Source: Candidatus Levybacteria bacterium RIFCSPHIGHO2_01_FULL_40_16
GTDB taxonomy: Bacteria > Patescibacteriota > Microgenomatia > Levybacterales > UBA12049
NCBI GenBank assembly: GCA_001783805.1
Contig: MFNS01000001.1
Location: forward strand, 192,649 to 256,648
DNA: 64,000 bases
Reading direction: 5' to 3'
A model generated the notes under the pieces. It searched no databases and had not been told where the DNA came from. It saw nothing but the letters and a program-made list of their open reading frames with translations. The position numbers were made by a program, and so were the translations under genes. Positions 1 through 64,000 of this stretch are shown one piece after another; positions within the stretch are counted from its first letter, which is position 1; every line of letters begins with the position of its first letter.

Positions 1-2
1 CA

Positions 3-521
3 AATCTCATTTTAGGTGCAATTGTTGTTTTAATTGCAGGAATTTTATTTATTTCTTTTGCAAGAGTAAATAGAAATACGCAAACAAGTTCGACAAAAGA
101 TGTATCAAAAGCAGAACAAAATTCAAATACTTCGTCAACGTACACTGTAAATGCTGGCGATGACCTCTGGAGCATTTCAGAAAATGTTTATAAAGATGGT
201 TACAAATGGGTTGATATTGCCAAGGCAAATAAATTGGAAAATCCCGGATTAATTTATTCGGGAGATAAATTGATAATTCCCTCTCTTGACCGAAAGGAAA
301 TTACGCAAAAGCAAGACTCAAATCTGCAAGCACAAAATTCTGTTATTCAAAATGGCTCAATCACCGGAGGTACTTATGCCGTGGTTGCAGGAGATAATTT
401 ATGGGACATTGCAGTCAGAGCCTATGGCGACGGATTCAGATGGCCGGAAATTGCGAAAGCGAATGAACTCGTAAATCCGAATTTAATTCACCCCGGAAAC
501 TTCTTTAAAATTCCGCGGTAA
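3..521 (+). CDS. LysM peptidoglycan-binding protein with N-terminal TM segment and two LysM domains (5'-truncated by window edge)
   Basis: Frame open from base 3; motifs YTVNAGDDLWSISENVY and YAVVAGDNLWDIAVRAYG...NPNLIHPG. Confidence 0.9.
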   Translation, partial: NLILGAIVVLIAGILFISFARVNRNTQTSSTKDVSKAEQNSNTSSTYTVNAGDDLWSISENVYKDGYKWVDIAKANKLENPGLIYSGDKLIIPSLDRKEITQKQDSNLQAQNSVIQNGSITGGTYAVVAGDNLWDIAVRAYGDGFRWPEIAKANELVNPNLIHPGNFFKIPR

Positions 522-563
522 AAAAAATTACTAAATCTTTGTGATAAAATAAAGTTAATTATC

Positions 564-638
564 GCGGTGGTAATTCAGCGGTAGAATGTCTCCTTCCCAA
601 GGAGAATGTCGGGGGTTCGATTCCCCTCCACCGCTCCA
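564..638 (+). tRNA. tRNA-Gly(CCC)
   Basis: Cloverleaf GCGGTGG/CCACCGC, anticodon arm TCTCC-TTCCCAA-GGAGA, GGTTCGATT T-loop, encoded CCA. Confidence 0.95.
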
Positions 639-682
639 AAAATCCCCATTGACGAGAACCAAACCTTCTGATAAAATAAATC

Positions 683-2350
683 GTGCACCCTACGAAAAGG
701 ACTAAATACATTTTTGTATCCGGTGGTGTAATTTCAGGCATTGGCAAAGGTACAACCGCAGCCTCTATAGCGCTTCTTCTCAAATCAACAGGATATAAAG
801 TCGCCCCAATGAAATTCGAAAATTATCTGAATATTGACGCGGGAACAATTAACCCTATTGAACATGGCGATACCTTCCTGTGTGAAGATGGGACCGAAAC
901 AGACATGGATATTGGCACTTATGAAAAATTTCTCAATGAAGATATGGGAAAAGATAATTTCATAACGATGGGTCAAATTTATAAAACAGTTATTGATCGG
1001 GAAAGACGATTTGAATATCATGGTGAAGATGTGGAAGCAATACCGCATATCACGGATGAAATCATCAGGCGAATTAAGCATTTGGCCCAAAAAACAAAAA
1101 CAGATGTGGTAATCATAGAATTAGGAGGTACAGCAGGAGAATATCAAAATGTTTTTTACTACGAAGCTTCAAGAATAATGACCTTAAAAAATCCGGGCGA
1201 CGTTATTCATATTCATGTAACCTATGTACCAACCCCAATTCATTTGGGGGAACCGAAAACCAAGCCGGCTCAACTTTCGGTTAGAACTCTTAACTCAATG
1301 GGAATTCAACCCGATTTTATAATTGCCAGATCGGAAAAATATTTAGATCAAAGAAGACGAGATAGATTTGCACTCTTTTGCAATATGCGTCCTGAAGATA
1401 TTATTTCTAACCCTGATATGAAATCCGCATATGAAATTCCGTTGATGCTGCATGATCAGGAATTGGATAAAAAAATCTTGGAGAAATTAAAAATGTCTAC
1501 GAAAAGTACAAAACTAATAGAATGGAAAGAATTCTTAAAGAAAGTAAATTCCAAAAAGACTAAGGATATAGAAATTGCGATTGTCGGAAAATATTTTGGA
1601 ACAGGGGATTATCAGCTGAAAGATTCTTACGCGGCATTATTTGACGCCATTGACCATGCGGCATATTACCTAGGTGTAAAAGCAAAAACTCGCTGGGTTA
1701 ACGCCGAAAAAGTGGAACAGGAAGGGGCGGAAAAATTAATCGGAAGCCCAGTCGGAATAATCGTGCCGATTGGCTGGGGAGAAAGAGGGTCGGAAGGAAT
1801 GATTGCAGCTGCTTCTTATGCCCGAAAAAACAAAATTCCCTATCTTGGCCTTTGTTATGGAATGCAATTGGCAGCTATTGCTTATGCTCGGGATGTTTTG
1901 GGATTTAAGGATGCAAATACTACAGAAAATGATCCAAAAACAAAACATCCGGTTATCCATTTAATCCCAAGCCAAAAAGAGCTGATGAAAAGACGGGCTT
2001 ATGGAGGAACAATGAGGCTTGGTGGTTGGGATGCGAAAGTCAAAGAAGGAACCCGCGCTTACGAGCTATATGCTAAATATAATGATTTTATTAACAAAGC
2101 AAAAAACTTAACTTCGGAAAGACACCGGCACAGGTATGAATTTAACGATAAATATACTAAAGATTTTGAAAAATCAGGACTGGTTATCTCGGCCAGGTCA
2201 GTTGTGGAAAATTTGGTGGAAATAATCGAACTTCCGAAAAATAAACACCCGTTTTATTTCGGAACCCAAGGGCATCCTGAATACAAAAGCCGTCCCTTAA
2301 GACCTCATCCAATTTTCCTCGGCTTCATCGAAGCCTGCGCTGAAATGTAG
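683..2350 (+). CDS. pyrG: CTP synthase
   Basis: TKYIFVSGGVISGIGKG, GLCYGMQ, ERHRHRYE and GHPEYKS motifs. Confidence 0.97.
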   Translation: MHPTKRTKYIFVSGGVISGIGKGTTAASIALLLKSTGYKVAPMKFENYLNIDAGTINPIEHGDTFLCEDGTETDMDIGTYEKFLNEDMGKDNFITMGQIYKTVIDRERRFEYHGEDVEAIPHITDEIIRRIKHLAQKTKTDVVIIELGGTAGEYQNVFYYEASRIMTLKNPGDVIHIHVTYVPTPIHLGEPKTKPAQLSVRTLNSMGIQPDFIIARSEKYLDQRRRDRFALFCNMRPEDIISNPDMKSAYEIPLMLHDQELDKKILEKLKMSTKSTKLIEWKEFLKKVNSKKTKDIEIAIVGKYFGTGDYQLKDSYAALFDAIDHAAYYLGVKAKTRWVNAEKVEQEGAEKLIGSPVGIIVPIGWGERGSEGMIAAASYARKNKIPYLGLCYGMQLAAIAYARDVLGFKDANTTENDPKTKHPVIHLIPSQKELMKRRAYGGTMRLGGWDAKVKEGTRAYELYAKYNDFINKAKNLTSERHRHRYEFNDKYTKDFEKSGLVISARSVVENLVEIIELPKNKHPFYFGTQGHPEYKSRPLRPHPIFLGFIEACAEM

Positions 2351-2379
2351 TAATGACACCGATATAAATATTTGGTATA

Positions 2380-2676
2380 ATGTCGTTTATGATTAAAGAT
2401 GTAGATTTTGTTCCGGGAGATATTATCCGCGTTCACGAAAGAATCAAAGAGGGAGACAAATCCAGAATTCAGATTTTTGAAGGCACGGTTTTGGCATTTA
2501 AAGGCAGAGGGGAAAACCAAAGCTTTACGGTAATGAAAATTGTCGGAGGCATAAGTGTTGAGAAAATCTTTCCGGTTAAATCCCCAAACATCGAAAAAGT
2601 TGAAGTTAAAGAGCATTCCAAAAAGAAAATCAGACGCGCCAAACTTTACTACTTAAGATTACCCAAACCGGCTTAA
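2380..2676 (+). CDS. rplS: 50S ribosomal protein L19
   Basis: PGDIIRVHERIKEGDKSRIQIFEG...RRAKLYYLR. Confidence 0.95.
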   Translation: MSFMIKDVDFVPGDIIRVHERIKEGDKSRIQIFEGTVLAFKGRGENQSFTVMKIVGGISVEKIFPVKSPNIEKVEVKEHSKKKIRRAKLYYLRLPKPA

Positions 2677-2677
2677 A

Positions 2678-3052
2678 GTGAGAATAGTAAATCCTACTGC
2701 AATACTCGGAGAAAATATAGCCTGCGATTACATCAAGAAATTAGGCTTCAAAATTATTGAAAGGAATTTCAGAAAAGGATACGGGGAAATCGATATTATA
2801 GCAACTGAAAAAACAAAAGACGGAGACGTTTTGACATTTATTGAGGTCAAAACGCGGACTTCCAGTCTGTTTGGGTCGCCGTTAGAATCAATTACTCCTT
2901 GGAAGTTAAGATTTTTAATTAGAACTGCGCAATACTACAAAATGACTCATCCCAAACTCCCTGAAAGTTTAAGAATAGACGCGGTATCGGTAATTTTAAA
3001 CGGAAATAAAGCTGAAAATATCGAACTCACCCGCAACATCAGCGGATTTTGA
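2678..3052 (+). CDS. yraN: YraN/UPF0102 family nuclease
   Basis: GENIA...ERNFR...GEIDII...FIEVKTR motif; follows rplS. Confidence 0.85.
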   Translation: MRIVNPTAILGENIACDYIKKLGFKIIERNFRKGYGEIDIIATEKTKDGDVLTFIEVKTRTSSLFGSPLESITPWKLRFLIRTAQYYKMTHPKLPESLRIDAVSVILNGNKAENIELTRNISGF

Positions 3053-3099
3053 AATTTTGAATTGCATTTCTGAAGATATAATGTTAGTATTGTATTGAA

Positions 3100-3387
3100 A
3101 TGGGCGAACTTGAAACATTCACTGACGTAAAAACGGTGAGAGCAATAATCGGGGACACCATTGTTGGTGTTTTTCAGCGTCCTGTTGTATTAGCAACGGA
3201 TTGGAAGGTCTATCTTAAGTCTGATGATCCCATTGAAGAAAAACGAAGAGAGGATATTAGGCAAGAATTGTGCAATAAATCGGCGGCAGGCGCAACTGAG
3301 GAAGCAACCTTTTTAGAGTTTCATAATAAGATTGGTAGTAAAATAGACATTACTATCGGCGATGTTGGGCTATTTCCTCACGGGTAA
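3100..3387 (+). CDS. hypothetical protein
   Basis: 95-aa ATG ORF filling an intergenic gap; no motif recognised. Confidence 0.5.
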   Translation: MGELETFTDVKTVRAIIGDTIVGVFQRPVVLATDWKVYLKSDDPIEEKRREDIRQELCNKSAAGATEEATFLEFHNKIGSKIDITIGDVGLFPHG

Positions 3388-3403
3388 GTTGCAAGATTGA
3401 AGT

Positions 3404-5419
3404 TTAAGATAATTTTAAAGATTTGATTTGGTCGCGGAGAAATGCGGCTTTTTCGAAATTCAAAGTCTGGGCGGCAATTTTCATTTCTTTTCGTAACTTT
3501 TTAATCAAATCTTCCCTTTCGTCAGGAAGCAAAACTTCTTTTTTGGCAAGGTCAAGATAAAAATTCAAACTGCCTTTGTAATTTTTACTTTCCGTAATTT
3601 CTTCGTCAATTAATTTTTCTCTAATTTGTTTTTGTATTCCGATTGGTTTTTTGTGATATTTTTTGTTGTATTTCAGCTGGATATTCCTGCGTCTTTCAAC
3701 CTCATTAATTGCATTTTTCATCGAACCTGTGACATTGTCAGCATACATAATTACCTCCGCATCAACATGTCTGGCCGCTCTTCCCATAGTTTGAATAAGC
3801 GATGTTCTACTGCGCAGAAATCCTTCTTTGTCCGCATCCAAAATCGCAACCAAAGAAACTTCGGGTAGATCCAATCCTTCACGCAGCAAATTAATTCCAA
3901 CCAGGACATCGTATTCGCCTTTTCTCAATCTATCCAAAATATCTTGTCTCTCTAGCGTTTGAATGTCGGAGTGCAGATACGCGACTTTAACATTTTGTTC
4001 TTCCAAATAACTGGAAAGCTCTTCCGCCATTCGTTTGGTTAAGGTAGTTACCAAAATTCTTTGTTTTTTGGCAACTCTTTTATTAATTTCATCAATCAGA
4101 TCTATAATTTGTCCTTTGGTTGGTTTGATAATTACTTTCGGATCAACCAAATTGGTTGGGCGAATCAATTGTTCGACAACCGCTCCGTCAGCTGACGGAT
4201 TGTCTTTGGCTAAAGATAACTCGTACTCGTCAGGAGTGGCGCTGACATAAGTAATTTGGTTAACTCTTTGCATAAATTCAGTAAATTTGAGCGGACGGTT
4301 GTCCAATGCGGAGGGAAGACGGAAACCATAATCAATTAAAGTGTTCTTTCTTGATTGATCTCCGTTGTACATTCCTCTTATTTGTGGAATTGTAATATGT
4401 GATTCATCAATAATTGTCAGGAAGTTTTTTGATGCATGCTTAAAATAGTCTAGTAAGGTATAGGGCGGCTGGCCGGGCGCTCTACCGTCAAAATAACGCG
4501 AATAATTTTCAATTCCATTGACGTAGCCTACTTCTTTGATCATTTCCAAATCAAAATTCGTCCGTTGTTCCAGCCTGTGGGCTTCCAAATTTTTACCAAC
4601 GCTTTTTAAAAATTTAACTTGTGTTTCCATGTCTTTTCTGATTATCGGAAACACATTATTGTAAGTATGCGGATCAGTCATATAATGTTTGGCAGGATAA
4701 ATCACCGTACCCTTCAAAATTGCAATTGTGTCGCCGGTTAAAGAATTAAACTCAGAAAGTTTATAGAGCTTATTCTTTTTAAGCTCAATTCTAATTCCTG
4801 TGTCTTTATAAGCCGGAAAAAGATCAATTGATTCGCCTCTAACCCGAAAACCGCCTCTGGCGAAAGCATATTCATTGCGTTCGTATTGCAGGTCGGTCAG
4901 ACGGATCATGATAGATTTTAAATCAGTCTTCATTCCGGGGACTAGCTCCATGACAAATTTTCCGTATTCAACCGGGGAGCCTAAATTGTAAATACAGGAG
5001 ACCGAAGCAACAACAATTACATCTTTTCTAGTTAATAAATTGGTTGTTGCGGAAAGCCGTAATTTATCAATTTCCTCATTAATTTCCGCCTCTTTTTCGA
5101 TGTAGGTGTCGCTTTGCGGGATATAAGCTTCGGGCTGGTAATAATCGTAGTAGGAGACAAAATAGGAAACGGCATTTTGCGGGAAAAAATCCCTGAATTC
5201 CTGATAAAGTTGTGCGGCCAGAGTTTTATTATGCGAAATTACCAGTGTTGGTTTTTGAACTTTTTGAATTACATTAGCCATGGTGAAAGTTTTACCAGAT
5301 CCGGTCACGCCTAGCAGAACCTGATTCCGGACATTGTTTTCAATGTTTTTCACCAGTTTTTCGATTGCCTGCGGCTGATCTCCGGTCGGTTTAAAATCCG
5401 ACTTCAGCTTAAATTTCAT
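3404..5419 (-). CDS. uvrB: excinuclease ABC subunit B
   Basis: PTGDQPQAI, GVTGSGKT, YYDYYQPEAY, DESH and C-terminal UVR domain. Confidence 0.98.
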   Translation of the reverse strand: MKFKLKSDFKPTGDQPQAIEKLVKNIENNVRNQVLLGVTGSGKTFTMANVIQKVQKPTLVISHNKTLAAQLYQEFRDFFPQNAVSYFVSYYDYYQPEAYIPQSDTYIEKEAEINEEIDKLRLSATTNLLTRKDVIVVASVSCIYNLGSPVEYGKFVMELVPGMKTDLKSIMIRLTDLQYERNEYAFARGGFRVRGESIDLFPAYKDTGIRIELKKNKLYKLSEFNSLTGDTIAILKGTVIYPAKHYMTDPHTYNNVFPIIRKDMETQVKFLKSVGKNLEAHRLEQRTNFDLEMIKEVGYVNGIENYSRYFDGRAPGQPPYTLLDYFKHASKNFLTIIDESHITIPQIRGMYNGDQSRKNTLIDYGFRLPSALDNRPLKFTEFMQRVNQITYVSATPDEYELSLAKDNPSADGAVVEQLIRPTNLVDPKVIIKPTKGQIIDLIDEINKRVAKKQRILVTTLTKRMAEELSSYLEEQNVKVAYLHSDIQTLERQDILDRLRKGEYDVLVGINLLREGLDLPEVSLVAILDADKEGFLRSRTSLIQTMGRAARHVDAEVIMYADNVTGSMKNAINEVERRRNIQLKYNKKYHKKPIGIQKQIREKLIDEEITESKNYKGSLNFYLDLAKKEVLLPDEREDLIKKLRKEMKIAAQTLNFEKAAFLRDQIKSLKLS

Positions 5420-5526
5420 AGTGATCTATTTTACCATACGTTTGTATACCTTTGACATCTTGACAAAATACTCGAATATTTCGTATAAAATAGTAGATGC
5501 TGAAATAAATTCAACATGACAATATT

Positions 5527-6156
5527 ATGCCGGGAGTAATTTACAAAAAAGAAAGAGAAGTTTTGGAATACCTTGCCCAATTTCAAAGACAATTTGGCTA
5601 TTCTCCAACGCTTAAGGAGATAGCGGGAGCTACAGGACACAGAAGCAATTCTACGGTTCATTCGTTAATTAAGTCTTTGGTTGATAAGGGCTATATCCAA
5701 AAAGTTGATGGGAATAACAGAGTGCTTAAAATTGTTGATCAGAAAGTTACATTCTCTCTGTTAGGAAGTACCGCTTCAATAGAGCTTCCTCTGATGGGCT
5801 ATATTGCCGCAGGAAAGCCCCTGGAGCCTCACAGCGACCCCAATGCTACATTTCATGTATCGGCATCAATGATATCCGGCAAAAAAACCGCTTATGTTTT
5901 GCAGGTCAAAGGCAATTCCATGATTGAGGATGGGATATTTGACGGAGATTTTGTGGTTATTGAAAAAGCAGAAACGGCGACAAATGGAGATATTGTGGTT
6001 GCTTTAGTTGATAATAATATGGCGACTTTAAAAAGATTTTTTAATGAAAATGGAAAGATTGTTTTGAAACCTGCTAATGCAGAAATGGCACCGATTTACC
6101 CGAATACCCTTTTAATTCAGGGAAAAGCTGTGGGAATTGTCCGCAAATTCTCCTAA
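5527..6156 (+). CDS. lexA: LexA SOS repressor
   Basis: N-terminal wHTH (GYSPTLKEI), IAAG cleavage site, GNSM serine and TLKR lysine. Confidence 0.93.
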   Translation: MPGVIYKKEREVLEYLAQFQRQFGYSPTLKEIAGATGHRSNSTVHSLIKSLVDKGYIQKVDGNNRVLKIVDQKVTFSLLGSTASIELPLMGYIAAGKPLEPHSDPNATFHVSASMISGKKTAYVLQVKGNSMIEDGIFDGDFVVIEKAETATNGDIVVALVDNNMATLKRFFNENGKIVLKPANAEMAPIYPNTLLIQGKAVGIVRKFS

Positions 6157-6158
6157 AA

Positions 6159-6785
6159 TTACTGCTTTTTGAATTTTATTATTTTGAGTTTGTGGTTGAC
6201 GTAAAATAATATAGCGAAGATCAGCAAAATCGCTAAGATTAAGTCGAATCGATGAAAATATACACCAATTGTATTCCATTTATTCCCAAGATAAACTCCG
6301 ATATAAGTTAAAAATGCTGACCAAATTAAAGAGCCAAGAAATGTGTAAATTGAAAATTTCCAAAAATTCATCTCAGCTAACCCGCAAGGCAAGGAGATAA
6401 ATGTCCTGACTGCAGGAAGCATACGGCTGAAAAAAGCAATTTTATCACCATATTTATTAAACCATTTCAGAGAGCGTTCGTATTCGTGGATAGTGATTAA
6501 AATAAATTTGCCATATTTTTTAATTAAGCTGACGATTATTGTCTCCTCCAAAAAATATCCAACTGCATAGGCAAGCCAAGATCCTACTAAATTCGCTAAG
6601 GCTCCGACGACGATAACAGCTATAAAAGAAAATTGACCTGTAGTTACCAAATATCCCGCAAAAGGCATTGTTACCTCGGATGGGATAGGTATTAAAGCCG
6701 ATTCTAAAGCCATGAGTAGGAATACGCCAAGATAGCCTGAGGATTGGATAAGTTGTATAATAAAGCCTGACAACAATTCAATCAT
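6159..6785 (-). CDS. DedA family membrane protein
   Basis: ESALIPIPSE and SRMLPAVRTFISLPCG motifs; likely start MIELLS at 6785. Confidence 0.9.
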   Translation of the reverse strand: MIELLSGFIIQLIQSSGYLGVFLLMALESALIPIPSEVTMPFAGYLVTTGQFSFIAVIVVGALANLVGSWLAYAVGYFLEETIIVSLIKKYGKFILITIHEYERSLKWFNKYGDKIAFFSRMLPAVRTFISLPCGLAEMNFWKFSIYTFLGSLIWSAFLTYIGVYLGNKWNTIGVYFHRFDLILAILLIFAILFYVNHKLKIIKFKKQ

Positions 6786-7491
6786 GGGAATTCTATACAT
6801 TGTAGCAACACCAATCGGCAACATGCAAGACATCACTCTGCGTGCAATTAAAATTTTGCAAAGCGTAGATGCAGTTGTCTGTGAAGATACACGTAAAACC
6901 GGTTTACTTCTGCAAAATCTAGCCTCGAAAGGGGACGCCTTGCAAAAAAAAATACCTAAACCTAGGCTGATTTCTTATTATGAGCAAAATGAATTGCAGA
7001 GAATTCCGGAAGTGATTAACGCCTTAAGAAATGGACTAAGCATTGCTTTGGTATCAGACGCGGGAACTCCGACAATTTCCGATCCGGGATTCAAACTTGT
7101 TCGCGAATGCATTAAGGAGGGGATTAAAGTTGAATCAATTCCCGGGTCTTCCTCGGCAATTGCAGCTCTGACCGTTTCAGGTTTACCAACAGATAAATTT
7201 TTATTTATCGGATATCCCCCGAAAAAACCCGGCCACAGAAAAACATTATTTGAAAATCTCATAAAATTACCAATCAAAACCACCATTATTCTTTTCGAAG
7301 GACCGCATCACTTAATTAGAACTCTTGAAGGAATGACAGAAATCTTCGGCGACATCGATATTGTCATTTGCAGAGAGCTAACTAAAATTTATGAAGAAAT
7401 CCGCCGCGAAAGAATCTCATTCTCGGTTGAACACTTTACCAAAACCATTCCAAGAGGCGAGTTTGTTATTTTATTTAATCTTAATAATTAG
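6784..7491 (+). CDS. rsmI: 16S rRNA (cytidine1402-2'-O)-methyltransferase
   Basis: LYIVATPIGN, CEDTR, VSDAGTPTISDPG and RELTKIYEE motifs. Confidence 0.95.
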   Translation: MGILYIVATPIGNMQDITLRAIKILQSVDAVVCEDTRKTGLLLQNLASKGDALQKKIPKPRLISYYEQNELQRIPEVINALRNGLSIALVSDAGTPTISDPGFKLVRECIKEGIKVESIPGSSSAIAALTVSGLPTDKFLFIGYPPKKPGHRKTLFENLIKLPIKTTIILFEGPHHLIRTLEGMTEIFGDIDIVICRELTKIYEEIRRERISFSVEHFTKTIPRGEFVILFNLNN

Positions 7492-8090
7492 AGGATTTTT
7501 TTGGAGATGACGTTGCCATTATTGTCAATTTCAAATAAATCAACTTCACCGACTTCAATTTCCAATTCTGATACACCTTCATCGTTAATGTTTTCAAGAT
7601 ATTTGATTAGAGCTCTTAGGGAATTTCCGTGGGCAATGATAAGAACATTTTTACCTTTTTTCAATTCTGGCAAAATTTCAGCTTGATAATAGGGGATTGT
7701 CCGATCATATACGTCTTTCAAGCTTTCTCCATTTTCAATTGGTGAATCCCAGCTTCTGCGAATTTTTAAAAATTGTTCGTTTCCGACTTCTTTTTGAATT
7801 TCCCACTTATTTTTTCCCGTATAAATTCCGTAATCGCGTTCGTTTAAAGCTTTGTCTTCGAAAGTAGGAATATCTATTTTTAAAACATTTTTTATCTCAT
7901 CAAGTGTTTGCTTTGCACGTATCAATACGGACGCAAAAGCAAGATCAATAGACATGCCTTTTAACTTTTCTCCGGCAAACCTGGACTGCTGTATTCCTTT
8001 TTCACTTAAACCAATATCGGTTAACCCTGTCCACAGGCCCTTTGCGTTCCATTCCGATTCTCCGTGTCTGACCAAAATTAAATTCGCCAC
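7488..8090 (-). CDS. gpmA: 2,3-bisphosphoglycerate-dependent phosphoglycerate mutase
   Basis: LVRHGESEWN, LNERDYG and AHGNSLRAL motifs. Confidence 0.93.
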   Translation of the reverse strand: MANLILVRHGESEWNAKGLWTGLTDIGLSEKGIQQSRFAGEKLKGMSIDLAFASVLIRAKQTLDEIKNVLKIDIPTFEDKALNERDYGIYTGKNKWEIQKEVGNEQFLKIRRSWDSPIENGESLKDVYDRTIPYYQAEILPELKKGKNVLIIAHGNSLRALIKYLENINDEGVSELEIEVGEVDLFEIDNNGNVISKKIL

Positions 8091-8097
8091 ACTTTCT

Positions 8098-9351
8098 TTA
8101 TAAAATTTTTAACTGATTTTCTATTTGCAAAAGTCTATTGTATTTCGCAATATTCTCACCCCTGGCTAAACTGCCTATTTTAATGTAATCTGCCGAAACC
8201 GAAACTGAAAAATCAGACAAAAAATCATCATTCGTCTCACTCTCTCTATGGGAAACAGTTACTTTTAAGCCTGTTTCTTTAGCTGCTTCCGCGACCGCCA
8301 AAGACTCGATGACCGTACCTATCTGGCTTGGTTTCACCACAATGGCGTTGACGGCTTTTTTGTCAATAGCCATTTGCAGCCTATATGGGTTGGTTGCGAT
8401 AAGGTCGCCCCCGGCAACTATAGTTGTGCCGGACAATTTTTCAAAAAGTGATGTCCATCCCTCCCAATCATCCTGATACAAAGGATCCTCTAAATATAAA
8501 AGATGAATATTCCGATTTAGTTCTTCGTAATAACTTATGAGATCTTTTGAGGATAGAGCCGTAGCACTATCTTTAAGATGATAATTTCCATTCTTGAAAA
8601 AGCTTGAAGCCCGGCTATTTAATCCAAAGAAAACATCAAAGCCAAGCTTGACATAGGTATTTCCGATTGCCTGCTCAATTAAAGAAAATGCTTCTTTATT
8701 TGTTGTCAGATCGGGAGTGAATCCTTCTTCGTATTCATCCAGCATCCTGGCATATTTTGTTTCAATAACCTGTTTGAGCGATTTCCGGACTGCTTCTCCG
8801 ATTTGGATAGATTCCAAATAAGATTTTGACGAGGCAGGAACAATCAGAAATTCATGAAAATCCGCTGAATGGCCTCTTGCTCCATCAATAAGATTAAAAA
8901 TTGGGGTAGGAATCTTAAGCGCTTCGCGATCTTTTTTTATAAATTGCCTAAGATACAGAAAAAGAGGAAGTACGGAGCTTTCTGCACCGGCTTTTGCAAC
9001 CGCCATCGACACTGCCAAAGTAGCATTCGTTCCAAGGCGTGATTTGTTTTGCGTACCGTCAAGATCAATCATAATCTTGTCTATTTCCGGCTGACGTTCC
9101 GCCTCTTTTCCTATTAGGGCAGGGGCAATAACATTTTTAATATTGCTTATTGCTTTGCTTACTCCCTGGCCTTCAAAAGTATTTTGGTCATTATCTTTTA
9201 AGGCAACTGCTTCATAGTTACTTATTTTTTCTCCAGTCGGACATGAAGCTACTCCAATTTTTCCATCATTGAGTATAATTGTTGCCTCAATTGTCGGAAG
9301 TCCTTTGGCATTAAGGATTTCCCGTGCATCAACTGCTTTTATTTTTGTCAT
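8098..9351 (-). CDS. eno: enolase homolog with degenerate Mg-binding residues
   Basis: AREILNAKGLPT, LDGTQNKSRLGTNA, KPSQIG and SHRESET; several catalytic motifs are altered. Confidence 0.85.
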   Translation of the reverse strand: MTKIKAVDAREILNAKGLPTIEATIILNDGKIGVASCPTGEKISNYEAVALKDNDQNTFEGQGVSKAISNIKNVIAPALIGKEAERQPEIDKIMIDLDGTQNKSRLGTNATLAVSMAVAKAGAESSVLPLFLYLRQFIKKDREALKIPTPIFNLIDGARGHSADFHEFLIVPASSKSYLESIQIGEAVRKSLKQVIETKYARMLDEYEEGFTPDLTTNKEAFSLIEQAIGNTYVKLGFDVFFGLNSRASSFFKNGNYHLKDSATALSSKDLISYYEELNRNIHLLYLEDPLYQDDWEGWTSLFEKLSGTTIVAGGDLIATNPYRLQMAIDKKAVNAIVVKPSQIGTVIESLAVAEAAKETGLKVTVSHRESETNDDFLSDFSVSVSADYIKIGSLARGENIAKYNRLLQIENQLKIL

Positions 9352-9364
9352 ACTTCAGCTATTA

Positions 9365-10465
9365 TTAATATATTAGTCCACCGGAATATATTTCTCCACT
9401 CACTCCATTAACAGTAACAATATTGCCGTTTTGAAACACCCGGGTCGCATTTTTGACTCCCTCTACTGTGGGAATATGAAAATCTTTTCTGTAAAGAAAT
9501 TTTTCATAGGAGTTTGGCAAGAATGAATCAACAACTACAGCTTTCGCATTTTTCATCATACCAAACAATGAGTGATCGAGATTATGAAGTACAATTACAT
9601 CGCCATTTTTTATTTTCGGGTCATAATTGAAATTATTTAAAATTTTAACACGTCCCGTAACTATTCCCGGATTAATTGAGACTCCTTTAGCGATGATTTT
9701 GGGGGTTTTATAAGACGTGGCTTTATTGTCAAATTTGTTTACTATTCCTGTAAAAGGATTGACTTTTGTGATGATAATTTTGTCTTTTATTACAATATAT
9801 TCAATTTCTTTTGGGAAATAAGAGTGTTTTTGGATTATTTTGCAGTAATCGTTTAATTTATCCATTTGCACCTTAGTTAATCTCTTATCGAAGACAGGAT
9901 TGCCTGTTACAATCTTTCCTTTTACTCCGGCTTTAATTTCTTCTTGTACTACAATTGCAACAGGGTTTTTGAAAGATGAAGCCCAAATCGTTTTTATTTT
10001 TAGAATTAAATTCGTATCGCCTTTTATATTTGTAAAAACAATAGATTTATTGTCGGAAGATGATGAAAAAATATTTAAGGGGCGGTTCTTAAATAATCCC
10101 GATAGATTTTTATAGTAATTATGTAATTCCGAAACCAATATTTGCGGAATATGGCTATGCATTATATGTCTTTGAAGCAAATTATCGGTTGAATTAGATA
10201 GCGCAGGGTGTTTTAGGAACGGAGTTTTATATATATTTTTATCAATATCGATTAGCCGTAAGAATTCTTTAAAGAAATTGATCGTAATTACAAATCCTTT
10301 CGGAAGCGGAATTCCTAATTTCCAGAGCATTCCGAGTTCTTGTGCTTTTTTGCCGACCAGATCTTCATCCGTTTTAAAAACTTGCGATAAATCTACGATG
10401 TGATGATTTAACCTCATACTATTTATTATGCGGAATTTCCCAAAATTATCAAGGGGAGTTAGCAA
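9365..10465 (-). CDS. degenerate PEP synthase/PPDK-like protein (N-terminal part plus PEP-utilising mobile domain)
   Basis: VGKKAQELG...GIPLPKGFVIT at N-terminus; GVSINPGIVTGRVK...IPTV...GNIVTVNGVSGEIY at C-terminus; no phospho-His motif. Confidence 0.7.
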   Translation of the reverse strand: MLTPLDNFGKFRIINSMRLNHHIVDLSQVFKTDEDLVGKKAQELGMLWKLGIPLPKGFVITINFFKEFLRLIDIDKNIYKTPFLKHPALSNSTDNLLQRHIMHSHIPQILVSELHNYYKNLSGLFKNRPLNIFSSSSDNKSIVFTNIKGDTNLILKIKTIWASSFKNPVAIVVQEEIKAGVKGKIVTGNPVFDKRLTKVQMDKLNDYCKIIQKHSYFPKEIEYIVIKDKIIITKVNPFTGIVNKFDNKATSYKTPKIIAKGVSINPGIVTGRVKILNNFNYDPKIKNGDVIVLHNLDHSLFGMMKNAKAVVVDSFLPNSYEKFLYRKDFHIPTVEGVKNATRVFQNGNIVTVNGVSGEIYSGGLIY

Positions 10466-10468
10466 TTC

Positions 10469-11848
10469 CTATGAGAGTCTTTTGATAAGCCTTATTAATT
10501 CTGATTTTTTTCGTTCGGTTTCTTTTTTGGAATATGACTCAACATTTAATCTCAATAATGGCTCTGTGTTTGAAGTTCTGACGGAAAATCTCCAGGTTGG
10601 ATAATTTACTGCGATTCCATCCATTTCGTCCAAAACACCGTCTTTGTATTTCTCCTTCACGGCTGCAATTATAGCTTTTCCATCTTTTACTTTAAAATTA
10701 AATTCTCCCGATTCATAGGACCTCGTATAATCTTTTACAATTTTTGAAAATGGTTTATTCTTACTAGATAAAACCTTCAGTACGGTAAGTATCATGGGAA
10801 TTTGAGATTCGGAATTTCCTGTTTCCCTAAAAAAATAGTGCCCGGATGATTCACCGGCAAAAATTCCGCCATATTTATTCATAGCTTCGGTAATATATGC
10901 GTGTCCAACTCTTGTAATCATCATTTTTCCGCCATTTTCTTGAATTATTTTTTTTGGAGTGAAGATATAACGTATATCTATAAGAATTTGGGCGCCTTTG
11001 TTTTTTTTAAGCAAATCTTTCGCAACGATAGAGGTAATAATTGTCGGCGGCACAATATTTCCTTTCTCATCAATGAAAAATAAACGATCTCCATCTCCAT
11101 CAGGGGCAAGGCCTAAATCTGCTTTTTCCTGAACGACTCTTTTCTGTAAATCAACTAACGTTTCTTTTTGAAGGGGATCCGGCTGATGGGCGGGGAATGT
11201 TCCATCTAATTTAAAGTTCATCCTGACTAGATCCATTGGAATTTTCCTTGCGACAGCGTTAATATATTGAGACCCCATGGCATTAGCAGCATCGGCCACA
11301 ATCTTAAACATCTTTATCTTAGGATTGCCGGCGATTCTTAGCGAATTAACAAATTCATCATCTAAAATTCCTCTTTTTTGCGAGACAGTTCCTTTACCTT
11401 TGGGTTGAATAAATTTTCCTCCAAGCGCTATTTGCTTAATCTCCTCAAGCCCTGTAGGCTTACCTATCTTTATAAGACCTTTTTCGCCTTTCTGAACAAT
11501 TTTTAGACCGTTCCATTCTTTTGGATTGTGAGACGCTGTAATTTGAATTCCGGCATCATATCCATAATGAGAAACAGAAAAATAAAATGTTGGCGTAGAA
11601 ACAATTCCAACATCAACTATGTTTGCGCCCAAACCTTCCAAGGTTTCTATCACGACTTTTGTAAGGGAGGGGGATGAGGTACGCATATCTGTCCCCACAA
11701 CCAACGTAAAAGGCTTCTTTTCCCCGTAGTCTTTGACAAGGAAAGTATAAATTGCCTTAACAATCAAAACTATATTTTCCTCATTGATATCTTTTGGATA
11801 AATTGCTCGGATATCGTAACCCTTGAATATTCCGGGGTTTATATTCAT
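10469..11848 (-). CDS. phosphomannomutase/phosphoglucomutase
   Basis: FKGYDIR, ITASHNP, DGDGDR, GESSGH and RTSNTEP motifs. Confidence 0.93.
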   Translation of the reverse strand: MNINPGIFKGYDIRAIYPKDINEENIVLIVKAIYTFLVKDYGEKKPFTLVVGTDMRTSSPSLTKVVIETLEGLGANIVDVGIVSTPTFYFSVSHYGYDAGIQITASHNPKEWNGLKIVQKGEKGLIKIGKPTGLEEIKQIALGGKFIQPKGKGTVSQKRGILDDEFVNSLRIAGNPKIKMFKIVADAANAMGSQYINAVARKIPMDLVRMNFKLDGTFPAHQPDPLQKETLVDLQKRVVQEKADLGLAPDGDGDRLFFIDEKGNIVPPTIITSIVAKDLLKKNKGAQILIDIRYIFTPKKIIQENGGKMMITRVGHAYITEAMNKYGGIFAGESSGHYFFRETGNSESQIPMILTVLKVLSSKNKPFSKIVKDYTRSYESGEFNFKVKDGKAIIAAVKEKYKDGVLDEMDGIAVNYPTWRFSVRTSNTEPLLRLNVESYSKKETERKKSELIRLIKRLS

Positions 11849-11857
11849 TTTTTTATG

Positions 11858-12559
11858 TTACATTTCCAAGAGTAAAAAGTCAATGGATTGGGATAGAGAC
11901 AGAGGTAGGCCTCCGGTTTTTGAGCCGATTTCGATTTCGTACAATTTTTTATATATTTTTTTCAAACTTAATTGATCAAAAAACCTCGCCTGTTTTTCCA
12001 ATTTACCCATTTGCCAGGGGGCAAGGCGGGTTATTTCGTCAATGGGTTCATTATCGGATGGCTCGGATAACCCCAAGAGTATCCTGAATTGTCTTTGCAG
12101 CATAAATAGAATTAATTCTTCTTTTATTCCGCTAGAAATTGCCTGATGAAAAAAATTAAGAAGACTTCTTGAGCTATTGGGTTTTAGATTATCTAAAAAT
12201 AAAAATATATTCTTGGGTAACTTAAAATAATTAACGATAGCGCCCTTAAATGAAGATAAATTTCTTTTTGCTATTTCTTTCGATTCCCATAAGACAAAAA
12301 CAGAAGATTTAACGTTTTTGGATATGAAATCATGAATTTCCTTGGACTCTCTGTTCGTTTTTTTTAATTTTGTTAAAAATTCTTCAATAAAAATAACTTT
12401 TGAGTTGCCAAAAAGAGATGACCCTTCAATATTCTGTACCAGATCTGCAATCGTTAGCTTACCTCCGTCAAACAAAATAAAATCTTTATACTTCTGTTTT
12501 AATTCATTAAAATATTCTCGTGACTTGGAGATATCGTCTCCGTGGATAATTGTAATCAT
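11858..12559 (-). CDS. holA: DNA polymerase III delta subunit (short form)
   Basis: ITIIHGDD, SLFG and C-terminal EIGSKTG pattern typical of HolA. Confidence 0.7.
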   Translation of the reverse strand: MITIIHGDDISKSREYFNELKQKYKDFILFDGGKLTIADLVQNIEGSSLFGNSKVIFIEEFLTKLKKTNRESKEIHDFISKNVKSSVFVLWESKEIAKRNLSSFKGAIVNYFKLPKNIFLFLDNLKPNSSRSLLNFFHQAISSGIKEELILFMLQRQFRILLGLSEPSDNEPIDEITRLAPWQMGKLEKQARFFDQLSLKKIYKKLYEIEIGSKTGGLPLSLSQSIDFLLLEM

Positions 12560-12606
12560 AATTTAATTTTCAATTTTAAATTTTTAATCAATTTCTAATG
12601 ACTAAA

Positions 12607-13047
12607 TTATCTAAATTTTTTGTACTGCGTGAACAACTTGTTTACCTCTGATTGCAAATGACGATGCCGGCTGCGGTGCGGCAAGAGAGCGCCTGAAAAG
12701 TTTTTTGGGATATGCAAGAGCTCATGAATCAATACTTTCTTCTTTTCGTCCGGAGATAGCTTATCATAATAACGAGATAAAACTTCTATAATATATGCTG
12801 GTTTAATATTCAAGGCTCTTTGAAATATTTTAGGCATTGCCCAAATTCTTGCATAGGATCTGGATTTCGATCCAAAGGTCCGGAAACAAAAAATCCTTGA
12901 AGGGTCAATATTGGAAAAATCTAAAACTTTCAACATTTTATCAATATCTTTCTTAACTTCTCCGGCATCTTCCCATTCCAAGGTTTTAGCAGTTTTGACT
13001 TTTGCGTTTTGACTTTTTCGTTTTTTAGGTATGCTTATCCGCCACAT
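12607..13047 (-). CDS. putative zinc metallopeptidase
   Basis: VLIHELLHIP (HEXXH) and SRSYARIW; start uncertain. Confidence 0.7.
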   Translation of the reverse strand: MWRISIPKKRKSQNAKVKTAKTLEWEDAGEVKKDIDKMLKVLDFSNIDPSRIFCFRTFGSKSRSYARIWAMPKIFQRALNIKPAYIIEVLSRYYDKLSPDEKKKVLIHELLHIPKNFSGALLPHRSRHRHLQSEVNKLFTQYKKFR

Positions 13048-13561
13048 AAGAAGCTCCGTATGCGTGAGGTTTTGTTTTTGCTACGAAGCCATTGCCCGTA
13101 ACCATGCCCACAACTTCCTTGATCATATCTCTTGTATCCCCATGCTCTCCGACGTCAATATGAATTTCCAAGTTATAAAGGGGAGAGTTACCATTAAGTG
13201 CTTTCCGTAGCATTGGAACAAAAAATAAGGCAAAATTAAGCGATTCAAGTGTCTCGGCATAAATTTTCTCCCGAAGAGAATGAATATTTGCCATATTTTT
13301 TCTTCTCCAGAAGTATTTGCCCCCATATCCCCGTCTATGGATTAATACAGCAGTAACCAAATTTATAGTTTTAGAATCCCCATTATTTTCTTTTTCATGA
13401 GAATCTGTACCGATAACCAGACTGTACTCTGCAGATGGTTTTTCCTCCAAAAAATCTCTGATAAGCATTATTGATTCTTGAATTTTTATTTCCCCATGCG
13501 TAAGACTGTTTAATAACTCGTTTGAGGTGTCTTTTCCTACTGCTAGTATATTTTTGACCAT
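13025..13561 (-). CDS. RNase H-like YkuK/DUF458 family protein
   Basis: IGTDS, LREKIYAET, EIHIDVG and ASYVADKHT motifs. Confidence 0.85.
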   Translation of the reverse strand: MVKNILAVGKDTSNELLNSLTHGEIKIQESIMLIRDFLEEKPSAEYSLVIGTDSHEKENNGDSKTINLVTAVLIHRRGYGGKYFWRRKNMANIHSLREKIYAETLESLNFALFFVPMLRKALNGNSPLYNLEIHIDVGEHGDTRDMIKEVVGMVTGNGFVAKTKPHAYGASYVADKHT

Positions 13562-13581
13562 GTCGTATTATACCATAAATG

Positions 13582-14754
13582 CTAGATAGATAGCCTCAGG
13601 AGCCATTTGAAAAAATCGGAGATAATATTGTTTTTTTCCAAAGGTATATTTTTATATTGTAATGTTTTGGGAAAAGTTTTTAGAGGAAGTTTTTTAGATA
13701 TACTGTTTGAAGAAACATCCGTATTGTAATTTACCGTAGGATTGCCTTTTGTTTTTGGAATTTTGGCAAGGGCAAGAAAAATTTTACTTTTTTCTCCATT
13801 CTCATTGATTAGAGAAAATTGAGAAAAGTGTCCTTGCCCCCCTTGAAGCAGAAAAGGGGTTACAGCGACAATATAATTGTCAGACCAGACATGCTTGAAT
13901 GCGTATTTAAAATATTCTGCAATTTGATTTTCCGCCAATTCTTCTTTTGACCAACCGGTTTCCGTGATAAAAACAGGTAAATTCTTACCGCTTAATCTAT
14001 AGGCTAAATTTCTCTCAAAATTAAAACTATAGATGCTTTGACTGGTCAAAATATACGGCATCTGCCTGAACCCGGGATTCGGATATGAATGACTTCCCAA
14101 TCCATCTACTAAATCAAAAATACCAGGAACCGCATCATTCATTGCAAGCATATAATCATATTCATTCATATATTTTCCGTTAATATTTGGCGCTGCATTG
14201 TCAAGCCCCGCAGAAATTATAAAAAAATCATCATTTAAAGATTTAAAGGCTGAAACAGCATATCCTAGTATGTTTGCATATTCTGCGGGATTTAAATTTC
14301 CTTCCCATTCGTCACTTCTGTTAACCTCGTTAAAAACTACTATATACCTGTTTTTTACCGGCCATTCTAAGGAGTTCAGGAAATTGGCAAAATCTAAAAT
14401 ATCGTCGTAATGTGATTTTCGCCAAACTTTCGTATCAAAATAATAATTCTCAGACGCCAAACGAATTATCGGAATAACGTGTAGCTCTCTTGCGTCATCC
14501 ATGAATCTTTGCCATTTTTCAAGATCTCTGTCTCCGGCCTGGATAGGAATTGTTACGTAACCCCAGTCTCCGCCATTTGAATTAAACAGTCTTGAAGCGT
14601 CAGATAGCTCTGTGGTAAAAAGTATGTGAACACCGAATTTATTGTTAGGAATAGAAAGCGGATCTTCAATTGCATAAGCATTTTTGCAACATTGCGTAGT
14701 AATAAGAATTGCGATTACTAGAAAATTTATTATTCCTATCATAAGATTAATCAA
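13582..14754 (-). CDS. secreted glycoside hydrolase (clan GH-A-like)
   Basis: Signal peptide, FNEVN acid/base, SHSYP and ITETGW nucleophile motifs. Confidence 0.7.
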   Translation of the reverse strand: MINLMIGIINFLVIAILITTQCCKNAYAIEDPLSIPNNKFGVHILFTTELSDASRLFNSNGGDWGYVTIPIQAGDRDLEKWQRFMDDARELHVIPIIRLASENYYFDTKVWRKSHYDDILDFANFLNSLEWPVKNRYIVVFNEVNRSDEWEGNLNPAEYANILGYAVSAFKSLNDDFFIISAGLDNAAPNINGKYMNEYDYMLAMNDAVPGIFDLVDGLGSHSYPNPGFRQMPYILTSQSIYSFNFERNLAYRLSGKNLPVFITETGWSKEELAENQIAEYFKYAFKHVWSDNYIVAVTPFLLQGGQGHFSQFSLINENGEKSKIFLALAKIPKTKGNPTVNYNTDVSSNSISKKLPLKTFPKTLQYKNIPLEKNNIISDFFKWLLRLSI

Positions 14755-15637
14755 ATTTTATTTTATCAATAGTCAATTCTGCGGTAAAGATATGGCCTGC
14801 AACTGATGGATGAATACCATCATCCGTGTTTACTAAATATGGATCACCATATGCTCCATCAATCCTAGAATTGTAATATACGTTAATAAGGGAAATCTTT
14901 TCGGCAACGGATAAATTAATAACGTTATCTAATTGTTCAATAATGTGCTTGGCTTGTTCAAGCGCTGTCCCTTCCGGCATGTTGACCCCATTTTTTCCTT
15001 TTCCAAAGCCTGTTTCTAAAGGGGCTATTTCTGCCAAAAGATAGATACGGGAAGATAAACTTTTCGTTTTCGCAATCAGTTCCTTGAGAAGTGAATAATG
15101 TCGGTTTCTATCATGAGTTGAAAAAGGATTATAAGCAAAAGACCCAATAATCAATACATCGGGATTAAGCGTCGGAATTGGAGGGAAATTGCGTTCTCTA
15201 TTCACAAATGAACTTTCGAAACGAGCAAGCCCTTGCTCCACATTTTGGCCTCCTATCCCATAATTATATAATTTAAACGTAGTTTTAGGGTACTTATTTA
15301 CCAAGGCTTTTTGTAAATATTCGAGATTCTCCCCCATGGTATCTACCATAGAATCCCCAAAAATTGCAACTGTATACAATTTTTTTTTGAGAATAACTGC
15401 TGGATTAGTCGAGGGCGATAGGGACGGAGATGGAGTTGGGGATAAGGTTGTTGTGGGTGTAGAAGTAGGAATAAATTTTAAGGAAATGGATTCGCTTTTC
15501 ACTGCTTTTTTTTCCATATTATGAAAAAAGTTTTGAATTACATGACCGGTTACAACTGATAAGAATAATATTGCAATAAAAATTATTGCAAAAAAACCTC
15601 TCATGGAGACCTTATTATACACCCTATCCGCTAGCAT
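14747..15637 (-). CDS. SGNH/GDSL hydrolase, membrane anchored
   Basis: FGDSM, NYGIGG and DGIHP motifs; Pro/Thr-rich linker. Confidence 0.85.
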   Translation of the reverse strand: MLADRVYNKVSMRGFFAIIFIAILFLSVVTGHVIQNFFHNMEKKAVKSESISLKFIPTSTPTTTLSPTPSPSLSPSTNPAVILKKKLYTVAIFGDSMVDTMGENLEYLQKALVNKYPKTTFKLYNYGIGGQNVEQGLARFESSFVNRERNFPPIPTLNPDVLIIGSFAYNPFSTHDRNRHYSLLKELIAKTKSLSSRIYLLAEIAPLETGFGKGKNGVNMPEGTALEQAKHIIEQLDNVINLSVAEKISLINVYYNSRIDGAYGDPYLVNTDDGIHPSVAGHIFTAELTIDKIKFD

Positions 15638-16815
15638 CAGACCAAGAACCCGAGGAGAGAGAGGGATTTTTTTAACGTCGAGACTGAACCTTTATTTTTA
15701 ACAGTTTCAGTAATAATTTGAAGCGCTATGGGAGTATTCAAATCATCTTCAAGAGCGTTGATAAATTTATTGAAAATATTTTCATCAATTTCGGTATTTG
15801 AACTTTGATGGTTAATATATTTTTGAATTTTTAAACAATCATTTTCGGATTTTTTTAAATCCTTATCAAAAAATTCAAACGGCTGCCGGTAATGATGTAA
15901 TAAGAGGTACCAACGAATCGCATTAGGCGAATAATTCTTGAGAAGATCGGAAACCATAATTAAATTGCCCAAAGACTTAGACATTTTCTCATCTTTGTAT
16001 GAAACAGGCGCATTATGCATCCAAAATCTGGAAAAAGGTGTTTTTAAGGTTGCGCCTTCACTTTGAGCAATTTCCGCTTCATGATGGGGGTAAATTAAAT
16101 CAATTCCTCCCCCATGAATATCAATCTGCTCACCAAGCGTGGAAATTGCCATTGCGGAGCATTCAATATGCCAGCCCGGCCTGCCTCGCCCGAATGGGGA
16201 TTCAAAAGAAGGGATGTGGGAAGGCTGATTTGTTTCTTCTGCTCTCCAAAGGGTAAAGTCCAAAGGATCAACTTTATCCGGATTCTCTATATTTTCGTCG
16301 AAGTCTTTGGAAATTTTTAACATTTCGTTTCTGGTTAATTTTGATAATTTGCCGAAATCCTTTTTTTTGGAAATGTCAAAATATACGCTTCCGTTCTTTT
16401 GATAAGCTAAACCGTTTTGCAAAAGTTTATTAATTAAAATAATCATTGGACCGATATATTCGGAGGCTTTAATGTAATTGTTGGGCTTTAGCCAGTTTAG
16501 GGAGGACATATCTTGTAAAAATTTACCAGTCCAAAAGTCGGAAAGTTCTACCCAGGAAGTATTCTGCTCTCTTGCCTTTTTCAAAATATCATTGTCCCGG
16601 TCGTTAATATCTGTTACGTTTTGCGTGTAATTAACTTTGAAACCGTTGTGTCTTAACACTCTTACCAAAATATCAAACGAGATGTAGGTAAAAGCATGGC
16701 CTAAATGAGTGGTGTCATAAGGAGTAATGCCACAAACATACAAGCTGACATTTTTGGACATTAAGGAAGCAAAAGGCTCCTTCTTTTTGGAAAGTGAATT
16801 ATATAACCTAAGCAT
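15637..16815 (-). CDS. short cysteine ligase (CysRS/MshC-like)
   Basis: YVCGITPYD, HLGH, PGWHIECS, HGGGIDL and KMSKS; 392 aa with no clear C-terminal anticodon-binding domain. Confidence 0.8.
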   Translation of the reverse strand: MLRLYNSLSKKKEPFASLMSKNVSLYVCGITPYDTTHLGHAFTYISFDILVRVLRHNGFKVNYTQNVTDINDRDNDILKKAREQNTSWVELSDFWTGKFLQDMSSLNWLKPNNYIKASEYIGPMIILINKLLQNGLAYQKNGSVYFDISKKKDFGKLSKLTRNEMLKISKDFDENIENPDKVDPLDFTLWRAEETNQPSHIPSFESPFGRGRPGWHIECSAMAISTLGEQIDIHGGGIDLIYPHHEAEIAQSEGATLKTPFSRFWMHNAPVSYKDEKMSKSLGNLIMVSDLLKNYSPNAIRWYLLLHHYRQPFEFFDKDLKKSENDCLKIQKYINHQSSNTEIDENIFNKFINALEDDLNTPIALQIITETVKNKGSVSTLKKSLSLLGFLV

Positions 16816-16828
16816 TCTTTATATTTTA

Positions 16829-18061
16829 TCATTTTTCCCCGGCGTATTTTCGAAGAATGGGAACTTTAAGCGCGACTGCTCCGGCGATTATTACTGTTGC
16901 CACTCCCCCTACAACAACAGATAAGGGAGCCCCGATTGCTCCGGCCAGAAGTCCCGCTTCAAATTCTCCAAGCTGAGGCCCTCCCATAAAAAAGATCATG
17001 TTAATTGATGTCATTCTCCCCCTAATGTAATCCGGCGTCATGAGTTGACGAATAGTGTTCCTGATGACGGTGCTAATACTGTCCCCTGCGCCAACCAAGA
17101 AAAGGGCTAAAAATGACAGCCAAACATATCTGGATAATCCGAACATTATAGTAGCCAAAGCATAAATGAAAACGCCCAAAAGAAGAAGTTTTCCCTGATT
17201 TTTAATTTTTCCAATAAATGCCATGACGTATCCGGTCAAAACAGCGCCAATTGATTGTGCAGCGTATAAAATACCAAAACCAATTGGTCCGACATGGAGA
17301 ATTGTTTCTGCAAAAATGGGCAAAAGAGAATTTGCCGATGAGAAGAAAGTGCTAAAAAAGTCCAGAACCATTGTCGACCAGATAATAGTTTTTGATTTAA
17401 TGAAAATCAGACCTTCGAGAATTGCACCAAAAGAAACCTTGGACGGTTTTCCTTCAATTTCTCCCGATGTTTTCATCATAATTAATGCCGTAATTACTGC
17501 CAGAAAAGAAATAGCGTTAATCAGATATATACTTCCGACCCCATATTGCTTGATAACAAAACCGCTTAACGCAGGGCCAATAACCATTGACATTTGAAAC
17601 ATAATTACATTTAAACTCATTGCATTAGCCAAGTGGTCTTTATGGACAAGGCTGGGAATAATGGCTTGTCTTGGAGGCGCGTCAAAAGCAACCGCTACGG
17701 CAGATAGACTAGTAACAATGTAAATTATCAGTGGATTCACGGTGTTATTAAGGGTGGCAAAAGCAAGAATGAAAGAGAGTATTGTTAAGGTAATTTGGGT
17801 AATAAAAAGGATTTTGCGTCGATTATGGGCATCGGCAACCGCTCCTGCAAGAAGTGCAAAAATTGCGATTGGCAGAAATCTGGCAAGTCCAATTAGTCCA
17901 AGCGAAATAGCGGAGTGAGTAATTATGTAAATATGCCAATTGATCGCGGCAAACTGCATTTGAGAGCCAATAGTGGAAATCAACAGCGCAATCCATAACA
18001 GCCGGAAATCCCGATATTTTAAGGCCGCAAACCTACCATGCTTAACGCTAGGCATACTCAT
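16829..18061 (-). CDS. MFS transporter
   Basis: About 12 hydrophobic segments; GAVADAHNRRKI motif A. Confidence 0.9.
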   Translation of the reverse strand: MSMPSVKHGRFAALKYRDFRLLWIALLISTIGSQMQFAAINWHIYIITHSAISLGLIGLARFLPIAIFALLAGAVADAHNRRKILFITQITLTILSFILAFATLNNTVNPLIIYIVTSLSAVAVAFDAPPRQAIIPSLVHKDHLANAMSLNVIMFQMSMVIGPALSGFVIKQYGVGSIYLINAISFLAVITALIMMKTSGEIEGKPSKVSFGAILEGLIFIKSKTIIWSTMVLDFFSTFFSSANSLLPIFAETILHVGPIGFGILYAAQSIGAVLTGYVMAFIGKIKNQGKLLLLGVFIYALATIMFGLSRYVWLSFLALFLVGAGDSISTVIRNTIRQLMTPDYIRGRMTSINMIFFMGGPQLGEFEAGLLAGAIGAPLSVVVGGVATVIIAGAVALKVPILRKYAGEK

Positions 18062-18453
18062 GATTGCTTAGTATATCAGAAAAATCTTTTAGTAAAATTA
18101 GTTATTGACAACCAATGTTATTTTTTGCATAGTATATTTATGGCAAAGAAAAAAGTCACTAGAAGATCTTCAAAGAGTCTCTTTCAAACAAACCCAAATT
18201 TAAAGTGGTTGCTTCCCTTGTTTATTCTAGCCTACTGGCTAACTACAGTTATAAAATAATATCTCAAGAGTACTTCCGTTCCCAATATTGATTAAATTAT
18301 TCCGCAGAATTAGAGTTTTCTCTCGAATAGGATTTTGTATGCCCGTTGTGTACCGCCATGGGGATTCGAACCCCCTCCCAATTTTAGCGCTCGGCTTTTC
18401 AGAACTATTCGTTTACGCTTCGTGCTGCCCGGAACGTTAATTTTGGCCTTTTG

Positions 18454-18527
18454 TACCTCCGACCGGATTCGAACCGGTGATTCTCTGGCTGAAAACCAGA
18501 TGTCCTAGGCCGCTAGACGACGGAGGC
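18454..18527 (-). tRNA. tRNA-Glu(TTC)
   Basis: GCCTCCG...TCTGG-TTTTCAG-CCAGA...GGTTCGAATCC...CGGAGGTA cloverleaf. Confidence 0.93.
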
Positions 18528-18770
18528 TTGATGTTTAATTAAATTTTCAATTGCAACCCTGCTTTTAAGCGATTTTAAATAAAATTCTCTTTTTCGAGCT
18601 TCTGATAACGTTTCATATTCTTCTTTGTAAATAAGTTTAAACGGTCCCCGATTTTTTGTATACTTTGAACGTCCTTTATTGTGATCTGTAAGCCGGCGAT
18701 TAATGTCAGTCGTACTGCCAATGTAATGTCTACCGTCAATATCACTTCTTAATATATAAGTCGTAAACAT
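18513..18770 (-). CDS. small GIY-YIG nuclease (UPF0213-like)
   Basis: MFTTYILRS...HYIGST...RRLTDHN...ARKREFYLKS; likely ATG at 18770; stop lies inside tRNA-Glu. Confidence 0.9.
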   Translation of the reverse strand: MFTTYILRSDIDGRHYIGSTTDINRRLTDHNKGRSKYTKNRGPFKLIYKEEYETLSEARKREFYLKSLKSRVAIENLIKHQASVV

Positions 18771-18969
18771 TTTGGTCCTAGGTTCCGATTTAATCGCGAA
18801 TGCTCGATGGATAAATCCATCGGCACCGCTAGCCCCGATGATCGGTGTCATCGGGATCCCGCACGAATGAAATTCGTCGGGAACGATGGCGGCAAGCATT
18901 ATTGATTATACCAACTTTCCTAAAAAAACCCAAGACTCACTTAAGAGCCTCGGGAGAATAAACTTTAAT

Positions 18970-19632
18970 TTATTCTAACTTCCTGCGAAGTCCCTCAACT
19001 ATTTCTTTAGCGCTATTTTGTCCGCCCAGTCCGAAAGCAATACCTCCTGCAATAGCCAACATTGCTACAAAACCTGTAAATAATATCCTGATCAAGTCTG
19101 TAGCAACACCCAACTGATTAAGCACTGCCAAGATTACGAATACATTTACCGCCCAGCGGGTAACAGATGCAATCCTATTGGCCGTATTTGAAGATATTCC
19201 TTTGACTGATGCCAAAATCAGGTTGTGAGCCAGACTTCCTAACACAAAGCCGACAACTGCAATGATGGCTGCAACAAAAACATTTGGGAGATAGAGTAAG
19301 AATTCATTAAGAATCGTTACAACTCTGGGAAGTCCCCAAATGTCTGCTGTTGGAAGTAAGAAAATAATAATTATAAACCATCTGACAATTTCGGCAAAGA
19401 TGTTCGACCAGGAAAACTCTTCATTTGCTTCGGGCACACCGTACTTCCTCAACAAAGCCTCCACCCTGAGAGCTTTGAAAATTCCTAAAACTATTTGCTT
19501 GAGAATGGAAGCAATGATGATACCGATAAGAAGAACTACCGTTCCGGCGATTAAGTTTGGCACAAAACTTCCTACCACTGCAACACCGTTATTCAGAGAA
19601 GCAAGGAGTGTTTGACCAATATCTTGTGTCAT
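18970..19632 (-). CDS. TM-helix repeat membrane protein (small-conductance mechanosensitive channel-like)
   Basis: FVPNLIAG/YLPNVFVA repeats and AIAGGIAFGLGG; strong SD AGGAGGTGA. Confidence 0.8.
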   Translation of the reverse strand: MTQDIGQTLLASLNNGVAVVGSFVPNLIAGTVVLLIGIIIASILKQIVLGIFKALRVEALLRKYGVPEANEEFSWSNIFAEIVRWFIIIIFLLPTADIWGLPRVVTILNEFLLYLPNVFVAAIIAVVGFVLGSLAHNLILASVKGISSNTANRIASVTRWAVNVFVILAVLNQLGVATDLIRILFTGFVAMLAIAGGIAFGLGGQNSAKEIVEGLRRKLE

Positions 19633-19757
19633 GTTTTATTTCACCTCCTTTTTACCCGCCGCTCAAGTGCCCTTTGCGACGTGTTCGAATAGAACTGAAA
19701 AGTCGCAAAGTAAACTTAGGCGGGCCTTTGATCTTATATTATGCAGTTTAACTTCCC

Positions 19758-19786
19758 TTGTCAAGAGATTAGAGTATTGTTATAAT
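19758..19786 (+). promoter_or_regulatory. sigma70 promoter of tRNA-Lys
   Basis: TTGTCA-17bp-TATAAT with TG extension. Confidence 0.65.
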
Positions 19787-19824
19787 TAGACATTGCACAG
19801 CATCCTTAATTCTGCTTTGCAGAA

Positions 19825-19896
19825 GGGTCGGTAGCTCAGTGGTAGAGCAGGAGCCTTTTAAGCTCTTGGTCCTGGGTTCGAATCCCAGCCGGCTCA
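19825..19896 (+). tRNA. tRNA-Lys(TTT)
   Basis: GGGTCGG...GAGC-CTTTTAA-GCTC...GGTTCGAATCC...CCGGCTCA. Confidence 0.95.
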
Positions 19897-19953
19897 CAAA
19901 GTTTTTAAGCAGAAAATCAGCTTCACAACTTGTCATTAAAATGACACACCCCG

Positions 19954-20403
19954 ATGCGATTCAAACCAGACGACCACTACTTGAAAATATTTCTTAATAA
20001 GTTATACTACGACATCATGATAGGAATAGAAATCAAAGGAAATATTAGGGATCAGTTTTGCCTAAAAAATGGTCATTGTGATCTGCAAAGACTATTTATA
20101 GATGGCCAGCAAAAAGATCAAGCAGAGGGAGGCATGTCATTGCAGGAAATAAAAGAACTTTGTTCTAAAGAGGGTTTAAAACCAAGCAATGATTACTATG
20201 GCTCTGCTATACCAAACGAGATGAGAAAAAAAATCAGTAATGTCATTTTCACTGCTGATTGTACCGCAGGAAAAATTAAAGGGACAAACTATACAAATTG
20301 TGGGAGCGTTTGCGCTTATTTAACGACATATGAACCAGAATCTAAGCTCGAAGAGCTTGCAGTTAAAGTGATAAAAGCTCAGTGGCTTCTAAATAATAGA
20401 TAA
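19954..20403 (+). CDS. hypothetical Cys-rich protein (start may be 20017)
   Basis: ORF in first cassette after tRNA-Lys. Confidence 0.5.
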   Translation: MRFKPDDHYLKIFLNKLYYDIMIGIEIKGNIRDQFCLKNGHCDLQRLFIDGQQKDQAEGGMSLQEIKELCSKEGLKPSNDYYGSAIPNEMRKKISNVIFTADCTAGKIKGTNYTNCGSVCAYLTTYEPESKLEELAVKVIKAQWLLNNR

Positions 20404-20584
20404 TCTTTTAAAGACATATTGTCTTAACTTCTGGTAAATCTTCAGATATTCATATAAAATTGGTTCGAAGGTCGGGATTTCGGTCTCACACAGTTTTTAA
20501 CATAAAACTAGCCTCTGAATGTGTTCAGAAAATGGAATACCCCGATGAGATTTGAACCATTTGTGCAGGTTAATAAATACAGGA

Positions 20585-21331
20585 CTATTTCTTAATACAA
20601 TCAAATATTATATATGAAGGGTAACTGCTCCTATCTTTATACCATTTTCTATCCAACCCCTTACTTATATCAAGCGGTCGAGGTTCGATTATCTTATCGA
20701 TCTGAAAATTGTTATTAACAATAGCAGAATAATAATCTTGTAATGTCCAGTGATATGCAATTGAACTTAGCTTTTTTCCATCTATATTCATCGTGAAATC
20801 ATAAGGCAGCCCACTTCTGAAATATTCAAAATCGCCAATTCTTAACTTATTTCTCATATAAAAATCAAAAGCCGGATGTGGTTCACTTATAATTAGTCTG
20901 CCTCCTTTATGTAATAAAAGTGCGCATTGTTTAATTACAGATTCAATATCTGCTTTACTTGATAAGTGAGGGAGAAGTAGGGAAATTACTATTAAATCAA
21001 GTACTTCATTTCTTATTGCTTCCATATTTCTTGCATCCATTACCTTGAAGTTTATAGATAATCCTAATTCTTTTGCTTTATTCTTACCGATATCAATTAA
21101 CTTAGAAGAGTAATCTATACCAGTGCATATTGCTCCCTTTTTTGCCAAAAATACTGTGATTGCACCATCTCCACAAGCAATATCTAATACTTTCTTCCCT
21201 TCTACATTTCCAATAATTTCAAAAAGTGCTGGATCTAATATATATTTCCTACCTTTAGTTCGTCCACCAGCATAATCCGAAGCTGTCTGATCCCAAAATT
21301 TTTGACCTTTCACATATACTTTATAACACAT
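20585..21331 (-). CDS. class I SAM-dependent methyltransferase
   Basis: VLDIACGDG, GIDYS and LHKGGRLII motifs. Confidence 0.9.
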   Translation of the reverse strand: MCYKVYVKGQKFWDQTASDYAGGRTKGRKYILDPALFEIIGNVEGKKVLDIACGDGAITVFLAKKGAICTGIDYSSKLIDIGKNKAKELGLSINFKVMDARNMEAIRNEVLDLIVISLLLPHLSSKADIESVIKQCALLLHKGGRLIISEPHPAFDFYMRNKLRIGDFEYFRSGLPYDFTMNIDGKKLSSIAYHWTLQDYYSAIVNNNFQIDKIIEPRPLDISKGLDRKWYKDRSSYPSYIIFDCIKK

Positions 21332-21463
21332 TTAATATTAATATTCGAATACAGCTTTAACATATTGCTGTAAGGAGTAGTAAATTTGTTGGTATTTTGA
21401 TAAAATTGGTTCGAAGGTCGGGATTTCGGGCTCACAAAATCTTAACAAAATTATCTTCGTAAT

Positions 21464-21754
21464 TTATTTATATTCCCTGTGCGTTCCAGTATGGGTTACT
21501 ATTGCAAATAGGATGATTCTCATTTTTCCTTCCGGATCAAAATCCCAAATAATTCGTAAGTCTCCGCTGATCCAACTACTCCATCGTTCCCCAAAGATTC
21601 TCGTATTGACTTTATGTGATTTAAGCGAAGGGTAAAAAGGTTTTCGCCTTAAGAAATTTAAGGCTTTTTTTGTCCTTTTCTCTTTTTCTTGATTTCCTTT
21701 TACTATTGCGTTATAAGTATGTTTAAAGGAGTCTAGGAAACGGAGGATATACAT
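21464..21754 (-). CDS. RelE/ParE-superfamily toxin
   Basis: Basic 96 aa; PFYPSLKSHKV...WSSWISGDLRII; downstream of small acidic partner gene. Confidence 0.7.
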   Translation of the reverse strand: MYILRFLDSFKHTYNAIVKGNQEKEKRTKKALNFLRRKPFYPSLKSHKVNTRIFGERWSSWISGDLRIIWDFDPEGKMRIILFAIVTHTGTHREYK

Positions 21755-21762
21755 ACAATCGT

Positions 21763-22020
21763 TTAAATAGTTCTAAGATAGTTATCAAGTTCTTCTTCAG
21801 TTTTGACGTCAGTATATTCTCCCTCTTTTATATTTTGAAGGCCTTTTGCAATCAATTTTTCCGTCGCCTCATCTACAAGTGGAATATTTACCTCTTTTAA
21901 ATATTTCTCAGCGAGAGATATCTTGATAATCTCAGCTTCAGACAATAAACGGTACTTGTTTCGTAGAAAAGCTAAAACACCTTCTAGTTCCGGTGTTTTG
22001 GTTAATCTAATTTGCGACAT
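21763..22020 (-). CDS. putative antitoxin
   Basis: Upstream of toxin; acidic C-terminus GLQNIKEG...EEELDNYL. Confidence 0.65.
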   Translation of the reverse strand: MSQIRLTKTPELEGVLAFLRNKYRLLSEAEIIKISLAEKYLKEVNIPLVDEATEKLIAKGLQNIKEGEYTDVKTEEELDNYLRTI

Positions 22021-22115
22021 ATAGTGCCTATATTACTACATAAAATACCCACAGTCAAGTAGTAATTACATATCGTTGAGAAATTCAAACCGGTTCGAAG
22101 TTCGGGATTTCGGTC

Positions 22116-22349
22116 TCACTGTTTTTTCTTATCCTTGTTGGTTTTTGTAACACAGATCCCCAGATGTCCCTTATCAACGATAACCGGACCGGAATGAGTT
22201 TTGAACCGCTCTCCTTCCCTTGCCTTTATCCCCACTTGATATGATAATCCTTTATATAATCCTATGTTTTCCTCTGGAATGACAAATCTATTATGATTCT
22301 TTCCATTTTTCCTTTTTTCAACCATAACGGACATAATATAATATTTCAC
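22116..22349 (-). CDS. hypothetical protein
   Basis: 77-aa ORF whose stop overlaps the third repeat. Confidence 0.4.
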   Translation of the reverse strand: MKYYIMSVMVEKRKNGKNHNRFVIPEENIGLYKGLSYQVGIKAREGERFKTHSGPVIVDKGHLGICVTKTNKDKKKQ

Positions 22350-22392
22350 AGAGTCTTGTCAATTCTTCCGAAATATTTTATAATTACATCTT

Positions 22393-22947
22393 ATGATTCC
22401 AGTCACGTCTTTAAGGCCGGGGATAACTTATGAGGAACACGGAGATATTTTTGAAGTTTTAACCTATAACAACATGCATCTTCGGAAAACCAGCTCCGTG
22501 GTACAGGTAAAAGTCAGAAGTTTGAGAAAAGGCTCAACTTTAGAAAAAACTTATGGGAGCAACGGACAGGTGGAGCCGGTCACAATCCAAAAAAAAGAAC
22601 TCCAATATCTGTACAAAGACAATGATTCCTGTTATTTTATGGACCCGCAAACTTTTGAACAGATTAGCGTTTTAACCAAGAATTTATACGGCAGCAATTA
22701 TTTAAAAGAAGGGGAGACAGTAATAATTAGCTTTAATAAGGAGGAGGCCTTGAGCATGGCGCTTCCCCCGAAAATGAAATTCCGGGTTACGGATACCAAT
22801 CCCGGCGTCAAAGGCAATTCCGCCACCAATGTTTATAAAGATGCTACTCTGGAAAACGGCTTAACTACCAAAGTTCCTTTGTTTATCGACATCGGAGACG
22901 AAATTATTGTTGACACCCGCGACGGCTCCTACACTGCCCGCGCATAA
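22393..22947 (+). CDS. efp: elongation factor P
   Basis: LQYLYKD, FMDPQTFEQ, PGVKGNSATNVYKDATLENG, VPLFI and VDTRDGSY motifs. Confidence 0.95.
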   Translation: MIPVTSLRPGITYEEHGDIFEVLTYNNMHLRKTSSVVQVKVRSLRKGSTLEKTYGSNGQVEPVTIQKKELQYLYKDNDSCYFMDPQTFEQISVLTKNLYGSNYLKEGETVIISFNKEEALSMALPPKMKFRVTDTNPGVKGNSATNVYKDATLENGLTTKVPLFIDIGDEIIVDTRDGSYTARA

Positions 22948-22959
22948 CAACTACTTATT

Positions 22960-23058
22960 AAATTCGAAGCACGAATATCGAAAATCGAAACACTTTTGAA
23001 AATTTGGATTTTGAGAATTATAATTTGTTTCGGATTTCGGATTTTGATATTCGGATTT
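22960..23058. repeat. inverted pair of degenerate heptamer arrays
   Basis: AAATTCG AAGCACG AATATCG AAAATCG AAACA ... TGTTTCG GATTTCG GATTTTG ATATTCG GATTT. Confidence 0.75.
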
Positions 23059-23118
23059 GCACCCCGTATGGTTGCTACATTATTTTTTTTTCAGTATAAT
23101 ATTAAATCGCTTTAAAGT

Positions 23119-26001
23119 ATGAATGACAAGATAATTATCAAAGGTGCCAGAGAACATAACCTCAAGAATATTGATTTGGAAATTCCCAAAAATAAATTAG
23201 TAGTATTCACCGGTTTATCGGGGTCAGGTAAATCTTCTTTGGCTTTTGACACAATTTATGCCGAAGGACAAAGACGTTATGTAGAAAGTCTGTCTTCTTA
23301 CGCCAGACAGTTTTTAGGTGTGATGAAAAAGCCGGACGTTGACCTGATTGAAGGGCTTTCTCCGGCAATTTCCATTGACCAAAAATCAGCCTCCCATAAT
23401 CCCAGATCAACAGTCGGCACAGTTACGGAAATTTACGACTACTTAAGACTGCTCTTTGCCCGAGTCGGACATCCGCATTGTCCGAAATGCGGCCGGGAAA
23501 TTACCCACCTGACACCTGAACAAATAATTAATGCAGTTTTTGCCTTAATCAATAATGAGGCTTCCAAAAGGATAAAAATATTAATTTTGGCACCGCTTGT
23601 CAAAGACAGAAAAGGCGAATACAAAGAACTTTTTGTTGATCTGAAAAAAAGAGGTTATAGGAAAGTCCGCATTGACAAGCAAATCTTCAGTCTTGAGGAA
23701 AACTTTATTTTAATCAAAACCAATAAACATACTATCGAAGTTATTATCGATGAGGTTGTTTTAACAAAGGACACGGACAGATTGAGGATTGCCGAAGATG
23801 TTGAAAAGGCGCTGAAACTCGGAAACAGTGAGCTAATTGTTTCAATAGTTAAGGATGCGGGATTCAATCTTCCTGCTAAGCCCAAAAAAATGCAGGACGA
23901 ACTCTTTTCGGAGAAATTCGCCTGTCCGGCATGTGGAATTTCGATGTCCGAAATTGAGCCGAGAATTTTCTCTTTTAACACTCCGCATGGCGCCTGTCCG
24001 ACTTGTAACGGATTGGGAACACTGTTAACGGTTGACAGAGACTTGGTCTTCAATAACAATCTTTCAATTAGCGAGGGCGGTATTTTGCCCTATTCAAACC
24101 TTTTTGAAAATGATACTTGGTTTTCCCGCACTTTAATCAAATTTTGCGAAGAAAATGATATTCCGATGAAAGAAAGGCTTCAGGAGGTTTCCGAAAAGAA
24201 AAAAGACCTTTTGCTTTTTGGAACAGGCGAAAAAATCTATGAAGTTGAGGGACAAAACCGTTGGGGGAGAGCGACGGAAATTCATGAACCTTTTCATGGG
24301 ATCCTCGGGGATTTGCGGGAAAAATATTTATCAACAGACTCGATGTTTCTCAAATCCCGGATTGAAAAATTTATGCGCTACGAAGTTTGTCCGGAATGCA
24401 ATGGCGCAAGACTGAAAAAAGAATCTCTATCGATAACTATTGGGAAAAAATCAATTATTGAAGTCTGTAATATGTCTATAGTTGACGCTTTTAAATTTAT
24501 AAAACAGCTCACTGAAATCTTGAGCTCCAGAGAAATTGAGATATCTAAGTTAATTCTTAAAGAAATAAAAGAAAGACTACTGTTTTTAGTTGATGTGGGT
24601 TTGGATTATCTAACTCTGTCGCGGGGAGCACAGACCTTGGCGGGAGGAGAGGCACAAAGGATCAGACTAGCCAGTCAAATAGGCAGCGGGTTGACCGGAG
24701 TTTTATATGTCTTAGACGAACCGTCAATCGGACTGCATCAGAAAGATAACAAAAAATTAATTGAGACGCTTAAGAAGCTCCGGGATCTGGGCAATACGGT
24801 TTTGGTAGTCGAACATGATCAGGAAACAATGAATGAGTCCGATTACATTGTTGATTTCGGTCCGGGCGCCGGCCTTGGCGGGGGACAAATTATTGCCAAA
24901 GGCAACATTTCCGAGATAAAAAAGGATCCCAATTCTATCACGGGTTTATATCTGTCAGGCAAAAGAAAAATAAACGTCGAAACAATGAAGCAATCCAGCA
25001 ATGAAACAATTAAGTATCTGTCAATTTTAGGCGCTAAGGAACATAATTTAAAAAATATTGATGTTAATTTCCCTCTGAATAAATTTATAGTAGTCACCGG
25101 AGTTTCCGGATCGGGAAAATCAACCTTAATCAACGATATTTTATATCATGCTTTAATGCAAATGCAAAATCCTTTCCACCGCGAGAAACCGGGAAAATTT
25201 CAAACCCTTAACGGATATCAAAATATTAAAAGGGTTTATATGATAGATCAATCACCAATCGGTAGGACTCCACGGAGTAATCCTGCCACTTACACAGGCG
25301 CATTTACCTACATCAGGGACATTTTCGCCAGAACAAAAGATGCGAAATTACGGGGTTATGGCCCGGGGAGATTTTCTTTCAATGTCAAAGGCGGACGTTG
25401 TGAGGCTTGCGAAGGGGAAGGGCAAATTAGAATTGAAATGCAATTTTTACCTGATGTTTATGTAACTTGTGAGGTTTGCAACGGTAAGCAATATAATAAA
25501 GAAGCTTTGGAAATTTTTTTGAACGGAAAAAATATTGCAGACATTTTAGCGATGAGCGTTAAAGAAGCTTTGCAGTTCTTTTCTTTTGTCCCGGTACTTT
25601 CCCACAAACTGCAGACTCTCAATGATGTTGGACTTTCTTACATTAAACTGGGCCAACCGGCTCCGACTTTATCGGGAGGAGAAGCGCAGAGAGTGAAATT
25701 ATCCGACGAATTGTCCAAAAAAGGACAAAATTGTTTGTATTTGCTGGATGAGCCAACCACCGGATTGCATTTTGCCGATTTGGAAAAATTATTAATTGTT
25801 TTGCGAAATCTGGTTAATAGGGGTAATACGGTGATTGTTATCGAACATAATCTGGATGTGGTTAAAAATGCGGATTATATTATTGACTTGGGACCTGATG
25901 GAGGAGAAAAAGGCGGGGAAATTGTCGCCTTTGGTACTCCCGAAGAAGTCGCCCGCAGCCCCCGCTCCTACACCGGAGCCTTCCTGAAAAAAATCCTCTA
26001 A
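23119..26001 (+). CDS. uvrA: excinuclease ABC subunit A
   Basis: GAREHNLKN, two Walker A motifs, Zn fingers and LSGGEAQR. Confidence 0.98.
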   Translation: MNDKIIIKGAREHNLKNIDLEIPKNKLVVFTGLSGSGKSSLAFDTIYAEGQRRYVESLSSYARQFLGVMKKPDVDLIEGLSPAISIDQKSASHNPRSTVGTVTEIYDYLRLLFARVGHPHCPKCGREITHLTPEQIINAVFALINNEASKRIKILILAPLVKDRKGEYKELFVDLKKRGYRKVRIDKQIFSLEENFILIKTNKHTIEVIIDEVVLTKDTDRLRIAEDVEKALKLGNSELIVSIVKDAGFNLPAKPKKMQDELFSEKFACPACGISMSEIEPRIFSFNTPHGACPTCNGLGTLLTVDRDLVFNNNLSISEGGILPYSNLFENDTWFSRTLIKFCEENDIPMKERLQEVSEKKKDLLLFGTGEKIYEVEGQNRWGRATEIHEPFHGILGDLREKYLSTDSMFLKSRIEKFMRYEVCPECNGARLKKESLSITIGKKSIIEVCNMSIVDAFKFIKQLTEILSSREIEISKLILKEIKERLLFLVDVGLDYLTLSRGAQTLAGGEAQRIRLASQIGSGLTGVLYVLDEPSIGLHQKDNKKLIETLKKLRDLGNTVLVVEHDQETMNESDYIVDFGPGAGLGGGQIIAKGNISEIKKDPNSITGLYLSGKRKINVETMKQSSNETIKYLSILGAKEHNLKNIDVNFPLNKFIVVTGVSGSGKSTLINDILYHALMQMQNPFHREKPGKFQTLNGYQNIKRVYMIDQSPIGRTPRSNPATYTGAFTYIRDIFARTKDAKLRGYGPGRFSFNVKGGRCEACEGEGQIRIEMQFLPDVYVTCEVCNGKQYNKEALEIFLNGKNIADILAMSVKEALQFFSFVPVLSHKLQTLNDVGLSYIKLGQPAPTLSGGEAQRVKLSDELSKKGQNCLYLLDEPTTGLHFADLEKLLIVLRNLVNRGNTVIVIEHNLDVVKNADYIIDLGPDGGEKGGEIVAFGTPEEVARSPRSYTGAFLKKIL

Positions 26002-26004
26002 CTC

Positions 26005-26553
26005 TCACTCATCTTTCGGCAATTTGTATTTTCCTTTTATTTCCTCAACAGTTCGCTTTAAGTCTTTAGAGTTAATTTTATGAAATTCATGTTTAATAAC
26101 AACAGCTGACGTAAGTTTAGCAGCATCTTCAATCTGCGGTACTGATAAGTTATATTTTTCATTTTCTGGAATAGTTCTATCGATAATAACTATATTCCTT
26201 TTATTTTGCATATGATGCTTGGTAGCTTTCTCCAATATTTCTGCTGACTTTTGTGCTACAGAAATAAACTCTTCATTGTCCCTATCTATCTTCTTCATCC
26301 ACTTGCCAATAAGGGGAATCTTCTTTAAAGAATCCCCTTCTGGCAGATCCATTACTCGTTTTATTTCATCCCTTCTTCCTTGAATATAATAAAGCGCAAA
26401 ATATTCACAAAAATGAGCCTCTTTATATGGATCAAAATCTAATATTCCGTCCATTTTAAATTGCTTAAAAATTTTTGCGGCATGAAATGACGCATTTAAG
26501 ACCATAACAGCTTCCTTACTAAGTTTTCCTACTGCTTGTTCAGTATCCTTCAT
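26005..26553 (-). CDS. hypothetical protein
   Basis: 182-aa ORF; no motif recognised. Confidence 0.55.
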   Translation of the reverse strand: MKDTEQAVGKLSKEAVMVLNASFHAAKIFKQFKMDGILDFDPYKEAHFCEYFALYYIQGRRDEIKRVMDLPEGDSLKKIPLIGKWMKKIDRDNEEFISVAQKSAEILEKATKHHMQNKRNIVIIDRTIPENEKYNLSVPQIEDAAKLTSAVVIKHEFHKINSKDLKRTVEEIKGKYKLPKDE

Positions 26554-26616
26554 ACATCCGGGATTATATCAAAACACTACCTGATTTACTATAAACTTGT
26601 GTTAGAATCAGAGAAG

Positions 26617-28488
26617 ATGAGAAAAGTTCTTGGATTGATCTTTGGTTTTATTTTTTGTTTAATTTTCTTTTTTACTCCTCAATCAGCTTTTGCAGATTCG
26701 AATTTTACCACAGATTACAACGTTACTTACAATGTACTGGAAAATGCGCTAACACACGTGACTTTTGATATCACGCTGACCAATAAAACCAGCCAATATT
26801 ATGCATCTTCCTACGGTGTTCAGGTTGGATTTAAAGATATTGAAAATGTTTTTGCCCGCGACGGCGGAGGAAAAATAACGCCTCAAATCTCAAAAAATAA
26901 TGACGAGAACAATATCGAAGTTACTTTTAATGACCGGGTTGTCGGACTAGGTAAAAACCTCTATTTTTCAATATCTTTTGACACCAAAGATATCGCGCAA
27001 AAATCCGGACAGATTTGGGACATAAATATTCCCGGGTTAGCCGAACAAAAAGCTTACAACTCTTTTAATGTTAAAGTTATCGTTCCTAGTTTCTTAGGAA
27101 GCCCTTCGTATATCAAGCCCGATAGCGGAAAACTTATCAATAATAATTTGATCTTTACGAAAGACGAACTTGGGGAATCGGGAATATCAATATCTTTTGG
27201 CAAAGAACAAATTTATAACTTTAATCTTTTGTATCATTTAAAAAATTCAAATTTATTTCCGATCAAAACAGAAATTGCGCTTCCTCCGTCAACCAATTAC
27301 CAAGATATTCAGATATCGAATATTGAACCAAGACCTCAAAATGTGACACGGGATATTGATGGTAACTGGCTTGCTCAATATATTCTAGCACCCGGCAAAA
27401 AAGTCGATATTAGCGTTGAGGGAGTTGCGAAAATAATGCTTAGTCCAAAAAAAGAAGCATTGTCGGACACCGAACTTAAGGAATATTTAAAATCGGAGCC
27501 CTATTGGGAGACTAACGATAAAGAAATAAAAGATTTGGCAAACCTGCTTAAAACTCCTTATGCTATTTACCGATATGTCGTAAATAATTTAAAATATGAT
27601 TTTGACAGAGTGCAGAATAACAAGCCTAGGGTTGGGGCATCCGAAGTGCTCAAGAATTCAACTTCTGCTGTTTGTCTTGAATTTACAGATCTATTTATTG
27701 CCATTGCCAGAGCCGCAAATATTCCGGCCAGGGAAGTAAACGGTTTTGCCTTTACTTCGAATACAAAAGAAAGACCGCTCTCCTTAGTTAAAGATATTTT
27801 GCATGCCTGGCCGGAATATTATGATTATGAATTGCAAACCTGGGTAATGATTGACCCGACCTGGAGCAATACTACCGGAGGCGTAGATTATTTTTACAAA
27901 CTGGATTTCGATCATTTTGCTTTCGTTATCAAAGGCATTAGCAGTACCTATCCTGTGCCGGCAGGCGGTTACAAAGTTTCCGAAAACGACAATTCCAAGG
28001 ATATCAATGTCGAATTTGGAGAAGAATTTGCACCGAAAATCCAAACTCTAACTTTAGGTTCGGACTTTAAGCCTAGTTATTTTTCGGGAGCAAGAGTGAA
28101 AGGGAATGTTTTAATTAGTAACACAGGATATGTTATGTCTTCTCCGCAAGAAGTTACAATCAATACGGATTTCCTGCTGCCTCTCTCTCAAAAAATATCC
28201 GTAGGTCCAATTCCTCCTTTTGGATATGTAAAAATTCCGGTCAGTTTCCAGAAGCCCTCGCTTTTGACAAACAAGTCAGACGTGATTAAAATAGCAATCA
28301 ATGAAAGCTACATTACCAAAGAAATTAAAATTTCTCCATTCGTTTTAAATATATGGACAATTTTAGGAGGGTTCACAATTGTTAGTATTGCAATCGGAAT
28401 ATCGTTTGTTATCTACGGAATCAGGCATTTACCTTTTTCTAGACAAAAAGGGAAAGATCCTTTACGTGGGCAAAGCGAAAAACCTTAA
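26617..28488 (+). CDS. transglutaminase-like domain protein with signal peptide and C-terminal TM anchor
   Basis: AVCLEFT, HAWPEYY and IDPTW triad motifs; likely start MRKV at 26617. Confidence 0.85.
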   Translation: MRKVLGLIFGFIFCLIFFFTPQSAFADSNFTTDYNVTYNVLENALTHVTFDITLTNKTSQYYASSYGVQVGFKDIENVFARDGGGKITPQISKNNDENNIEVTFNDRVVGLGKNLYFSISFDTKDIAQKSGQIWDINIPGLAEQKAYNSFNVKVIVPSFLGSPSYIKPDSGKLINNNLIFTKDELGESGISISFGKEQIYNFNLLYHLKNSNLFPIKTEIALPPSTNYQDIQISNIEPRPQNVTRDIDGNWLAQYILAPGKKVDISVEGVAKIMLSPKKEALSDTELKEYLKSEPYWETNDKEIKDLANLLKTPYAIYRYVVNNLKYDFDRVQNNKPRVGASEVLKNSTSAVCLEFTDLFIAIARAANIPAREVNGFAFTSNTKERPLSLVKDILHAWPEYYDYELQTWVMIDPTWSNTTGGVDYFYKLDFDHFAFVIKGISSTYPVPAGGYKVSENDNSKDINVEFGEEFAPKIQTLTLGSDFKPSYFSGARVKGNVLISNTGYVMSSPQEVTINTDFLLPLSQKISVGPIPPFGYVKIPVSFQKPSLLTNKSDVIKIAINESYITKEIKISPFVLNIWTILGGFTIVSIAIGISFVIYGIRHLPFSRQKGKDPLRGQSEKP

Positions 28489-29662
28489 AAAAAGGGTTTC
28501 CTCATATTTTCAAAAATCCTCCGATCTGGACGCAAAAACCAACATTTTGGTATCTCAAATTGACAAAATTAAAACAATTACTGCCGATTCTGAAATTGAA
28601 GCATTTCTTCTGGAAAGTAAGCTTATTAAAGAGTTTAAGCCTAAATACAACGTAAAGCTGACAGACGACAAAGCTTACCCGATGATCAAGATTACAATTA
28701 AAGATAAAATCCCAAAAGTTTTAGTCGTCAGGCGTTCGGATGATAAATCCGTCTATTTCGGCCCCTTTCCCAATGGCGCTCAAGCTTTAAGAACTGTTCT
28801 AAAAACGATCCGAAAAATCTTTCACTACCAATCTGTTCCAAATCATCCTAATAAAATCTGTTTGTATTATCACCTCGGATTATGTCCTTGCCCGCCTGTT
28901 TTTGATTCTCCCGAATTTAGGAAAGAATACAAAAAAGATATCAGGCATATTATTAATTTCCTGAGAGGGAATACTAAAAAAGTTGTCAATGATCTTAAAA
29001 AAGAAAGGGATTTATTAAGTAGCAACGAACAGTTCGAAAAAGCAAATACCCTGCAAAACAAAATAAACGCGATCGAATTAATTACCGGACCGTTTTACAA
29101 AACGAAATTAGACCTAGATGACAATCCAATTTTTACGGTTGGCCTGCGAAAGAAAGAAATAACCGACTTAATTGATATTTTAAACAAAAATAATTACAAA
29201 TTAAAAAAAGCAGAAAGGATTGAATGTTTTGATATCTCCAATATTTCCGGGACATATGCCGCCGGCTCAATGGTGGTTTTCGTCAACGGGCGGAAAGACG
29301 GAAATTGGTACAGAAAATTCAAAATAAGAACCTTGAACACTCCAAATGACTTTGCCATGATGCAAGAAGTTTTACAAAGAAGATTTAGACATAAAGAGTG
29401 GCCATTTCCAGATTTGCTAATTGTTGACGGAGGAAAAGGACAGATTTCAATTGCCTTAAAAGTTTTAAAAAGCATGAATTTAAATATTCCAATTGTTGGT
29501 CTTGCCAAACGGGAGGAAACAATTGTTACTTCTGATTTTAAAGAAATAGTTTTACCAAAAAATTCTGATGCCTTGAAACTGATAATGCGGATCCGTGATG
29601 AAGCACATCGCTTCGCCATCACCTATCACAAATTACTCCGCTCCAAGTCATTGCTTTCTTGA
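28379..29662 (+). CDS. uvrC: excinuclease ABC subunit C (short, no C-terminal HhH)
   Basis: GIYLF...YVGKAKNLKKRVSSYF, IECFDISN, PDLLIVDGGKGQ and RDEAHRFAI motifs. Confidence 0.92.
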   Translation: MLVLQSEYRLLSTESGIYLFLDKKGKILYVGKAKNLKKRVSSYFQKSSDLDAKTNILVSQIDKIKTITADSEIEAFLLESKLIKEFKPKYNVKLTDDKAYPMIKITIKDKIPKVLVVRRSDDKSVYFGPFPNGAQALRTVLKTIRKIFHYQSVPNHPNKICLYYHLGLCPCPPVFDSPEFRKEYKKDIRHIINFLRGNTKKVVNDLKKERDLLSSNEQFEKANTLQNKINAIELITGPFYKTKLDLDDNPIFTVGLRKKEITDLIDILNKNNYKLKKAERIECFDISNISGTYAAGSMVVFVNGRKDGNWYRKFKIRTLNTPNDFAMMQEVLQRRFRHKEWPFPDLLIVDGGKGQISIALKVLKSMNLNIPIVGLAKREETIVTSDFKEIVLPKNSDALKLIMRIRDEAHRFAITYHKLLRSKSLLS

Positions 29663-31009
29663 AACTTCGTAGTAATAGGGAAAGAAGAGGAAAGAAGCGG
29701 GGGGATCGGAAAGTAAATATTTTTGAAAATCAGAATATATCAATATCCGTTTTTGAATGTCCAACTCTTTCCTTCCGTCCTCTAATAATTTGTCTATTCT
29801 CTTATTATCATAATATGTGATGTTGTTTACTTGGGATGAATGCCAGAGGGTATACTGATCCGGATCCGAGGAAAGATTGATTTCCCCTAAAAAAATTTGA
29901 AAATTCGAAGGGACTTGAGAAGTTACTTTAATTTTAGTTTCAATGTTTAATTTTTTCCAAGTCTCAGCGATAGTTTTGGCCGTACTTTCATATTTAGGCA
30001 GAGTATCCATTGTCAAGGATATTTTTCCGCTTTCGGTTGCCGTTTCCGATTTATCTATTAATAATTTTGCATGTTCTAAATCTTGTTGATAGGCATTGAA
30101 TCTTCCCTGATTTGCATAAGAAAAATACGGCAGGGGACTGGAATTTCTTTCTCCCGATTCAAAATTATCCGGCATTGTGTAACTCAAGCCCTCCCGCAGT
30201 GTTTTTGATGAAACAACCTTGTCCCTAGTATTGTAAAAAAGAGTAACGAGTTTAGTCCGGTTTATCTTTTTCTCAACTTTTACATTTTTAAAAGACCCGA
30301 AATTGGAATTTTTAAATTCTAAGTCAGGCAAATTCGTAATAATTGAAACTTCCCCAAGGAGAAAGGCTGTTTTCAAGGCAAATGTTGTTGGATAAAATAG
30401 CTGATAAGTTATGTTCTTATGATATTTTTCAGAATATAGCTCTATGGATTCAATGAAATTGCCGTTAAGCCGTATCTTTTTGACTTTATAATCTCCCACC
30501 CCTACAAAGCCATTTTTGAAAATAGGCCGGGTAACGGTTGTAAGAAAAGGCGAATAGTTGTCCCTTAAATCAAAAACGATTGTATATTTATCGGGCCTTC
30601 TTACGGTAACATCGGCAAAATCGTAGTTAATATTATCAGAAGTTAAATTTGTGCCGTCGGAAAAGAATCTATCTTTGTGAAGAATAAAGGCATAACTTTT
30701 TCCATTCGGAGCGATCTTCCATTTCTCTGCAATATCAGGTTTAACAGTTCCATCTATCTCCGTTCTTGTCAGCCCTTTGGATATTTTGCTTAAAATTTCT
30801 CTAGGCAAAGAATCGATGGTGTAGGATCCCACCATTCCTATCGTCTCTTTTTCTATAAATGGCAAACGTGTTATCGAATAGGATAAAACTTTATTAAGAA
30901 GGAAGAAAACAACGAGACCAAGTCCAAAATAAATCAGAATATTCTTCCCCCATTTCTTGAAGTACGCTTTTATCAGCCAAAATAGGAGTCTTTTTCTTAA
31001 GACTATCAT
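29648..31009 (-). CDS. peptide ABC transporter substrate-binding protein (family 5)
   Basis: GLTR...PDIAEKW, FSDGTNLTSD and DPDQYTLWHSSQ motifs. Confidence 0.8.
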   Translation of the reverse strand: MIVLRKRLLFWLIKAYFKKWGKNILIYFGLGLVVFFLLNKVLSYSITRLPFIEKETIGMVGSYTIDSLPREILSKISKGLTRTEIDGTVKPDIAEKWKIAPNGKSYAFILHKDRFFSDGTNLTSDNINYDFADVTVRRPDKYTIVFDLRDNYSPFLTTVTRPIFKNGFVGVGDYKVKKIRLNGNFIESIELYSEKYHKNITYQLFYPTTFALKTAFLLGEVSIITNLPDLEFKNSNFGSFKNVKVEKKINRTKLVTLFYNTRDKVVSSKTLREGLSYTMPDNFESGERNSSPLPYFSYANQGRFNAYQQDLEHAKLLIDKSETATESGKISLTMDTLPKYESTAKTIAETWKKLNIETKIKVTSQVPSNFQIFLGEINLSSDPDQYTLWHSSQVNNITYYDNKRIDKLLEDGRKELDIQKRILIYSDFQKYLLSDPPASFLFFPYYYEVSRKQ

Positions 31010-31012
31010 AAA

Positions 31013-31225
31013 TTATCGAGGTATGAGAAGAATTATCGATAAAATTCCAAAGATAGTTGTTAGGATTACCGTTACCCAAATAAGCAACTTATCGATGCTT
31101 TGGCGACTGCGGTAGAACTCTCCGCCTCCTCCAAAAGAGCTGGATAACCCGGTTCCCTGCATCTGAAGCATGATTACGCCAATTAAGAGTACTGCAACGA
31201 CAATCGCAATTACATTCAGGAGCAT
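31013..31225 (-). CDS. secG: preprotein translocase SecG
   Basis: Two TM helices flanking LQMQGTGLSSSFGGG. Confidence 0.9.
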   Translation of the reverse strand: MLLNVIAIVVAVLLIGVIMLQMQGTGLSSSFGGGGEFYRSRQSIDKLLIWVTVILTTIFGILSIILLIPR

Positions 31226-31365
31226 ATTCTCAATTATACCACTCCGCTTTAATATTTTACAAATTGGTATGACTCCGTAGCTTCAGGCTAATCTTAAACC
31301 AAAATTTGCAAACCGAGACTAAAGCTTCGCAGGTATTTCCCTTTTTATATTTTAAAAGCGAAGGG

Positions 31366-32316
31366 TCATATATTTTCCATGATTACTTTTGCAAGTTTAA
31401 CGGAATCATGGTAAATCGGAAATCCTGTATTTACGATGTCGTGGGCTGAAACGTCGTAATTCTTGTTTTTTTTGTAATCTAGCGGAACAAATTTGTATTG
31501 GCGTTTATATTTGTCTGGAATAATAGGCGTAGTGTTATTGTTCATGAGTACATGTTTGAAAATATTAGCTCCGCAATGAGATGTAATCGCTTTTATGTAG
31601 TCATTAACTTTATAATTTGGAGTTTCAAATAATTTATTTGCAACATTTACAATATAAAGTTTTTTCGCCTCTGATTTCTTAATCGCTTCTAAAATTCCGG
31701 GTATGAGGAGAGCAGGAAGAATGGTTGAGTACAAATCTCCGGGACCGGCAACAATTAAATGTGCCTGCATAATTGCGTCAATTACTTCTTTTGAGGTTTT
31801 AGGGCTCTTTGGCTGTAAATGAAGTTTTTCGATAGTCCCCGTGAACCTTCCCAAATCGATATTTTCTTCACGGTCTACTCTTTCTCCAACACTTGTTTGC
31901 GCCCAAATAGAGACTGTTTCTGTTGTTGCCGGCAAAATTTTTCCTCGGGTTTTGAAGATTGCCTGCATTTGATACAGCGCTTTAGAAAAGTCACCCATGA
32001 TCGAAGTGAATGCCACCATCATTAGATTTCCCAGCTTATGACCGCCCAAAGATTCGTCCTGACCATATCTTTCTCCGGCAAACCGATAAGTAAGCAGTTT
32101 TTTCATTGTTTCGTCGGCAGTAGACATTGCAGCAATGCAACTGACTAAATCACCGGGAGGAGGAATGCTGTAAAGCCGGCGAAGTCTCCCTGTCGAGCCT
32201 CCGTCATCCGCCATTGAAACAATAACAGCAATGCCGTCCGTATACTTAATTAGACCTTTAATTAAATTAACCGTGCCGATTCCGCCACCAAGACAGACTA
32301 TTTTTTTATTAACCAT
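31366..32316 (-). CDS. yvcK: YvcK/CofD-like family protein
   Basis: GGGIG, ADDGGSTGRLR, PPGD, GHKLGN and GPGDLYS motifs. Confidence 0.88.
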   Translation of the reverse strand: MVNKKIVCLGGGIGTVNLIKGLIKYTDGIAVIVSMADDGGSTGRLRRLYSIPPPGDLVSCIAAMSTADETMKKLLTYRFAGERYGQDESLGGHKLGNLMMVAFTSIMGDFSKALYQMQAIFKTRGKILPATTETVSIWAQTSVGERVDREENIDLGRFTGTIEKLHLQPKSPKTSKEVIDAIMQAHLIVAGPGDLYSTILPALLIPGILEAIKKSEAKKLYIVNVANKLFETPNYKVNDYIKAITSHCGANIFKHVLMNNNTTPIIPDKYKRQYKFVPLDYKKNKNYDVSAHDIVNTGFPIYHDSVKLAKVIMENI

Positions 32317-32702
32317 TTTAAAAAACCGACTATAAAAGATAGCAGGAGAGATGCAAGAATATAGGCAAAGAAATTGTTAACTGGAAAAGATGGAATCACA
32401 AAACCTAAAAATGCAAAACCGTTAAATTTAAAGGCTGTAATTGCGATATTCGCATCAATAATTGTCAAAAGATAGAGGATAATTGCATTGGTTAGAAAAG
32501 AAAATAAACCAAGCGTAATTATATTTAATGGAAGTGTCACAATATTTAAAATCGGCTTAATTATGAGAAAAAGAATTGAAAGAATAATTCCCCCTGCAAT
32601 ATAAGCTGTGATTCCTCCGCTCACCCTGACGCCTGCCAAGGCCTGGCTTACCAGAAAAAGAGCGACTGAATAGAACACTATTCTGCGTAGAATTGACTTC
32701 AT
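32298..32702 (-). CDS. phage-holin-like membrane protein (YvlD/DUF360)
   Basis: IKPILNIVTLPLNIITLGLF motif. Confidence 0.85.
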   Translation of the reverse strand: MKSILRRIVFYSVALFLVSQALAGVRVSGGITAYIAGGIILSILFLIIKPILNIVTLPLNIITLGLFSFLTNAIILYLLTIIDANIAITAFKFNGFAFLGFVIPSFPVNNFFAYILASLLLSFIVGFLKWLIKK

Positions 32703-32757
32703 CCTTGAATGCTATCAAACAAAGACCCTTGTGTCAACGAATTATGAGTGATATAGT

Positions 32758-33801
32758 ATGGAAATTATGGATACGATTCCTTGCCCTAAGTGCGGTAAGC
32801 AAATTCAGATTACCGAGGCTCTACGCCACCAGCTGGAAGAAAAGATAAAAGTTGCGCAAAAAGAAAAACACAAAGAGGAATTGGAAAGAGTTAAAGTCCT
32901 AATCACGGCCCAAACGGAAAAAAGACTCAAGGAACAATCTCAAAAAGAGCTGGAAAAATCGGAAAAAGAAAAAGAACTTCTAGAAAAAAAGCTTGCCAAA
33001 GAGCAAGACGAACGAGCTGTGTTTGAAAAGAAAATAAAGGAAGACGCTTCCAGAAATGCTCAAGAAGAACAAAGATTGAAGCTTAAAGAAAAAGATTTGC
33101 AATTGGATGAAATTAGACGTGTAAATGAGGACCTCAAAAGAAAATTGGAACAAGGATCACAGCAAAGGCAAGGCGAAGTTTTGGAACTTGATCTGGAGGA
33201 GAAACTGCACTTGCAATTTCCAAATGATGAATTTCTTCCAATTCCAAAAGGAGTAGAAGGAGGAGACATTTGGCAAAAGGTGATTTATCAGGAAAAACTT
33301 GTTGGCTCTGTACTTTGGGAAACTAAAAGGACAAAAGCCTGGAGCAATGGGTGGACGGTCAAACTCAAAGAAGATTTGGGAAAAATTAATGCTTCGGAAG
33401 CAATTCTAATTTCCCAAGTTTTGCCAAACGATTCCAACAGTTTTGACAGAAAAGATGGGGTCTGGATAGCCAATTACGAACACGCAATCAGTCTTGGTAG
33501 ATTCGTCAGGTTTTTGCTGACCAATGTGGCCATAATTAAATCTTCAACTTCGCATACCGAAGAGGAATGGGGGAAAATTCGGGACTATATGATGAGTGAT
33601 GCCTTCAAACATAGGATGCAAGCACATTTTGAAGGGATAAAAAGCCTAAAAGATACTTTGGATTCGGAAAAGAGAGCAACTATTTTAAGATGGAAAAAAC
33701 AAGAATCGGTAATTAATAAGATGGATGCAAATACCGTTAACTTTTACGGTGAACTAAAGTCAATTGTTTCACAACTTCCTCAAATAGAAGGTGTGGATTA
33801 A
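32758..33801 (+). CDS. DUF2130 family coiled-coil protein
   Basis: N-terminal CPKC; GSQQRQGEVLE, FPND and WETKRTKAWS motifs. Confidence 0.8.
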   Translation: MEIMDTIPCPKCGKQIQITEALRHQLEEKIKVAQKEKHKEELERVKVLITAQTEKRLKEQSQKELEKSEKEKELLEKKLAKEQDERAVFEKKIKEDASRNAQEEQRLKLKEKDLQLDEIRRVNEDLKRKLEQGSQQRQGEVLELDLEEKLHLQFPNDEFLPIPKGVEGGDIWQKVIYQEKLVGSVLWETKRTKAWSNGWTVKLKEDLGKINASEAILISQVLPNDSNSFDRKDGVWIANYEHAISLGRFVRFLLTNVAIIKSSTSHTEEEWGKIRDYMMSDAFKHRMQAHFEGIKSLKDTLDSEKRATILRWKKQESVINKMDANTVNFYGELKSIVSQLPQIEGVD

Positions 33802-33850
33802 TCTTCCGACACTACTTGACAAGGAGGAAAATTGTTATTAACATAGATTA

Positions 33851-34510
33851 ATGACTCGAAAACTGCTCATACTATTGCTTCCCCTGTTATTATTAATTTT
33901 TGTTGCTTCAGTAAATGCGGAAAATGCAACTACCGGAAGCGCCCAAACCGCAACTGATGCCGCAACAAAGCTAAAACTGCAAATGCAGCTACTGCAAGAA
34001 CAGAAGAAAACAACAATTACACAAATCAGAGATGATGCGAAAGCTTTAATTCAGGCGAAAAGAGATGAATTCAAGGCTAAGCTTAAGGCAATCAAAGACC
34101 AAAAGAAAAAAGCCTTGGTTGATCGCATAGATGCCAAGCTCGTAGAAGTCAACAAAAAGCATACAGCCAGATTCCTTGAAGTTCTCACCAGATTGCAATT
34201 ATTTCTGGAGAAATTTATACAGTCGGCAACGGGAAGCACATCGGCAAAGACTCTGACAGATATTACTGCGGCGCAAATAGCGATCGATACTGCAAAGTCA
34301 GCAGTTGAAGCTCAAGCTACAAAAGACTATACTATGAATATTGCCGATGACACTACCTTAAAATTAAATGCAGGGACAACCGTCAGTCAATTAAGGCTTG
34401 ACTTGATGGCAGTTTACAAGCTGGTTATAGACGCTAAACAAGCAGTTCAAAAATTGAATACAGACAGATCGACGATTAAGAAGGAGGCAACAGGTTCAGC
34501 CAATTTATAA
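33851..34510 (+). CDS. secreted alpha-helical hypothetical protein
   Basis: Signal peptide; Ala/Lys-rich coiled coil. Confidence 0.7.
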   Translation: MTRKLLILLLPLLLLIFVASVNAENATTGSAQTATDAATKLKLQMQLLQEQKKTTITQIRDDAKALIQAKRDEFKAKLKAIKDQKKKALVDRIDAKLVEVNKKHTARFLEVLTRLQLFLEKFIQSATGSTSAKTLTDITAAQIAIDTAKSAVEAQATKDYTMNIADDTTLKLNAGTTVSQLRLDLMAVYKLVIDAKQAVQKLNTDRSTIKKEATGSANL

Positions 34511-34514
34511 AATT

Positions 34515-34883
34515 ATGGATCCAAATAACAATCAGCCAATAAATACGAATCCGTTAGAACAGCCGGCTGTACCCCAACCAGTTGCTCAACCTGCTCCTGC
34601 GCCCGTTCAGCCTGCTAGCTATCAAGCCTCTCCGACGCCACCAAAAAAGAATAAGAAAATCTTGAGTTTATTACTAATTCTGTTTTTGTTAATTCTCGGA
34701 ATGGTGGGATATGTATTTTTTGCAAAAAATCAACTAAATAATAAACAAAATCTATCAACCAGCAATACTACTGCTCCAACTACAACAGTACTCACTCCAA
34801 CTCCTGTTACTGTAGATCAAGTAAATGTGGAGAGTCCCGCTGCCGATCTAAATGGAATAGATCGGGACGTACAAGCCTTATAA
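34515..34883 (+). CDS. single-pass membrane protein, Pro/Gln-rich
   Basis: Low-complexity N-terminus, then KKNKK and a TM helix. Confidence 0.65.
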   Translation: MDPNNNQPINTNPLEQPAVPQPVAQPAPAPVQPASYQASPTPPKKNKKILSLLLILFLLILGMVGYVFFAKNQLNNKQNLSTSNTTAPTTTVLTPTPVTVDQVNVESPAADLNGIDRDVQAL

Positions 34884-35010
34884 AATTTCCTCAAAGGCCA
34901 GCGAATTGGGACCTAAAAACCCTGCGGAGGATAGCACCCGTCGCGAATTTCCCCTTTTTCTCTTCCTGGAAGCTGTAAAAGTTTAATAATTGTAGTATAC
35001 TAACATTCAA

Positions 35011-35083
35011 GGGTCGCTAGCTCAATTGGTAGAGCAATTCCCTCTTAAGGAATAGGTTCCGGGTTCGATTCCCGGGCGGCTCA
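35011..35083 (+). tRNA. tRNA-Lys(CTT)
   Basis: ATTCC-CTCTTAA-GGAAT anticodon arm; full cloverleaf. Confidence 0.95.
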
Positions 35084-35143
35084 CAAAGTTGATAATTAGA
35101 TAATTGCCTTACTTGGAATTATAAGCTAATCTTTGTTAAGAAT

Positions 35144-35542
35144 TTATTGGGGTTCTGCATTTTGTTCTGGCTTTTCCAAAATTTCCCTTATCTTTTCAAG
35201 TACATCCTCAAACTTGGTGCTTGCTTTTATCAAATAATAGGTTGGATTATCCTTAACAACCCCCTGCAAAATTGTGCCGAGGGGATCCAGATTGGTCAGG
35301 ATGATCACTTTCGCATCTTTTCCCCAGGGATCTTGACGTAAAAGCTTAAGCATAGTCATACCATCCATTTTTGGCATTCGGATATCCAGCAATATCAAAT
35401 CGGGATGCTCTGCCAAGGATTTTTTTAATCCTTCTTCTCCGTCCATTGCCGTATGGACATCATATCCATGATTAACCAGAAGTTTTTGGTACATGTTCAG
35501 AAGAATTTTGTCATCCTCGATTAGTAATAATGTCTTTGCCAT
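35144..35542 (-). CDS. response regulator (receiver domain only)
   Basis: LIEDD, PDLILLDIRMPKMDG and LTN motifs. Confidence 0.9.
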   Translation of the reverse strand: MAKTLLLIEDDKILLNMYQKLLVNHGYDVHTAMDGEEGLKKSLAEHPDLILLDIRMPKMDGMTMLKLLRQDPWGKDAKVIILTNLDPLGTILQGVVKDNPTYYLIKASTKFEDVLEKIREILEKPEQNAEPQ

Positions 35543-35572
35543 ATCATAATGTACTTTATCAACTTTTTATTA

Positions 35573-36874
35573 CTAAATCAACTGCCTTTTTACTTTTTGA
35601 GCTAGTTGAGATTTGGCAATGGGCAAGGAAAAGGCAAATGTGCTCCCAACGCCTACCTCCGATTTATCAATCCACAATTCTCCTCGCATTTTACGGATCA
35701 TCTCTTGGGATATGTGCAGCCCAAGCCCCGTACTTGCCGGTTTGTCTTTAGCTGATTCAAGCTGTTCAAACATCCCAAAAAGCTTGCCTTGGTCTTCTTT
35801 CGTAATGCCAATGCCGGTGTCCGTAATATAAACGCTTACTTTATCTTGTTCACTTTTGGTTGAAATAGTAATGCTGCCTTGATCCGTAAATTTAAGTGAA
35901 TTGCCAATGAGATTATTTAAAACTTCTTTTACCTTCTCCGAATCACCTTGAACGATAATAGGCTCAAGTTTTGCGATTTCAAGCCGCAGCCCTTTTTGTC
36001 CGGATAGCGGCTGCAATAGATGGACTGCCTGATTAACAACATCTGCAATAGAAAATTCTGATAGATTATAGCTCATCTTTCCTGCCTGAATCCGCGAAAG
36101 GCTTAACAGATCGTTTACCAGATTAATCAACCGCTGACTGGAAGTATTTACATCCTGAAGGGGTTGTTTCAAATTTGCGTTTACCTCCCCGTATTCTCCG
36201 CTAAGAATCATTGAAACCAAACCATCAATAGCGGTAAGTGGTGTTCTAAGTTCGTGTGAAGCAATCGACAAAAACTCATCCTTAAGCTTATCCAAGCTCT
36301 CCAATTTTTTATTGGCCTTTTGTAGATTGGCTTTTTCTTTGATTAAATCTTGCTCACTTCTCTTACGCTCCGAAAGAGCCAAACTCAAGTTGTGCGAATT
36401 AACCTCAAGCTCTGCCCAAGCGGCTAATCCCAAAAGAATTTCTTGATTAGCTTTTGCAAATTCTCTTGGTTTTGTATCTTTAATGCAGAAAACGCCCACC
36501 CGTTGTCCGTCGGCATTTGAAATCGGTACGCCTGCATAAAAACGGATGTATGGCTTGCCAACTACCATCGGGTTATCGGAAAACCTCACATCTTTTTTTG
36601 TATCCGGTATTACCAACATTTCCGGAGCCAAAAGTGCGTGCCCGCAAAATGAAATAGCGCGACTGCCTTCTTTACTCGAAAGACCCTGACAGGATTTAAA
36701 CCATTCTCTTTTCTCGTCGACCAGAGTTAAGGTTGAAATGGGGACATGAAAAATTTGGGTTGCGGTACGGGTGATTATGTCAAACCGTTCCTCAGGATGA
36801 GTATCAAGAAGCCCTAATTTATGCAAAGACAGAAGGCGTTCTTGTTCATTGTCGGGAATTGGCGCATGTTTCAT
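35573..36874 (-). CDS. GAF-domain sensor histidine kinase
   Basis: SFCGHA/RFYAGVP GAF domain; SHELRTPL H-box; N, G1 and G2 boxes. Confidence 0.92.
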   Translation of the reverse strand: MKHAPIPDNEQERLLSLHKLGLLDTHPEERFDIITRTATQIFHVPISTLTLVDEKREWFKSCQGLSSKEGSRAISFCGHALLAPEMLVIPDTKKDVRFSDNPMVVGKPYIRFYAGVPISNADGQRVGVFCIKDTKPREFAKANQEILLGLAAWAELEVNSHNLSLALSERKRSEQDLIKEKANLQKANKKLESLDKLKDEFLSIASHELRTPLTAIDGLVSMILSGEYGEVNANLKQPLQDVNTSSQRLINLVNDLLSLSRIQAGKMSYNLSEFSIADVVNQAVHLLQPLSGQKGLRLEIAKLEPIIVQGDSEKVKEVLNNLIGNSLKFTDQGSITISTKSEQDKVSVYITDTGIGITKEDQGKLFGMFEQLESAKDKPASTGLGLHISQEMIRKMRGELWIDKSEVGVGSTFAFSLPIAKSQLAQKVKRQLI

Positions 36875-37018
36875 AATTAAAACTCAGTTGAAGCTGGATA
36901 ACTGCCTTGCTTGGAATTTTTATGATCCATATTGTTAATAATATACGAATCATTATCTCTTTGGCAATATTCAATGCAATCAGTCATTCTTCAGGATATC
37001 TGGTATAATTTAATTTAC

Positions 37019-37090
37019 GCCCTTGTAGCTTAACGGATAAAGCACTGGTCTTCGGAACCAGTAATGGGGGTTCGATTCCCTCCAGGGGCA
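37019..37090 (+). tRNA. tRNA-Arg(TCG)
   Basis: CTGGT-CTTCGGA-ACCAG anticodon arm; full cloverleaf. Confidence 0.93.
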
Positions 37091-37121
37091 CACCTCGCTT
37101 TGCTCGGTGCAAGCTATAAAT

Positions 37122-38555
37122 ATGGAAAATTTATTCAAGAGATACCAGCATGAATTTATTCTGGGCATTTTTATTTGTATTTATATCGCTTATTTTACAA
37201 TTGCCAGCTTTCTTAGATACGATAATTTTTACGCCGGGCGCTACGATTTAGGCAACATGGACCAGACAGTCTGGAATACAATCAACGGAAGAATCTTCCA
37301 AACATCAAATGAGAATGGAGTGATAATTTCCAGATTGTCTGCGCATGCGGATTTTCTGCTTATTTTAATCTCCCCATTTTATCTTTTGTGGTCAAGTCCT
37401 AAGACTTTATTATTATTACAAACTGCTGTTTTGGGACTTGGAGCTATATTTATTTTTCTAATCGCCAAAGAAATACTTAAAAACAAAAATCTCGCCTTAA
37501 TTTTTGGCTTTTTGTTTCTCATGAATCCTCTGATGCAATTTTCCAACCTATACGACTTCCACGCGGTCACTTTCGCAACCACACTCTTACTCTCGTCTTT
37601 CTATTTCTTAATCAAGAAAAAATATTTCTTACTGACTATTTTGTTAGCACTGTCGGGTATTGCCAAAGAGGAAATATGGATTATTACTTCTTTTTTTGGC
37701 TTTCCTTTATTGCTTCAAAAAACAAAAATTAAATTATTGGGGTTAGGGATAATAGTTTTTTCTCTGGCAATTTTTGTTTATCTGGTAAATTATGCCATTC
37801 CTCAAAACTTAAGGGGACAACATTTTGCTTTAGCCTATTTTTCTGATTTTGGAGACACTTCAACTCAGGTTGTCTTAAATATTTTATTGTCACCTCAAAA
37901 ACTTTTTTTAACTATTTTTAATGTAAACGGCCTTAGTTACTTATTCAAATTATTTCTGCCTCTTGGTTTTATTTCTTTTCTAAACCCTTTTACACTTATC
38001 TTTAGCGTTCCTAGCTTACTGATTAATCTCTTAAGCAATAATTCGCAATTGCGTGAAATTTACTACCAATATACCTCAACGATTACTCCATTCATATTCA
38101 TCTCCGGAATCCACGGAGTAAAACAATTTTTAAAGTGGTTTCCGAAAATTTCTAAATTTTATGTGGCCGCATATCTGCTTTTTTTTATGCTCTCATATGC
38201 TTATTTTTTAGGTCCCTTACCTGGAACAAAAAATCCTAGCGTTGATATGTTTACTAAGCCATACTCCAACAAAAAAATTATCGAAGATTTCCTGACACGG
38301 ATTCCGGAAAATTATACAGTTGCCGCAACCAATAATCTGGGCGCACATCTTTCCCACAGAAAAAGCGTTGCAACAATTCCGGCCGGAATTGACCAGGCAC
38401 AGGTTATCCTCTTTTTATTAAACGATGTCTCCGCTCAACCCTCCCTATTATCCCAAAAGGAAATGGTTTATAGTTTAAAACATAATCGTAATTACGTTGA
38501 GGTTTTTGAAAAAGATGATTTCGTAGTCTTTAAAAAACAAGGGTTTTTGTTGTAA
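37122..38555 (+). CDS. DUF2079 family multi-pass membrane protein (GT-C-like)
   Basis: YDLGNMDQTVW, YDFH, AKEE and YYQY motifs; many TM segments. Confidence 0.75.
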   Translation: MENLFKRYQHEFILGIFICIYIAYFTIASFLRYDNFYAGRYDLGNMDQTVWNTINGRIFQTSNENGVIISRLSAHADFLLILISPFYLLWSSPKTLLLLQTAVLGLGAIFIFLIAKEILKNKNLALIFGFLFLMNPLMQFSNLYDFHAVTFATTLLLSSFYFLIKKKYFLLTILLALSGIAKEEIWIITSFFGFPLLLQKTKIKLLGLGIIVFSLAIFVYLVNYAIPQNLRGQHFALAYFSDFGDTSTQVVLNILLSPQKLFLTIFNVNGLSYLFKLFLPLGFISFLNPFTLIFSVPSLLINLLSNNSQLREIYYQYTSTITPFIFISGIHGVKQFLKWFPKISKFYVAAYLLFFMLSYAYFLGPLPGTKNPSVDMFTKPYSNKKIIEDFLTRIPENYTVAATNNLGAHLSHRKSVATIPAGIDQAQVILFLLNDVSAQPSLLSQKEMVYSLKHNRNYVEVFEKDDFVVFKKQGFLL

Positions 38556-38575
38556 GATATAAATGTAATATAAAT

Positions 38576-39382
38576 ATGCCCAATGTCTTAAAAGCGTCAG
38601 GTCAAATTGAACCATTTAACGAAGCCAAGCTTCGGGTCTCTGTCCAGCGGGCAGGCATAGATCCAATACTTGTTGAAAATGTCATTATCCATATCAAATC
38701 CAAATTGTACGAGAACATTCCCACAAAAGAAATTTATAAACACATTCTTGAATTTCTGCAAAAATCTCCATATCCCTTTAGTCATGCAAAATACGGACTG
38801 AAACAGTCGATTATGGATCTGGGGCCCACGGGATACCCATTTGAAGATTATATTTCGGAAATTTTGAAAATGGAAGGATATGCTACTCAAGTTAGGCAAA
38901 TTTTGCAAGGTAAATGCATCTCTCACGAAATAGATATTGTGGTTGAGAAAAACAAGACAAGATCAATGGTCGAATGTAAATTTCACAATGCTCCTGGAAC
39001 CAGATCTCAAGTGCACGTTTCATTGTATACAAAAGCCAGATTTGACGATATTAAAGAAAAAAATAATTTAGGTGAAGTTTGGCTGGTAACTAATACCAAA
39101 ATTACTCCGGATGCCTTAAATTATGCATTATGTAGTAATATGAAAGTTATCAGCTGGGATTATCCGGAAAAGGAAAGTTTTAGAGATCTCATTGAAAAAC
39201 ACAAACTCTATCCTGTTACAACCCTTACCAGTCTGACGCAAAACCAAAAACAATTACTTGCAGAAAAGCATGTGGTTCTGGCAAGAGATATTTGTAAGAA
39301 CCCAGCTTCTTTGGATATCTTGGGGCTCCCGAATGATAAAAAAAATTCAGTCTTTTCCGAATGCCAATTTATCTACAAGTAA
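38576..39382 (+). CDS. ATP-cone domain fused to Mrr-like restriction endonuclease domain
   Basis: N-terminal VLKASGQIEPFNEAKL; GYPFE...HEID...VECKFH...LVTN PD-(D/E)XK core. Confidence 0.8.
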   Translation: MPNVLKASGQIEPFNEAKLRVSVQRAGIDPILVENVIIHIKSKLYENIPTKEIYKHILEFLQKSPYPFSHAKYGLKQSIMDLGPTGYPFEDYISEILKMEGYATQVRQILQGKCISHEIDIVVEKNKTRSMVECKFHNAPGTRSQVHVSLYTKARFDDIKEKNNLGEVWLVTNTKITPDALNYALCSNMKVISWDYPEKESFRDLIEKHKLYPVTTLTSLTQNQKQLLAEKHVVLARDICKNPASLDILGLPNDKKNSVFSECQFIYK

Positions 39383-39396
39383 ATATTTTTATTAGT

Positions 39397-39425
39397 TTGA
39401 CAATACCTTTCCCTATCTATATAAT
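39397..39425 (+). promoter_or_regulatory. sigma70 promoter
   Basis: TTGACA-17bp-TATAAT, 10 nt before ATG at 39436. Confidence 0.7.
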
Positions 39426-39435
39426 CTGCTAAATT

Positions 39436-39807
39436 ATGGGGATTCATGAAAAGTTTTTTCTGATTGAAGACGACCACAGGGATGCGCAAGATATTTTTAG
39501 CGAGATGGCAAGAGCGGGACATGAAGTTGTAGGATATGCTGACAATTTACAAGACGCTACTGAACTTGTTTCCAAAATAGAGGAGTCTGGGGCATCTGTT
39601 ATAGTTCTAGATGGCAATCTTAGTCCTCGTCGGTCAGATTGCGAAGAAGGAAAAGAAATTGCCAAATTAATAAAAAGTAAAAATCCAGATATGTCAATTA
39701 TCGCTCATTCAGGATCAAGCAAGGAAGCAGCATGTTATGGTGATATTTACATAAAAAAACCATCCTTTGGGGAGCTTGCAAAAGCAGTCACCGCAATTCC
39801 ACGATAA
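39436..39807 (+). CDS. orphan receiver-domain protein
   Basis: LIEDD, IVLDGNL, AHS and KKP motifs. Confidence 0.7.
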   Translation: MGIHEKFFLIEDDHRDAQDIFSEMARAGHEVVGYADNLQDATELVSKIEESGASVIVLDGNLSPRRSDCEEGKEIAKLIKSKNPDMSIIAHSGSSKEAACYGDIYIKKPSFGELAKAVTAIPR

Positions 39808-39851
39808 TTGCCCAGCCTTGCAAGAGCCTTGCAAGGTCTGACCTTGCGAGA

Positions 39852-41129
39852 CTAAATAGATTCAGCAGCCAATTTGGTGCGTTCGTATTTGTCTGCCATG
39901 TAGCCGTTGGGAACCGTGGTAAGTTTGTCTGAATATAATAAAAATCCATTGCGGATGGTATGATCGCCAAAACGCTCATTAATAAAATCTACTGTTTGTT
40001 GCAAAGAATTCTGCTTTGCAGAAGAATCAAATAAAGATAGGGGAGTATTGCTTGAGTCCTCTAAACCTGATGCCGTAATTCCAATTTGCCTGACATATTT
40101 AAAATTATTGACATTAACTAAATTGGTTAATAAATCAAACATTTCTTTACCTGTATCAAAATATTTCGTATAAGTTTTTCTTTGATGTAAATTTATGTTT
40201 CCGCCAAAATAATATCCGACAGTCCTGGCTTTTTTATTTAAGCGCCTTAATTTGATGCAAACTTCTTCGCACAATTCATAAATGTTTTGCAGAACAACTT
40301 TTTTATTATATTCGTTTTGGGGCAAACAATAATTCCGTCCCACCGATTTCACTTCCGGAGTCTTAGTGTAGGAACTTAGAACATCTGTGCTTAAGCCTAA
40401 GCCTACTTGATGTAAAAACTCTGCCTCTGCAGAGCCAAATTCCTGAATTAATAATGATAAATTCGCATCCCGTAATTGCAATAGATTGTAAATGCCGATC
40501 TTATTAAGTCTTAATTTTATTCTTTCTCCGATTCCGCAGACATCGGTTAATTTTGCTTTTGCATAAACTGCTCCTAAATTATCCTTGGTAATTTCGAACA
40601 CCCCGTCCGGTTTGTTAATGCTCGATGCCAATTTTGCCAAAAGTTTATTGTGCGAAATGCCAACCGAAACCGTAATATGTTCGCCGATTTTTTCTCTGAT
40701 TTCTTTTTTAAGAAGTTTTATCGTGCTATAAACTCCGCCGAATAAATGATTCGTCAAAGTAATATCCATAAAAACTTCGTCAATTGAGAAAAGTTCGACT
40801 TCCGGAGAAAAGCTTTGACAAATCTTCAAAAACTTCTTTGACACTTCCAGATATTTAACAAAATTAGCCGGAGCAAGATTCAGTGTGGGACAAATTTTCA
40901 GAGCTTCATAAGTTCGGGCTCCTGTTTTAATTCCTAATCTTTTCGCTTCGCGGCTGGAGGCAATAATACAAGTCCTGCCGTTGGTTGCGGTCACTCCGAG
41001 AGGCTTATTGCGCAAAAGGGGATTAAACTGCTGTTCGCAGCTGGCAAAAAAACTGTCAAAATCAATATGTAAAACCCGCCTGCCATCGGCTTTTGCCGAA
41101 GGTAAATGCGGGCAGGTTATTTTTTGCAT
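39852..41129 (-). CDS. dinB: DNA polymerase IV (Y family)
   Basis: LHIDFDSFFASCEQ, SIDE and NKLLAKLAS...KPDG motifs; 42-bp in-frame insert near N-terminus. Confidence 0.93.
   Translation of the reverse strand: MQKITCPHLPSAKADGRRVLHIDFDSFFASCEQQFNPLLRNKPLGVTATNGRTCIIASSREAKRLGIKTGARTYEALKICPTLNLAPANFVKYLEVSKKFLKICQSFSPEVELFSIDEVFMDITLTNHLFGGVYSTIKLLKKEIREKIGEHITVSVGISHNKLLAKLASSINKPDGVFEITKDNLGAVYAKAKLTDVCGIGERIKLRLNKIGIYNLLQLRDANLSLLIQEFGSAEAEFLHQVGLGLSTDVLSSYTKTPEVKSVGRNYCLPQNEYNKKVVLQNIYELCEEVCIKLRRLNKKARTVGYYFGGNINLHQRKTYTKYFDTGKEMFDLLTNLVNVNNFKYVRQIGITASGLEDSSNTPLSLFDSSAKQNSLQQTVDFINERFGDHTIRNGFLLYSDKLTTVPNGYMADKYERTKLAAESI
41075..41116 (-). mobile_element. empty CCTGCCCG...CAGGCGGG mini-element, in frame in dinB
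   Basis: CCTGCCCGCATTTACCTTCGGCAAAAGCCGATGGCAGGCGGG (42 bp); removal gives MQKIILHIDFD. Confidence 0.85.
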
Positions 41130-41284
41130 ATCTTAATCGTATGGGAAAAATACCCGAAAAACAATAGAACAAAACTAGAACAAAAATAGACTTTTGATAT
41201 CAACTTTTATGGTTAGAAGCCATAGGCAGAGGTAGGCCTTAAGAATTAAAAGCGTGAAGATAAATTACAATAAATAAATTAAAA

Positions 41285-41791
41285 TTATCGCCGGGGAAGA
41301 CTTGTTTTAATCTTTCTGTAGGTTTCTTCGTAAATATTTGGCTTACCGGCTAAATAATACCTCTCAACTAAATCTTCTATCGAATCTATATGGAATTTAA
41401 AACCAAACATGGGAACTCTTTCTGATGCATCTACATAGTACCCGAATTTCCTTTCGTCTCCTCTTTCGCGTTCTAATTTTATTTTTCCGCTAACCATGGA
41501 TTTTTTAATATCTATTGCCGGTCCTAATATAATTCCCACGTTCATAGTCAATACTATTCTGGTTAAGTATTCTGCCACCTCGTGACGCCTGAACCTATTA
41601 TTTAAGCTGTTTCCAGTTAAATTATTGAACCAAACAAAGGGTTTTTCTTTGCCGTCAATCGGGGATTTTGTGATAACCCCAATTGGTTTATTTCCTGATT
41701 CAAAAGGACTCGGAATGTCTAAGAATTGAGGTGTGGGCATTTGCCTATTTATGTCTGGCGATTTATTTAGCTCTTTACTCATGACGACCAT
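41285..41791 (-). CDS. hypothetical protein
   Basis: 168-aa ORF; no motif recognised. Confidence 0.55.
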   Translation of the reverse strand: MVVMSKELNKSPDINRQMPTPQFLDIPSPFESGNKPIGVITKSPIDGKEKPFVWFNNLTGNSLNNRFRRHEVAEYLTRIVLTMNVGIILGPAIDIKKSMVSGKIKLERERGDERKFGYYVDASERVPMFGFKFHIDSIEDLVERYYLAGKPNIYEETYRKIKTSLPRR

Positions 41792-41830
41792 ATACTACAT
41801 AAATAACAAACTAATGTCAAATAAAACCAT

Positions 41831-41958
41831 TAATTATAATCCGTATGCAGACAGGGGAGCATTGCCGATGCCGATTGTACTTCCACCTCTAAGGCGGAAA
41901 GTCGCAAGCTAGAATTATAATTATAATCCGTAGGCGGAGAGGGGAGCGTTGCCGATGC
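41831..41958 (+). repeat. 41-bp direct repeat pair
   Basis: 41831-41871 and 41918-41958, 4 mismatches. Confidence 0.85.
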
Positions 41959-42039
41959 AGGCATTGAGTTAATTGTGGTATAATTATAAATGAGAATTTA
42001 AGGTCTGGCTGCTTACACTTCCGGAACTTTTTCATCCCT

Positions 42040-43941
42040 ATGAACAATTTAACATCGGATAAAATTAGAAATATCGCGGTTATTGCGCACGTTGACCACG
42101 GAAAAACTACGCTTGTAGATTTCATGCTCAAGCAGTCCCATACCTTCCGCGAAAATGAAGCGGAAATGACTCAAACTACTATTCTTGATTCAAATCCCCT
42201 GGAAAGAGAGCGGGGCATTACTATTTTGGCCAAAAATACCGCAATAAATTACAAACCTGCCCGCAATGCTTCGCCCGCCGGCATGCCTTCGGCAAAGCCG
42301 ATGGCGGCCAGGCAACACGATGCAGGCGGGGACTACAAAATTAATATTATAGATACTCCGGGGCACGCGGATTTTTCAGGGGAGGTTGAAAGGACTCTCA
42401 ATATGGCAGACGGAGCGCTTTTGATTATTGATGCGTTGGAAGGACCGATGCCGCAAACTAAATTTGTGCTTAAAAAAGCCCTTGGAATAGGTTTAAAAGT
42501 GATTGTTATCATCAATAAAATTGATAAAAAACTCGCAGATATTGCAGATTCTTTTGAAAAAACCAATGATTTATTTCTGGAATTGGCAACCGATTCGGAA
42601 CAATTGAACTTTCCCGTTCTCTATGCCGTAGGCCGCGAAGGAAAAGCAGCGGTAAAACTGGAAGATGTACAGGGAAGCAAAGATTTAGACCCAATTATGC
42701 AAACAATTATCAATTATATTCCGGCTCCAAAAGTTGACGCCGGCCCGTTTAGAATGCTGGCGACTGCTTTAGATTACGATACCCACAAAGGCAAACACGT
42801 CATCGGCAGAATCAGAAGCGGTACTCTGGAAAAAGGACAAACAGTGGTTTTAATTAATGCTAAAAATGAAAAAATTCCTGCCAAAATAGAAAATATTTAT
42901 ATAAACCGCGGTCTTAAAAAAGACGAGGTTGAAAAAGTGAGGGCCGGGGAAATAGTTGACATTACCGGAGTTGACAATGTGACTATCGGAGATACGATCG
43001 CAGATTCCAGCAATCCGGTTGCGCTTCCGCGAATTTCAATTGAAGATCCTACAATCAAAATTGCTATTTTTGCCAACACCAGCCCTTTTGCAGGCAAAGA
43101 GGGGAAATATTCAAATTCCCGCCAAGTCTATGAAAGGTTAGTTAAGGAATTGGAAACGAATATCAGTATGAAGTTAGAGGTTATGGAAGATAAATTTGTA
43201 GTTTCCGGAAGAGGGGAATTGCATTTGTCGGTTTTAATTGAAACCATGAGGCGCGAGGGTTATGAGTTCCAAGTTGAAAAACCGGAAGTAATTACAAAAA
43301 TTATCAACGGCGTAGAGATGGAGCCGGTTGAAGATTTAATTATTGATGTTCCGGACGAATTTCAAGGAATAATTTCAAGAGAGTTAGGAGAAAGAAGGGG
43401 ACAAATGACCAATATGGATGCTGACGGAAAAGGTAACACGCGTTTTGAATACAAAATTCCTTCCAAAAATCTTCTGGGACTGCGGAATACTTTATTAACC
43501 AACACTAAGGGTACAGCGGTAATCAATACTATGTTTGATAAATACGAGCCGTTGACGCCTGTACTTCCTAAAATCAGAAACGGTGTCTTGATTGCATCGG
43601 AACCGGGAACTGCCTTAACTTTTGGCCTGCAAAACGCGCAAGGAAGAGGCATAACTTTTATTGACCCCGGAACATCGGTTTATGAGGGAATGATTGTCGG
43701 TCTAAATACGAGAAGCGATGATATTGAAATAAATGTTGCTAAAGGAAAACACTTAACCAATATGCGGTCCGCAAATGCGGACATTGCAATTGCTTTAACT
43801 CCGCCCCTCAAAATGAGTTTAGAACAATATTTGGATTTTTTGGAAGACGACGAGCTTTTGGAGGTAACACCGAAAAGTTTAAGGCTGCGTAAAAAACTTT
43901 TGACCCGTCTTGACCGTGTTAGGGCTGCAAGAGTACAATAA
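42040..43941 (+). CDS. typA: translational GTPase TypA/BipA
   Basis: IAHVDHGKTT, ERGITI, DTPGHADF, GRGELHL and EVTPKSLRLRK motifs; 25-aa insert. Confidence 0.97.
   Translation: MNNLTSDKIRNIAVIAHVDHGKTTLVDFMLKQSHTFRENEAEMTQTTILDSNPLERERGITILAKNTAINYKPARNASPAGMPSAKPMAARQHDAGGDYKINIIDTPGHADFSGEVERTLNMADGALLIIDALEGPMPQTKFVLKKALGIGLKVIVIINKIDKKLADIADSFEKTNDLFLELATDSEQLNFPVLYAVGREGKAAVKLEDVQGSKDLDPIMQTIINYIPAPKVDAGPFRMLATALDYDTHKGKHVIGRIRSGTLEKGQTVVLINAKNEKIPAKIENIYINRGLKKDEVEKVRAGEIVDITGVDNVTIGDTIADSSNPVALPRISIEDPTIKIAIFANTSPFAGKEGKYSNSRQVYERLVKELETNISMKLEVMEDKFVVSGRGELHLSVLIETMRREGYEFQVEKPEVITKIINGVEMEPVEDLIIDVPDEFQGIISRELGERRGQMTNMDADGKGNTRFEYKIPSKNLLGLRNTLLTNTKGTAVINTMFDKYEPLTPVLPKIRNGVLIASEPGTALTFGLQNAQGRGITFIDPGTSVYEGMIVGLNTRSDDIEINVAKGKHLTNMRSANADIAIALTPPLKMSLEQYLDFLEDDELLEVTPKSLRLRKKLLTRLDRVRAARVQ
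42256..42330 (+). mobile_element. nested pair of mini-elements, in frame in typA
   Basis: Outer CCTGCCCG...CAGGCGGG (36 bp net) contains an inverted CCCGCC...GGCCAGG copy (42274-42312, 39 bp). Confidence 0.85.
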
Positions 43942-43949
43942 TTTCAATC

Positions 43950-44765
43950 ATGAAAAATGTCAATCAAATGTTAATTTTTGATGTCGACGGAGTAATAACG
44001 GATATCGAAAAAGAAATAGTAACCGAACCACTCATCCTAGATTACATAATAAAAATTTTAGAAAAAGGAGAGCCGGTTGCGCTTAATACAGGCAGGGGAA
44101 TTGACTGGACACAAGACGCCGTACTAATTCCACTCAAAGATAAAATAATTAACAGAAATATCCTGGAATATTTATTTGTGGTTGCGGAAAGCGGGGGAGT
44201 TACTGCAACATTTGATCAGAATGGCTTTCTAAATATTAAAGTTGATGAAAATCTCAAAATGCCAACCGATTTAGATCAAAAAGTCCGAGAATTAGTTAAA
44301 GAAAAGTATTCTCAAAGTATGCGTTATGAAAATAAAAAAACTATGATTACAACAAAAATTAAAGAAGGAACGCCAGTAGATACATATCATAAAGATCAAC
44401 TAAAAATCGTTGAAGACTTACAAAAGCTCATTGACAATTTTGGCGCAAACGACAGAATGAAAACGGATGCCAGTACTATCGGTACAAATATCATGTACAA
44501 AACCACCGGAAAAGATAAAGGAATGGAATTGATTTTAAACTGGATTTTGCAAAAAGGAATAAAACCGCAAAAATTTATAACATTCGGCGATAGCTTACCC
44601 GACATAGAAATGGCAGAGAAACTTGGCGAAGAAGGGCGCAATGTGGAGTTTGTATACGTTGGTAAAAATCATCTTAAAAAAAAATATCCTTTTCCTATAA
44701 TAATCCCAAAAGAAAAATACGGAAAGGGGACATTAGAGTTCTTAAAATCCCAATATCCTCAATAG
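43950..44765 (+). CDS. HAD-superfamily hydrolase
   Basis: FDVDGV, NTGR, DKG and FGDSLPD motifs. Confidence 0.85.
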   Translation: MKNVNQMLIFDVDGVITDIEKEIVTEPLILDYIIKILEKGEPVALNTGRGIDWTQDAVLIPLKDKIINRNILEYLFVVAESGGVTATFDQNGFLNIKVDENLKMPTDLDQKVRELVKEKYSQSMRYENKKTMITTKIKEGTPVDTYHKDQLKIVEDLQKLIDNFGANDRMKTDASTIGTNIMYKTTGKDKGMELILNWILQKGIKPQKFITFGDSLPDIEMAEKLGEEGRNVEFVYVGKNHLKKKYPFPIIIPKEKYGKGTLEFLKSQYPQ

Positions 44766-44792
44766 CATTGACAGGCATGATTTGTTTGTGCG

Positions 44793-45491
44793 ATGATTTT
44801 ACTAATGGATAATCTGCCCGATTTACAGCAGCTAACAAGTTATCAGCAAAATCCGCCTTCAAGCTTTAAACTTTTTCTGTCAAAAAATAAATTCACAATT
44901 ATATTTATTTCGATATTAGGCATTGTTTCTCTTGGTATGACAGGGTATTTATTGGCGTCAAACAGCAAGCCGCCTCTTCCTGATCAAGTTTCTCAAGAGA
45001 GCATTGCTCAAAATTTTACCATCGCTCCTGCTCCGGAAAATGAAATTCCTACCCAGCCGCCGCTAACGCCCGCACCAACAATTGCACCAATAAATCCTAC
45101 AGCATCCTGGAGTGCTTTTGTCAGCTCGGCATATTCATATTCGATTAAATATCCGCCTAACTGGACAGCGCAAACAATCGCTCAAACAGATCCGAAGATC
45201 TTAGAATACGTTGTGTTTAATCCGGTGGCAACCAAGTCGGGAACTTTATCAATCACTCTTTCCTATGGCACGCGGACTTATCAGCAGGCTCTGGCTTTGG
45301 ATCCGCAGACCGGAGAAATTATTACTGTGGCATCAGCCAGTGCTACGAAAAAAAATAGTAAGGACTCCAACGAATTTAAGGCCGTAAACGTCATTGTGCC
45401 TTTCGGATCAAATACGATTATTTTCAACGCTAAGGAAGTGCATTTAAATCTCTTCAACCAAATGCTAACTACCCTCAAGCTTACGAGATGA
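44793..45491 (+). CDS. membrane-anchored PsbP-like protein
   Basis: TM helix, Pro-rich linker, YSIKYPPNW and FNQMLTTLK. Confidence 0.65.
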   Translation: MILLMDNLPDLQQLTSYQQNPPSSFKLFLSKNKFTIIFISILGIVSLGMTGYLLASNSKPPLPDQVSQESIAQNFTIAPAPENEIPTQPPLTPAPTIAPINPTASWSAFVSSAYSYSIKYPPNWTAQTIAQTDPKILEYVVFNPVATKSGTLSITLSYGTRTYQQALALDPQTGEIITVASASATKKNSKDSNEFKAVNVIVPFGSNTIIFNAKEVHLNLFNQMLTTLKLTR

Positions 45492-45510
45492 ATCATTGCC
45501 CAAAAGTTCT

Positions 45511-45587
45511 TGGGGTGGGCAACGGGACTCGAACCCGCAACCGTCAGGTCCACAACCTGATGCTCTAGCCATTGAGCTACGCCCACC
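45511..45587 (-). tRNA. tRNA-His(GTG)
   Basis: G-1 GTGGGCG...TCAGG-TTGTGGA-CCTGA...CCA. Confidence 0.95.
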
Positions 45588-45605
45588 ATTCTGCAGAGCA
45601 GAATT

Positions 45606-45869
45606 CTATTCTAGCTTATCATAGTTTTCGAAAATGATTTTTCTCAATCTATGTCCAAAACCAGACTTTAAAAATTGTTTTCTTTTATCTGCGCACAATC
45701 TGCAATAAAAGTTTTCGAAATAAACTAAACGCCATGGCCGATTTGTCTTCGTATATCTAGAAAGTCCATCATTATGTTCCTTCAATCTAGATTCAATATC
45801 TTTTATTGTTAATCCTATATATGTCTTGCTTTTGTTGTGTAAACTTTTCAAAAAGTAAACTTTATACAT
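45606..45869 (-). CDS. small GIY-YIG nuclease between tRNA-Arg and tRNA-His
   Basis: VYFLKS...TYIGLT...RLKEHN...YTKTNRPW; KRKQ where paralogs have KRE. Confidence 0.88.
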   Translation of the reverse strand: MYKVYFLKSLHNKSKTYIGLTIKDIESRLKEHNDGLSRYTKTNRPWRLVYFENFYCRLCADKRKQFLKSGFGHRLRKIIFENYDKLE

Positions 45870-45915
45870 TAGGTCAAGTTAAAATCAAGACATAAAGAAA
45901 TCTGCTTTGCAGATG

Positions 45916-45988
45916 TGCCCCCGGAGGGAATCGAACCCCCAACCTTGTCGTTAGAACCGACCTGCTCTATCCGTTGAGCTACGAGGGC
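45916..45988 (-). tRNA. tRNA-Arg(TCT)
   Basis: GCCCTCG...GTCG-GTTCTAA-CGAC...GGTTCGATTCC...CGGGGGCA. Confidence 0.88.
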
Positions 45989-46063
45989 AGTATGTGTATT
46001 TTACAGTATTTCTTCTCTCTTTGACAATACTATCATCCTTACGTATACTACAAATGTTGGTTT

Positions 46064-47056
46064 ATGAACAATCCGATTGTTAAATATTTGATTAACAACC
46101 ATTTTCTGACGGCGCTTATCGTTATAGCGCTTTTTTGGCTGGCAATTGACCTAAGTAACATCTTAATTATTATCTTTATTTCCTACATAATCATGGCTGC
46201 CTTATCTCCTTTTTCGGATTATTTAACTCAAAAACGCATTCCCAGAATCTTAGCCGCATTGATTCCTTACACAATAGCTATTGCGATATTGGTACTTTTG
46301 ATCCTTCCATTAGTGCCCCTCTTTATCTCTCAGATAGAGCTTCTTTTTAGTAATTTTCCAAAATACATTAATCAAATAGCAAATGCCCTTAATCTCAATA
46401 TTGATGCAGCCAGCGTTAAAAATGTTTTCGAATCAGATGCCAATACTCTAAGCAAAAATGTTTTGAACGTCACGGGTAAATTTTTAAGCGGTTTTTTCTC
46501 TACATTTACAGTCCTGGTCATAAGTTTTTATCTGATGCTTCAAAGAGAGATGCTTAAGAAACAATTTGTAGGCCTTTGGCCTAAAAAGAGTCAGGATCAG
46601 GTTCAAGAAACGATTGCCAGAGTTGAAGATAAGATTGGCCGGTGGCTGCGTGGACAGCTGGTTCTTTCCTTTACAATTGGTTTTTTCACCTGGGGAGGTC
46701 TAACGCTCTTCGGCTTACCCTTCGCTCTTCCTTTAAGTTTGCTGGCGGGAATACTGGAAATTGTACCGACAATCGGACCGATTATTGCCGCTATTCCGGC
46801 TGTTATTGTCGCTTTAACTATTTCTCCCGGACTTGCAATATCGGTTATATTTTTCTATATTTTAGTACAAATGCTTGAGAATCATATTCTCGTTCCGAAA
46901 ATAATGCAAAAAGCGGTCGGATTAAATCCCATTGTCATCATCATTGGAGTTTTAATAGGCAGTCATTTCATGGGAATTCTGGGAGCTCTGCTCTCTGTAC
47001 CGTTTATAGCAATGACCTTAATTATCGTTAAAAGCTTCAGGTCTTCCAATCAATAG
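46064..47056 (+). CDS. AI-2E family transporter
   Basis: WLRGQL, IVPTIGP, QMLENHILVPKIM and GLNP motifs. Confidence 0.9.
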   Translation: MNNPIVKYLINNHFLTALIVIALFWLAIDLSNILIIIFISYIIMAALSPFSDYLTQKRIPRILAALIPYTIAIAILVLLILPLVPLFISQIELLFSNFPKYINQIANALNLNIDAASVKNVFESDANTLSKNVLNVTGKFLSGFFSTFTVLVISFYLMLQREMLKKQFVGLWPKKSQDQVQETIARVEDKIGRWLRGQLVLSFTIGFFTWGGLTLFGLPFALPLSLLAGILEIVPTIGPIIAAIPAVIVALTISPGLAISVIFFYILVQMLENHILVPKIMQKAVGLNPIVIIIGVLIGSHFMGILGALLSVPFIAMTLIIVKSFRSSNQ

Positions 47057-47114
47057 CCCTTAGTTCCTCTTCCACCCTCAAGCTTGATATGCTAAAATAC
47101 TATTTAGTATCCAG

Positions 47115-47197
47115 GCTGCGGTGGTGGAATGGTATACACGGAGGCCTTAAGAGCCTCTATCCGTAAGGGTGTGTGGGTTCGACTCCCTCCCGCAGCA
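47115..47197 (+). tRNA. tRNA-Leu(TAA)
   Basis: GAGGC-CTTAAGA-GCCTC anticodon arm; long variable arm. Confidence 0.92.
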
Positions 47198-47226
47198 CTT
47201 CTGCAGAGCAGAATCTAAAGGCGTAA

Positions 47227-47502
47227 ATGTATAAAGTTTATTTATTGCATAGCCTAAAAGACACAGGGATGTCTTACGTTGGATTAACAATTAAGGAAAT
47301 AGACAAGAGAGTTGAAGAACATAATAAAGGACTATCACAATATACAAAAACATTTAAGCCGTGGAGATTAGTTTATTACGAACTTTTCTATTGCAGAACA
47401 TGTGCCGAAAAAAGAGAACAATTCTTGAAAAGTGGAGTAGGATATCAATTAAGAAAACATCTGCTTACATTTAAGAATTCTTCTTTGAAGAACGGGGGTT
47501 AG
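47227..47502 (+). CDS. small GIY-YIG nuclease; stop overlaps outer tRNA-Pro
   Basis: VYLLHS...SYVGLT...RVEEHN...AEKREQFLKSG. Confidence 0.9.
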   Translation: MYKVYLLHSLKDTGMSYVGLTIKEIDKRVEEHNKGLSQYTKTFKPWRLVYYELFYCRTCAEKREQFLKSGVGYQLRKHLLTFKNSSLKNGG

Positions 47503-47516
47503 CTCAGTTGGCTAGA

Positions 47517-47559
47517 CCTGCCCGCAATTGCCTGGAGCCGATAGCGACTGGCAGGCGGG
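47517..47559 (+). mobile_element. empty 43-bp mini-element in D-arm of outer tRNA-Pro
   Basis: CCTGCCCG...GGCAGGCGGG. Confidence 0.85.
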
Positions 47560-47572
47560 GCGCGCGGTTTGG

Positions 47573-47681
47573 CCCGCCTGACTTGAAATGACGGGGTGTA
47601 GTTCATCGGTAGAACGCTCGGTTTGGGACCGAGAAGCAACAGGTCCAATTCCTGTCACCCCGACAAGTCATTTCGGGCAGG
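47573..47681 (-). mobile_element. 109-bp tRNA-Pro-carrying mini-element in anticodon loop
   Basis: CCCGCCTGACTTG...[tRNA]...CAAGTCATTTCGGGCAGG. Confidence 0.85.
47592..47663 (+). tRNA. inner tRNA-Pro(TGG)
   Basis: CGGGGTG...CTCGG-TTTGGGA-CCGAG...ACAGG-TCCAATT-CCTGT...CACCCCGA. Confidence 0.88.
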
Positions 47682-47777
47682 GACCGTGAGGTCGGAGGTT
47701 CAAATCCTCTACCCCCGACCAAGTTGAGTTTTTATGTGCTAAAATTGAAGTAGTTTACTTCGGATAATTAAAGCGGG

Positions 47778-47812
47778 CCTGCCCGCCGAAGTTCCGAAGG
47801 AACGTAGGCGGG
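47778..47812 (+). mobile_element. empty 35-bp mini-element whose end regenerates the tRNA-Gly 5' end
   Basis: GCGGG|CCTGCCCGCCGAAGTTCCGAAGGAACGTAGGCGGG|TGTAG. Confidence 0.8.
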
Positions 47813-47878
47813 TGTAGTTTAATGGCAGAACACGACTTTTCCAAAGTCGATACGAGGGTTCGATTCCCTTCACCCGCT
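47808..47878 (+). tRNA. tRNA-Gly(TCC)
   Basis: CGACT-TTTCCAA-AGTCG anticodon arm; GCGGGTG/CACCCGC acceptor. Confidence 0.93.
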
Positions 47879-48018
47879 CAGACACGAAAGGTATTGACAT
47901 ACTCCGATATATATGTCTTACTAGTATAAAGACCCGCCAACGCTCGCGTTTCGGCCTTCGGCTCGACGAAGTTAGTCTACGGCCAGACGAAGTCGGCGGG
48001 CAAGAAGGAGGTGATAAC

Positions 48019-48204
48019 ATGAAAACGCTTCAGCAAATAGCAAATGTACTCGTCATCGTAGGAGCACTCAATTGGGGATTGGTCGGACTTTTTAGTTATA
48101 ATTTGGTCGAATCTCTTTTGGGTGGACTTGGACTTGCCCAAATAACATACATTTTGGTCGGTTTATCCGGCGTATTGGCATTGGTAAACTGGGGAAAAAA
48201 GTAA
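48019..48204 (+). CDS. DUF378 family small membrane protein
   Basis: LVIVGALNWGLVGLF...YILVGLSG; SD AAGGAGGTGA. Confidence 0.88.
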   Translation: MKTLQQIANVLVIVGALNWGLVGLFSYNLVESLLGGLGLAQITYILVGLSGVLALVNWGKK

Positions 48205-48285
48205 ATCCGAAAGGTTTTACTGATATTGATAAGGTTTTATTCATCCCGGGATGAGATAGTTTAAACATATAGAAAGCTAGGGTAA

Positions 48286-49254
48286 TTGAAAGATGAAAAT
48301 CTTGTGTTTTTTTTGTTTTATATTAGGTATATGAGCATAATGAATTTAGATGAAGATGTCCTCCTTACTTTAGATTTTTTTACTAAAAATAAGCCACCGA
48401 CATTAGACATAAATAGATTTAAATTGCCTTTCGTTGTTGGTTCTGGAAACGCATACAACGCAGGAACAATTATATTCTCCAATATCGCTGCGACATTTGC
48501 CGATGAAAGCAATTTTAGAAAAACCGTAACTTCATTTGGAAACGCTATAAAAAAAGGCCTTATGAAAGATACCGTTGTAATATCTGCATCCGGAGGAAAA
48601 GATTCTGTTTGGGAAATTGAACTGTCCAGACAACACGGCCTTAAAACAACTTTATTAACTACAAAAGCAGAATCCGGAGCAGCCAAGATAGCCGATGAGG
48701 TCATCACCTACAAGTCGATTGCAGAACCTTATACTTATAACACTTCTACATACATGGGCATGGTGCTTGGATCAACGTGCGAAAACCCCTTAAAAATTAA
48801 AGAATTTATAGGAGAACTTAAATTTCCTGACGCTTTTGCTGATTATAAGGGATATACTTTCGTTCTTCCGGATAAGTATATGCAAATTTGCCCAATGCTG
48901 GAAATTAAAAAGAGCGAATTATTTGGACCTCACGTTTCCTTAAGAGCGTTTAGTCAAGGACACGCCAGACATGCTAAATTCGTAGTGAGATCTTCCGAAG
49001 AGTTAGTTATTTCCTTAGATCAAAAGAATGAGTATTTTGGAGATCCGAGCCATAGATGGGACATTGATCTGCCTGAAAATTCAAATTTCGCAATGATAAT
49101 GGCTCTTACTTATTATATTATAGGCAAAATCCAAGCTTCAAAGCCGCCATACTTTAAAGAAAATATAGGTAGGTACGTTAGCGAAGACGGCCCACAAGCA
49201 TACGGACAGAATACGAAACCTTTTGAAATAATTGTTCCGGGATCTGAAGCCTAG
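48286..49254 (+). CDS. SIS-domain (sugar isomerase-like) protein (start may be 48331 or 48340)
   Basis: VVGSGNA, VISASGG and LTT motifs. Confidence 0.65.
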   Translation: MKDENLVFFLFYIRYMSIMNLDEDVLLTLDFFTKNKPPTLDINRFKLPFVVGSGNAYNAGTIIFSNIAATFADESNFRKTVTSFGNAIKKGLMKDTVVISASGGKDSVWEIELSRQHGLKTTLLTTKAESGAAKIADEVITYKSIAEPYTYNTSTYMGMVLGSTCENPLKIKEFIGELKFPDAFADYKGYTFVLPDKYMQICPMLEIKKSELFGPHVSLRAFSQGHARHAKFVVRSSEELVISLDQKNEYFGDPSHRWDIDLPENSNFAMIMALTYYIIGKIQASKPPYFKENIGRYVSEDGPQAYGQNTKPFEIIVPGSEA

Positions 49255-49445
49255 CGGAGGATTTTGCGTTTGTTTAGCCTCATTTTTGATTTCACCCGGG
49301 CTTTTTTAGCTGAATCCTGTTCTTTCTGAAGCTTAATTCTGGCTTTGGTTCTTTTATCGATCGCTTTTTGACAAATCTCGTCCGGACATCTGTAAATTGT
49401 AGTCACTACCTTGGAAAAAGTATCCTTGGTTTCGGTTTTACCCAC
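49251..49445 (-). CDS. small zinc-ribbon hypothetical protein; frame extends upstream to include CSQC
   Basis: In-frame PQCSQCGK upstream of the called GTG, plus YRCPDEIC. Confidence 0.5.
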   Translation of the reverse strand: MGKTETKDTFSKVVTTIYRCPDEICQKAIDKRTKARIKLQKEQDSAKKARVKSKMRLNKRKILR

Positions 49446-49550
49446 AAAAATTAATCTTTTTCCACATTGACTACATTGGGGTAATTGTTTTTTTGAATTA
49501 GATATTCTCAGAGGCTACTATTATACCATATTTAGGCATATAATGTTTAA

Positions 49551-49859
49551 ATGATCAAATTTTTTGTGAAAGAAGCTGTAAATCTAAATGAAAAGATGCG
49601 GGGACTCATTGGCAAGGAACAGCCCTCCGCAATACTCATTAAAACTCATTACGGAATTCACACTTTTGGAGTAAAATTCCCAATTGATGTTTTAATTTTG
49701 AACAATGAAAATAAAGTTGTTTCAATGAAAAAAAATCTAAAACCTAACCGGATTTTCTTATGGAATCCGATGCATGAAAAAGTACTCGAATTGCCCGCTG
49801 GGACGATTGAAAAAGAACAAATAAAGATAAATATCCCTATTGACATCTCTATTTTATAA
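49551..49859 (+). CDS. DUF192 family protein
   Basis: MRGLI, IHTFGVKFPIDV and VLELPAG motifs. Confidence 0.85.
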   Translation: MIKFFVKEAVNLNEKMRGLIGKEQPSAILIKTHYGIHTFGVKFPIDVLILNNENKVVSMKKNLKPNRIFLWNPMHEKVLELPAGTIEKEQIKINIPIDISIL

Positions 49860-49877
49860 GCGCTACTATATTAGTTC

Positions 49878-50438
49878 ATGACGAAAGATACTAAATCAAC
49901 CGAAAAAGATGTCTGCCCTAAATGCGGAAGTTCACTGGCTGAAATAACCACTACCAGAACAGGGAAACAACTGCAAAGATGCTCAACCGGCTCATGGGAT
50001 CCCGACACTAGATCGAATGTTGGGTGTGATTATGTAAAATGGATTGAAGCCGAACCGCAAACTCTAGATGAAAAATGCCCAAAATGCGAAGCAAATCTTG
50101 TCCTTTCGGTTACCCGGTTTGGGAAGAAGATGAAAAAATGCTCTAAAGGCGGTTGGGACAGAGAAAAAAGAGTTGCCACAGGCTGTGATTATATCGAGTG
50201 GATTAATGGCACCAAAGAACCCCTTGATGAAGAATGTCCCCAATGCCAAAGCAAGCTGGTTTTATTCACTACCAATGCCGGGAAGAAGATGAAAAAATGC
50301 TCTACAGCCGGTTGGGACAGCAAAACCAGAACAGCCAGCGGATGCCCATATATCCAATGGCTTAAAGTCAGTGATTATCCTCAAATAAACAATAATGGAG
50401 GCGAGGAATTTTTACCACCGGAGCCGCAAGGAGAATGA
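49878..50438 (+). CDS. stand-alone triple zinc-ribbon protein (topoisomerase I C-terminal repeat-like)
   Basis: Three repeats of CPxC...GK..K.CS...WD......GC.Y..W. Confidence 0.7.
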   Translation: MTKDTKSTEKDVCPKCGSSLAEITTTRTGKQLQRCSTGSWDPDTRSNVGCDYVKWIEAEPQTLDEKCPKCEANLVLSVTRFGKKMKKCSKGGWDREKRVATGCDYIEWINGTKEPLDEECPQCQSKLVLFTTNAGKKMKKCSTAGWDSKTRTASGCPYIQWLKVSDYPQINNNGGEEFLPPEPQGE

Positions 50439-50852
50439 TTAATTAGCCAGTAATTCTTCCACAATGTTTTTATTTTGTGTGAAAAAAAGATCCGTAGAAG
50501 TAGCCAATTGGAGCTTATTTAATTCTTTTAAATCAAAAAATTGTAATTCTTGTCCTTCCGCCCGTTCAATAAGATTCACATTGTTATCCGTTAATTTCCC
50601 ATGATAAAAATAGGTATTTTTATTATCGGAGGGAGCAATCAATAGAAGCTTAACGTCGTTAATTTTTATATTCATATCCTCTTTTATGCACCTTGCAATT
50701 GTCTTTTCGCAGGACTCGTTACTGCCTTTTTCTCCTCCGATCATGCACCATGTTTTTTGTAGCCCCGAATTAAAAACATAATTTCTGATCATTAATAATA
50801 TTTTTTCTTTATAGGTTAAGAGGATTAAACTTTCATTGAGTTTGCGGATCAT
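50439..50852 (-). CDS. NUDIX-like hydrolase (degenerate box)
   Basis: WCMIGG...ESCEKTIARCIKED and EGQELQFF. Confidence 0.6.
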   Translation of the reverse strand: MIRKLNESLILLTYKEKILLMIRNYVFNSGLQKTWCMIGGEKGSNESCEKTIARCIKEDMNIKINDVKLLLIAPSDNKNTYFYHGKLTDNNVNLIERAEGQELQFFDLKELNKLQLATSTDLFFTQNKNIVEELLAN

Positions 50853-50926
50853 ATTTTAATTATACCACTTTTATCTCTGCAACAGTGGTTAAAGAATTAA
50901 AATTCTACCAAACTGCTTGACGCGGT

Positions 50927-51415
50927 TTATTTTTTTCGGGCTCCCGACAAATTTTCTAAGGCTTTTAGAACGCCGTCTGCGCCGGGATTTATACCGATAG
51001 GCGAGATGTATCCCCAAGCGATTTTTCCAGCTTTGTCAATTAAATAAAGCGACCGTTCGGACACTCCGTCTTCCTCATGATATGAATTGTAAAGTTTGGA
51101 AACTCTTCCCTTAGGATTAAAATCCGAAAGTAAAGGGAAGTGCAAATTTCTTTCTTTGGCAAAAGCCAAATGACTCCAAACATTATCAACTGAAATTCCC
51201 AGCATGACTGCCTTGTATTTTTTGAGCTCGGACAGGATCTCATTGAAAAGCATCATTTCGCCGCCGCACACGGGACTGAAATCTGCAGGATAAAAAGCTA
51301 AAATTACCGGTTTACCCGCAAAATCGGACAGGGAAACGGTTTGGTCCGGTGTTACTTTCAAACTGAAATCAGGCGCTTTTGTACCTTTTTTTAATGGTTC
51401 CTTATGTTCTTTCAT
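50927..51415 (-). CDS. peroxiredoxin (AhpC/TSA)
   Basis: FYPADFSPVC, GISVD and FPLLSDF motifs. Confidence 0.9.
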   Translation of the reverse strand: MKEHKEPLKKGTKAPDFSLKVTPDQTVSLSDFAGKPVILAFYPADFSPVCGGEMMLFNEILSELKKYKAVMLGISVDNVWSHLAFAKERNLHFPLLSDFNPKGRVSKLYNSYHEEDGVSERSLYLIDKAGKIAWGYISPIGINPGADGVLKALENLSGARKK

Positions 51416-51954
51416 TCCTTAATCACCTCCCTCGCCCACAATGTTTCCTTTATTGCCCTAAGTAACAAATCCAATTCATATGACTCATCAAAACGCGCGC
51501 CGTTAATATAAAAAGTGGGCGTACCGTTGACCCCGCTTCTGACTCCTGACATAAAATCATTTTTTACTTTTTTTATTATTTCTTCCGATTCGATGTCTTT
51601 ATTAAATTGCGCAATATCTAATTTTAGATTCTTTGCATAAGAAAGTAAATCCTGATTATCTAATCTCTCCTGATTTTCAAAAATCAAATCATGCATTTCC
51701 CAAAATTTTCCCTGTTTTCCTGCCGCTTCCGCAGCAGAAGCCGCGCGGAAAGCATGCGGGTGAATTTCGGAAAGGGGAAAGTTGCGGAAAACAAATTTCA
51801 GCTTGTTTCCCTCTATTTTTTGAAGTTCATTAATTATCGAATATGCTTCTTGACAATCCGGACACTCAAAATCTCCATATTCCACCAATGTAACCGGCGC
51901 ATTTTCTTTTCCCTTAGCGTGATCCTTCTTACTTACCGGAATAGTTAGTTTCAT
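51412..51954 (-). CDS. DsbA-family thioredoxin-fold protein
   Basis: EYGDFECPDC, RNFPL and GVNGTPTF motifs. Confidence 0.9.
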   Translation of the reverse strand: MKLTIPVSKKDHAKGKENAPVTLVEYGDFECPDCQEAYSIINELQKIEGNKLKFVFRNFPLSEIHPHAFRAASAAEAAGKQGKFWEMHDLIFENQERLDNQDLLSYAKNLKLDIAQFNKDIESEEIIKKVKNDFMSGVRSGVNGTPTFYINGARFDESYELDLLLRAIKETLWAREVIKE

Positions 51955-51966
51955 ATAATTAATAAT

Positions 51967-52281
51967 CTATCGGGCAAGAAAGACTAAAAGGATAATTGCG
52001 GCAAAAGTAATTATTGAAAGGAAAACTAGGGTATAAGTTAGCAATGATAAAGCTTCTTTTTTACGGCCGTCAATGTACATTTGCGCGGGCTTGCCAAAAA
52101 TCAAAAATCCGGTCATTGCTGCTGAAAATACAAAAAGCAAAAGTAAGGTGATAGGAGCAAGAAAAGTATTTACTCTTCCTATTTTTATGGCAGAGCCGTA
52201 ATACATAAAACTCCCAACCGCAATCACATATAAAGCCGTAAAAATGGAATTAACTAAAGCGGTTTTCTTAATCTCCTTCAT
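51967..52281 (-). CDS. three-TM membrane protein
   Basis: Hydrophobic 104-aa ORF. Confidence 0.65.
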   Translation of the reverse strand: MKEIKKTALVNSIFTALYVIAVGSFMYYGSAIKIGRVNTFLAPITLLLLFVFSAAMTGFLIFGKPAQMYIDGRKKEALSLLTYTLVFLSIITFAAIILLVFLAR

Positions 52282-52447
52282 AAAATTATGATAGCAAATT
52301 TATGCCCTCTTAATCCTTCCTTTGTTTTTAATTCTGTAAACGATATCTACTTCTGCTTTCAAATTTTCTACCACATCTCTTACAATTGGAGACATCATAC
52401 CAAAACGTACTTCGCCAACTGTAAATTGTCTTCCCACATAATCTATC

Positions 52448-52714
52448 CTATTTCTTACGTCTTCTGCTGAAAACGAGTGTCGGCGTAACTTTCTCGTTGA
52501 TTTTTTTTATTTTTTCAAGTAGGTCGCCAGCCGATTTTACCGGGGTAGCATTGGTAGTATCGCTTTCTATTCCCGGATTCATACTCGTGAGCTTTACGGG
52601 AATATAATCCTTAAGTAAATCCGTAAAATCCGCTGTTAATCTGCGCCGCTCGTCAGCAAGCGGTTTCCGGTTTTCAACCACACTACTTAGACGAGCTACC
52701 TGTTCCTTTGTCAT
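52448..52714 (-). CDS. hypothetical protein
   Basis: 88-aa ORF with TGGTATAAT -10 element upstream. Confidence 0.45.
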   Translation of the reverse strand: MTKEQVARLSSVVENRKPLADERRRLTADFTDLLKDYIPVKLTSMNPGIESDTTNATPVKSAGDLLEKIKKINEKVTPTLVFSRRRKK

Positions 52715-52864
52715 ATTTTCGCCCTTATTATACCAAATCTGTCAATTTCTGCAATTTCAACCTAAAAAATATTATTTTTACACCTATTCTCCTATATGTT
52801 ATAATCCGTTTTAGCTATACTAAATTGAGATAATTAGAGAAATTGATTTAAAGTGTGAATTATT

Positions 52865-53704
52865 ATGAATCAAATCGAAAATGGTGTATCAGTAAGGAGA
52901 GGGAGATTAAATACTCTAGAATTTGTAGATAGAAAAACAGTTCGTAAAACTAGTATTCTTCAAGAGACAACCAGACCACACCGCTTAAAAATAGAAGCTT
53001 GGGCTATTTCTGAAGCAAAATCCCGCGGCGTTAATGCACCAACTATTGTAGATTTTTATCAGAACAATAGGGGACAAGAAGTTCTTATTTTGGAAAGGAT
53101 TGACGGTAAGACTCTTTCACATTGTTCACTCCGAGAAAATGCTTCAAGCATGATAAGTGTGGGGGAACAAATGAGCCTGCTTGAGAATATTTCAAGCAAC
53201 TATGGCTGGATTGATCCCCAGACAATGACGGGGAAGAGCAAGGATTGGAAAATATTTCTACTATCGTATGCCCAAACATATGGGAATAGACTTGTCAATG
53301 AGGGCATAATTAGCAAAAAACATCTACAACACATATCTAGTGGAATTCAGGACACCGATTTAAGCACCTCTCCCTATTTAGTTCATAGAGATATAAAATT
53401 GGACAATCTTATAAAAGATAAGGATGGAAAAACATGGATCCTTGATTGGGAAAATGTAATACTAGGAGATCCCCTCTATGACCTTGCAATTTTTGGATTG
53501 ACTCATAAAGATATCCTGTGGGAAAATCTTGCTATCACCAAAAGGACTACGTACGATCCTCAAAAATATTCTATTTATGAAGCAGTTGCATTGATAGGAT
53601 TGATTGATTTTTGTCGAAAAAATAAAATTGACTTTATCGGAAGACAAAGACAATTCCATGATGCAGTTAATCGATTCGCTTTTTCTTCAAAACTGCATGA
53701 TTAA
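52865..53704 (+). CDS. aminoglycoside phosphotransferase/choline kinase family protein
   Basis: LVHRDIKLDN and ILDWE...GDPLYDLA motifs. Confidence 0.85.
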   Translation: MNQIENGVSVRRGRLNTLEFVDRKTVRKTSILQETTRPHRLKIEAWAISEAKSRGVNAPTIVDFYQNNRGQEVLILERIDGKTLSHCSLRENASSMISVGEQMSLLENISSNYGWIDPQTMTGKSKDWKIFLLSYAQTYGNRLVNEGIISKKHLQHISSGIQDTDLSTSPYLVHRDIKLDNLIKDKDGKTWILDWENVILGDPLYDLAIFGLTHKDILWENLAITKRTTYDPQKYSIYEAVALIGLIDFCRKNKIDFIGRQRQFHDAVNRFAFSSKLHD

Positions 53705-53724
53705 TAAAATTAAAAAGATCAATT

Positions 53725-55887
53725 ATGATAAAAGTCTCAGTAATTATAATTTCTTATAACAACCTTCATTGCCTAAAAAAAAACTTAGATAGTTTAACTA
53801 ATCAAACCTACGATCATAATGACATCAAAGTAGAATCTATGATAGTAGATAGTGGCTCGAAGACAGATTCGTTAAGAGCTCTACAAAAATATAAGGATAG
53901 GATAAAAATAATTTTAAAACCGCAATTTCTCTCTCGTCTTAGCCCCGCTGAAGCTAGAAATATGGGCGTTCGGAATTCAACTGGAGACATCCTAATCTTT
54001 AGTGATGCAGATTGCATTTTACCCCCTGCTTGGATACAAGACATAGCTGAATGTTTTAAAAACCCAGAGATTGACTGCGTTATGGGATCCCGAGAACCAG
54101 ATAAAGGACAAGGGCTGGGAACTATTATTAGGCGATTCAGCTTCATTCTGTATTCAAACAAATTTAGCATCCAGGAGTCCACGATAATTAACCAGAAGAA
54201 CCTAGATAAAGGCGAACCGCTTATTTTATTAAGTGGAAATAACTTTGCGATTAAAAAGAAAATATGGCTTAAGCTCGGTGGTATGAAAACCATTTTTAAA
54301 AACCCGGCAGGAGAAGATGTAATGCTGGAAAATGATCTGATTAAAAATAGCTATACAATTCTGTTCAATCCATTTATCAAAATTATTCACTTCCACCCAA
54401 TTTCTTTAGTAAATTTATTTAAAAAATGCATATATGGCGGAGAAGCAAGTTACGTTATTAGCAGATATCCAGATAGCTTAATTAGCTACAAATATTTTAT
54501 AGAACGTGGTCACCTTTTATCGTTTGGCACTTTCATTTTTATCATATTATTCATAATTTTTGCTACGTCAATGATTGTTTTAGATAAAATATCTTTTCTT
54601 TTTATATTATTTATTTTGTTTCTACTGACATCCACAGTCACATTTAGACTGATTAAACTTAAAAAAAAATTATCAGCAATTTTAATTACAAAAGGAAAGC
54701 AATATGAAACCAAATATAGTCTATCTACATTCCAATTGTCTTATTTTGGCTTAATTCATTTTATTGCAAAAACTATAACCCTCATAAGCTTCTTGAGATG
54801 CTATCTGTTTGACGGTCTATCTACACTTGATCTTCTTTTGAAAAACAAAAGCAATGACTATACGAGAGAAGCAAGGCGATTTCACAAAAAAACAGGACTA
54901 GACCTTCTTAGGGGACATGATAAGAATGTGCGAATTACTACGAGTTGCAGCATAATAATCCCTTTTTGCAATAATTATTTTTTCTTAAAAAAAAGTTTAC
55001 GCGCACTTTGCAATCAAATATTTCCAGTCAATTTTAAATTAAGCAAGATAGAAATAATTATTATCAACGACGGATCGCCTATTTGTTTAGAAAAACTCGT
55101 GACGCAGGCTGCAAAAGTTTATTCAACGACTTATTTGAAGCTGAAAAAGAATTACGGCGCTGCTACTGCTAGGAACTTAGGTTTACTTTATGCAAAAAAC
55201 GAGGTAGTCTTTTTTTTAGATGAAGATATGGTAGTCCCTAATGACTTCATTGTCAGCCATCTATTGAGACATATTTTCTTAAAAGATTGCATAATAGTCG
55301 GCTTCCGCCAAAACATTAGTTTAAGGAATCTTAATTTACGCACAAATCGTCTGGATAAAATTATTGCCGTTACCCCTAATTACAAAAATGATTTTAGATA
55401 TAAAAGATTTGTTCCTCAAGAATGGTCTGGCATTTATAGAAATGTCCCTGTCGATAATTTCAACAAAGAATATTATCCTTTAATAAATAGTAGATTTTTT
55501 AGAGACTATGGGAAAGGGAAGCTTATTGGGGTTTGGGATCTCCCATCAATGTTTTTGTCATGCAATGTTAGCGTACGAAGGAGACATATTACAGAATTAG
55601 GAGGATTTGACATGAGGTTTAAGAATTGCGGAATGGAAGATGTCCACTTGGGGGCAAAATTAATCGCTAAGGGTTTATATCTTATACCAAACCTCCATGC
55701 TACAGCTTATCACCTAGTTGATGTTGATTCTAATAGTAAGCAGAGAACGTCAATTGCAGACTATGAGAGAAAACTTGACTTATATTACAACCTGAGAAAT
55801 GAGGCATTGATTATCTTTAAGCGCAATCAGTGGCTAAAGCAAATGAGAAATTATTTTGCAAATAAGTTTGACGTTATTTACTCGTAA
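53725..55887 (+). CDS. double GT2 glycosyltransferase with central TM segments
   Basis: Two GT-A domains (VDSGS/ARN/SDAD/GED and INDGS/ARN/LDED/MED). Confidence 0.85.
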   Translation: MIKVSVIIISYNNLHCLKKNLDSLTNQTYDHNDIKVESMIVDSGSKTDSLRALQKYKDRIKIILKPQFLSRLSPAEARNMGVRNSTGDILIFSDADCILPPAWIQDIAECFKNPEIDCVMGSREPDKGQGLGTIIRRFSFILYSNKFSIQESTIINQKNLDKGEPLILLSGNNFAIKKKIWLKLGGMKTIFKNPAGEDVMLENDLIKNSYTILFNPFIKIIHFHPISLVNLFKKCIYGGEASYVISRYPDSLISYKYFIERGHLLSFGTFIFIILFIIFATSMIVLDKISFLFILFILFLLTSTVTFRLIKLKKKLSAILITKGKQYETKYSLSTFQLSYFGLIHFIAKTITLISFLRCYLFDGLSTLDLLLKNKSNDYTREARRFHKKTGLDLLRGHDKNVRITTSCSIIIPFCNNYFFLKKSLRALCNQIFPVNFKLSKIEIIIINDGSPICLEKLVTQAAKVYSTTYLKLKKNYGAATARNLGLLYAKNEVVFFLDEDMVVPNDFIVSHLLRHIFLKDCIIVGFRQNISLRNLNLRTNRLDKIIAVTPNYKNDFRYKRFVPQEWSGIYRNVPVDNFNKEYYPLINSRFFRDYGKGKLIGVWDLPSMFLSCNVSVRRRHITELGGFDMRFKNCGMEDVHLGAKLIAKGLYLIPNLHATAYHLVDVDSNSKQRTSIADYERKLDLYYNLRNEALIIFKRNQWLKQMRNYFANKFDVIYS

Positions 55888-55926
55888 TCCTACTTAGATT
55901 CGCCAAATTTTACTTTTTAGTTAGTG

Positions 55927-55997
55927 CTGCGGGACTAGGAATCGGACCTAGATTAGAGGATCCAAAGTCCTCCGTCCTACCATTAAACGATCCCGCA
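55927..55997 (-). tRNA. tRNA-Gln(TTG)
   Basis: TGCGGGA...GAGGA-CTTTGGA-TCCTC...TCCCGCAG. Confidence 0.9.
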
Positions 55998-56089
55998 ACG
56001 TAAAATTTGCACCCGCAAATCACGTTGCTGGCCAAGTCAGGCTTGGCCGCAATATTCAAAATTATATCATAAAGTCGAATTTTGATATA

Positions 56090-56482
56090 ATGAACAGTAT
56101 GACTGAAATATTAAGGAATCAAAATCTTGTCAAAATAGATCTTGAATTAATAGATGAATTAAATGTTTTCTATCTGGAATATTCAAGAAAAAGAGGCTTT
56201 CCTGATGCATTTTGTACCCAAATTAGTCACGACGTAGCTAACAATTTAAAATTAGACTATCAAGAAGGTACCTTCCGACTAGACAAACCAAACAGAAGTG
56301 GAATCACTAATCCAACATATGCATGGTGTACGGACGCGGATAAAATTATTATAGATCTAACACTCCATCAATTTAAGCCTTATTTAAATCCTGATGTTAA
56401 AATTTTTATTGGAGGTCCTCATATTATACGTCCCAACCAACCTCTTTATAAAAGATATTCACCCCTTAATAAACTTCATTAA
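56090..56482 (+). CDS. hypothetical protein
   Basis: 130-aa ORF; C...YAW...IIDLT resembles a papain/transglutaminase-like fold. Confidence 0.5.
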   Translation: MNSMTEILRNQNLVKIDLELIDELNVFYLEYSRKRGFPDAFCTQISHDVANNLKLDYQEGTFRLDKPNRSGITNPTYAWCTDADKIIIDLTLHQFKPYLNPDVKIFIGGPHIIRPNQPLYKRYSPLNKLH

Positions 56483-56483
56483 G

Positions 56484-56957
56484 TTATCTGCTGTAGAGAC
56501 CGATTAATTCTGATTTGTCAATAATATGGCCTTGCATTTCTTTTTCCAAGGTCTCCTTGCCTGGATTGTTTAAATTTAAAACTACATCCAAAGAGTAGAG
56601 CTTGAAGAAATATCGGTGGGTGCCGGATGGCTCGCCCGCTAACGCCTGAGCGTAGCGATGGCGAACGGGGGGACAGGGTCCGCCATAACTCTTTTTACCA
56701 AAACTTGTTGTCGCTTCAATTCCGCCTTTTGGAACACTATTTTCCGCAATTTCCACGGTATTTGGGTCAATATTAAATACAATCCAATGGATCCATGTTC
56801 CGCCCGGCGCATCCGGATCATCCATGATTAAGACTAAACTTTTGGCATTTGTGGGAATTTCAAGAAAAGACAGCGGGGGATTTATATTCTCCCCATCGCA
56901 GGTATATTTGGAAGGTATTTTGGAATTATTTTCAAAAACAGAACTTATTATTTTCAC
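56484..56957 (-). CDS. YbhB/YbcL (PEBP) family protein
   Basis: YTCDGENINPPL, DDPDAP, WIHW and GPCP[insert]PSGTHRY motifs. Confidence 0.92.
   Translation of the reverse strand: MKIISSVFENNSKIPSKYTCDGENINPPLSFLEIPTNAKSLVLIMDDPDAPGGTWIHWIVFNIDPNTVEIAENSVPKGGIEATTSFGKKSYGGPCPPVRHRYAQALAGEPSGTHRYFFKLYSLDVVLNLNNPGKETLEKEMQGHIIDKSELIGLYSR
56631..56669 (+). mobile_element. degenerate 39-bp mini-element, in frame in YbhB gene
   Basis: CTCGCCCG...GCGAACGGG; removal restores GPCPPSGTHRY. Confidence 0.75.
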
Positions 56958-56960
56958 GTG

Positions 56961-57031
56961 AGCGGGGTACGAGAATTGAACTCGCTTCTCTACCTTGGCA
57001 AGGTAGCATACTACCGGTGTACTAACCCCGC
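56961..57031 (-). tRNA. tRNA-Gly(GCC)
   Basis: CTACC-TTGCCAA-GGTAG anticodon arm; full cloverleaf. Confidence 0.9.
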
Positions 57032-57036
57032 TTGTG

Positions 57037-57109
57037 TGCCGAGAGCAGGAATCGAACCCGCATAACCGCTTCTTCAGAGCGGCGCCTTGACCTCGTTGGC
57101 AATCTCGGC
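57037..57109 (-). tRNA. tRNA-Phe(GAA)
   Basis: GCCGAGA...CCGCT-CTGAAGA-AGCGG...TCTCGGCA. Confidence 0.9.
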
Positions 57110-57547
57110 CTATTTAATTTTTTGCAATCTCCTGTATGTCCTGTCCCTATGACAATTAGCGCATACCAAGTCGCATTTTGCTATTTCTTCCTTTATTTTA
57201 TCAAATTTTACTAATTTTCGAAAGGTGAGAAACGAAATGCTTGCCACCTTTTTCTTTCCATCACGATGATCGAAATCCATCACCCATGCAGGGTATTTCT
57301 TCCCGCAGTCAAAGCATGGCTTGTTTTTAATTTTTCCCAAAAACTCCTTACGCTCTACTATGTATTTTAGTTTTCTTTTTTTGGCTAGATATAGCTGTCG
57401 CTCTCTGTTTTGATGATAATAATTTTTTCCGCGGATTTTATAACAATCTTTGCATTTTTCGTAATACTCACCAGCCCTTAAACCGCTTTTTCTTCTATAA
57501 AAATCTTTCAATTCCTTACTCAATCCACACTTCGAACATTTTTTCAT
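57110..57547 (-). CDS. HNH endonuclease with zinc fingers
   Basis: CSKC, CKDC, CFDC...MDFDH...KCDLVCANCH; stop abuts tRNA-Phe. Confidence 0.88.
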   Translation of the reverse strand: MKKCSKCGLSKELKDFYRRKSGLRAGEYYEKCKDCYKIRGKNYYHQNRERQLYLAKKRKLKYIVERKEFLGKIKNKPCFDCGKKYPAWVMDFDHRDGKKKVASISFLTFRKLVKFDKIKEEIAKCDLVCANCHRDRTYRRLQKIK

Positions 57548-57590
57548 TTATAATTTATAATAAACCGTAGTGAGTCGAAATGCAACTTTT

Positions 57591-57636
57591 TTCTTCAGAC
57601 GGAGAGGAAATCATTGACCGACTTGGCTACCTCGGC
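57591..57636 (-). pseudogene. 5' remnant of a tRNA-Phe
   Basis: GCCGAGGTAGCCAAGTCGGTCAA...CCGTCTGAAGA; no 3' half found. Confidence 0.65.
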
Positions 57637-57729
57637 ATGTATAAATGCTGTTGCTAGAATAATGTTAACTACCCAATGTCCTATTATTTACTAAAGCATG
57701 TATCTTTTACAAAAATTATTTATACATGC

Positions 57730-57987
57730 CTAGGCATGATCATTCCAGTCTTTTAATCTTTTCCGCAAATAACTTTTGCCCAAACGAGTTTTGAGATATT
57801 TTTCTCTACGATAAGCATCAATTTCGCTTAGGCTGGCTTCGTAGTATATTATATCAAATGGAGCATATGGGCTGGTAGACTTAACCATTTTCTCATTATG
57901 CTCTCTAAATCTTCCTCTTAAATCATTAGTACATCCTGTATACAGAAATTTTCTGGACGTACTTTTTAAAACATAAACGTAAAACAT
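57730..57987 (-). CDS. small GIY-YIG nuclease directly 3' of outer tRNA-Val
   Basis: MFYVYVLKS...LYTGCTNDLRGRFREHN...AYRREKYLK. Confidence 0.9.
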   Translation of the reverse strand: MFYVYVLKSTSRKFLYTGCTNDLRGRFREHNEKMVKSTSPYAPFDIIYYEASLSEIDAYRREKYLKTRLGKSYLRKRLKDWNDHA

Positions 57988-58041
57988 CTTGTGGACTCTA
58001 GAGGATTTGAACCTCTGACATCTTCGATGTAAACGAAGCGC

Positions 58042-58150
58042 CCGGCCTGACTGGACTTTGTGGACCCGAGAGGATTCGAACCTCTGACCTTCTCAGTGTA
58101 AATGAGACGCTCTACCAACTGAGCCACGGGTCCATTCAAAGTCGGGCAGG
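58042..58150 (-). mobile_element. 109-bp tRNA-Val-carrying mini-element in D-arm
   Basis: CCTGCCCGACTTTGAAT-[tRNA]-CAAAGTCCAGTCAGGCCGG. Confidence 0.85.
58061..58133 (-). tRNA. inner tRNA-Val(TAC)
   Basis: GGACCCG...TCTCA-TTTACAC-TGAGA...GGTTCGAATCC...CGGGTCCA. Confidence 0.93.
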
Positions 58151-58196
58151 TCTACCGCTGAGCTAAGAGTCCAGGGTGGACTTAATGATGTCCAGA

Positions 58197-59321
58197 TTGA
58201 ACCAATTATAGCAGATTTTGAGAGGCTAAGGTTAGCTTTTCAACTTAATTACCATTAGAGAATAGAAATTCAGTAATCCTGGTTTGGGATATTTATACCT
58301 TATCAACGGGTTTAGGATTTATTATTATAACCTGTAATTTGTCGAATAAGTTTGTTAGTGAGGGGTCTTCCGGGCCATTACCTTCAATAAAGGAGCTATA
58401 CGTTTGTGATTTTTCGTCCCATTCTATATTTCCATGGGGCAAGTCACGACCTAGAATTGAATAGAAAATATATAATTTTTTTTGAGTATCTGGTCTAGAA
58501 ATCGTTTCGAGCCACCTTTCATCCCTGTCATCCGACGATTCATATCCAGAGTGATACGTAGATGTATTTTCATGTTTAAATTTGTAGTCAGGATGACCTT
58601 TTAGAAATTTTTCAACTGCCGTTTTAATCCTATCTCCTACCGGTTTTGTCGGATCATCTTCGGGGTCGTCTTTTTCTGCATTCAGTTTCAATTTTTCTGG
58701 GCTCATCCGTCTAACTTCGTCAAGTGTAAATTTTTGGTTTGGTGCAGCGTAAGCTTCCAGAATTTTGTTAGCACACATCTCATCTAGAGCAAATGGACCA
58801 TCAAAAGACTCATCATTTAAATATGAGCCTTCTATCCATGTTCTATGTGAAATAACTGCCCATTCATTTCTATTTTTAACCCAAATAAAGATCAATTCAT
58901 AATCCTCATTCATTACTGCTAATCGTTCTCTTTTTATTGAGATAGCAGAATGACCTAAAACGGCCGTTTCTTGAGCGGGTAATCTCATTAAGGAATCGTA
59001 TTCCTTGGTTACCCATGGCGGGAGAGTGGAAAAGGTTGCATTTTCAGAAATTTGGATAATATTATCTCCATAAGAGCTGGTGTCTGGTCTACTTCTTACC
59101 CAATCACTCTTGCCAAAATTAATTTCAATTATCTTTTCTCGCTCTTCAGTCATTTCTGGGGGAATTATATTACCATAAGTTTTGAAAGTCAAATCATTCC
59201 TTGTCGCACAAGCTTTATTGAGACGTGGTTTTAAAGCTAAACAGCGTCATATACATACTGGTGGGCTTAGCGATGCTCAACTTGAACCAATTATAGCAGA
59301 TTTTGAGAGGCTAAGGTTAGC
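58197..59321. repeat. perfect 40-bp direct repeat containing an extended -10 element, flanking a hypothetical gene
   Basis: TTGAACCAATTATAGCAGATTTTGAGAGGCTAAGGTTAGC at 58197-58236 and 59282-59321. Confidence 0.9.
58293..59192 (-). CDS. hypothetical protein (start uncertain)
   Basis: 299-aa acidic ORF; no motif recognised. Confidence 0.6.
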   Translation of the reverse strand: MTFKTYGNIIPPEMTEEREKIIEINFGKSDWVRSRPDTSSYGDNIIQISENATFSTLPPWVTKEYDSLMRLPAQETAVLGHSAISIKRERLAVMNEDYELIFIWVKNRNEWAVISHRTWIEGSYLNDESFDGPFALDEMCANKILEAYAAPNQKFTLDEVRRMSPEKLKLNAEKDDPEDDPTKPVGDRIKTAVEKFLKGHPDYKFKHENTSTYHSGYESSDDRDERWLETISRPDTQKKLYIFYSILGRDLPHGNIEWDEKSQTYSSFIEGNGPEDPSLTNLFDKLQVIIINPKPVDKV

Positions 59322-59350
59322 ATTTGACAAGATAACTTGCATGAATTCAT

Positions 59351-59713
59351 TTATAAATTATCTATAATCTCACCTAGTCTATCCATTTCTCTTTTGGAAA
59401 CATTTGCATCGGCGCCATCAATACCTTCAATTGAGTTCGATAAGCCAACTGTCTTTATTTTTGGTTTTCTTTTACGTATCTCATCAGCCAAAAGCTGACC
59501 TTCGCCGCCTACCCAGCTTAATTTCCCATCAAGTGTAATTACTTGGATTCCTAATTTGTCTACTTCGCCTCCACGAATCTTTCCTAGAGCATCAAAGAAC
59601 TCGTTGCTTGTCAGAACCACCTTATGACCCGCTTTTTCTAATACCTGTTTAATTCCATCCTGATAATATTTGTCGTCTTCAACGACAAATATTCTTGCTT
59701 CTTTTGGCGACAT
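59351..59713 (-). CDS. orphan receiver-domain protein
   Basis: VVEDD, ITLDGKL, GLS and VSK motifs; resembles 39436-39807. Confidence 0.7.
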   Translation of the reverse strand: MSPKEARIFVVEDDKYYQDGIKQVLEKAGHKVVLTSNEFFDALGKIRGGEVDKLGIQVITLDGKLSWVGGEGQLLADEIRKRKPKIKTVGLSNSIEGIDGADANVSKREMDRLGEIIDNL

Positions 59714-59733
59714 ACTATTTTTTAAAAAAAGAT

Positions 59734-59818
59734 TGGTGGGCCCGAGAGGACTTGAACCTCCACTCCTTTCGGAATACGCACCTCAAGCGTACGCGTATAC
59801 CAATTCCGCCACGAGCCC
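59734..59818 (-). tRNA. tRNA-Leu(GAG)
   Basis: TACGC-TTGAGGT-GCGTA anticodon arm; variable arm; encoded CCA. Confidence 0.95.
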
Positions 59819-59835
59819 AAACTTGTCTAATTATA

Positions 59836-60123
59836 TCATTTATCGATCTTGACTTCGGGATATATCAAGCTAACATTAGTTATTTGTCTTTTGGGATGAT
59901 CCAAATATTCTCTCCAAAATTCTTCTCCGAATATCAGAACTTTTGAGCAAGGACCAACATGAATCGTTTCCTCTGCCATTCCTGTTTTAGCTTTCACAAC
60001 CCCACCCATTCCTTGCGTATAGCCAATAACTTCAAGATTGACTAAGCCACAACCCCTATCTTCTATTTGAAATGTTTTTGAATTCAAATAAAGGCTTCCT
60101 GTTTTCTCAGAAGAAATAGTCAT
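59836..60123 (-). CDS. hypothetical protein
   Basis: 95-aa ORF between two tRNA-Leu genes. Confidence 0.45.
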   Translation of the reverse strand: MTISSEKTGSLYLNSKTFQIEDRGCGLVNLEVIGYTQGMGGVVKAKTGMAEETIHVGPCSKVLIFGEEFWREYLDHPKRQITNVSLIYPEVKIDK

Positions 60124-60156
60124 AAGTATAAATTCTTAGTGCCCAGGGGGAGATTC

Positions 60157-60198
60157 CCTGCCCGCCATCAGCTGTCGCCTCAGGCGACTGCAGGCGGG
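60157..60198 (+). mobile_element. empty 42-bp mini-element in T-loop of outer tRNA-Leu
   Basis: CCTGCCCGCCATCAGCTGTCGCCTCAGGCGACTGCAGGCGGG. Confidence 0.85.
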
Positions 60199-60242
60199 GA
60201 ACTCCCAAGCCCTTGCGGACACAGCGTTCTGAACACTGCATG

Positions 60243-60351
60243 CCCGCCTGCCAGAGTGCCCCAAGAGGGACTCGAACCCTCACGTCCTTGCGGACACAGC
60301 GTTCTGAACACTGCATGTCTACCATTCCATCATCGGGGCACGGCGGACAGG
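60243..60351 (-). mobile_element. 109-bp tRNA-Leu-carrying mini-element in D-arm
   Basis: CCTGTCCGCCGT-[tRNA]-CTCTGGCAGGCGGG. Confidence 0.85.
60257..60339 (-). tRNA. inner tRNA-Leu(CAG)
   Basis: GCCCCGA...CAGTG-TTCAGAA-CGCTG...GGTTCGAGTCC...TTGGGGCA. Confidence 0.92.
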
Positions 60352-60440
60352 TCTACCATTTCATCACCTGGGCGCATGTTGATTTTACCAGAAGCAGTTT
60401 TACTTGACAACAATGACAAAAAATGCGATTATGATAGACA

Positions 60441-61019
60441 ATGAGAAAGATACTTCTGTCTACCTCTTTCTTTATACTTACACCCATCTTACTTTTCGCA
60501 AGTATAATTTATTTCCTCTTTTTGTCCTATGATTCCAAGCTTCACAATAACTTAACTGGTCAAAGCTCAAACCGCGGTGTAGCATTTGCGGCCTTGCCCT
60601 CGGTTGAAAATGTGCTGGGAGACAGCATTGTCTTCAAGGACATAAGAGTAGAAATAGTCAAGCAATTTTTTGCAAAATATAAATCCCCACTTGAGTCATT
60701 TGCTCAAAATGTTGTTGAAGATGCGGATAAATATGATCTTGATTATAGGCTCTTACCGGCAATAGCCATGCAGGAATCGAATCTATGCAAAAAAATTGTC
60801 ACAGATTCATATAATTGCTGGGGGTTTGGAATCTATGGCAAGAAGGTAACCAGATTCGAAAGCTATCCTGAAGCAATTAGTACAGTGACCAAGACCCTAG
60901 CGAACAATTATATGGCAGGAGGCTTAAATACGCCTGAAGAAATTATGAAAAAATACACTCCCTCCAATAACGGAGCGTGGGCCGAGAGTGTCAACTACTT
61001 CATGAGCCTGCTTCAATAA
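60441..61019 (+). CDS. lysozyme-like/glucosaminidase domain protein
   Basis: ADKYDLDYRLLPAIAMQES...NCWGFG motif. Confidence 0.75.
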   Translation: MRKILLSTSFFILTPILLFASIIYFLFLSYDSKLHNNLTGQSSNRGVAFAALPSVENVLGDSIVFKDIRVEIVKQFFAKYKSPLESFAQNVVEDADKYDLDYRLLPAIAMQESNLCKKIVTDSYNCWGFGIYGKKVTRFESYPEAISTVTKTLANNYMAGGLNTPEEIMKKYTPSNNGAWAESVNYFMSLLQ

Positions 61020-61110
61020 TATCCTATAGCCAGCACCTCGCTTGATTTCGCCTATGACACCTCTTTATTTAACTGACTAATCGATTGAACAATTCGCCGG
61101 TTGGCGGGAC

Positions 61111-61139
61111 TTGACAAACCTATAGTTCCATGATATACT
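61111..61139 (+). promoter_or_regulatory. sigma70 promoter
   Basis: TTGACA-17bp-TATACT. Confidence 0.65.
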
Positions 61140-61288
61140 TCCACCTTAGATCCTAAGGTATGCCTTTCCAAATGCATACGTTAGGATTTTTTTATTCTGC
61201 AAAGCAGAATAACCCGCCGACCAATCGCACCGTGAGCCGTCTACGAATAGTAGTGGAAAGGCAAACGGAAAGATTAGGCGGGTGCATT

Positions 61289-61840
61289 ATGAACACAATA
61301 TTTGTTTTTATATTTTCATTAATTTTATTTTTTTTATCTAACGGTAAAACTGTTTTTGCGCAGGAAATATTTGCGGGTTCTTCCGCTGCGCTTTTAAAGC
61401 CGGTTGTTCAAAAAGCAACCGACAGTCGCGTAAGAATTTTAAGAGAATATTTAGAAAAATATAATTCTCCTTTGGTTCCATATGCTGCGACTTTCGTAGA
61501 TACCGCAGATAAATATAATTTGGATTGGAAATTGGTCGCTGCAATTTCCGGAGTTGAATCTACTTTTGGCCGCCAGATTCCTCCTGATTCTTTCAATGGA
61601 TGGGGATGGGGAATTTATGGGAACAATATGATCAGATTTTCTTCTTGGAATGAGGGAATTGAAACGATTTCTGAAGGATTAAGAACCAAATACATCGATA
61701 AATGGGGAGCAAGAAATGTATATGAAATCGGCAGATTTTACGCTGCTTCTCCTACCTGGGCTCAAAGAGTTGAATACTTCATGAATTCCATAGGGAATTT
61801 TGAGACTTTAAGCCTGGCGAATCTATCCATTTCTCTGTAA
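61289..61840 (+). CDS. lysozyme-like/glucosaminidase domain protein (paralog of 60441)
   Basis: Signal peptide from MNTIF; ADKYNLDWKLVAAISGVESTFG...NGWGWG. Confidence 0.75.
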   Translation: MNTIFVFIFSLILFFLSNGKTVFAQEIFAGSSAALLKPVVQKATDSRVRILREYLEKYNSPLVPYAATFVDTADKYNLDWKLVAAISGVESTFGRQIPPDSFNGWGWGIYGNNMIRFSSWNEGIETISEGLRTKYIDKWGARNVYEIGRFYAASPTWAQRVEYFMNSIGNFETLSLANLSISL

Positions 61841-61927
61841 GCCTCGAACCTTCTTCTCTTAGAATTTCTGAAGCACGCATCGAGTTTGAAGGTGCGGGGT
61901 AAATTGTGTATAATGTCTAAAATATAC

Positions 61928-62010
61928 GCGGATGTGGCGAAATGGTAGACGCGATAGGTTTAGGACCTATTGACCGCAAGGTCTTGGGGGTTCGAGTCCT
62001 CTCATCCGCA
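61928..62010 (+). tRNA. tRNA-Leu(TAG)
   Basis: ATAGG-TTTAGGA-CCTAT anticodon arm; variable arm. Confidence 0.93.
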
Positions 62011-62019
62011 CTCTAAATT

Positions 62020-62898
62020 ATGAATAAAAATGTTACTACGGCTCTACAAAAAGAGCCCAACGGAACAATCCGTCTGACAATTACGATTCCGGCTGTTGAC
62101 GTCAAAAAAACCTGGGAAGAGGTAATGCTTGAGGTTGCAAAGAATGCGGAAGTTCAGGGCTTTAGAAAAGGAAAAGCACCCAGAAAATTAGTTGAAGAAA
62201 AAGTTGATAAAGAAAAGATTAGGGAAGAAGTTTTGAAAAAGCTTTTACCAATCGCCTATACGGAAGCTGTTAAGTCCCAAGGAATAAAGCCAATTATAAA
62301 TCCCAAGATTCATGTTGAGAAGATCGACGATCCGTCGACCCTGAGCGAGCAAAGCGAGTCGAAGGGTTGGCAATTTACCGCTTTAACTTGTGAAGCTCCG
62401 ATTATCAAATTGGGTAAATATAAAGAAGCTATTCAAATAATTACGGCAAAAAGTAAAATTATCTTACCTGGAAATCCGCCAGCCGGCGGACCCATACCTG
62501 CCAAATTTGAGGATATCGTGAAAGCTTTATTGGATAACGTCACCGCTGAAATACCTTCAATTCTGATTGACAATGAAACCGACAGGCTTTTATCCCAGAC
62601 CCTGGAAGATGTTAAAAAACTTGGCTTAACGCTTGATCAATATCTGTCTTCAACCGGTAAAAATCCGCAAATCTTAAGAGAAGAGTATAAGAAAAAAGCG
62701 GAAAATGATGTTAAATTGGAATACACGCTTTCCAAAATTGCGGAAGAAGAAAAGATCACAGTTGAAGAAAAAGAAATTGAAGAGGCGGTAAGAGCCAGTA
62801 AGAGCGATGATGAAAGAAAGAATTTGGAAGCTAACCGGTATCTTCTGGCCAGTATCCTAAGGCAACAAAAAACACTTGATTTCCTCAAGAATTTGTGA
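62020..62898 (+). CDS. tig: trigger factor lacking the FKBP/PPIase domain
   Basis: GFRKGKAP ribosome-binding motif and C-terminal domain; only 292 aa. Confidence 0.88.
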   Translation: MNKNVTTALQKEPNGTIRLTITIPAVDVKKTWEEVMLEVAKNAEVQGFRKGKAPRKLVEEKVDKEKIREEVLKKLLPIAYTEAVKSQGIKPIINPKIHVEKIDDPSTLSEQSESKGWQFTALTCEAPIIKLGKYKEAIQIITAKSKIILPGNPPAGGPIPAKFEDIVKALLDNVTAEIPSILIDNETDRLLSQTLEDVKKLGLTLDQYLSSTGKNPQILREEYKKKAENDVKLEYTLSKIAEEEKITVEEKEIEEAVRASKSDDERKNLEANRYLLASILRQQKTLDFLKNL

Positions 62899-62913
62899 TA
62901 AGGTAATCCCGCT

Positions 62914-63510
62914 ATGAAAAAGTCAAAAAGCAAGGTAAAACACGTAAAAAACCCGCTGGAGGAATTACTTAATCTGGACGATATCCTTGGATTTTCCAAA
63001 ACTTCGGAAAAACAGAAAAAAAATCAGGAAACAGTGTTGGTTGAGGGCCAAGAGGTAAGTCTCGCAGAGCTTCAAGAGATAAATTCGTCAGCTGTTGAAG
63101 AAAAAAAAGAAGAGAAAATAGTAATAGAACCAGGCATTAATTATTCCGCAGACATAATCCATTCAGAAGAGAAGGCAATCAGCCGTGAAAACCGGGAAAT
63201 TGAAGTGCAGTTGCAGGAAATAATGACCGAAATTAAAAAATTAGCTGACAGCTCCAAGGAATTGCAAATGCAATTTAAAGAAGTTGCAGTCGAGCAATAC
63301 GTAGTAAAACCCGGAAAATATCACAAGAACTTTTTCTCATGGCTTCTCTCCATAGTTAAAGCTGCGAGAATGAAGGTTGAAGATTCCGGCGCATGGCTGG
63401 CGGCAATGCACAGCAAGAAAAAATCAAAAGAGTATTGGGCAATGAGTAAAAAAGCCGGAACATCTTTCAGCCTTTCCAACGAAAGAAATGTTGCCACCCA
63501 AGTTGGATAA
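62914..63510 (+). CDS. conserved hypothetical protein (DUF5660-like)
   Basis: PGKYHKNFF...SGAWL...YW...GTSFSLSNER..ATQ. Confidence 0.6.
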   Translation: MKKSKSKVKHVKNPLEELLNLDDILGFSKTSEKQKKNQETVLVEGQEVSLAELQEINSSAVEEKKEEKIVIEPGINYSADIIHSEEKAISRENREIEVQLQEIMTEIKKLADSSKELQMQFKEVAVEQYVVKPGKYHKNFFSWLLSIVKAARMKVEDSGAWLAAMHSKKKSKEYWAMSKKAGTSFSLSNERNVATQVG

Positions 63511-63558
63511 GCAATCTATTGCAAAAAGAAAAAGGATACTATAAAATTTAATTATTAA

Positions 63559-63624
63559 ATGAATAAGCAAAATAGATCGATTATTGAAATTATTGCTTCC
63601 CAAGAGGGAGGTGTGCTTGCGTAA
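63559..63624 (+). CDS. Ile-rich leader peptide MNKQNRSIIEIIASQEGGVLA
   Basis: Four ATT codons within five; lies upstream of a terminator and cimA. Confidence 0.7.
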   Translation: MNKQNRSIIEIIASQEGGVLA

Positions 63625-63646
63625 CTTAAATTAATTACGAAACACT

Positions 63647-63671
63647 AGCCTCCCCAACGGGAGGTTTTTTT
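63647..63671 (+). terminator. attenuator terminator hairpin
   Basis: GCCTCCC-CAAC-GGGAGGT followed by a T-tract. Confidence 0.8.
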
Positions 63672-63683
63672 ATGTCTTAAATT

Positions 63684-64000
63684 ATGAAAGAAAGATTTAT
63701 AAAAATATATGATACAACTCTGAGGGATGGTGCCCAAACGCCTGGCTTAACGCTGACAACAGGCAATAAATTAAAAATCGCTCAAAAACTTGCAGATCTT
63801 GGTTTTCATTATATCGAGGGTGGATGGCCCGGAGCAAATCCGACAGACTCCGAATTTTTTAAACGAATAAAGCAGGAGGTTGACCTTAATAACTCAACTC
63901 TTGCTGCTTTTGGAATGACGGGAAGAATAGGAATAAAAGCAGAGGATGACGAAGGACTTCAAACATTACTAAATAGCCAAACCGGATTGATAACCATTTT
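63684..64000 (+). CDS. cimA: citramalate synthase (LeuA/CimA family), 3'-truncated by window edge
   Basis: IYDTTLRDGAQ...YIEGGWPGANPTD...AAFGMT; the GGWPG.NP.D motif is typical of CimA. Confidence 0.85.
   Translation, partial: MKERFIKIYDTTLRDGAQTPGLTLTTGNKLKIAQKLADLGFHYIEGGWPGANPTDSEFFKRIKQEVDLNNSTLAAFGMTGRIGIKAEDDEGLQTLLNSQTGLITI

Follow-up and report, generated by a model that had tools for sequence, protein, structure and literature searches.

Several described systems border on the one reported here. In archaea and eukaryotes, tRNA genes are interrupted by introns at position 37/38 and at D-arm and T-arm positions, and the intervening sequences are related across genes. Integrase-borne genomic islands enter tRNA genes and bring a replacement 3' end, and the transposon ends of mobile insertion cassettes enclose a passenger. 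At the nuclease level, SegB is a GIY-YIG protein that is larger than the one considered below and contains a DNA-binding part. It is encoded in the tRNA gene cluster of phage T4 and recognises a conserved motif of tRNA genes (PMC2330249). The Ssn nucleases, together with their NTS/SRM hairpin repeats, have been linked by their authors to natural transformation (PMC11893778).

The locus analysed here lies in a 64,000-nt stretch (the window) of a Candidatus Levybacteria genome (G000). It is a native tRNA-Val(UAC) gene split by a hairpin-ended 109-bp cassette, whose carried copy (the cargo) likely supplies the tRNA while the interrupted gene (the shell) is likely a dead relic. Like MITEs, REPs and Rickettsia palindromic elements (RPEs), the cassettes form a family of short, gene-less, high-copy elements with complementary ends, and their empty members are frequently inserted in frame into housekeeping genes, like RPEs (PMC10969869). 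The cassette ends correspond to the terminal inverted repeats of MITEs, but the target-site duplication of the latter is missing. In contrast to all three groups, the elements have a tRNA gene for passenger, those with a passenger occur only within a tRNA gene of the same kind, and their 8-nt ends, fixed mismatches included, are shared by many Patescibacteria lineages, as distant as Saccharibacteria and Levybacteria; the MITE review does not mention tRNA. In REP/RAYT systems the Y1 gene is flanked by its own repeat, an arrangement seen here at 0/7 loci, and IS200/IS605 elements use a fixed 4-5-nt target 5' of the left end, in place of which the cassettes show only a weak GA^ preference.

SegB is paralleled by a GIY-YIG gene located between tRNA genes, by the GIY-YIG catalytic domain of its 85-aa product and by the selfish replacement of one version of a tRNA region. 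Differences from SegB are that no protein is encoded by the cassette, that few cassettes have a GIY-YIG gene nearby and that the protein is a bare 85-aa catalytic domain. The combination of small single-domain GIY-YIG proteins with an oriented hairpin repeat scattered through the genome also resembles the Ssn systems. This candidate was rejected, since the SRM motif has 0 matches in G000 (0-3 in shuffles); none lies within 500 nt of the 11 GIY-YIG genes, and 0/13 hairpins match it. With archaeal and eukaryal introns the locus shares the interruption of tRNA genes at 37/38 and at D- and T-arm positions and the kinship of the intervening sequences of different genes, but the host is bacterial and without bulge-helix-bulge (BHB) motif, endonuclease or RtcB, the insert holds a whole tRNA and the interrupted gene decays in relatives. 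Integrase-borne islands are similar in that tRNA genes are the target of a mobile element, which supplies sequence preserving tRNA function. Here, in contrast, a complete replacement gene is nested in the target by an element of ~100 nt with neither integrase nor att-type direct repeat, placed in the D arm or anticodon loop instead of the 3' end. No published description of such tRNA cassettes was found in the literature.

The nested tRNA-Val locus

The minus-strand tRNA-Val(UAC) shell spans 57992-58172 and is interrupted in the D stem: an insert of 109 nt (58042-58150), in which two complementary arms flank a complete tRNA-Val(UAC), separates positions 23 and 24. The features of the locus, and the two further shells of the window, are the following:

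58175..58240, minus strand, leader- or promoter-like stretch directly upstream of the Val shell
58151..58172, minus strand, 5' half of the tRNA-Val(UAC) shell, 22 nt, with TAGA at its end
58134..58150, minus strand, left arm of the cassette, with the conserved 8-nt end CCTGCCCG and an inner arm with GACTTTG
58061..58133, minus strand, cargo, a complete tRNA-Val(UAC) (ARAGORN and Rfam)
58042..58060, minus strand, right arm of the cassette, with the inner arm CAAAGTC and the end CAGGCCGG, unique in the window
57992..58041, minus strand, 3' half of the tRNA-Val(UAC) shell, 50 nt (Rfam, and ARAGORN after excision)
57730..57987, minus strand, single-domain GIY-YIG nuclease ORF, 85 aa (Pfam PF01541)
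60140..60373, minus strand, tRNA-Leu(CAG) shell, the second of the window
47493..47718, plus strand, tRNA-Pro(UGG) shell, the third of the window
57623-58088 and 58088-58226 (run X4), 57618-58079 (X14) and 58062-58226 (X20), Logan contigs at the Val locus

The 5' half of the shell comprises the 5' strands of the acceptor and D stems, the D loop, G22 and A23, and the 3' half continues with G24, C25, the anticodon arm, the variable loop, the T arm, the 3' acceptor strand and the discriminator A57992. ARAGORN calls the cargo at 58060-58133, and its Rfam score of 76.4 bits makes it the top tRNA match of the window; the 3' part of the shell alone matches Rfam as a partial tRNA (58000-58057, 32.1 bits). 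Exact in-silico removal of the 109 nt yields an ARAGORN tRNA-Val(tac) across a junction at Sprinzl 23/24, behind linear position 22, thus bearing out the original prediction of a tRNA-Val shell with cargo at a TAGA^ D-arm site. What had been called a cargo element is indeed present, but has to be corrected to a full tRNA with the shell's own anticodon. The pairing of GACTTTG with CAAAGTC around the cargo, also proposed earlier, appears in the predicted fold. As DNA, the insert folds with a z of -3.7 (0/200 shuffles were equally good), and shell plus insert folded as RNA give nested cloverleaves at -70.7 kcal/mol (z -4.2). A promoter-like match lies upstream of the shell on the minus strand (58243-58215). 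The leader-like stretch has a second copy, 88% identical, at 59260-59325, beyond a 299-aa ORF, and a similar stretch precedes the empty tRNA-Val of a relative (G059). Independent Logan contigs cover both junction sides of the Val insert with zero differences, and among the contigs of four sequencing runs none skips the cassette. The sequencing runs listed as containing this DNA comprise 20 of DNA and none of RNA.

The original prediction had cited as matching sites a Leu cargo insert (GGTAGA^) and an empty Pro insert (GCTAGA^), and both shells, which were read by eye, proved real. The Leu shell harbours two inserts: at D-arm 23/24 a cargo cassette (60243-60351, tRNA-Leu CAG), and in the T loop a reversed hairpin without cargo (60157-60198). 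An identical central stretch is found in shell and cargo. In the Pro shell the hairpin at D-arm 23/24 is the empty one (47517-47559), and the anticodon loop is occupied by a cargo cassette in reversed orientation (47573-47681, tRNA-Pro UGG); the first bases of this shell are overlapped by another GIY-YIG ORF (47227-47493). Because each of these shells holds two inserts, a single excision does not restore them for ARAGORN. Genome-wide, ARAGORN finds 45 tRNAs, one gene per anticodon. Val(tac), Val(cac), Leu(cag) and Pro(tgg) are present as cargo only, and the cargo tRNA-Val(UAC) is the sole intact gene with that anticodon.

The cassette family across the order and the phylum

The family was searched for in 245 genomes of the order with the pattern CCTGCCCG-N85-115-CAGGCGGG, which demands exact 8-nt ends; the right-arm end at the Val locus, CAGGCCGG, differs from CAGGCGGG by one mismatch. 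This gave 66 matches in 45/245 genomes, against 0 for a reversed-pattern control. A tRNA is carried by 53/63 distinct elements which, with the Val and Leu cassettes of the window, make up 55 cargo cassettes. These counts rest on exact 8-nt ends and ARAGORN calls, and the 55 are not independent events, because many are related copies in related genomes. In 55/55 cassettes the flanks align locally to the cargo (over 16-75 nt, five under 30 nt), the alignment of L062 not spanning the junction, and in every case the cargo is co-oriented with the shell. Cargo-bearing members were thus found only inside tRNA genes homologous to the cargo and on the same strand. Shell and cargo have a common anticodon in 48/55 cassettes, a rule that the earlier reading had not stated. 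The shell anticodon is unlike that of the cargo in five (L003, L023, L030, L034 and L052), of which L034 looks like Val cargo within a Thr-like shell, and two are unscorable.

The cassette ends form an imperfect inverted repeat (8/10 match, with two fixed differences), and the terminal stem contains conserved T.G and C.A mismatches. No target duplication accompanies them: exact excision restores the tRNA, and 64/93 empty hairpins have no flanking direct repeat and 17 a repeat of 1 nt. The family is defined by its 8-nt ends and not by the 14-nt left arm, which as a window-wide repeat gave six matches (<=3 mismatches) versus 2.7 expected, not a significant excess. Cassettes of one Val arm family occupy 23/24 twice, with Val TAC, and the anticodon loop with Val CAC and Val GAC, and one Pro arm family carries TGG or CGG, either matching its own shell; both cases speak for movement between sites. 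The empty hairpins lie mostly outside tRNA genes, and none of the 93 is within an otherwise restorable tRNA. Their length is a multiple of 3 in 28/32 of those in open frames, compared with 59/93 overall, which indicates that members in ORFs are translated and not removed.

The sites bear out in part the proposal of a preferred target. D-arm 23/24 does recur (16/55 cassettes), but the anticodon loop is commoner (36/55). The CCTG-first orientation also claimed earlier holds for each of the four D-arm hairpin insertions at TAGA^ in this genome, which are those of Val, Leu and Pro plus an Arg relic (C7:169585), yet 3/16 D-arm cassettes of the order are reversed. An enrichment of TAGA was confirmed in a larger set, as it forms the left flank of 7/93 empties (binomial P 2e-8, from a genome frequency of TAGA of 0.0031). 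It is their commonest left flank, although 86/93 have others, and the general tendency of the empties is a weak GA^ preference (A at -1 in 50/93 and G at -2 in 34/93). A phylum-wide scan for TAGA plus cassette produced 46 further tRNA-carrying matches; the same pattern in viral contigs gave two matches, neither with a tRNA, and phages were accordingly rejected as vectors.

Origin of the locus and competing explanations

The history of the shell can be read from relatives. The tRNA-Val gene of G059 is uninterrupted, and its first 23 and last 50 nt are identical to the two shell halves of G041, a genome of the same genus with a Val cassette at the same bond. An uninterrupted gene in a relative identifies the shell as the native gene and the insertion as an event at the level of DNA. 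Within the genus of G000, cargos are identical to the G000 cargo at 71-72/73 positions, while the 5' half of the shell retains only 18-19/22. The left arm is decaying in G002 (14/17), the right arm and the 3' half of the shell are lost in G001 and G002, and the 5' half and the left arm in G006 and G008. The G034 shell has a 5-nt or odd anticodon loop. Since the cargo is kept while shell and arms decay or are deleted in same-genus relatives, the cargo is likely the gene in use and the shell likely a relic. It is possible that the intact G000 shell functions after some RNA processing, because all its 21 stem pairs, read by eye, are Watson-Crick. In situ duplication was rejected as a general origin of the cargo, as the G041 shell equals the native gene of G059, yet the G041 cargo differs. 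Shell-cargo identity reaches 98% at one locus (L032), and gene conversion between shell and cargo therefore does occur.

Following the reading of a split and replaced native gene, the cargo would be transcribed from the shell promoter and released by ordinary tRNA-processing enzymes. The cassette would destroy a single-copy essential gene while replacing it, and would so become indispensable. The G000 shell combines the acceptor stem of the G003 native gene with a G059-type anticodon arm, with all pairs complementary, although genes of 72 nt offer few informative sites. The central stretch that is identical between the Leu shell and its cargo also speaks for recombination. Because the shell is such a mosaic of the genus acceptor stem and the anticodon arm of another family, the cassette probably arrived at the Val locus by homologous recombination with DNA of another lineage, and founding insertions may have been made by a putative enzyme recognising the folded ends. 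More tentatively, and as a possibility short of probable, the cassettes could constitute a Patescibacteria-wide, protein-less gene-replacement drive that turns over tRNA genes horizontally throughout the phylum. In such a drive an element of ~100 nt would find cargo-like tRNA genes, possibly through homology between cargo and target. Alternatively, transformed single-stranded DNA would anneal there, a GC clamp holding the short shell arms together. Either way the resident single-copy gene would be destroyed and the cell would then depend on the imported copy.

An unlikely alternative, though the one that survives best, is that a Y1 transposase of the IS200/RAYT kind pasted the cassette with its cargo into the D arm as a folded single strand. 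This view is in keeping with the exact insertion and its lack of a target duplication and with the presence of one arm family at two different tRNA positions, and the conserved T.G and C.A mismatches of the terminal stem argue for recognition of a folded strand. Genes with PF01797 occur in G000 and in 13/13 hairpin-rich versus 6/13 hairpin-free genomes (Fisher P 0.005, with kin non-independent and the groups chosen by exact-pattern counts). However, a perfect palindrome of another kind stands on both sides of the Y1 gene of G000 (234 aa, PF01797 44.6 bits), and likewise at that of G244, none of the seven Y1 loci examined is flanked by the cassette family, and the weak GA^ preference replaces a fixed target tetranucleotide. 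Moreover, cargo cassettes were never seen outside tRNA genes, where most empties lie, a distribution that plain transposition does not predict.

Somewhat more doubtful is homing by the adjacent 85-aa GIY-YIG protein (PF01541 E 2e-14 over residues 1-71), which would cut the uninterrupted tRNA-Val at or near TAGA|GC, with repair from the filled allele; the latter would be immune because its site is split. The gene is on the same strand as the tRNAs and begins, as noted earlier, 4 nt (CAAG) past the discriminator A57992. It is one of 11 genomic paralogs (tblastn), of which at least 7 adjoin same-strand tRNA genes and 3 lie within 120 nt of a hairpin element. The mosaic shell is consistent with repair and co-conversion, and SegB provides the precedent of a free-standing GIY-YIG gene in a tRNA cluster (PMC2330249). 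The link implied by the original prediction nevertheless turned out not to be general. A GIY-YIG ORF was found within 200 nt of 0/45 TAGA^ cargo loci from across the phylum, and 2/27 cassette loci of the order have one within 300 nt. Within about 1.5 kb it was found at 6/32 order loci against roughly 1 expected, an excess of about five-fold, so that a looser link is possible. On a rough tally, three tRNA loci have both GIY-YIG gene and hairpin, compared with about 1.6 expected if the two were independent. The nested Val loci of G034 and G041 have no adjoining GIY-YIG gene, and the closest ortholog (G005, 80% nt identity) comes after a protein gene and away from any shell. The protein is a bare catalytic domain in which a DNA-binding module is not visible. 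An NCBIfam search with it returned nothing above cut-off, PHROGs gave a weak homing-endonuclease match (E 0.006), and its closest solved relative in the PDB is a UPF0213 protein (E 0.07).

Val and Phe genes are separated by 2-26 nt without any ORF in G014, G021 and G028, and in G000 the GIY-YIG ORF sits between the Val shell and a tRNA-Phe relic. As expected of a free-standing homing gene, its presence between conserved neighbours varies among relatives. Next to it in the tRNA operon is an HNH gene, which has its own replaced tRNA-Phe. Judged on sequence, the GIY-YIG gene is most plausibly a selfish nuclease gene, free-standing in the tRNA operon, separate from the cassette and not a component of it.

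Removal of the insert at the RNA level, with joining of the shell halves to give two tRNA-Val from one locus, is highly improbable. The perfect cloverleaf of the G000 shell, the paired insert ends that bring its halves together and the many cassettes at or next to the canonical intron site 37/38 would suit this explanation. A bulge-helix-bulge is, however, impossible, as the insert ends pair together and no 3-nt bulges flank a 4-bp helix. PF01974 (tRNA splicing endonuclease) and PF01139 (RtcB) have 0 matches in the 98.9%-complete G000, as opposed to 4/14 and 10/14 reference genomes, respectively, used as controls. In addition, relatives without one shell half still keep the cargo, and members within coding genes preserve the reading frame. 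All 18 gathering-level Rfam matches in the window are tRNA, with no ribozyme or intron match, and 109 nt is too small for a group I intron. This last candidate was discarded on its own account, as the insert has no Rfam ribozyme core, falls short of the usual >200 nt and lies in the D stem and not the anticodon loop.

Finally, an assembly chimera of two tRNA-Val genes can practically be dismissed, for although short-read contigs break at tRNA repeats and the X4 contigs stop at 58088 within the cargo, each junction is covered by exact contigs from four runs, the nested layout recurs in G034 and G041 and, incompletely, in G001, G002, G006 and G008, and the order contains 55 analogous loci. One X4 contig omits 60242-60350 (109 nt, the Leu cassette), with 23 nt on one side and 85% likeness, and may come from another organism; the remaining contig joints in the four runs are cross-matches between tRNA genes.

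Consequences for tRNA genes and their annotation

The common view of tRNA genes is that of stable housekeeping genes passed on vertically. The cassettes point to single-copy tRNA genes being repeatedly invaded, and replaced, by tiny protein-less elements that bring the substitute along. They would represent minimal selfish DNA that survives through an essentiality of its own making, and would offer uncultured ultra-small bacteria a route by which tRNA genes could be exchanged horizontally. The fixed mismatches of the 8-nt ends in distant lineages point to a conserved, putative enzyme that recognises folded DNA. For genome annotation the cassettes carry a warning, as tRNA finders detect the cargo alone, and the shells are missed or taken for introns.

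The tRNA-Val locus and its neighbours

The tRNA-Val(UAC) gene of the source genome (G000) is an interrupted gene, or shell, whose insert holds a complete tRNA of its own, the cargo:

58172-57992, minus strand: tRNA-Val(UAC) shell, sequence read by eye
58150-58042, minus strand: insert of 109 nt in that shell, sequence read by eye
58060-58133, minus strand: cargo, a complete tRNA-Val(UAC) between the inner arms of the insert, called by ARAGORN

The shell is split after 22 nt, between A23 and G24 on the 3' strand of the D stem, by an insert that starts with the family end CCTGCCCG, finishes with CAGGCCGG and has inner arms, GACTTTG and CAAAGTC, that pair with each other. The cargo has the top tRNA score in the window (76.4 bits), where the Rfam scan matched tRNAs only. 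When exactly 109 nt are excised by script, ARAGORN calls a tRNA-Val(tac) across the junction, and reading by eye gives 21 of 21 Watson-Crick stem pairs in the shell. Shell and insert together are predicted to form one cloverleaf nested in another (-70.7 kcal/mol, z -4.2); for the insert alone, folded as DNA, z is -3.7. A GIY-YIG domain (PF01541, E 2e-14) is encoded by an 85-aa ORF that starts 4 nt past the discriminator base. Since layout, fold and ORF position are all found, the original prediction of a split shell with cargo and pairing arms, followed by a GIY-YIG ORF, is borne out element by element. The cases to which it was compared are also real, namely a Leu(CAG) cargo insert at GGTAGA^ (^, insertion point) and a Pro(UGG) empty insert, a hairpin without tRNA, at GCTAGA^. 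The Leu(CAG) shell additionally has an empty reversed hairpin in its T loop and the Pro(UGG) shell a reversed cargo insert in its anticodon loop (ends are CCTG-first or reversed relative to the tRNA). One more shell lies elsewhere in the genome:

C1:148968-149079: fourth shell, Val(CAC), with its insert at 37/38

Cargo and shell anticodons agree in all four. The assembly comprises 897,674 bases in 7 contigs and holds 45 tRNA genes with every anticodon once (ARAGORN, genome-wide); Val(tac), Val(cac), Leu(cag) and Pro(tgg) are present only as cargo copies. Its protein genes include bacterial ones, for instance a trigger-factor-like ORF (read by eye).

The GIY-YIG ORF occupies the former short Val-Phe spacer, and downstream of it stand three further elements:

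about 57636-57580, minus strand: decayed tRNA-Phe relic
57547-57110, minus strand: HNH endonuclease ORF (phrog_2255, E 2.9e-32)
57109-57036, minus strand: intact tRNA-Phe, 1 nt past the stop of the HNH ORF

The relic keeps the acceptor/D-arm start and the GAA anticodon-loop region, and the three elements record another replacement in this operon, distinct from that of tRNA-Val. On the other side of the shell, a 299-aa ORF (58293-59192, minus strand) with no match in Pfam, NCBIfam or PHROGs is flanked by a 66-nt direct repeat (58175-58240 and 59260-59325, 88% identical), which includes the promoter-like leader of tRNA-Val and whose proximal copy stops 3 nt from the shell; the arrangement suggests that a gene cassette has entered the tRNA leader. 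Further away, a 35-nt family hairpin at 47778-47812 (plus strand) ends inside tRNA-Gly(UCC) (47808-47879); the 5 nt with which it closes also open the acceptor stem.

Filled sites, empty sites and the fate of the shell

Relatives preserve the operon in its ancestral form, Leu(CAG)-Leu(GAG)-Val(UAC)-Phe-Gly-Gln. In G059 the tRNA-Val of that operon is uninterrupted, and in G041, of the same genus as G059, a Val cassette occupies the same 23/24 bond as in G000, between shell halves of 23 and 50 nt that match the G059 gene at every position; the two therefore form a filled-site/empty-site pair. Sequence comparison thus identifies the Val shell as the native gene and the insertion as a DNA-level event. 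The nested layout recurs in G034, of another genus, with an aberrant anticodon loop in the shell, and partially in G008 and in three genomes of the source genus (G001, G002 and G006). The cargo of these three is identical to that of G000 at 71/73, 72/73 and 72/73 positions, respectively, while the 5' half of the shell matches at 19/22 (G001) and 18/22 (G002) and the left arm at 14/17 (G002). The right arm and the entire 3' half of the shell have been lost in G001 and G002, and the 5' half and left arm in G006 and G008. After a cargo has become established, the cassette arms can evidently be dispensed with.

These losses bear on the possibility that the insert is spliced out at the RNA level. 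Shell halves can be lost while the insert is conserved, so the Val shell is not spliced back together; neither a tRNA splicing endonuclease nor RtcB was found in G000 (98.9% complete); the Rfam matches in the window are all to tRNA; and empties inside open frames have a length that is a multiple of three in 28/32 cases (59/93 over all empties), which implies that they are translated and not removed. RNA splicing of the Val insert is rejected on these grounds, although the still-perfect shell of G000 itself may have some use.

In G003, of the same genus as G000, tRNA-Val (1502-1574 of locus L010) is uninterrupted and shares its acceptor stem with the G000 shell and its anticodon and T arms with the G000 cargo; it is either an un-invaded native gene or a collapsed nest. 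One contig of metagenome run X4 skips 60242-60350, a stretch of exactly 109 nt that agrees with the Leu(CAG) cassette in length and position; it may represent an empty-site Leu allele in the community, but one flank is only 23 nt long, at 85% likeness.

Cassettes, empties and insertion sites in the order

The source genome holds about three dozen GC-rich hairpins of 33-48 nt with common ends CCTGCCCG...CAGGCGGG; in the terminal stem a T.G pair and a C.A mismatch are invariant. A pattern search of 245 genomes of the order recovered the empty form (gap 16-34) in 107 genomes and the long form (gap 85-115) as 66 matches in 45 genomes, with 0 matches to either form in the reversed-pattern control. 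A complete tRNA lies inside 53 of 63 distinct long elements; together with the Val and Leu cassettes of the window, whose ends have one mismatch, they make 55 cargo cassettes, spanning 23 tRNA species.

Flanks align locally to the cargo in 55/55 (16-75 nt, below 30 nt in five loci, and without crossing the junction in L062), and by this alignment no cargo cassette among the 55 lies outside a tRNA gene or relic. Single excision yields an ARAGORN shell in 34/53 cassettes, 29 of them with the anticodon of the cargo. By alignment, the anticodons of shell and cargo agree in 48/55, differ in five (L003, L023, L030, L034, L052) and are not scorable in two. Locus L034 (G034:C37) has a Val(CAC) cargo within a Thr(CGU)-like shell and L030 (G038:C5) a Val(GAC) cargo within an Ile(GAU)-like shell; these exceptions could be cross-identity insertions. 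Cargo and shell share a strand in 55/55, with arms in either orientation (36 CCTG-first, 19 reversed).

Insertion sites of the 55 cargo cassettes
Anticodon loop (after positions 33-37): 36/55
D stem, 23/24: 16/55 (13 CCTG-first, 3 reversed)
D stem, 10/11: 2/55
T loop: 1/55

The original prediction of a preferred TAGA^ target in the D arm stands in part. The D-arm site is a real hot spot, as deduced from the site counts (16/55, of which 13/16 read TAGA^) and from the enrichment of TAGA at empties, where it is the commonest left flank (7/93 against a genome frequency of 0.0031; binomial P 2e-8); enrichment is thus present in the larger set, but the site comes second to the anticodon loop and TAGA is not required. 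The 93 empties (80 from relatives, taken in listing order, and 13 of G000) display a weak general GA^ preference (-1 is A in 50/93 and T in 7/93; -2 is G in 34/93), and flank analysis found no target duplication at them. Several empties in relatives sit in short A/T-rich tandem repeats, the flanks continuing the same 7-nt unit on both sides. A scan for TAGA plus cassette, with one genome per species, gave at least 122 matches. Among the matches listed, 46 carry a tRNA, and for 23 of these ARAGORN calls a shell whose anticodon agrees; the remaining 76 listed come from GC-rich genomes, lack a cargo and are chance matches. By record title, the cargo-bearing hits listed belong to Saccharibacteria, Moraniibacteriota/Moranbacteria, Parcubacteria, Paceibacteria, Levyibacteriota, unclassified Patescibacteria, and Doudna-, Kerfeld-, Nealson-, Taylor- and Amesbacteria, with a few other labels.

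Candidate enzymes and proposed spread of the cassette

The GIY-YIG gene that adjoins the Val shell is one of 11 paralogs in G000, at least seven of which belong to tRNA operons and run in the same direction as the tRNAs. The association with cassettes implied by the original prediction does not extend beyond rare cases (0/45 within 200 nt at the TAGA^ loci listed; at loci of the order, 2/27 within 300 nt and 6/32 within about 1.5 kb), and the closest ortholog, in G005, does not adjoin a shell. The gene is read as separate from the cassette, a putative free-standing nuclease gene of the selfish kind whose position is comparable to that of segB in T4 (PMC2330249). The Ssn family (PMC11893778) pairs small GIY-YIG nucleases with hairpin repeats; a search of G000 for its SRM motif gave 0 matches. 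G000 contains Y1 (IS200/RAYT-like) genes, and such genes occur in 13/13 hairpin-rich vs 6/13 hairpin-free genomes (Fisher P 0.005, kinship ignored). The Y1 copies of G000 and G244 are flanked by a palindrome other than the cassette hairpin family, which flanks 0 of 7 Y1 loci examined. At one of them (G000 C4:17214-20483, L021), a 234-aa RAYT-like transposase gene has the same perfect 29-31-nt palindrome, unrelated to the tRNA-invading hairpins, on both sides; the ribosomal protein L1-like ORF beside it contains two in-frame CCTGCCCG-family hairpins (47 and 39 nt).

The G000 Val shell is a mosaic, with the acceptor stem of the native gene of G003 and an anticodon arm of the type of G059 and G041, from another family. 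Four of the five anticodon-arm pairs differ between G000 and G003, all complementary, so random decay does not account for the shell. Shell and cargo also exchange sequence, with an identical central stretch in the Leu shell and its cargo and shell-cargo identity of up to 98% (L032). Mosaicism and exchange point to recombination. Cassettes change place as well: members of one Val arm family sit at 23/24 when their cargo is Val(TAC) (G000 and G034) and in the anticodon loop when it is Val(CAC) (G000) or Val(GAC) (G095), and the cargo of one Pro arm family is either TGG or CGG. In both families the cargo matches the shell every time and the isoacceptors differ only at position 34, so that point mutation of the cargo plus selection would suffice for the match. 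From the signs of recombination and the changes of place, spread is taken to have two layers: rare founding insertions would be made by an enzyme recognising the folded ends, and the cassette plus adjoining shell would then move laterally into the orthologous gene by homologous recombination.

Full-text searching of literature outside subscription journals turned up no account of hairpin cassettes that place one tRNA gene inside another; tRNA and hairpins are both absent from a study of CPR rRNA insertions, and the word tRNA occurs 0 times in a MITE review of 2024. New here are the Val empty/filled pair, the relative rates of cargo, arms and shell, the order-wide statistics of site and identity, the contrast between cargo and empty forms, the mosaic shell and the negative tests of the GIY-YIG, Ssn, Y1 and splicing readings.

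None of the 93 empties lies within a tRNA restorable by excision, and those of G000 that touch tRNA sequence are confined to cargo-holding shells (Pro, Leu) and to relics that adjoin a replaced gene (Asn, Arg). Selection would be expected to produce this contrast with cargo cassettes where tRNA genes are single-copy and an insertion would survive only with a substitute supplied along. That most empties lie outside tRNA genes, where no cargo cassette was found, is not explained by plain transposition plus selection and leaves room for cargo-dependent targeting.

Follow-up and report, generated by a model that had tools for sequence, protein, structure and literature searches.

Genes for tRNAs are among the most stable genes known. 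Islands and prophages that encode an integrase enter the 3' end of a tRNA gene and restore it with a copy of their own. The locus described here, from a window of 64,000 nt (the whole stretch of DNA that was analysed) of a Candidatus Levybacteria genome, resembles them in that a mobile element appears to enter a tRNA gene and to bring the sequence for a working tRNA. In the islands, however, an integrase is present and a 3' fragment is duplicated, whereas this unit has no integrase, measures about 110 nt and places a complete tRNA inside the split gene. We hold with moderate confidence that a native tRNA-Leu(CAG) gene (the shell) was broken by a palindrome-ended DNA element with a foreign-type tRNA-Leu(CAG) in its loop (the cargo), the cargo being the likely sole working copy and the shell a likely dead relic. 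On sequence grounds we read the layout as gene replacement at the DNA level and not as an intron, and the 109-nt insert is likely a selfish mobile sequence that inactivates the gene of entry and would also provide a substitute for it.

Among short repeats, close counterparts are the REPs, tagged palindromes associated with RAYT tyrosine transposases, which include intragenic copies (Di Nocera et al. 2013, PMC3733652, as far as its sections on these repeats go). The elements of this genome are likewise imperfect palindromes, of 33-45 nt, with a 4-nt end tag; they are multicopy, leave no target duplication and are partly intragenic, and a Y1_Tnp/RAYT-like gene in the same genome is a candidate for acting on them. 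They differ in the tag (CCTG against the published GTAG and CGTC), in lying mostly within genes and in frame instead of extragenically, and in having a tRNA gene in the loop and a cognate-tRNA siting, neither of which is described in those sections. The Rickettsia palindromic elements (RPEs), compared by their description in the relevant part of PMC1779305, are also in-frame palindromic insertions in protein genes; they are restricted to another lineage, measure 100-150 bp instead of 33-45 nt, and appear in that part with neither tRNA cargo nor cognate-tRNA nesting.

Two further systems involve GIY-YIG nucleases. SegB, a free-standing homing endonuclease of this type from a phage T4 tRNA gene cluster, represents selfish DNA aimed at tRNA genes, since it swaps a rival's tRNA region for its own (PMC2330249, in the passages on SegB). 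Small GIY-YIG genes also adjoin two sister loci of the window, the Val and Pro shells. In those passages, however, SegB works between co-infecting phages and leaves no nested gene, whereas the Leu locus is without a nuclease gene and its unit of about 110 nt has palindromic ends. The Ssn proteins are single-domain GIY-YIG nucleases that cut single-stranded DNA beside hairpin repeats (NTS/SRM), so that small single-domain GIY-YIG genes and a multicopy hairpin repeat share one genome, as they do here (PMC11893778, in the portion on these nucleases). The published SRM pattern had 0 matches in our genome (mononucleotide shuffles gave a mean of 2.3) and matched neither element 1 nor element 2 of the Leu locus nor the empty element of the Pro locus; unlike in the Ssn systems, most GIY-YIG genes of this genome are not flanked by the element.

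The intron-containing, split and permuted tRNA genes of archaea are interrupted in the D, anticodon or T loops, as here, with fragments of tRNAs next to a whole gene; mobile elements have been suggested as their origin, and their introns are removed at the RNA level, at a bulge-helix-bulge, by EndA and a ligase (PMC3293823, in its account of these genes). In contrast, the present host is a bacterium without EndA, RtcB or such a motif, and the insert encloses a whole tRNA with an identical anticodon. Within the main texts of the open full-text literature, we found no paper on tRNA-in-tRNA gene nesting or on tRNA-carrying palindromic elements in these bacteria.

Anatomy of the nested tRNA-Leu(CAG) locus

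Positions 60373..60140 of the minus strand hold a complete tRNA-Leu(CAG) gene in three pieces, 234 nt overall, with the layout 22 + 109 + 44 + 42 + 17 nt from 5' to 3' (Table 1). A preliminary description of this DNA had proposed such a shell, and ARAGORN, Rfam and the minus-strand layout bear it out. It had also claimed that the inner and outer tRNAs share a sequence exactly: this is a 32-mer (60317..60286 in the inner copy, 60242..60211 in the outer one), absent elsewhere in the 0.9-Mb genome and found in just 3 other genomes among the 245 of the order. The acceptor and T stems, said to differ while pairing consistently, do so in both genes, with GCCCAGG/CCTGGGC and GGGAG/CTCCC in the outer tRNA and GCCCCGA/TTGGGGC and GAGGG/CCCTC in the inner one. 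Likewise, the second, empty element that had been placed in the T-loop (TTC^GAA) lies exactly between TTC and GAA.

Table 1. Coordinates of the Leu locus, of its two sister loci and of neighbouring nuclease genes within the window
Feature	Position	Strand	Remarks
Promoter-like site	60382..60410	-	TTGTCA, 17 nt, TAAAAT with TG; just 5' of the outer tRNA
Outer (shell) tRNA-Leu(CAG), 5' piece	60352..60373	-	Acceptor 5' strand, D stem, D-loop to ..GGTAGA
Element 1, 109 nt	60243..60351	-	Left end and linker CCTGTCCGCCGT, cargo tRNA, linker and right end ..CTCTGGCAGGCGGG
Inner (cargo) tRNA-Leu(CAG)	60256..60339	-	ARAGORN; Rfam tRNA 49.2 bits
32-mer copy inside cargo	60286..60317	-	D stem 3' strand, anticodon arm, most of variable arm
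Outer tRNA, middle piece	60199..60242	-	Opens with the second 32-mer copy; D stem 3' strand, anticodon arm, variable arm, T stem 5' strand, TTC
Element 2, empty, 42 nt	60157..60198	-	Same family as element 1, opposite orientation; outer T-loop, GTTC^GAAT
Outer tRNA, 3' piece	60140..60156	-	T-loop remainder, T stem 3' strand, acceptor 3' strand, discriminator A
Outer tRNA-Val(TAC), sister case	57992..58172	-	Split after GGTAGA by a 109-nt element, 58042..58150
Inner tRNA-Val(TAC)	58060..58133	-	Within the Val 109-nt element
GIY-YIG gene	57730..57987		Next after the Val shell
HNH endonuclease gene	57110..57547		
Outer tRNA-Pro(TGG), sister case	47493..47718	+	Two inserts, D-loop and anticodon loop
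Pro empty element, 43 nt	47517..47559	+	D-loop of outer tRNA-Pro(TGG)
Pro 109-nt element	47573..47681	+	Anticodon loop; inner tRNA-Pro(TGG) at 47592..47664
GIY-YIG gene	47227..47502		Just upstream of the Pro shell

Element 1 (60351..60243) begins with CCTGTCCGCC and finishes with GGCAGGCGGG, and interrupts the gene between position 21 of the D-loop and position 22 of the D stem, a boundary uncertain by 1 nt. It contains a full tRNA only, with no ORF and no integrase or endonuclease gene. Element 2 folds as DNA with -13.3 to -14.5 kcal/mol (z about -3). The boundaries of both elements are precise and without target duplication; when both are cut out in silico, ARAGORN calls the outer gene as tRNA-Leu(CAG), which is undamaged except for its two inserts. 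An intact outer gene fits a gene that is still in use as well as a recent event. The promoter-like site is the only one on the minus strand ahead of the cargo, and the same motif precedes the uninterrupted gene in relatives.

The genome is metagenome-assembled, and in other runs the contigs are broken at the repeated 32-mer, two points that would suit a chimera of two strains' tRNA genes. We give such a chimera next to no credence: every junction is bridged by contigs of at least 97% likeness (those of element 2 in four runs, the right one of element 1 in three and the left one in two), the unitig of the 32-mer is at roughly twice the depth, and the same layout recurs in dozens of other genomes. 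The nested structure is not an assembly artefact.

Ancestry of the shell and the cargo

Against the uninterrupted tRNA-Leu(CAG) that four relatives of the same genus (G002-G005) have at this position, the outer gene, once joined, shows 93.0-95.3% identity, and against that of genome G006 it shows 86.0%, while the inner tRNA reaches only 79.1-85.7% against these five. The same-genus relatives carry one uninterrupted Leu(CAG) gene each at the locus, and in a co-occurring close relative a contig of run X4 joins 60241 to 60351, skipping exactly 109 nt. By these identities and positions, the outer tRNA-Leu(CAG) is the native ortholog.

The cargo has another affinity. Its 29 nt at the 3' end are identical (29/29) to those of the nested Leu(CAG) cargo of genome G237 and match G107 and G023 at 28/29, against 19/29 for its own shell; the G237 cassette also agrees with the present one in where it is inserted, in how the element is oriented and in both linkers. 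Divided into three segments, the cargo matches that of G237 at 12/13, 31/42 and 29/29 and its own shell at 10/13, 41/41 and 19/29. The middle segment is the 41-nt stretch over which the inner and the joined outer copies are identical, and it matches the other three cassette copies at only 27-31 of 42 positions. The cargo, which has no encoded CCA, thus combines cassette-type ends with a host-type centre, and since this centre equals the shell sequence and is unlike the other cassettes, it was overwritten with host sequence. The alignments show that the ends and linkers of the cargo are of cassette origin, being found also in other genera, and that its 41-nt centre is of host origin, which makes the cargo a gene-conversion mosaic. 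The preliminary description had offered a relative's ortholog or gene conversion as alternatives to simple tandem duplication, and both hold, for different parts of the cargo.

A phylogenetic tree of 27 tRNA-Leu(CAG) rows agrees: SH-aLRT support is 93 for grouping the inner copy with cargos from other genomes and 81 for grouping the outer copy with the native genes of the genus. The within-genome clustering that would have contradicted the earlier idea does not occur, and no link to phages, whose tRNAs were to be part of the comparison, was found. In the phage collection only generic tRNA-Leu similarity (75-79%) was present. Viral contigs gave at least 120 matches to the element-end pattern, which we rejected as a phage link and take for chance matches, since no tRNA lies within any of the matches listed and the loci have a median G+C of 65%.

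The 41 identical central nucleotides, the common anticodon and the common direction could also be explained by local duplication of the host's own tRNA-Leu(CAG), with the two copies parted later by palindromic repeats and diverging at their ends. We consider this very improbable: the cargo ends and linkers match the cassettes of G237, G107 and G023 (28-29/29) and not the host gene (19/29), the tree disagrees, and the relatives of the genus have a single uninterrupted gene. A conserved tRNA core was rejected as the sole cause of the 32-mer, since this is exact in only 4/245 genomes and the centres of the other three cassettes differ.

The centre of the cargo would have been converted from the downstream half of the shell, and a later C10-to-A change would restore the 10:25 pair. 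The donor of this conversion is itself split by the cargo, and a single tract covers the 32-mer and not the identical 9 nt of the D-loop, which may reflect simple conservation. The locus is a clean natural case of gene conversion between a broken gene and the cargo that broke it.

The element family and its siting in tRNA genes

The element consists of the CCTG tag followed by the palindrome CCCGCC..GGCGGG and folds as a DNA hairpin. The genome has 20 copies under a strict and 38 under a relaxed definition, and the 42-nt subfamily of element 2 occurs in other genera too. Two sister cases, Val and Pro, lie in the window (Table 1); their inner and outer anticodon stems differ, as had been noted before. 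Reads mapped at 90% likeness over 14 kb come mostly from other organisms' tRNAs, with one uninterrupted Pro-type joint from a relative.

Across the order, element ends 85-105 nt apart occur in 47/245 genomes and the reversed pattern in 0. In the loci examined, 56 of the 62 distinct stretches bounded by these ends contain a tRNA. Excision restores a tRNA across the junction for 36 of the 56; all 36 are co-oriented with their cargo and 31 have the same anticodon, while the five remaining shells are of the same tRNA type with a mutated anticodon or anticodon arm. With the Val and Pro copies of the present genome added, the set comprises 58 cargo elements. All 58 have a cognate tRNA context (16 of them as judged by eye), with 0 in intergenic DNA, and a targeting mechanism would account for this siting more easily than selection alone. 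The insertion points within tRNA genes are at loop-coding positions only, and nesting can be repeated, as in G123, where three Val(CAC) genes are nested.

One Val(CAC) cassette, with identical linkers, lies at the D-loop site in two genomes and at the anticodon-loop site in another, which indicates movement and not copying through homologous flanks alone; one Val linker family likewise occupies both sites. These cases bear on homing, according to which the cassette would spread only when a nuclease, encoded by one of the small GIY-YIG or HNH genes dispersed among these tRNA clusters, cut the uninterrupted tRNA gene and repair from the invaded allele copied the insert, with the shell halves as homology arms. 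Homing would still be gene replacement at the DNA level by another route, with the palindromic ends incidental or serving as the nuclease site. It fits the agreement of the present Leu cassette with that of G237 in site, orientation and both linkers, and the chimeric tRNAs expected from repair on a diverged template, such as the centre of this cargo and the Val gene of G003. Moreover, GIY-YIG genes abut the Val and Pro shells, an HNH gene lies nearby, and SegB of T4 recognises a tRNA T-loop motif and drives the inheritance of its tRNA region (PMC2330249, in the same passages). Nevertheless, copying by flanking homology would not bring one cassette to both the D-loop and the anticodon loop, and empty elements with the same ends occur throughout protein genes, where tRNA homology is absent. 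A GIY-YIG ORF lies within 400 nt at 5 of the 25 cargo loci that have at least 2 kb of sequence; the other 20 lack one, as does the Leu locus. Overall, we regard homing as unlikely, though it deserves more weight than the other alternatives.

The genome contains 11 small GIY-YIG (PF01541) genes, seven of which adjoin tRNA genes, and at its Asn locus such a gene stands between two element copies. A 95-aa ORF neighbouring the insert of the Leu locus had no family match in Pfam, NCBIfam or PHROGs. Another candidate is a 234-aa protein with an HUH-like motif, encoded on contig C4, which matches Y1_Tnp at 44.2 bits (cut-off 23) and the NCBIfam model REP_Tyr_transpos at 35.7, where the cut-off is 80. 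The gene of this protein has element copies on one side, at distances of 400-1900 nt, within rplA and rplK. A tagged hairpin of 33-45 nt that sits in frame in essential genes points to an enzyme acting on single-stranded DNA hairpins. Under replacement by a mobile element, movement would take place in DNA: the element would probably travel as a single-stranded hairpin on which a REP-type tyrosine (HUH) transposase or a hairpin-specific nuclease acts in trans, and would favour the loop-encoding parts of tRNA genes. The survivors would be only those insertions whose cargo replaces the destroyed single-copy gene, and this would be the reason why cargo and shell share anticodon and direction.

Leaning slightly towards doubt, we tentatively propose a new class of hairpin-ended transposons of about 110 nt in ultra-small bacteria, which would carry a complete tRNA gene as sole cargo, insert at loop-coding positions of the matching tRNA gene, take over its function and be able to nest repeatedly; conversion from the broken host gene could rewrite the cargo, and tRNA genes would be serially overwritten by selfish copies that cross genera. 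At the Leu locus, the native gene appears disabled and the likely working copy is the passenger of a tiny mobile element common to several genera. If this reading is true, tRNA identity in reduced genomes turns over by selfish gene replacement, which would affect how tRNA trees of the Candidate Phyla Radiation are read and, because standard finders report the inner gene only, how tRNA genes are annotated. It would also bear on the general origin of interrupted and split tRNA genes.

Splicing, shell decay and the likely working copy

Non-canonical archaeal tRNA introns likewise sit in the D, anticodon and T loops. The insertions could accordingly be a new bacterial tRNA intron, in which elements with or without cargo are cut from the precursor RNA, the outer halves are joined and both tRNAs work. 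The precision of the insertions, their lack of target duplication and their position in these three loops are consistent with this idea, as are the otherwise intact outer Leu gene and the 32 of 58 shells that fold with the right anticodon after a single excision. The ends of the element can also pair; like the confinement of insertions to loops, ends that bring the flanks together have an intron-like look.

The machinery and the structures argue against it. EndA (PF01974) and RtcB (PF01139) each had 0 matches in the genome, which is rated 98.9% complete, while the controls were positive in 4 archaea and in 10 genomes, respectively. By inspection only, no bulge-helix-bulge was seen at the junctions; the terminal bases of the insert pair with each other, which places the junctions at the base of an unbroken helix. 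Positions 55000-64000, scanned by E-value with Rfam, gave only tRNAs and weak unrelated matches, with no group I core, for which a 42-nt insert is too short: the inserts measure 42 and 109 nt and lie in the T and D loops, against some hundred nt and the anticodon loop for the group I type. In the predicted fold of the 234-nt precursor RNA the two 32-mers mispair, and the fold is therefore uninformative on processing. Of the 20 holders listed for sequencing runs, none is an RNA run.

Copies in protein genes keep the reading frame, which would be needless if they were spliced. All seven copies lying well inside long ORFs measure 33-75 nt, are multiples of three and are open, and in the element-2 subfamily 19/20 copies are of 42 nt and 14 stand in open frames of at least 100 codons. 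From these lengths and frames, the element is not spliced from mRNA.

Decay points the same way. Besides the mutated shell anticodons, the set of 58 includes five shells that yield a tRNA only after the removal of further empty elements and 16 that cannot be restored; the Val shell of G006 and the Leu shells of G091, G107 and G189 are visibly decayed. In G107 and G023 the element arms have degenerated while the cargo is intact. Judging from these sequences, the shells are not maintained. Empty elements at the D-loop site gave nine matches in the 245 genomes, seven of them in a tRNA context, and in all seven (7/7) the genome has an intact tRNA of the same anticodon; neither these matches nor the present genome included a sole-copy tRNA bearing an empty element. 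We rate the intron as improbable, below homing.

None of the tRNAs of this genome relies on an interrupted gene: all 45 anticodons are present as single-copy intact genes. If the cargo is the working copy, the promoter of the shell would drive it, RNase P and 3' processing would release it and the CCA-adding enzyme would add its CCA. A full-length RNase P RNA matched at 44.8 bits, under the gathering score, and the CCA-adding enzyme family had a match as well. The redundant shell would gather further inserts, here element 2, and then decay. A tRNA-Glu with an 811-nt intron, predicted by ARAGORN, proved to be a false call inside a dinB-like gene.

Structure of the nested tRNA-Leu(CAG) locus

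The tRNA-Leu(CAG) locus contains two genes for the same tRNA: an outer gene (the shell) split by two inserts, and an inner gene (the cargo) carried within the first of them. Insert 1 follows the GGTAGA motif at the junction between the D-loop and the D stem of the outer gene, and the inner gene is the sole Leu(CAG) reported at the locus by ARAGORN and Rfam. Once both inserts were cut in silico, the outer gene became an 83-nt tRNA-Leu(CAG), accepted by ARAGORN and with perfect acceptor and T stems. The preliminary description had claimed an anticodon region shared by the two tRNAs and a second, empty element in the T-loop (TTC^GAA), and both were recovered. The quoted 32-mer is exact in the inner and outer tRNAs and absent from the rest of the genome, and the identity reaches 41 nt when the outer gene is joined. 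The empty element corresponds to insert 2, which has the ends of insert 1 in reversed orientation and contains only a small hairpin.

Features of the studied stretch, with positions in window coordinates
Feature	Position	Strand	Description
Outer tRNA-Leu(CAG)	60373..60140	minus	three pieces of 22, 44 and 17 nt, two inserts between
Insert 1, 109 nt	60351..60243	minus	starts CCTGTCCGCC, finishes GGCAGGCGGG
Inner tRNA-Leu(CAG)	60339..60256	minus	complete; inside insert 1, between two short linkers
Insert 2, 42 nt	60198..60157	minus	within the outer T-loop, with TTC on one side and GAA on the other
95-aa ORF	59836..60123	minus	flanked by the Leu(CAG) shell and tRNA-Leu(GAG) at distances of 16-17 nt
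GIY-YIG gene	57730..57987		in tRNA cluster
HNH endonuclease gene	57110..57547	minus	145 aa; phrog_2255, E 2.9e-32; directly upstream of tRNA-Phe
35-nt element copy	47778..47812	plus	adjoins the only tRNA-Gly(TCC) gene at its 5' end
42-nt element	41075..41116		in frame, fifth codon of a 426-codon dinB-like (polymerase IV) frame
ARAGORN intron-mode "tRNA-Glu with 811-nt intron"	40030..40934		false; sits inside the dinB-like gene

Each junction was bridged by contigs of at least 97% likeness, drawn from four other sequencing runs, and the 32-mer formed a unitig of its own with a depth about twice that of its neighbours. In a contig of a more abundant close relative, position 60241 is joined to 60351; exactly 109 nt are skipped, which indicates an empty site without target duplication. 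A promoter-like site (TTGTCA, 17 nt, TAAAAT) lies immediately upstream of the outer gene, and none was found before the inner one.

The genome under study (G000; 0.9 Mb, 7 contigs, G+C 37-44%) is that of a Candidate Phyla Radiation bacterium, and its trigger factor shares 86% and 80% identity with those in assemblies labelled Candidatus Levybacteria. In five genomes of the same genus (G002-G006), an uninterrupted Leu(CAG) is directly followed by Leu(GAG), with Val(TAC) next in a tight cluster in four of the five. Leu(CAG) in G002-G004, as in G006, is preceded by the same promoter motif; the complete gene of G005 is separated from it by a 17-nt relic and a 137-nt insert. The joined outer gene shows 93.0-95.3% identity to the Leu(CAG) of G002-G005 and 86.0% to that of G006, and has the acceptor and T stems of these genes; for the inner gene, identity to the five is 79.1-85.7%. 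Being the closer of the two and alike in its stems, the outer Leu(CAG) is, on sequence comparison, the native gene.

The 95-aa ORF has no Pfam, NCBIfam or PHROGs match, and its gene is an insertion, since the Leu(CAG)-Leu(GAG) spacing is 20-60 nt in same-genus relatives. The tRNA cluster around window positions 57110-57987, compact in these relatives, is filled here by the HNH gene, the GIY-YIG gene and two ORFs without a family match in the libraries searched.

Origin of the cargo

Searching the 109-nt insert against 245 genomes of the order gave a full-length match in G237, a genome of another genus. Its Leu(CAG) is split at the equal position (GGTATA^CACGC), with the element in the same orientation and with nearly the same linkers (CCTGGCCGCCGT; opposite end CTATGGTAGGCGGG). 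The same cargo type recurs in two further genomes: G107, where the arms are degenerate and the shell has decayed, and G023, which retains only a 10-nt 5' relic of the old gene.

Matches of the G000 cargo, by segment
Segment	G237 cargo	G107 / G023 cargos	Own shell
First 13 nt	12/13	11/13	10/13
Central 41 nt	31/42	27-29/42	41/41
Last 29 nt	29/29	28/29	19/29

Taken segment by segment, these matches indicate that the cargo is a mosaic, with a host centre set within cassette ends; this clear conversion mosaic is what the Leu(CAG) locus itself contributes. A cargo drawn from the ortholog of a close relative and gene conversion had been put forward as alternatives, and both are supported, the former by the cassette ends and the latter by the centre. 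The left edge of the 32-mer coincides with the element/shell junction, as expected if the donor was the downstream half of the shell. Furthermore, cargo position 10 is A in G000 and C in the other cassette copies, and pairs with the converted T25; we infer a compensatory change restoring this pair.

The preliminary description had also proposed a phylogeny of inner and outer tRNAs. Maximum-likelihood analysis of 27 Leu(CAG) sequences, limited in resolution by its 84 columns, placed the two copies in separate groups: the inner one with cargos of other genomes (SH-aLRT 93), in agreement with a foreign origin, and the outer one with native genes of its own genus (SH-aLRT 81).

In G003, the Val(TAC) beside Leu(GAG) (L004, contig G003:C10) is a chimera of a native-type acceptor stem and a cargo-type interior; it lacks an element, and the 3' end of its acceptor is imperfect. 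It may be the footprint of cargo/shell recombination.

The element family and gene replacement

Element ends occur in 20 copies in G000 under a strict pattern, and in 38 with one mismatch per end. Seven copies deep within long reading frames (33, 36, 36, 36, 39, 39 and 75 nt) are all stop-free multiples of three, translating as P-A-R-N-A-S..A-G-G or L-P-A-I..W-Q-A-G; those in tRNA context measure 40, 42, 43 and 45 nt. Among 20 copies of the insert 2 subfamily from other genomes, 19 are exactly 42 nt and 14 lie in open frames of at least 100 codons. Four versions in G000 bear cargo (Leu-CAG, Val-TAC, Pro-TGG and Val-CAC). At tRNA-Gly(TCC), GCGGG stands on both sides of the 35-nt element, and the gene start can be read before or after it.

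The two-ends pattern, 85-105 nt apart, matched 47 of the 245 genomes; read backwards, it matched none of them. A tRNA lay inside 56 of the 62 distinct stretches in the fetched loci. Excision restored a tRNA across the junction in 36 of these 56, always co-oriented with the cargo (36/36) and with an equal anticodon in 31; the five exceptions are shells of the cargo's tRNA type with a mutated anticodon or anticodon arm. With the Val and Pro cases of G000 added (n=58), excision gave back the same anticodon in 32 shells and a changed one in 5; another 5 were restored only once further empty elements were cut out, and 16 never; the flanks of these 16, judged by eye, resemble matching tRNA loops. 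Insertion points are anticodon loops (38), the D-loop ..AGA^ site (17), position 9/10 (2) and the T-loop (1), and both element orientations occur (38 vs 20). In G123 (L065, G123:C36:6495-7397), three Val(CAC) genes are nested, each inner one in the anticodon loop of the next, with elements of opposite orientation and a mutated outermost anticodon.

Do such inserts leave the RNA as introns, or is the gene replaced at the DNA level? Neither EndA nor RtcB was found in the G000 genome, Rfam gave no intron family at the locus, and the insert junctions are located at the base of a helix, not in bulges, all of which argues against RNA removal. The same is argued by protein-gene copies that stay in frame, a property that splicing would render superfluous, by shells that lose anticodons and fill with further small palindromes, and by arms decaying around an intact cargo. 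No tRNA relying on an interrupted gene was found among the anticodons of G000, all 45 of which have one intact gene each, or among empty elements at the D-loop site in the 245 genomes. The latter gave nine matches, and all seven in tRNA context have an intact same-anticodon tRNA as cargo, adjoining, or elsewhere in the genome (G237 His). G000 also possesses the machinery with which a cargo lacking CCA could be matured out of a longer transcript: an RNase P RNA that is full-length but scores low, and a match to the CCA-adding enzyme family. Given this machinery and the evidence against RNA removal, we take the shell as a presumed relic and the cargo as the presumed working gene. Overall, DNA-level gene replacement by a REP-like cargo element is moderately probable.

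ARAGORN found one anticodon-CAT tRNA and Ile(TAT) in the 7 contigs of G000, with no separate initiator or elongator tRNA-Met; the missing gene may lie outside the assembly or carry an interruption. The process also takes other forms in G000, seen for Asn and Arg (C7:98780-99420 and C7:169563-169711). For Asn, a 5' relic with an element is followed by a GIY-YIG gene, a full tRNA-Asn and a 5'-truncated copy with the same element; for Arg, a full tRNA-Arg(CCG) comes directly after a 5' relic that bears an empty element. At L003 (G005), L092 (G137) and L296/L297 (G225, G025), 5' relics of 10-35 nt of Leu(CAG), Leu(GAG), Thr(TGT) and Thr(GGT) precede a 70-140 nt insert and then a full tRNA. Some of these inserts belong to other families, e.g., one beginning CCCAGCAC, and tRNA genes appear to be replaced by more than one cassette type.

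Integrase-type islands restore the tRNA end that they interrupt, a replacement logic similar to that seen here and shared by SegB of phage T4; in their behaviour, the empty elements resemble intragenic REPs and Rickettsia palindromic elements. Full-text searches, covering literature outside subscription journals, returned no paper on a tRNA-carrying palindromic element nested in a tRNA gene. The combination not found in print is a palindromic mini-element of ~110 nt that carries nothing but a whole tRNA and sits nested in the matching tRNA gene, can be stacked, is shared between genera and, at this locus, was rewritten by conversion from the shell around it.

Movement and candidate enzymes

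The element consists of a 4-nt tag (CCTG) and a palindrome (CCCGCC..GGCGGG), folds as a DNA hairpin and inserts without duplication. REPs have this tag and palindrome anatomy and are handled single-stranded by RAYT tyrosine transposases (PMC3733652); by analogy, a RAYT-type transposase could handle the element as a single strand. A candidate mobilising enzyme would be the Y1_Tnp protein of G000 (234 aa, HUH-like motif), which scores under the NCBIfam REP-transposase cut-off and is encoded directly downstream of rplA (L303, G000:C4:18000-21000). Small GIY-YIG proteins would be other candidates: 7 of their 11 genes in G000 adjoin tRNA genes, two touching the Val and Pro shells. Relatives of these proteins cut single-stranded DNA at hairpin repeats, but the repeat pattern published for them does not match the elements (PMC11893778). 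Only 5 of 25 cargo loci have a GIY-YIG gene within 400 nt.

The main rival to transposition is homing via repair, which fits the identical insertion site and orientation in G000 and G237. However, a single Val(CAC) cassette, identical in its linkers, occupies the D-loop of the tRNA gene in two genomes and the anticodon loop in another, which argues for transposition-like movement. Selection most simply explains why cargo and shell agree in anticodon and direction: with every tRNA gene single-copy, a cell would survive an insertion only where the insert supplies a replacement and is transcribed from the shell promoter. No cargo element was found outside a cognate tRNA gene in the 58 cases, 16 of them judged by eye, which leaves room for a targeting mechanism.

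At L303, the ribosomal protein L1 gene (rplA) has 344 codons and two in-frame element copies, and a further element overlaps the start of the L11 gene.
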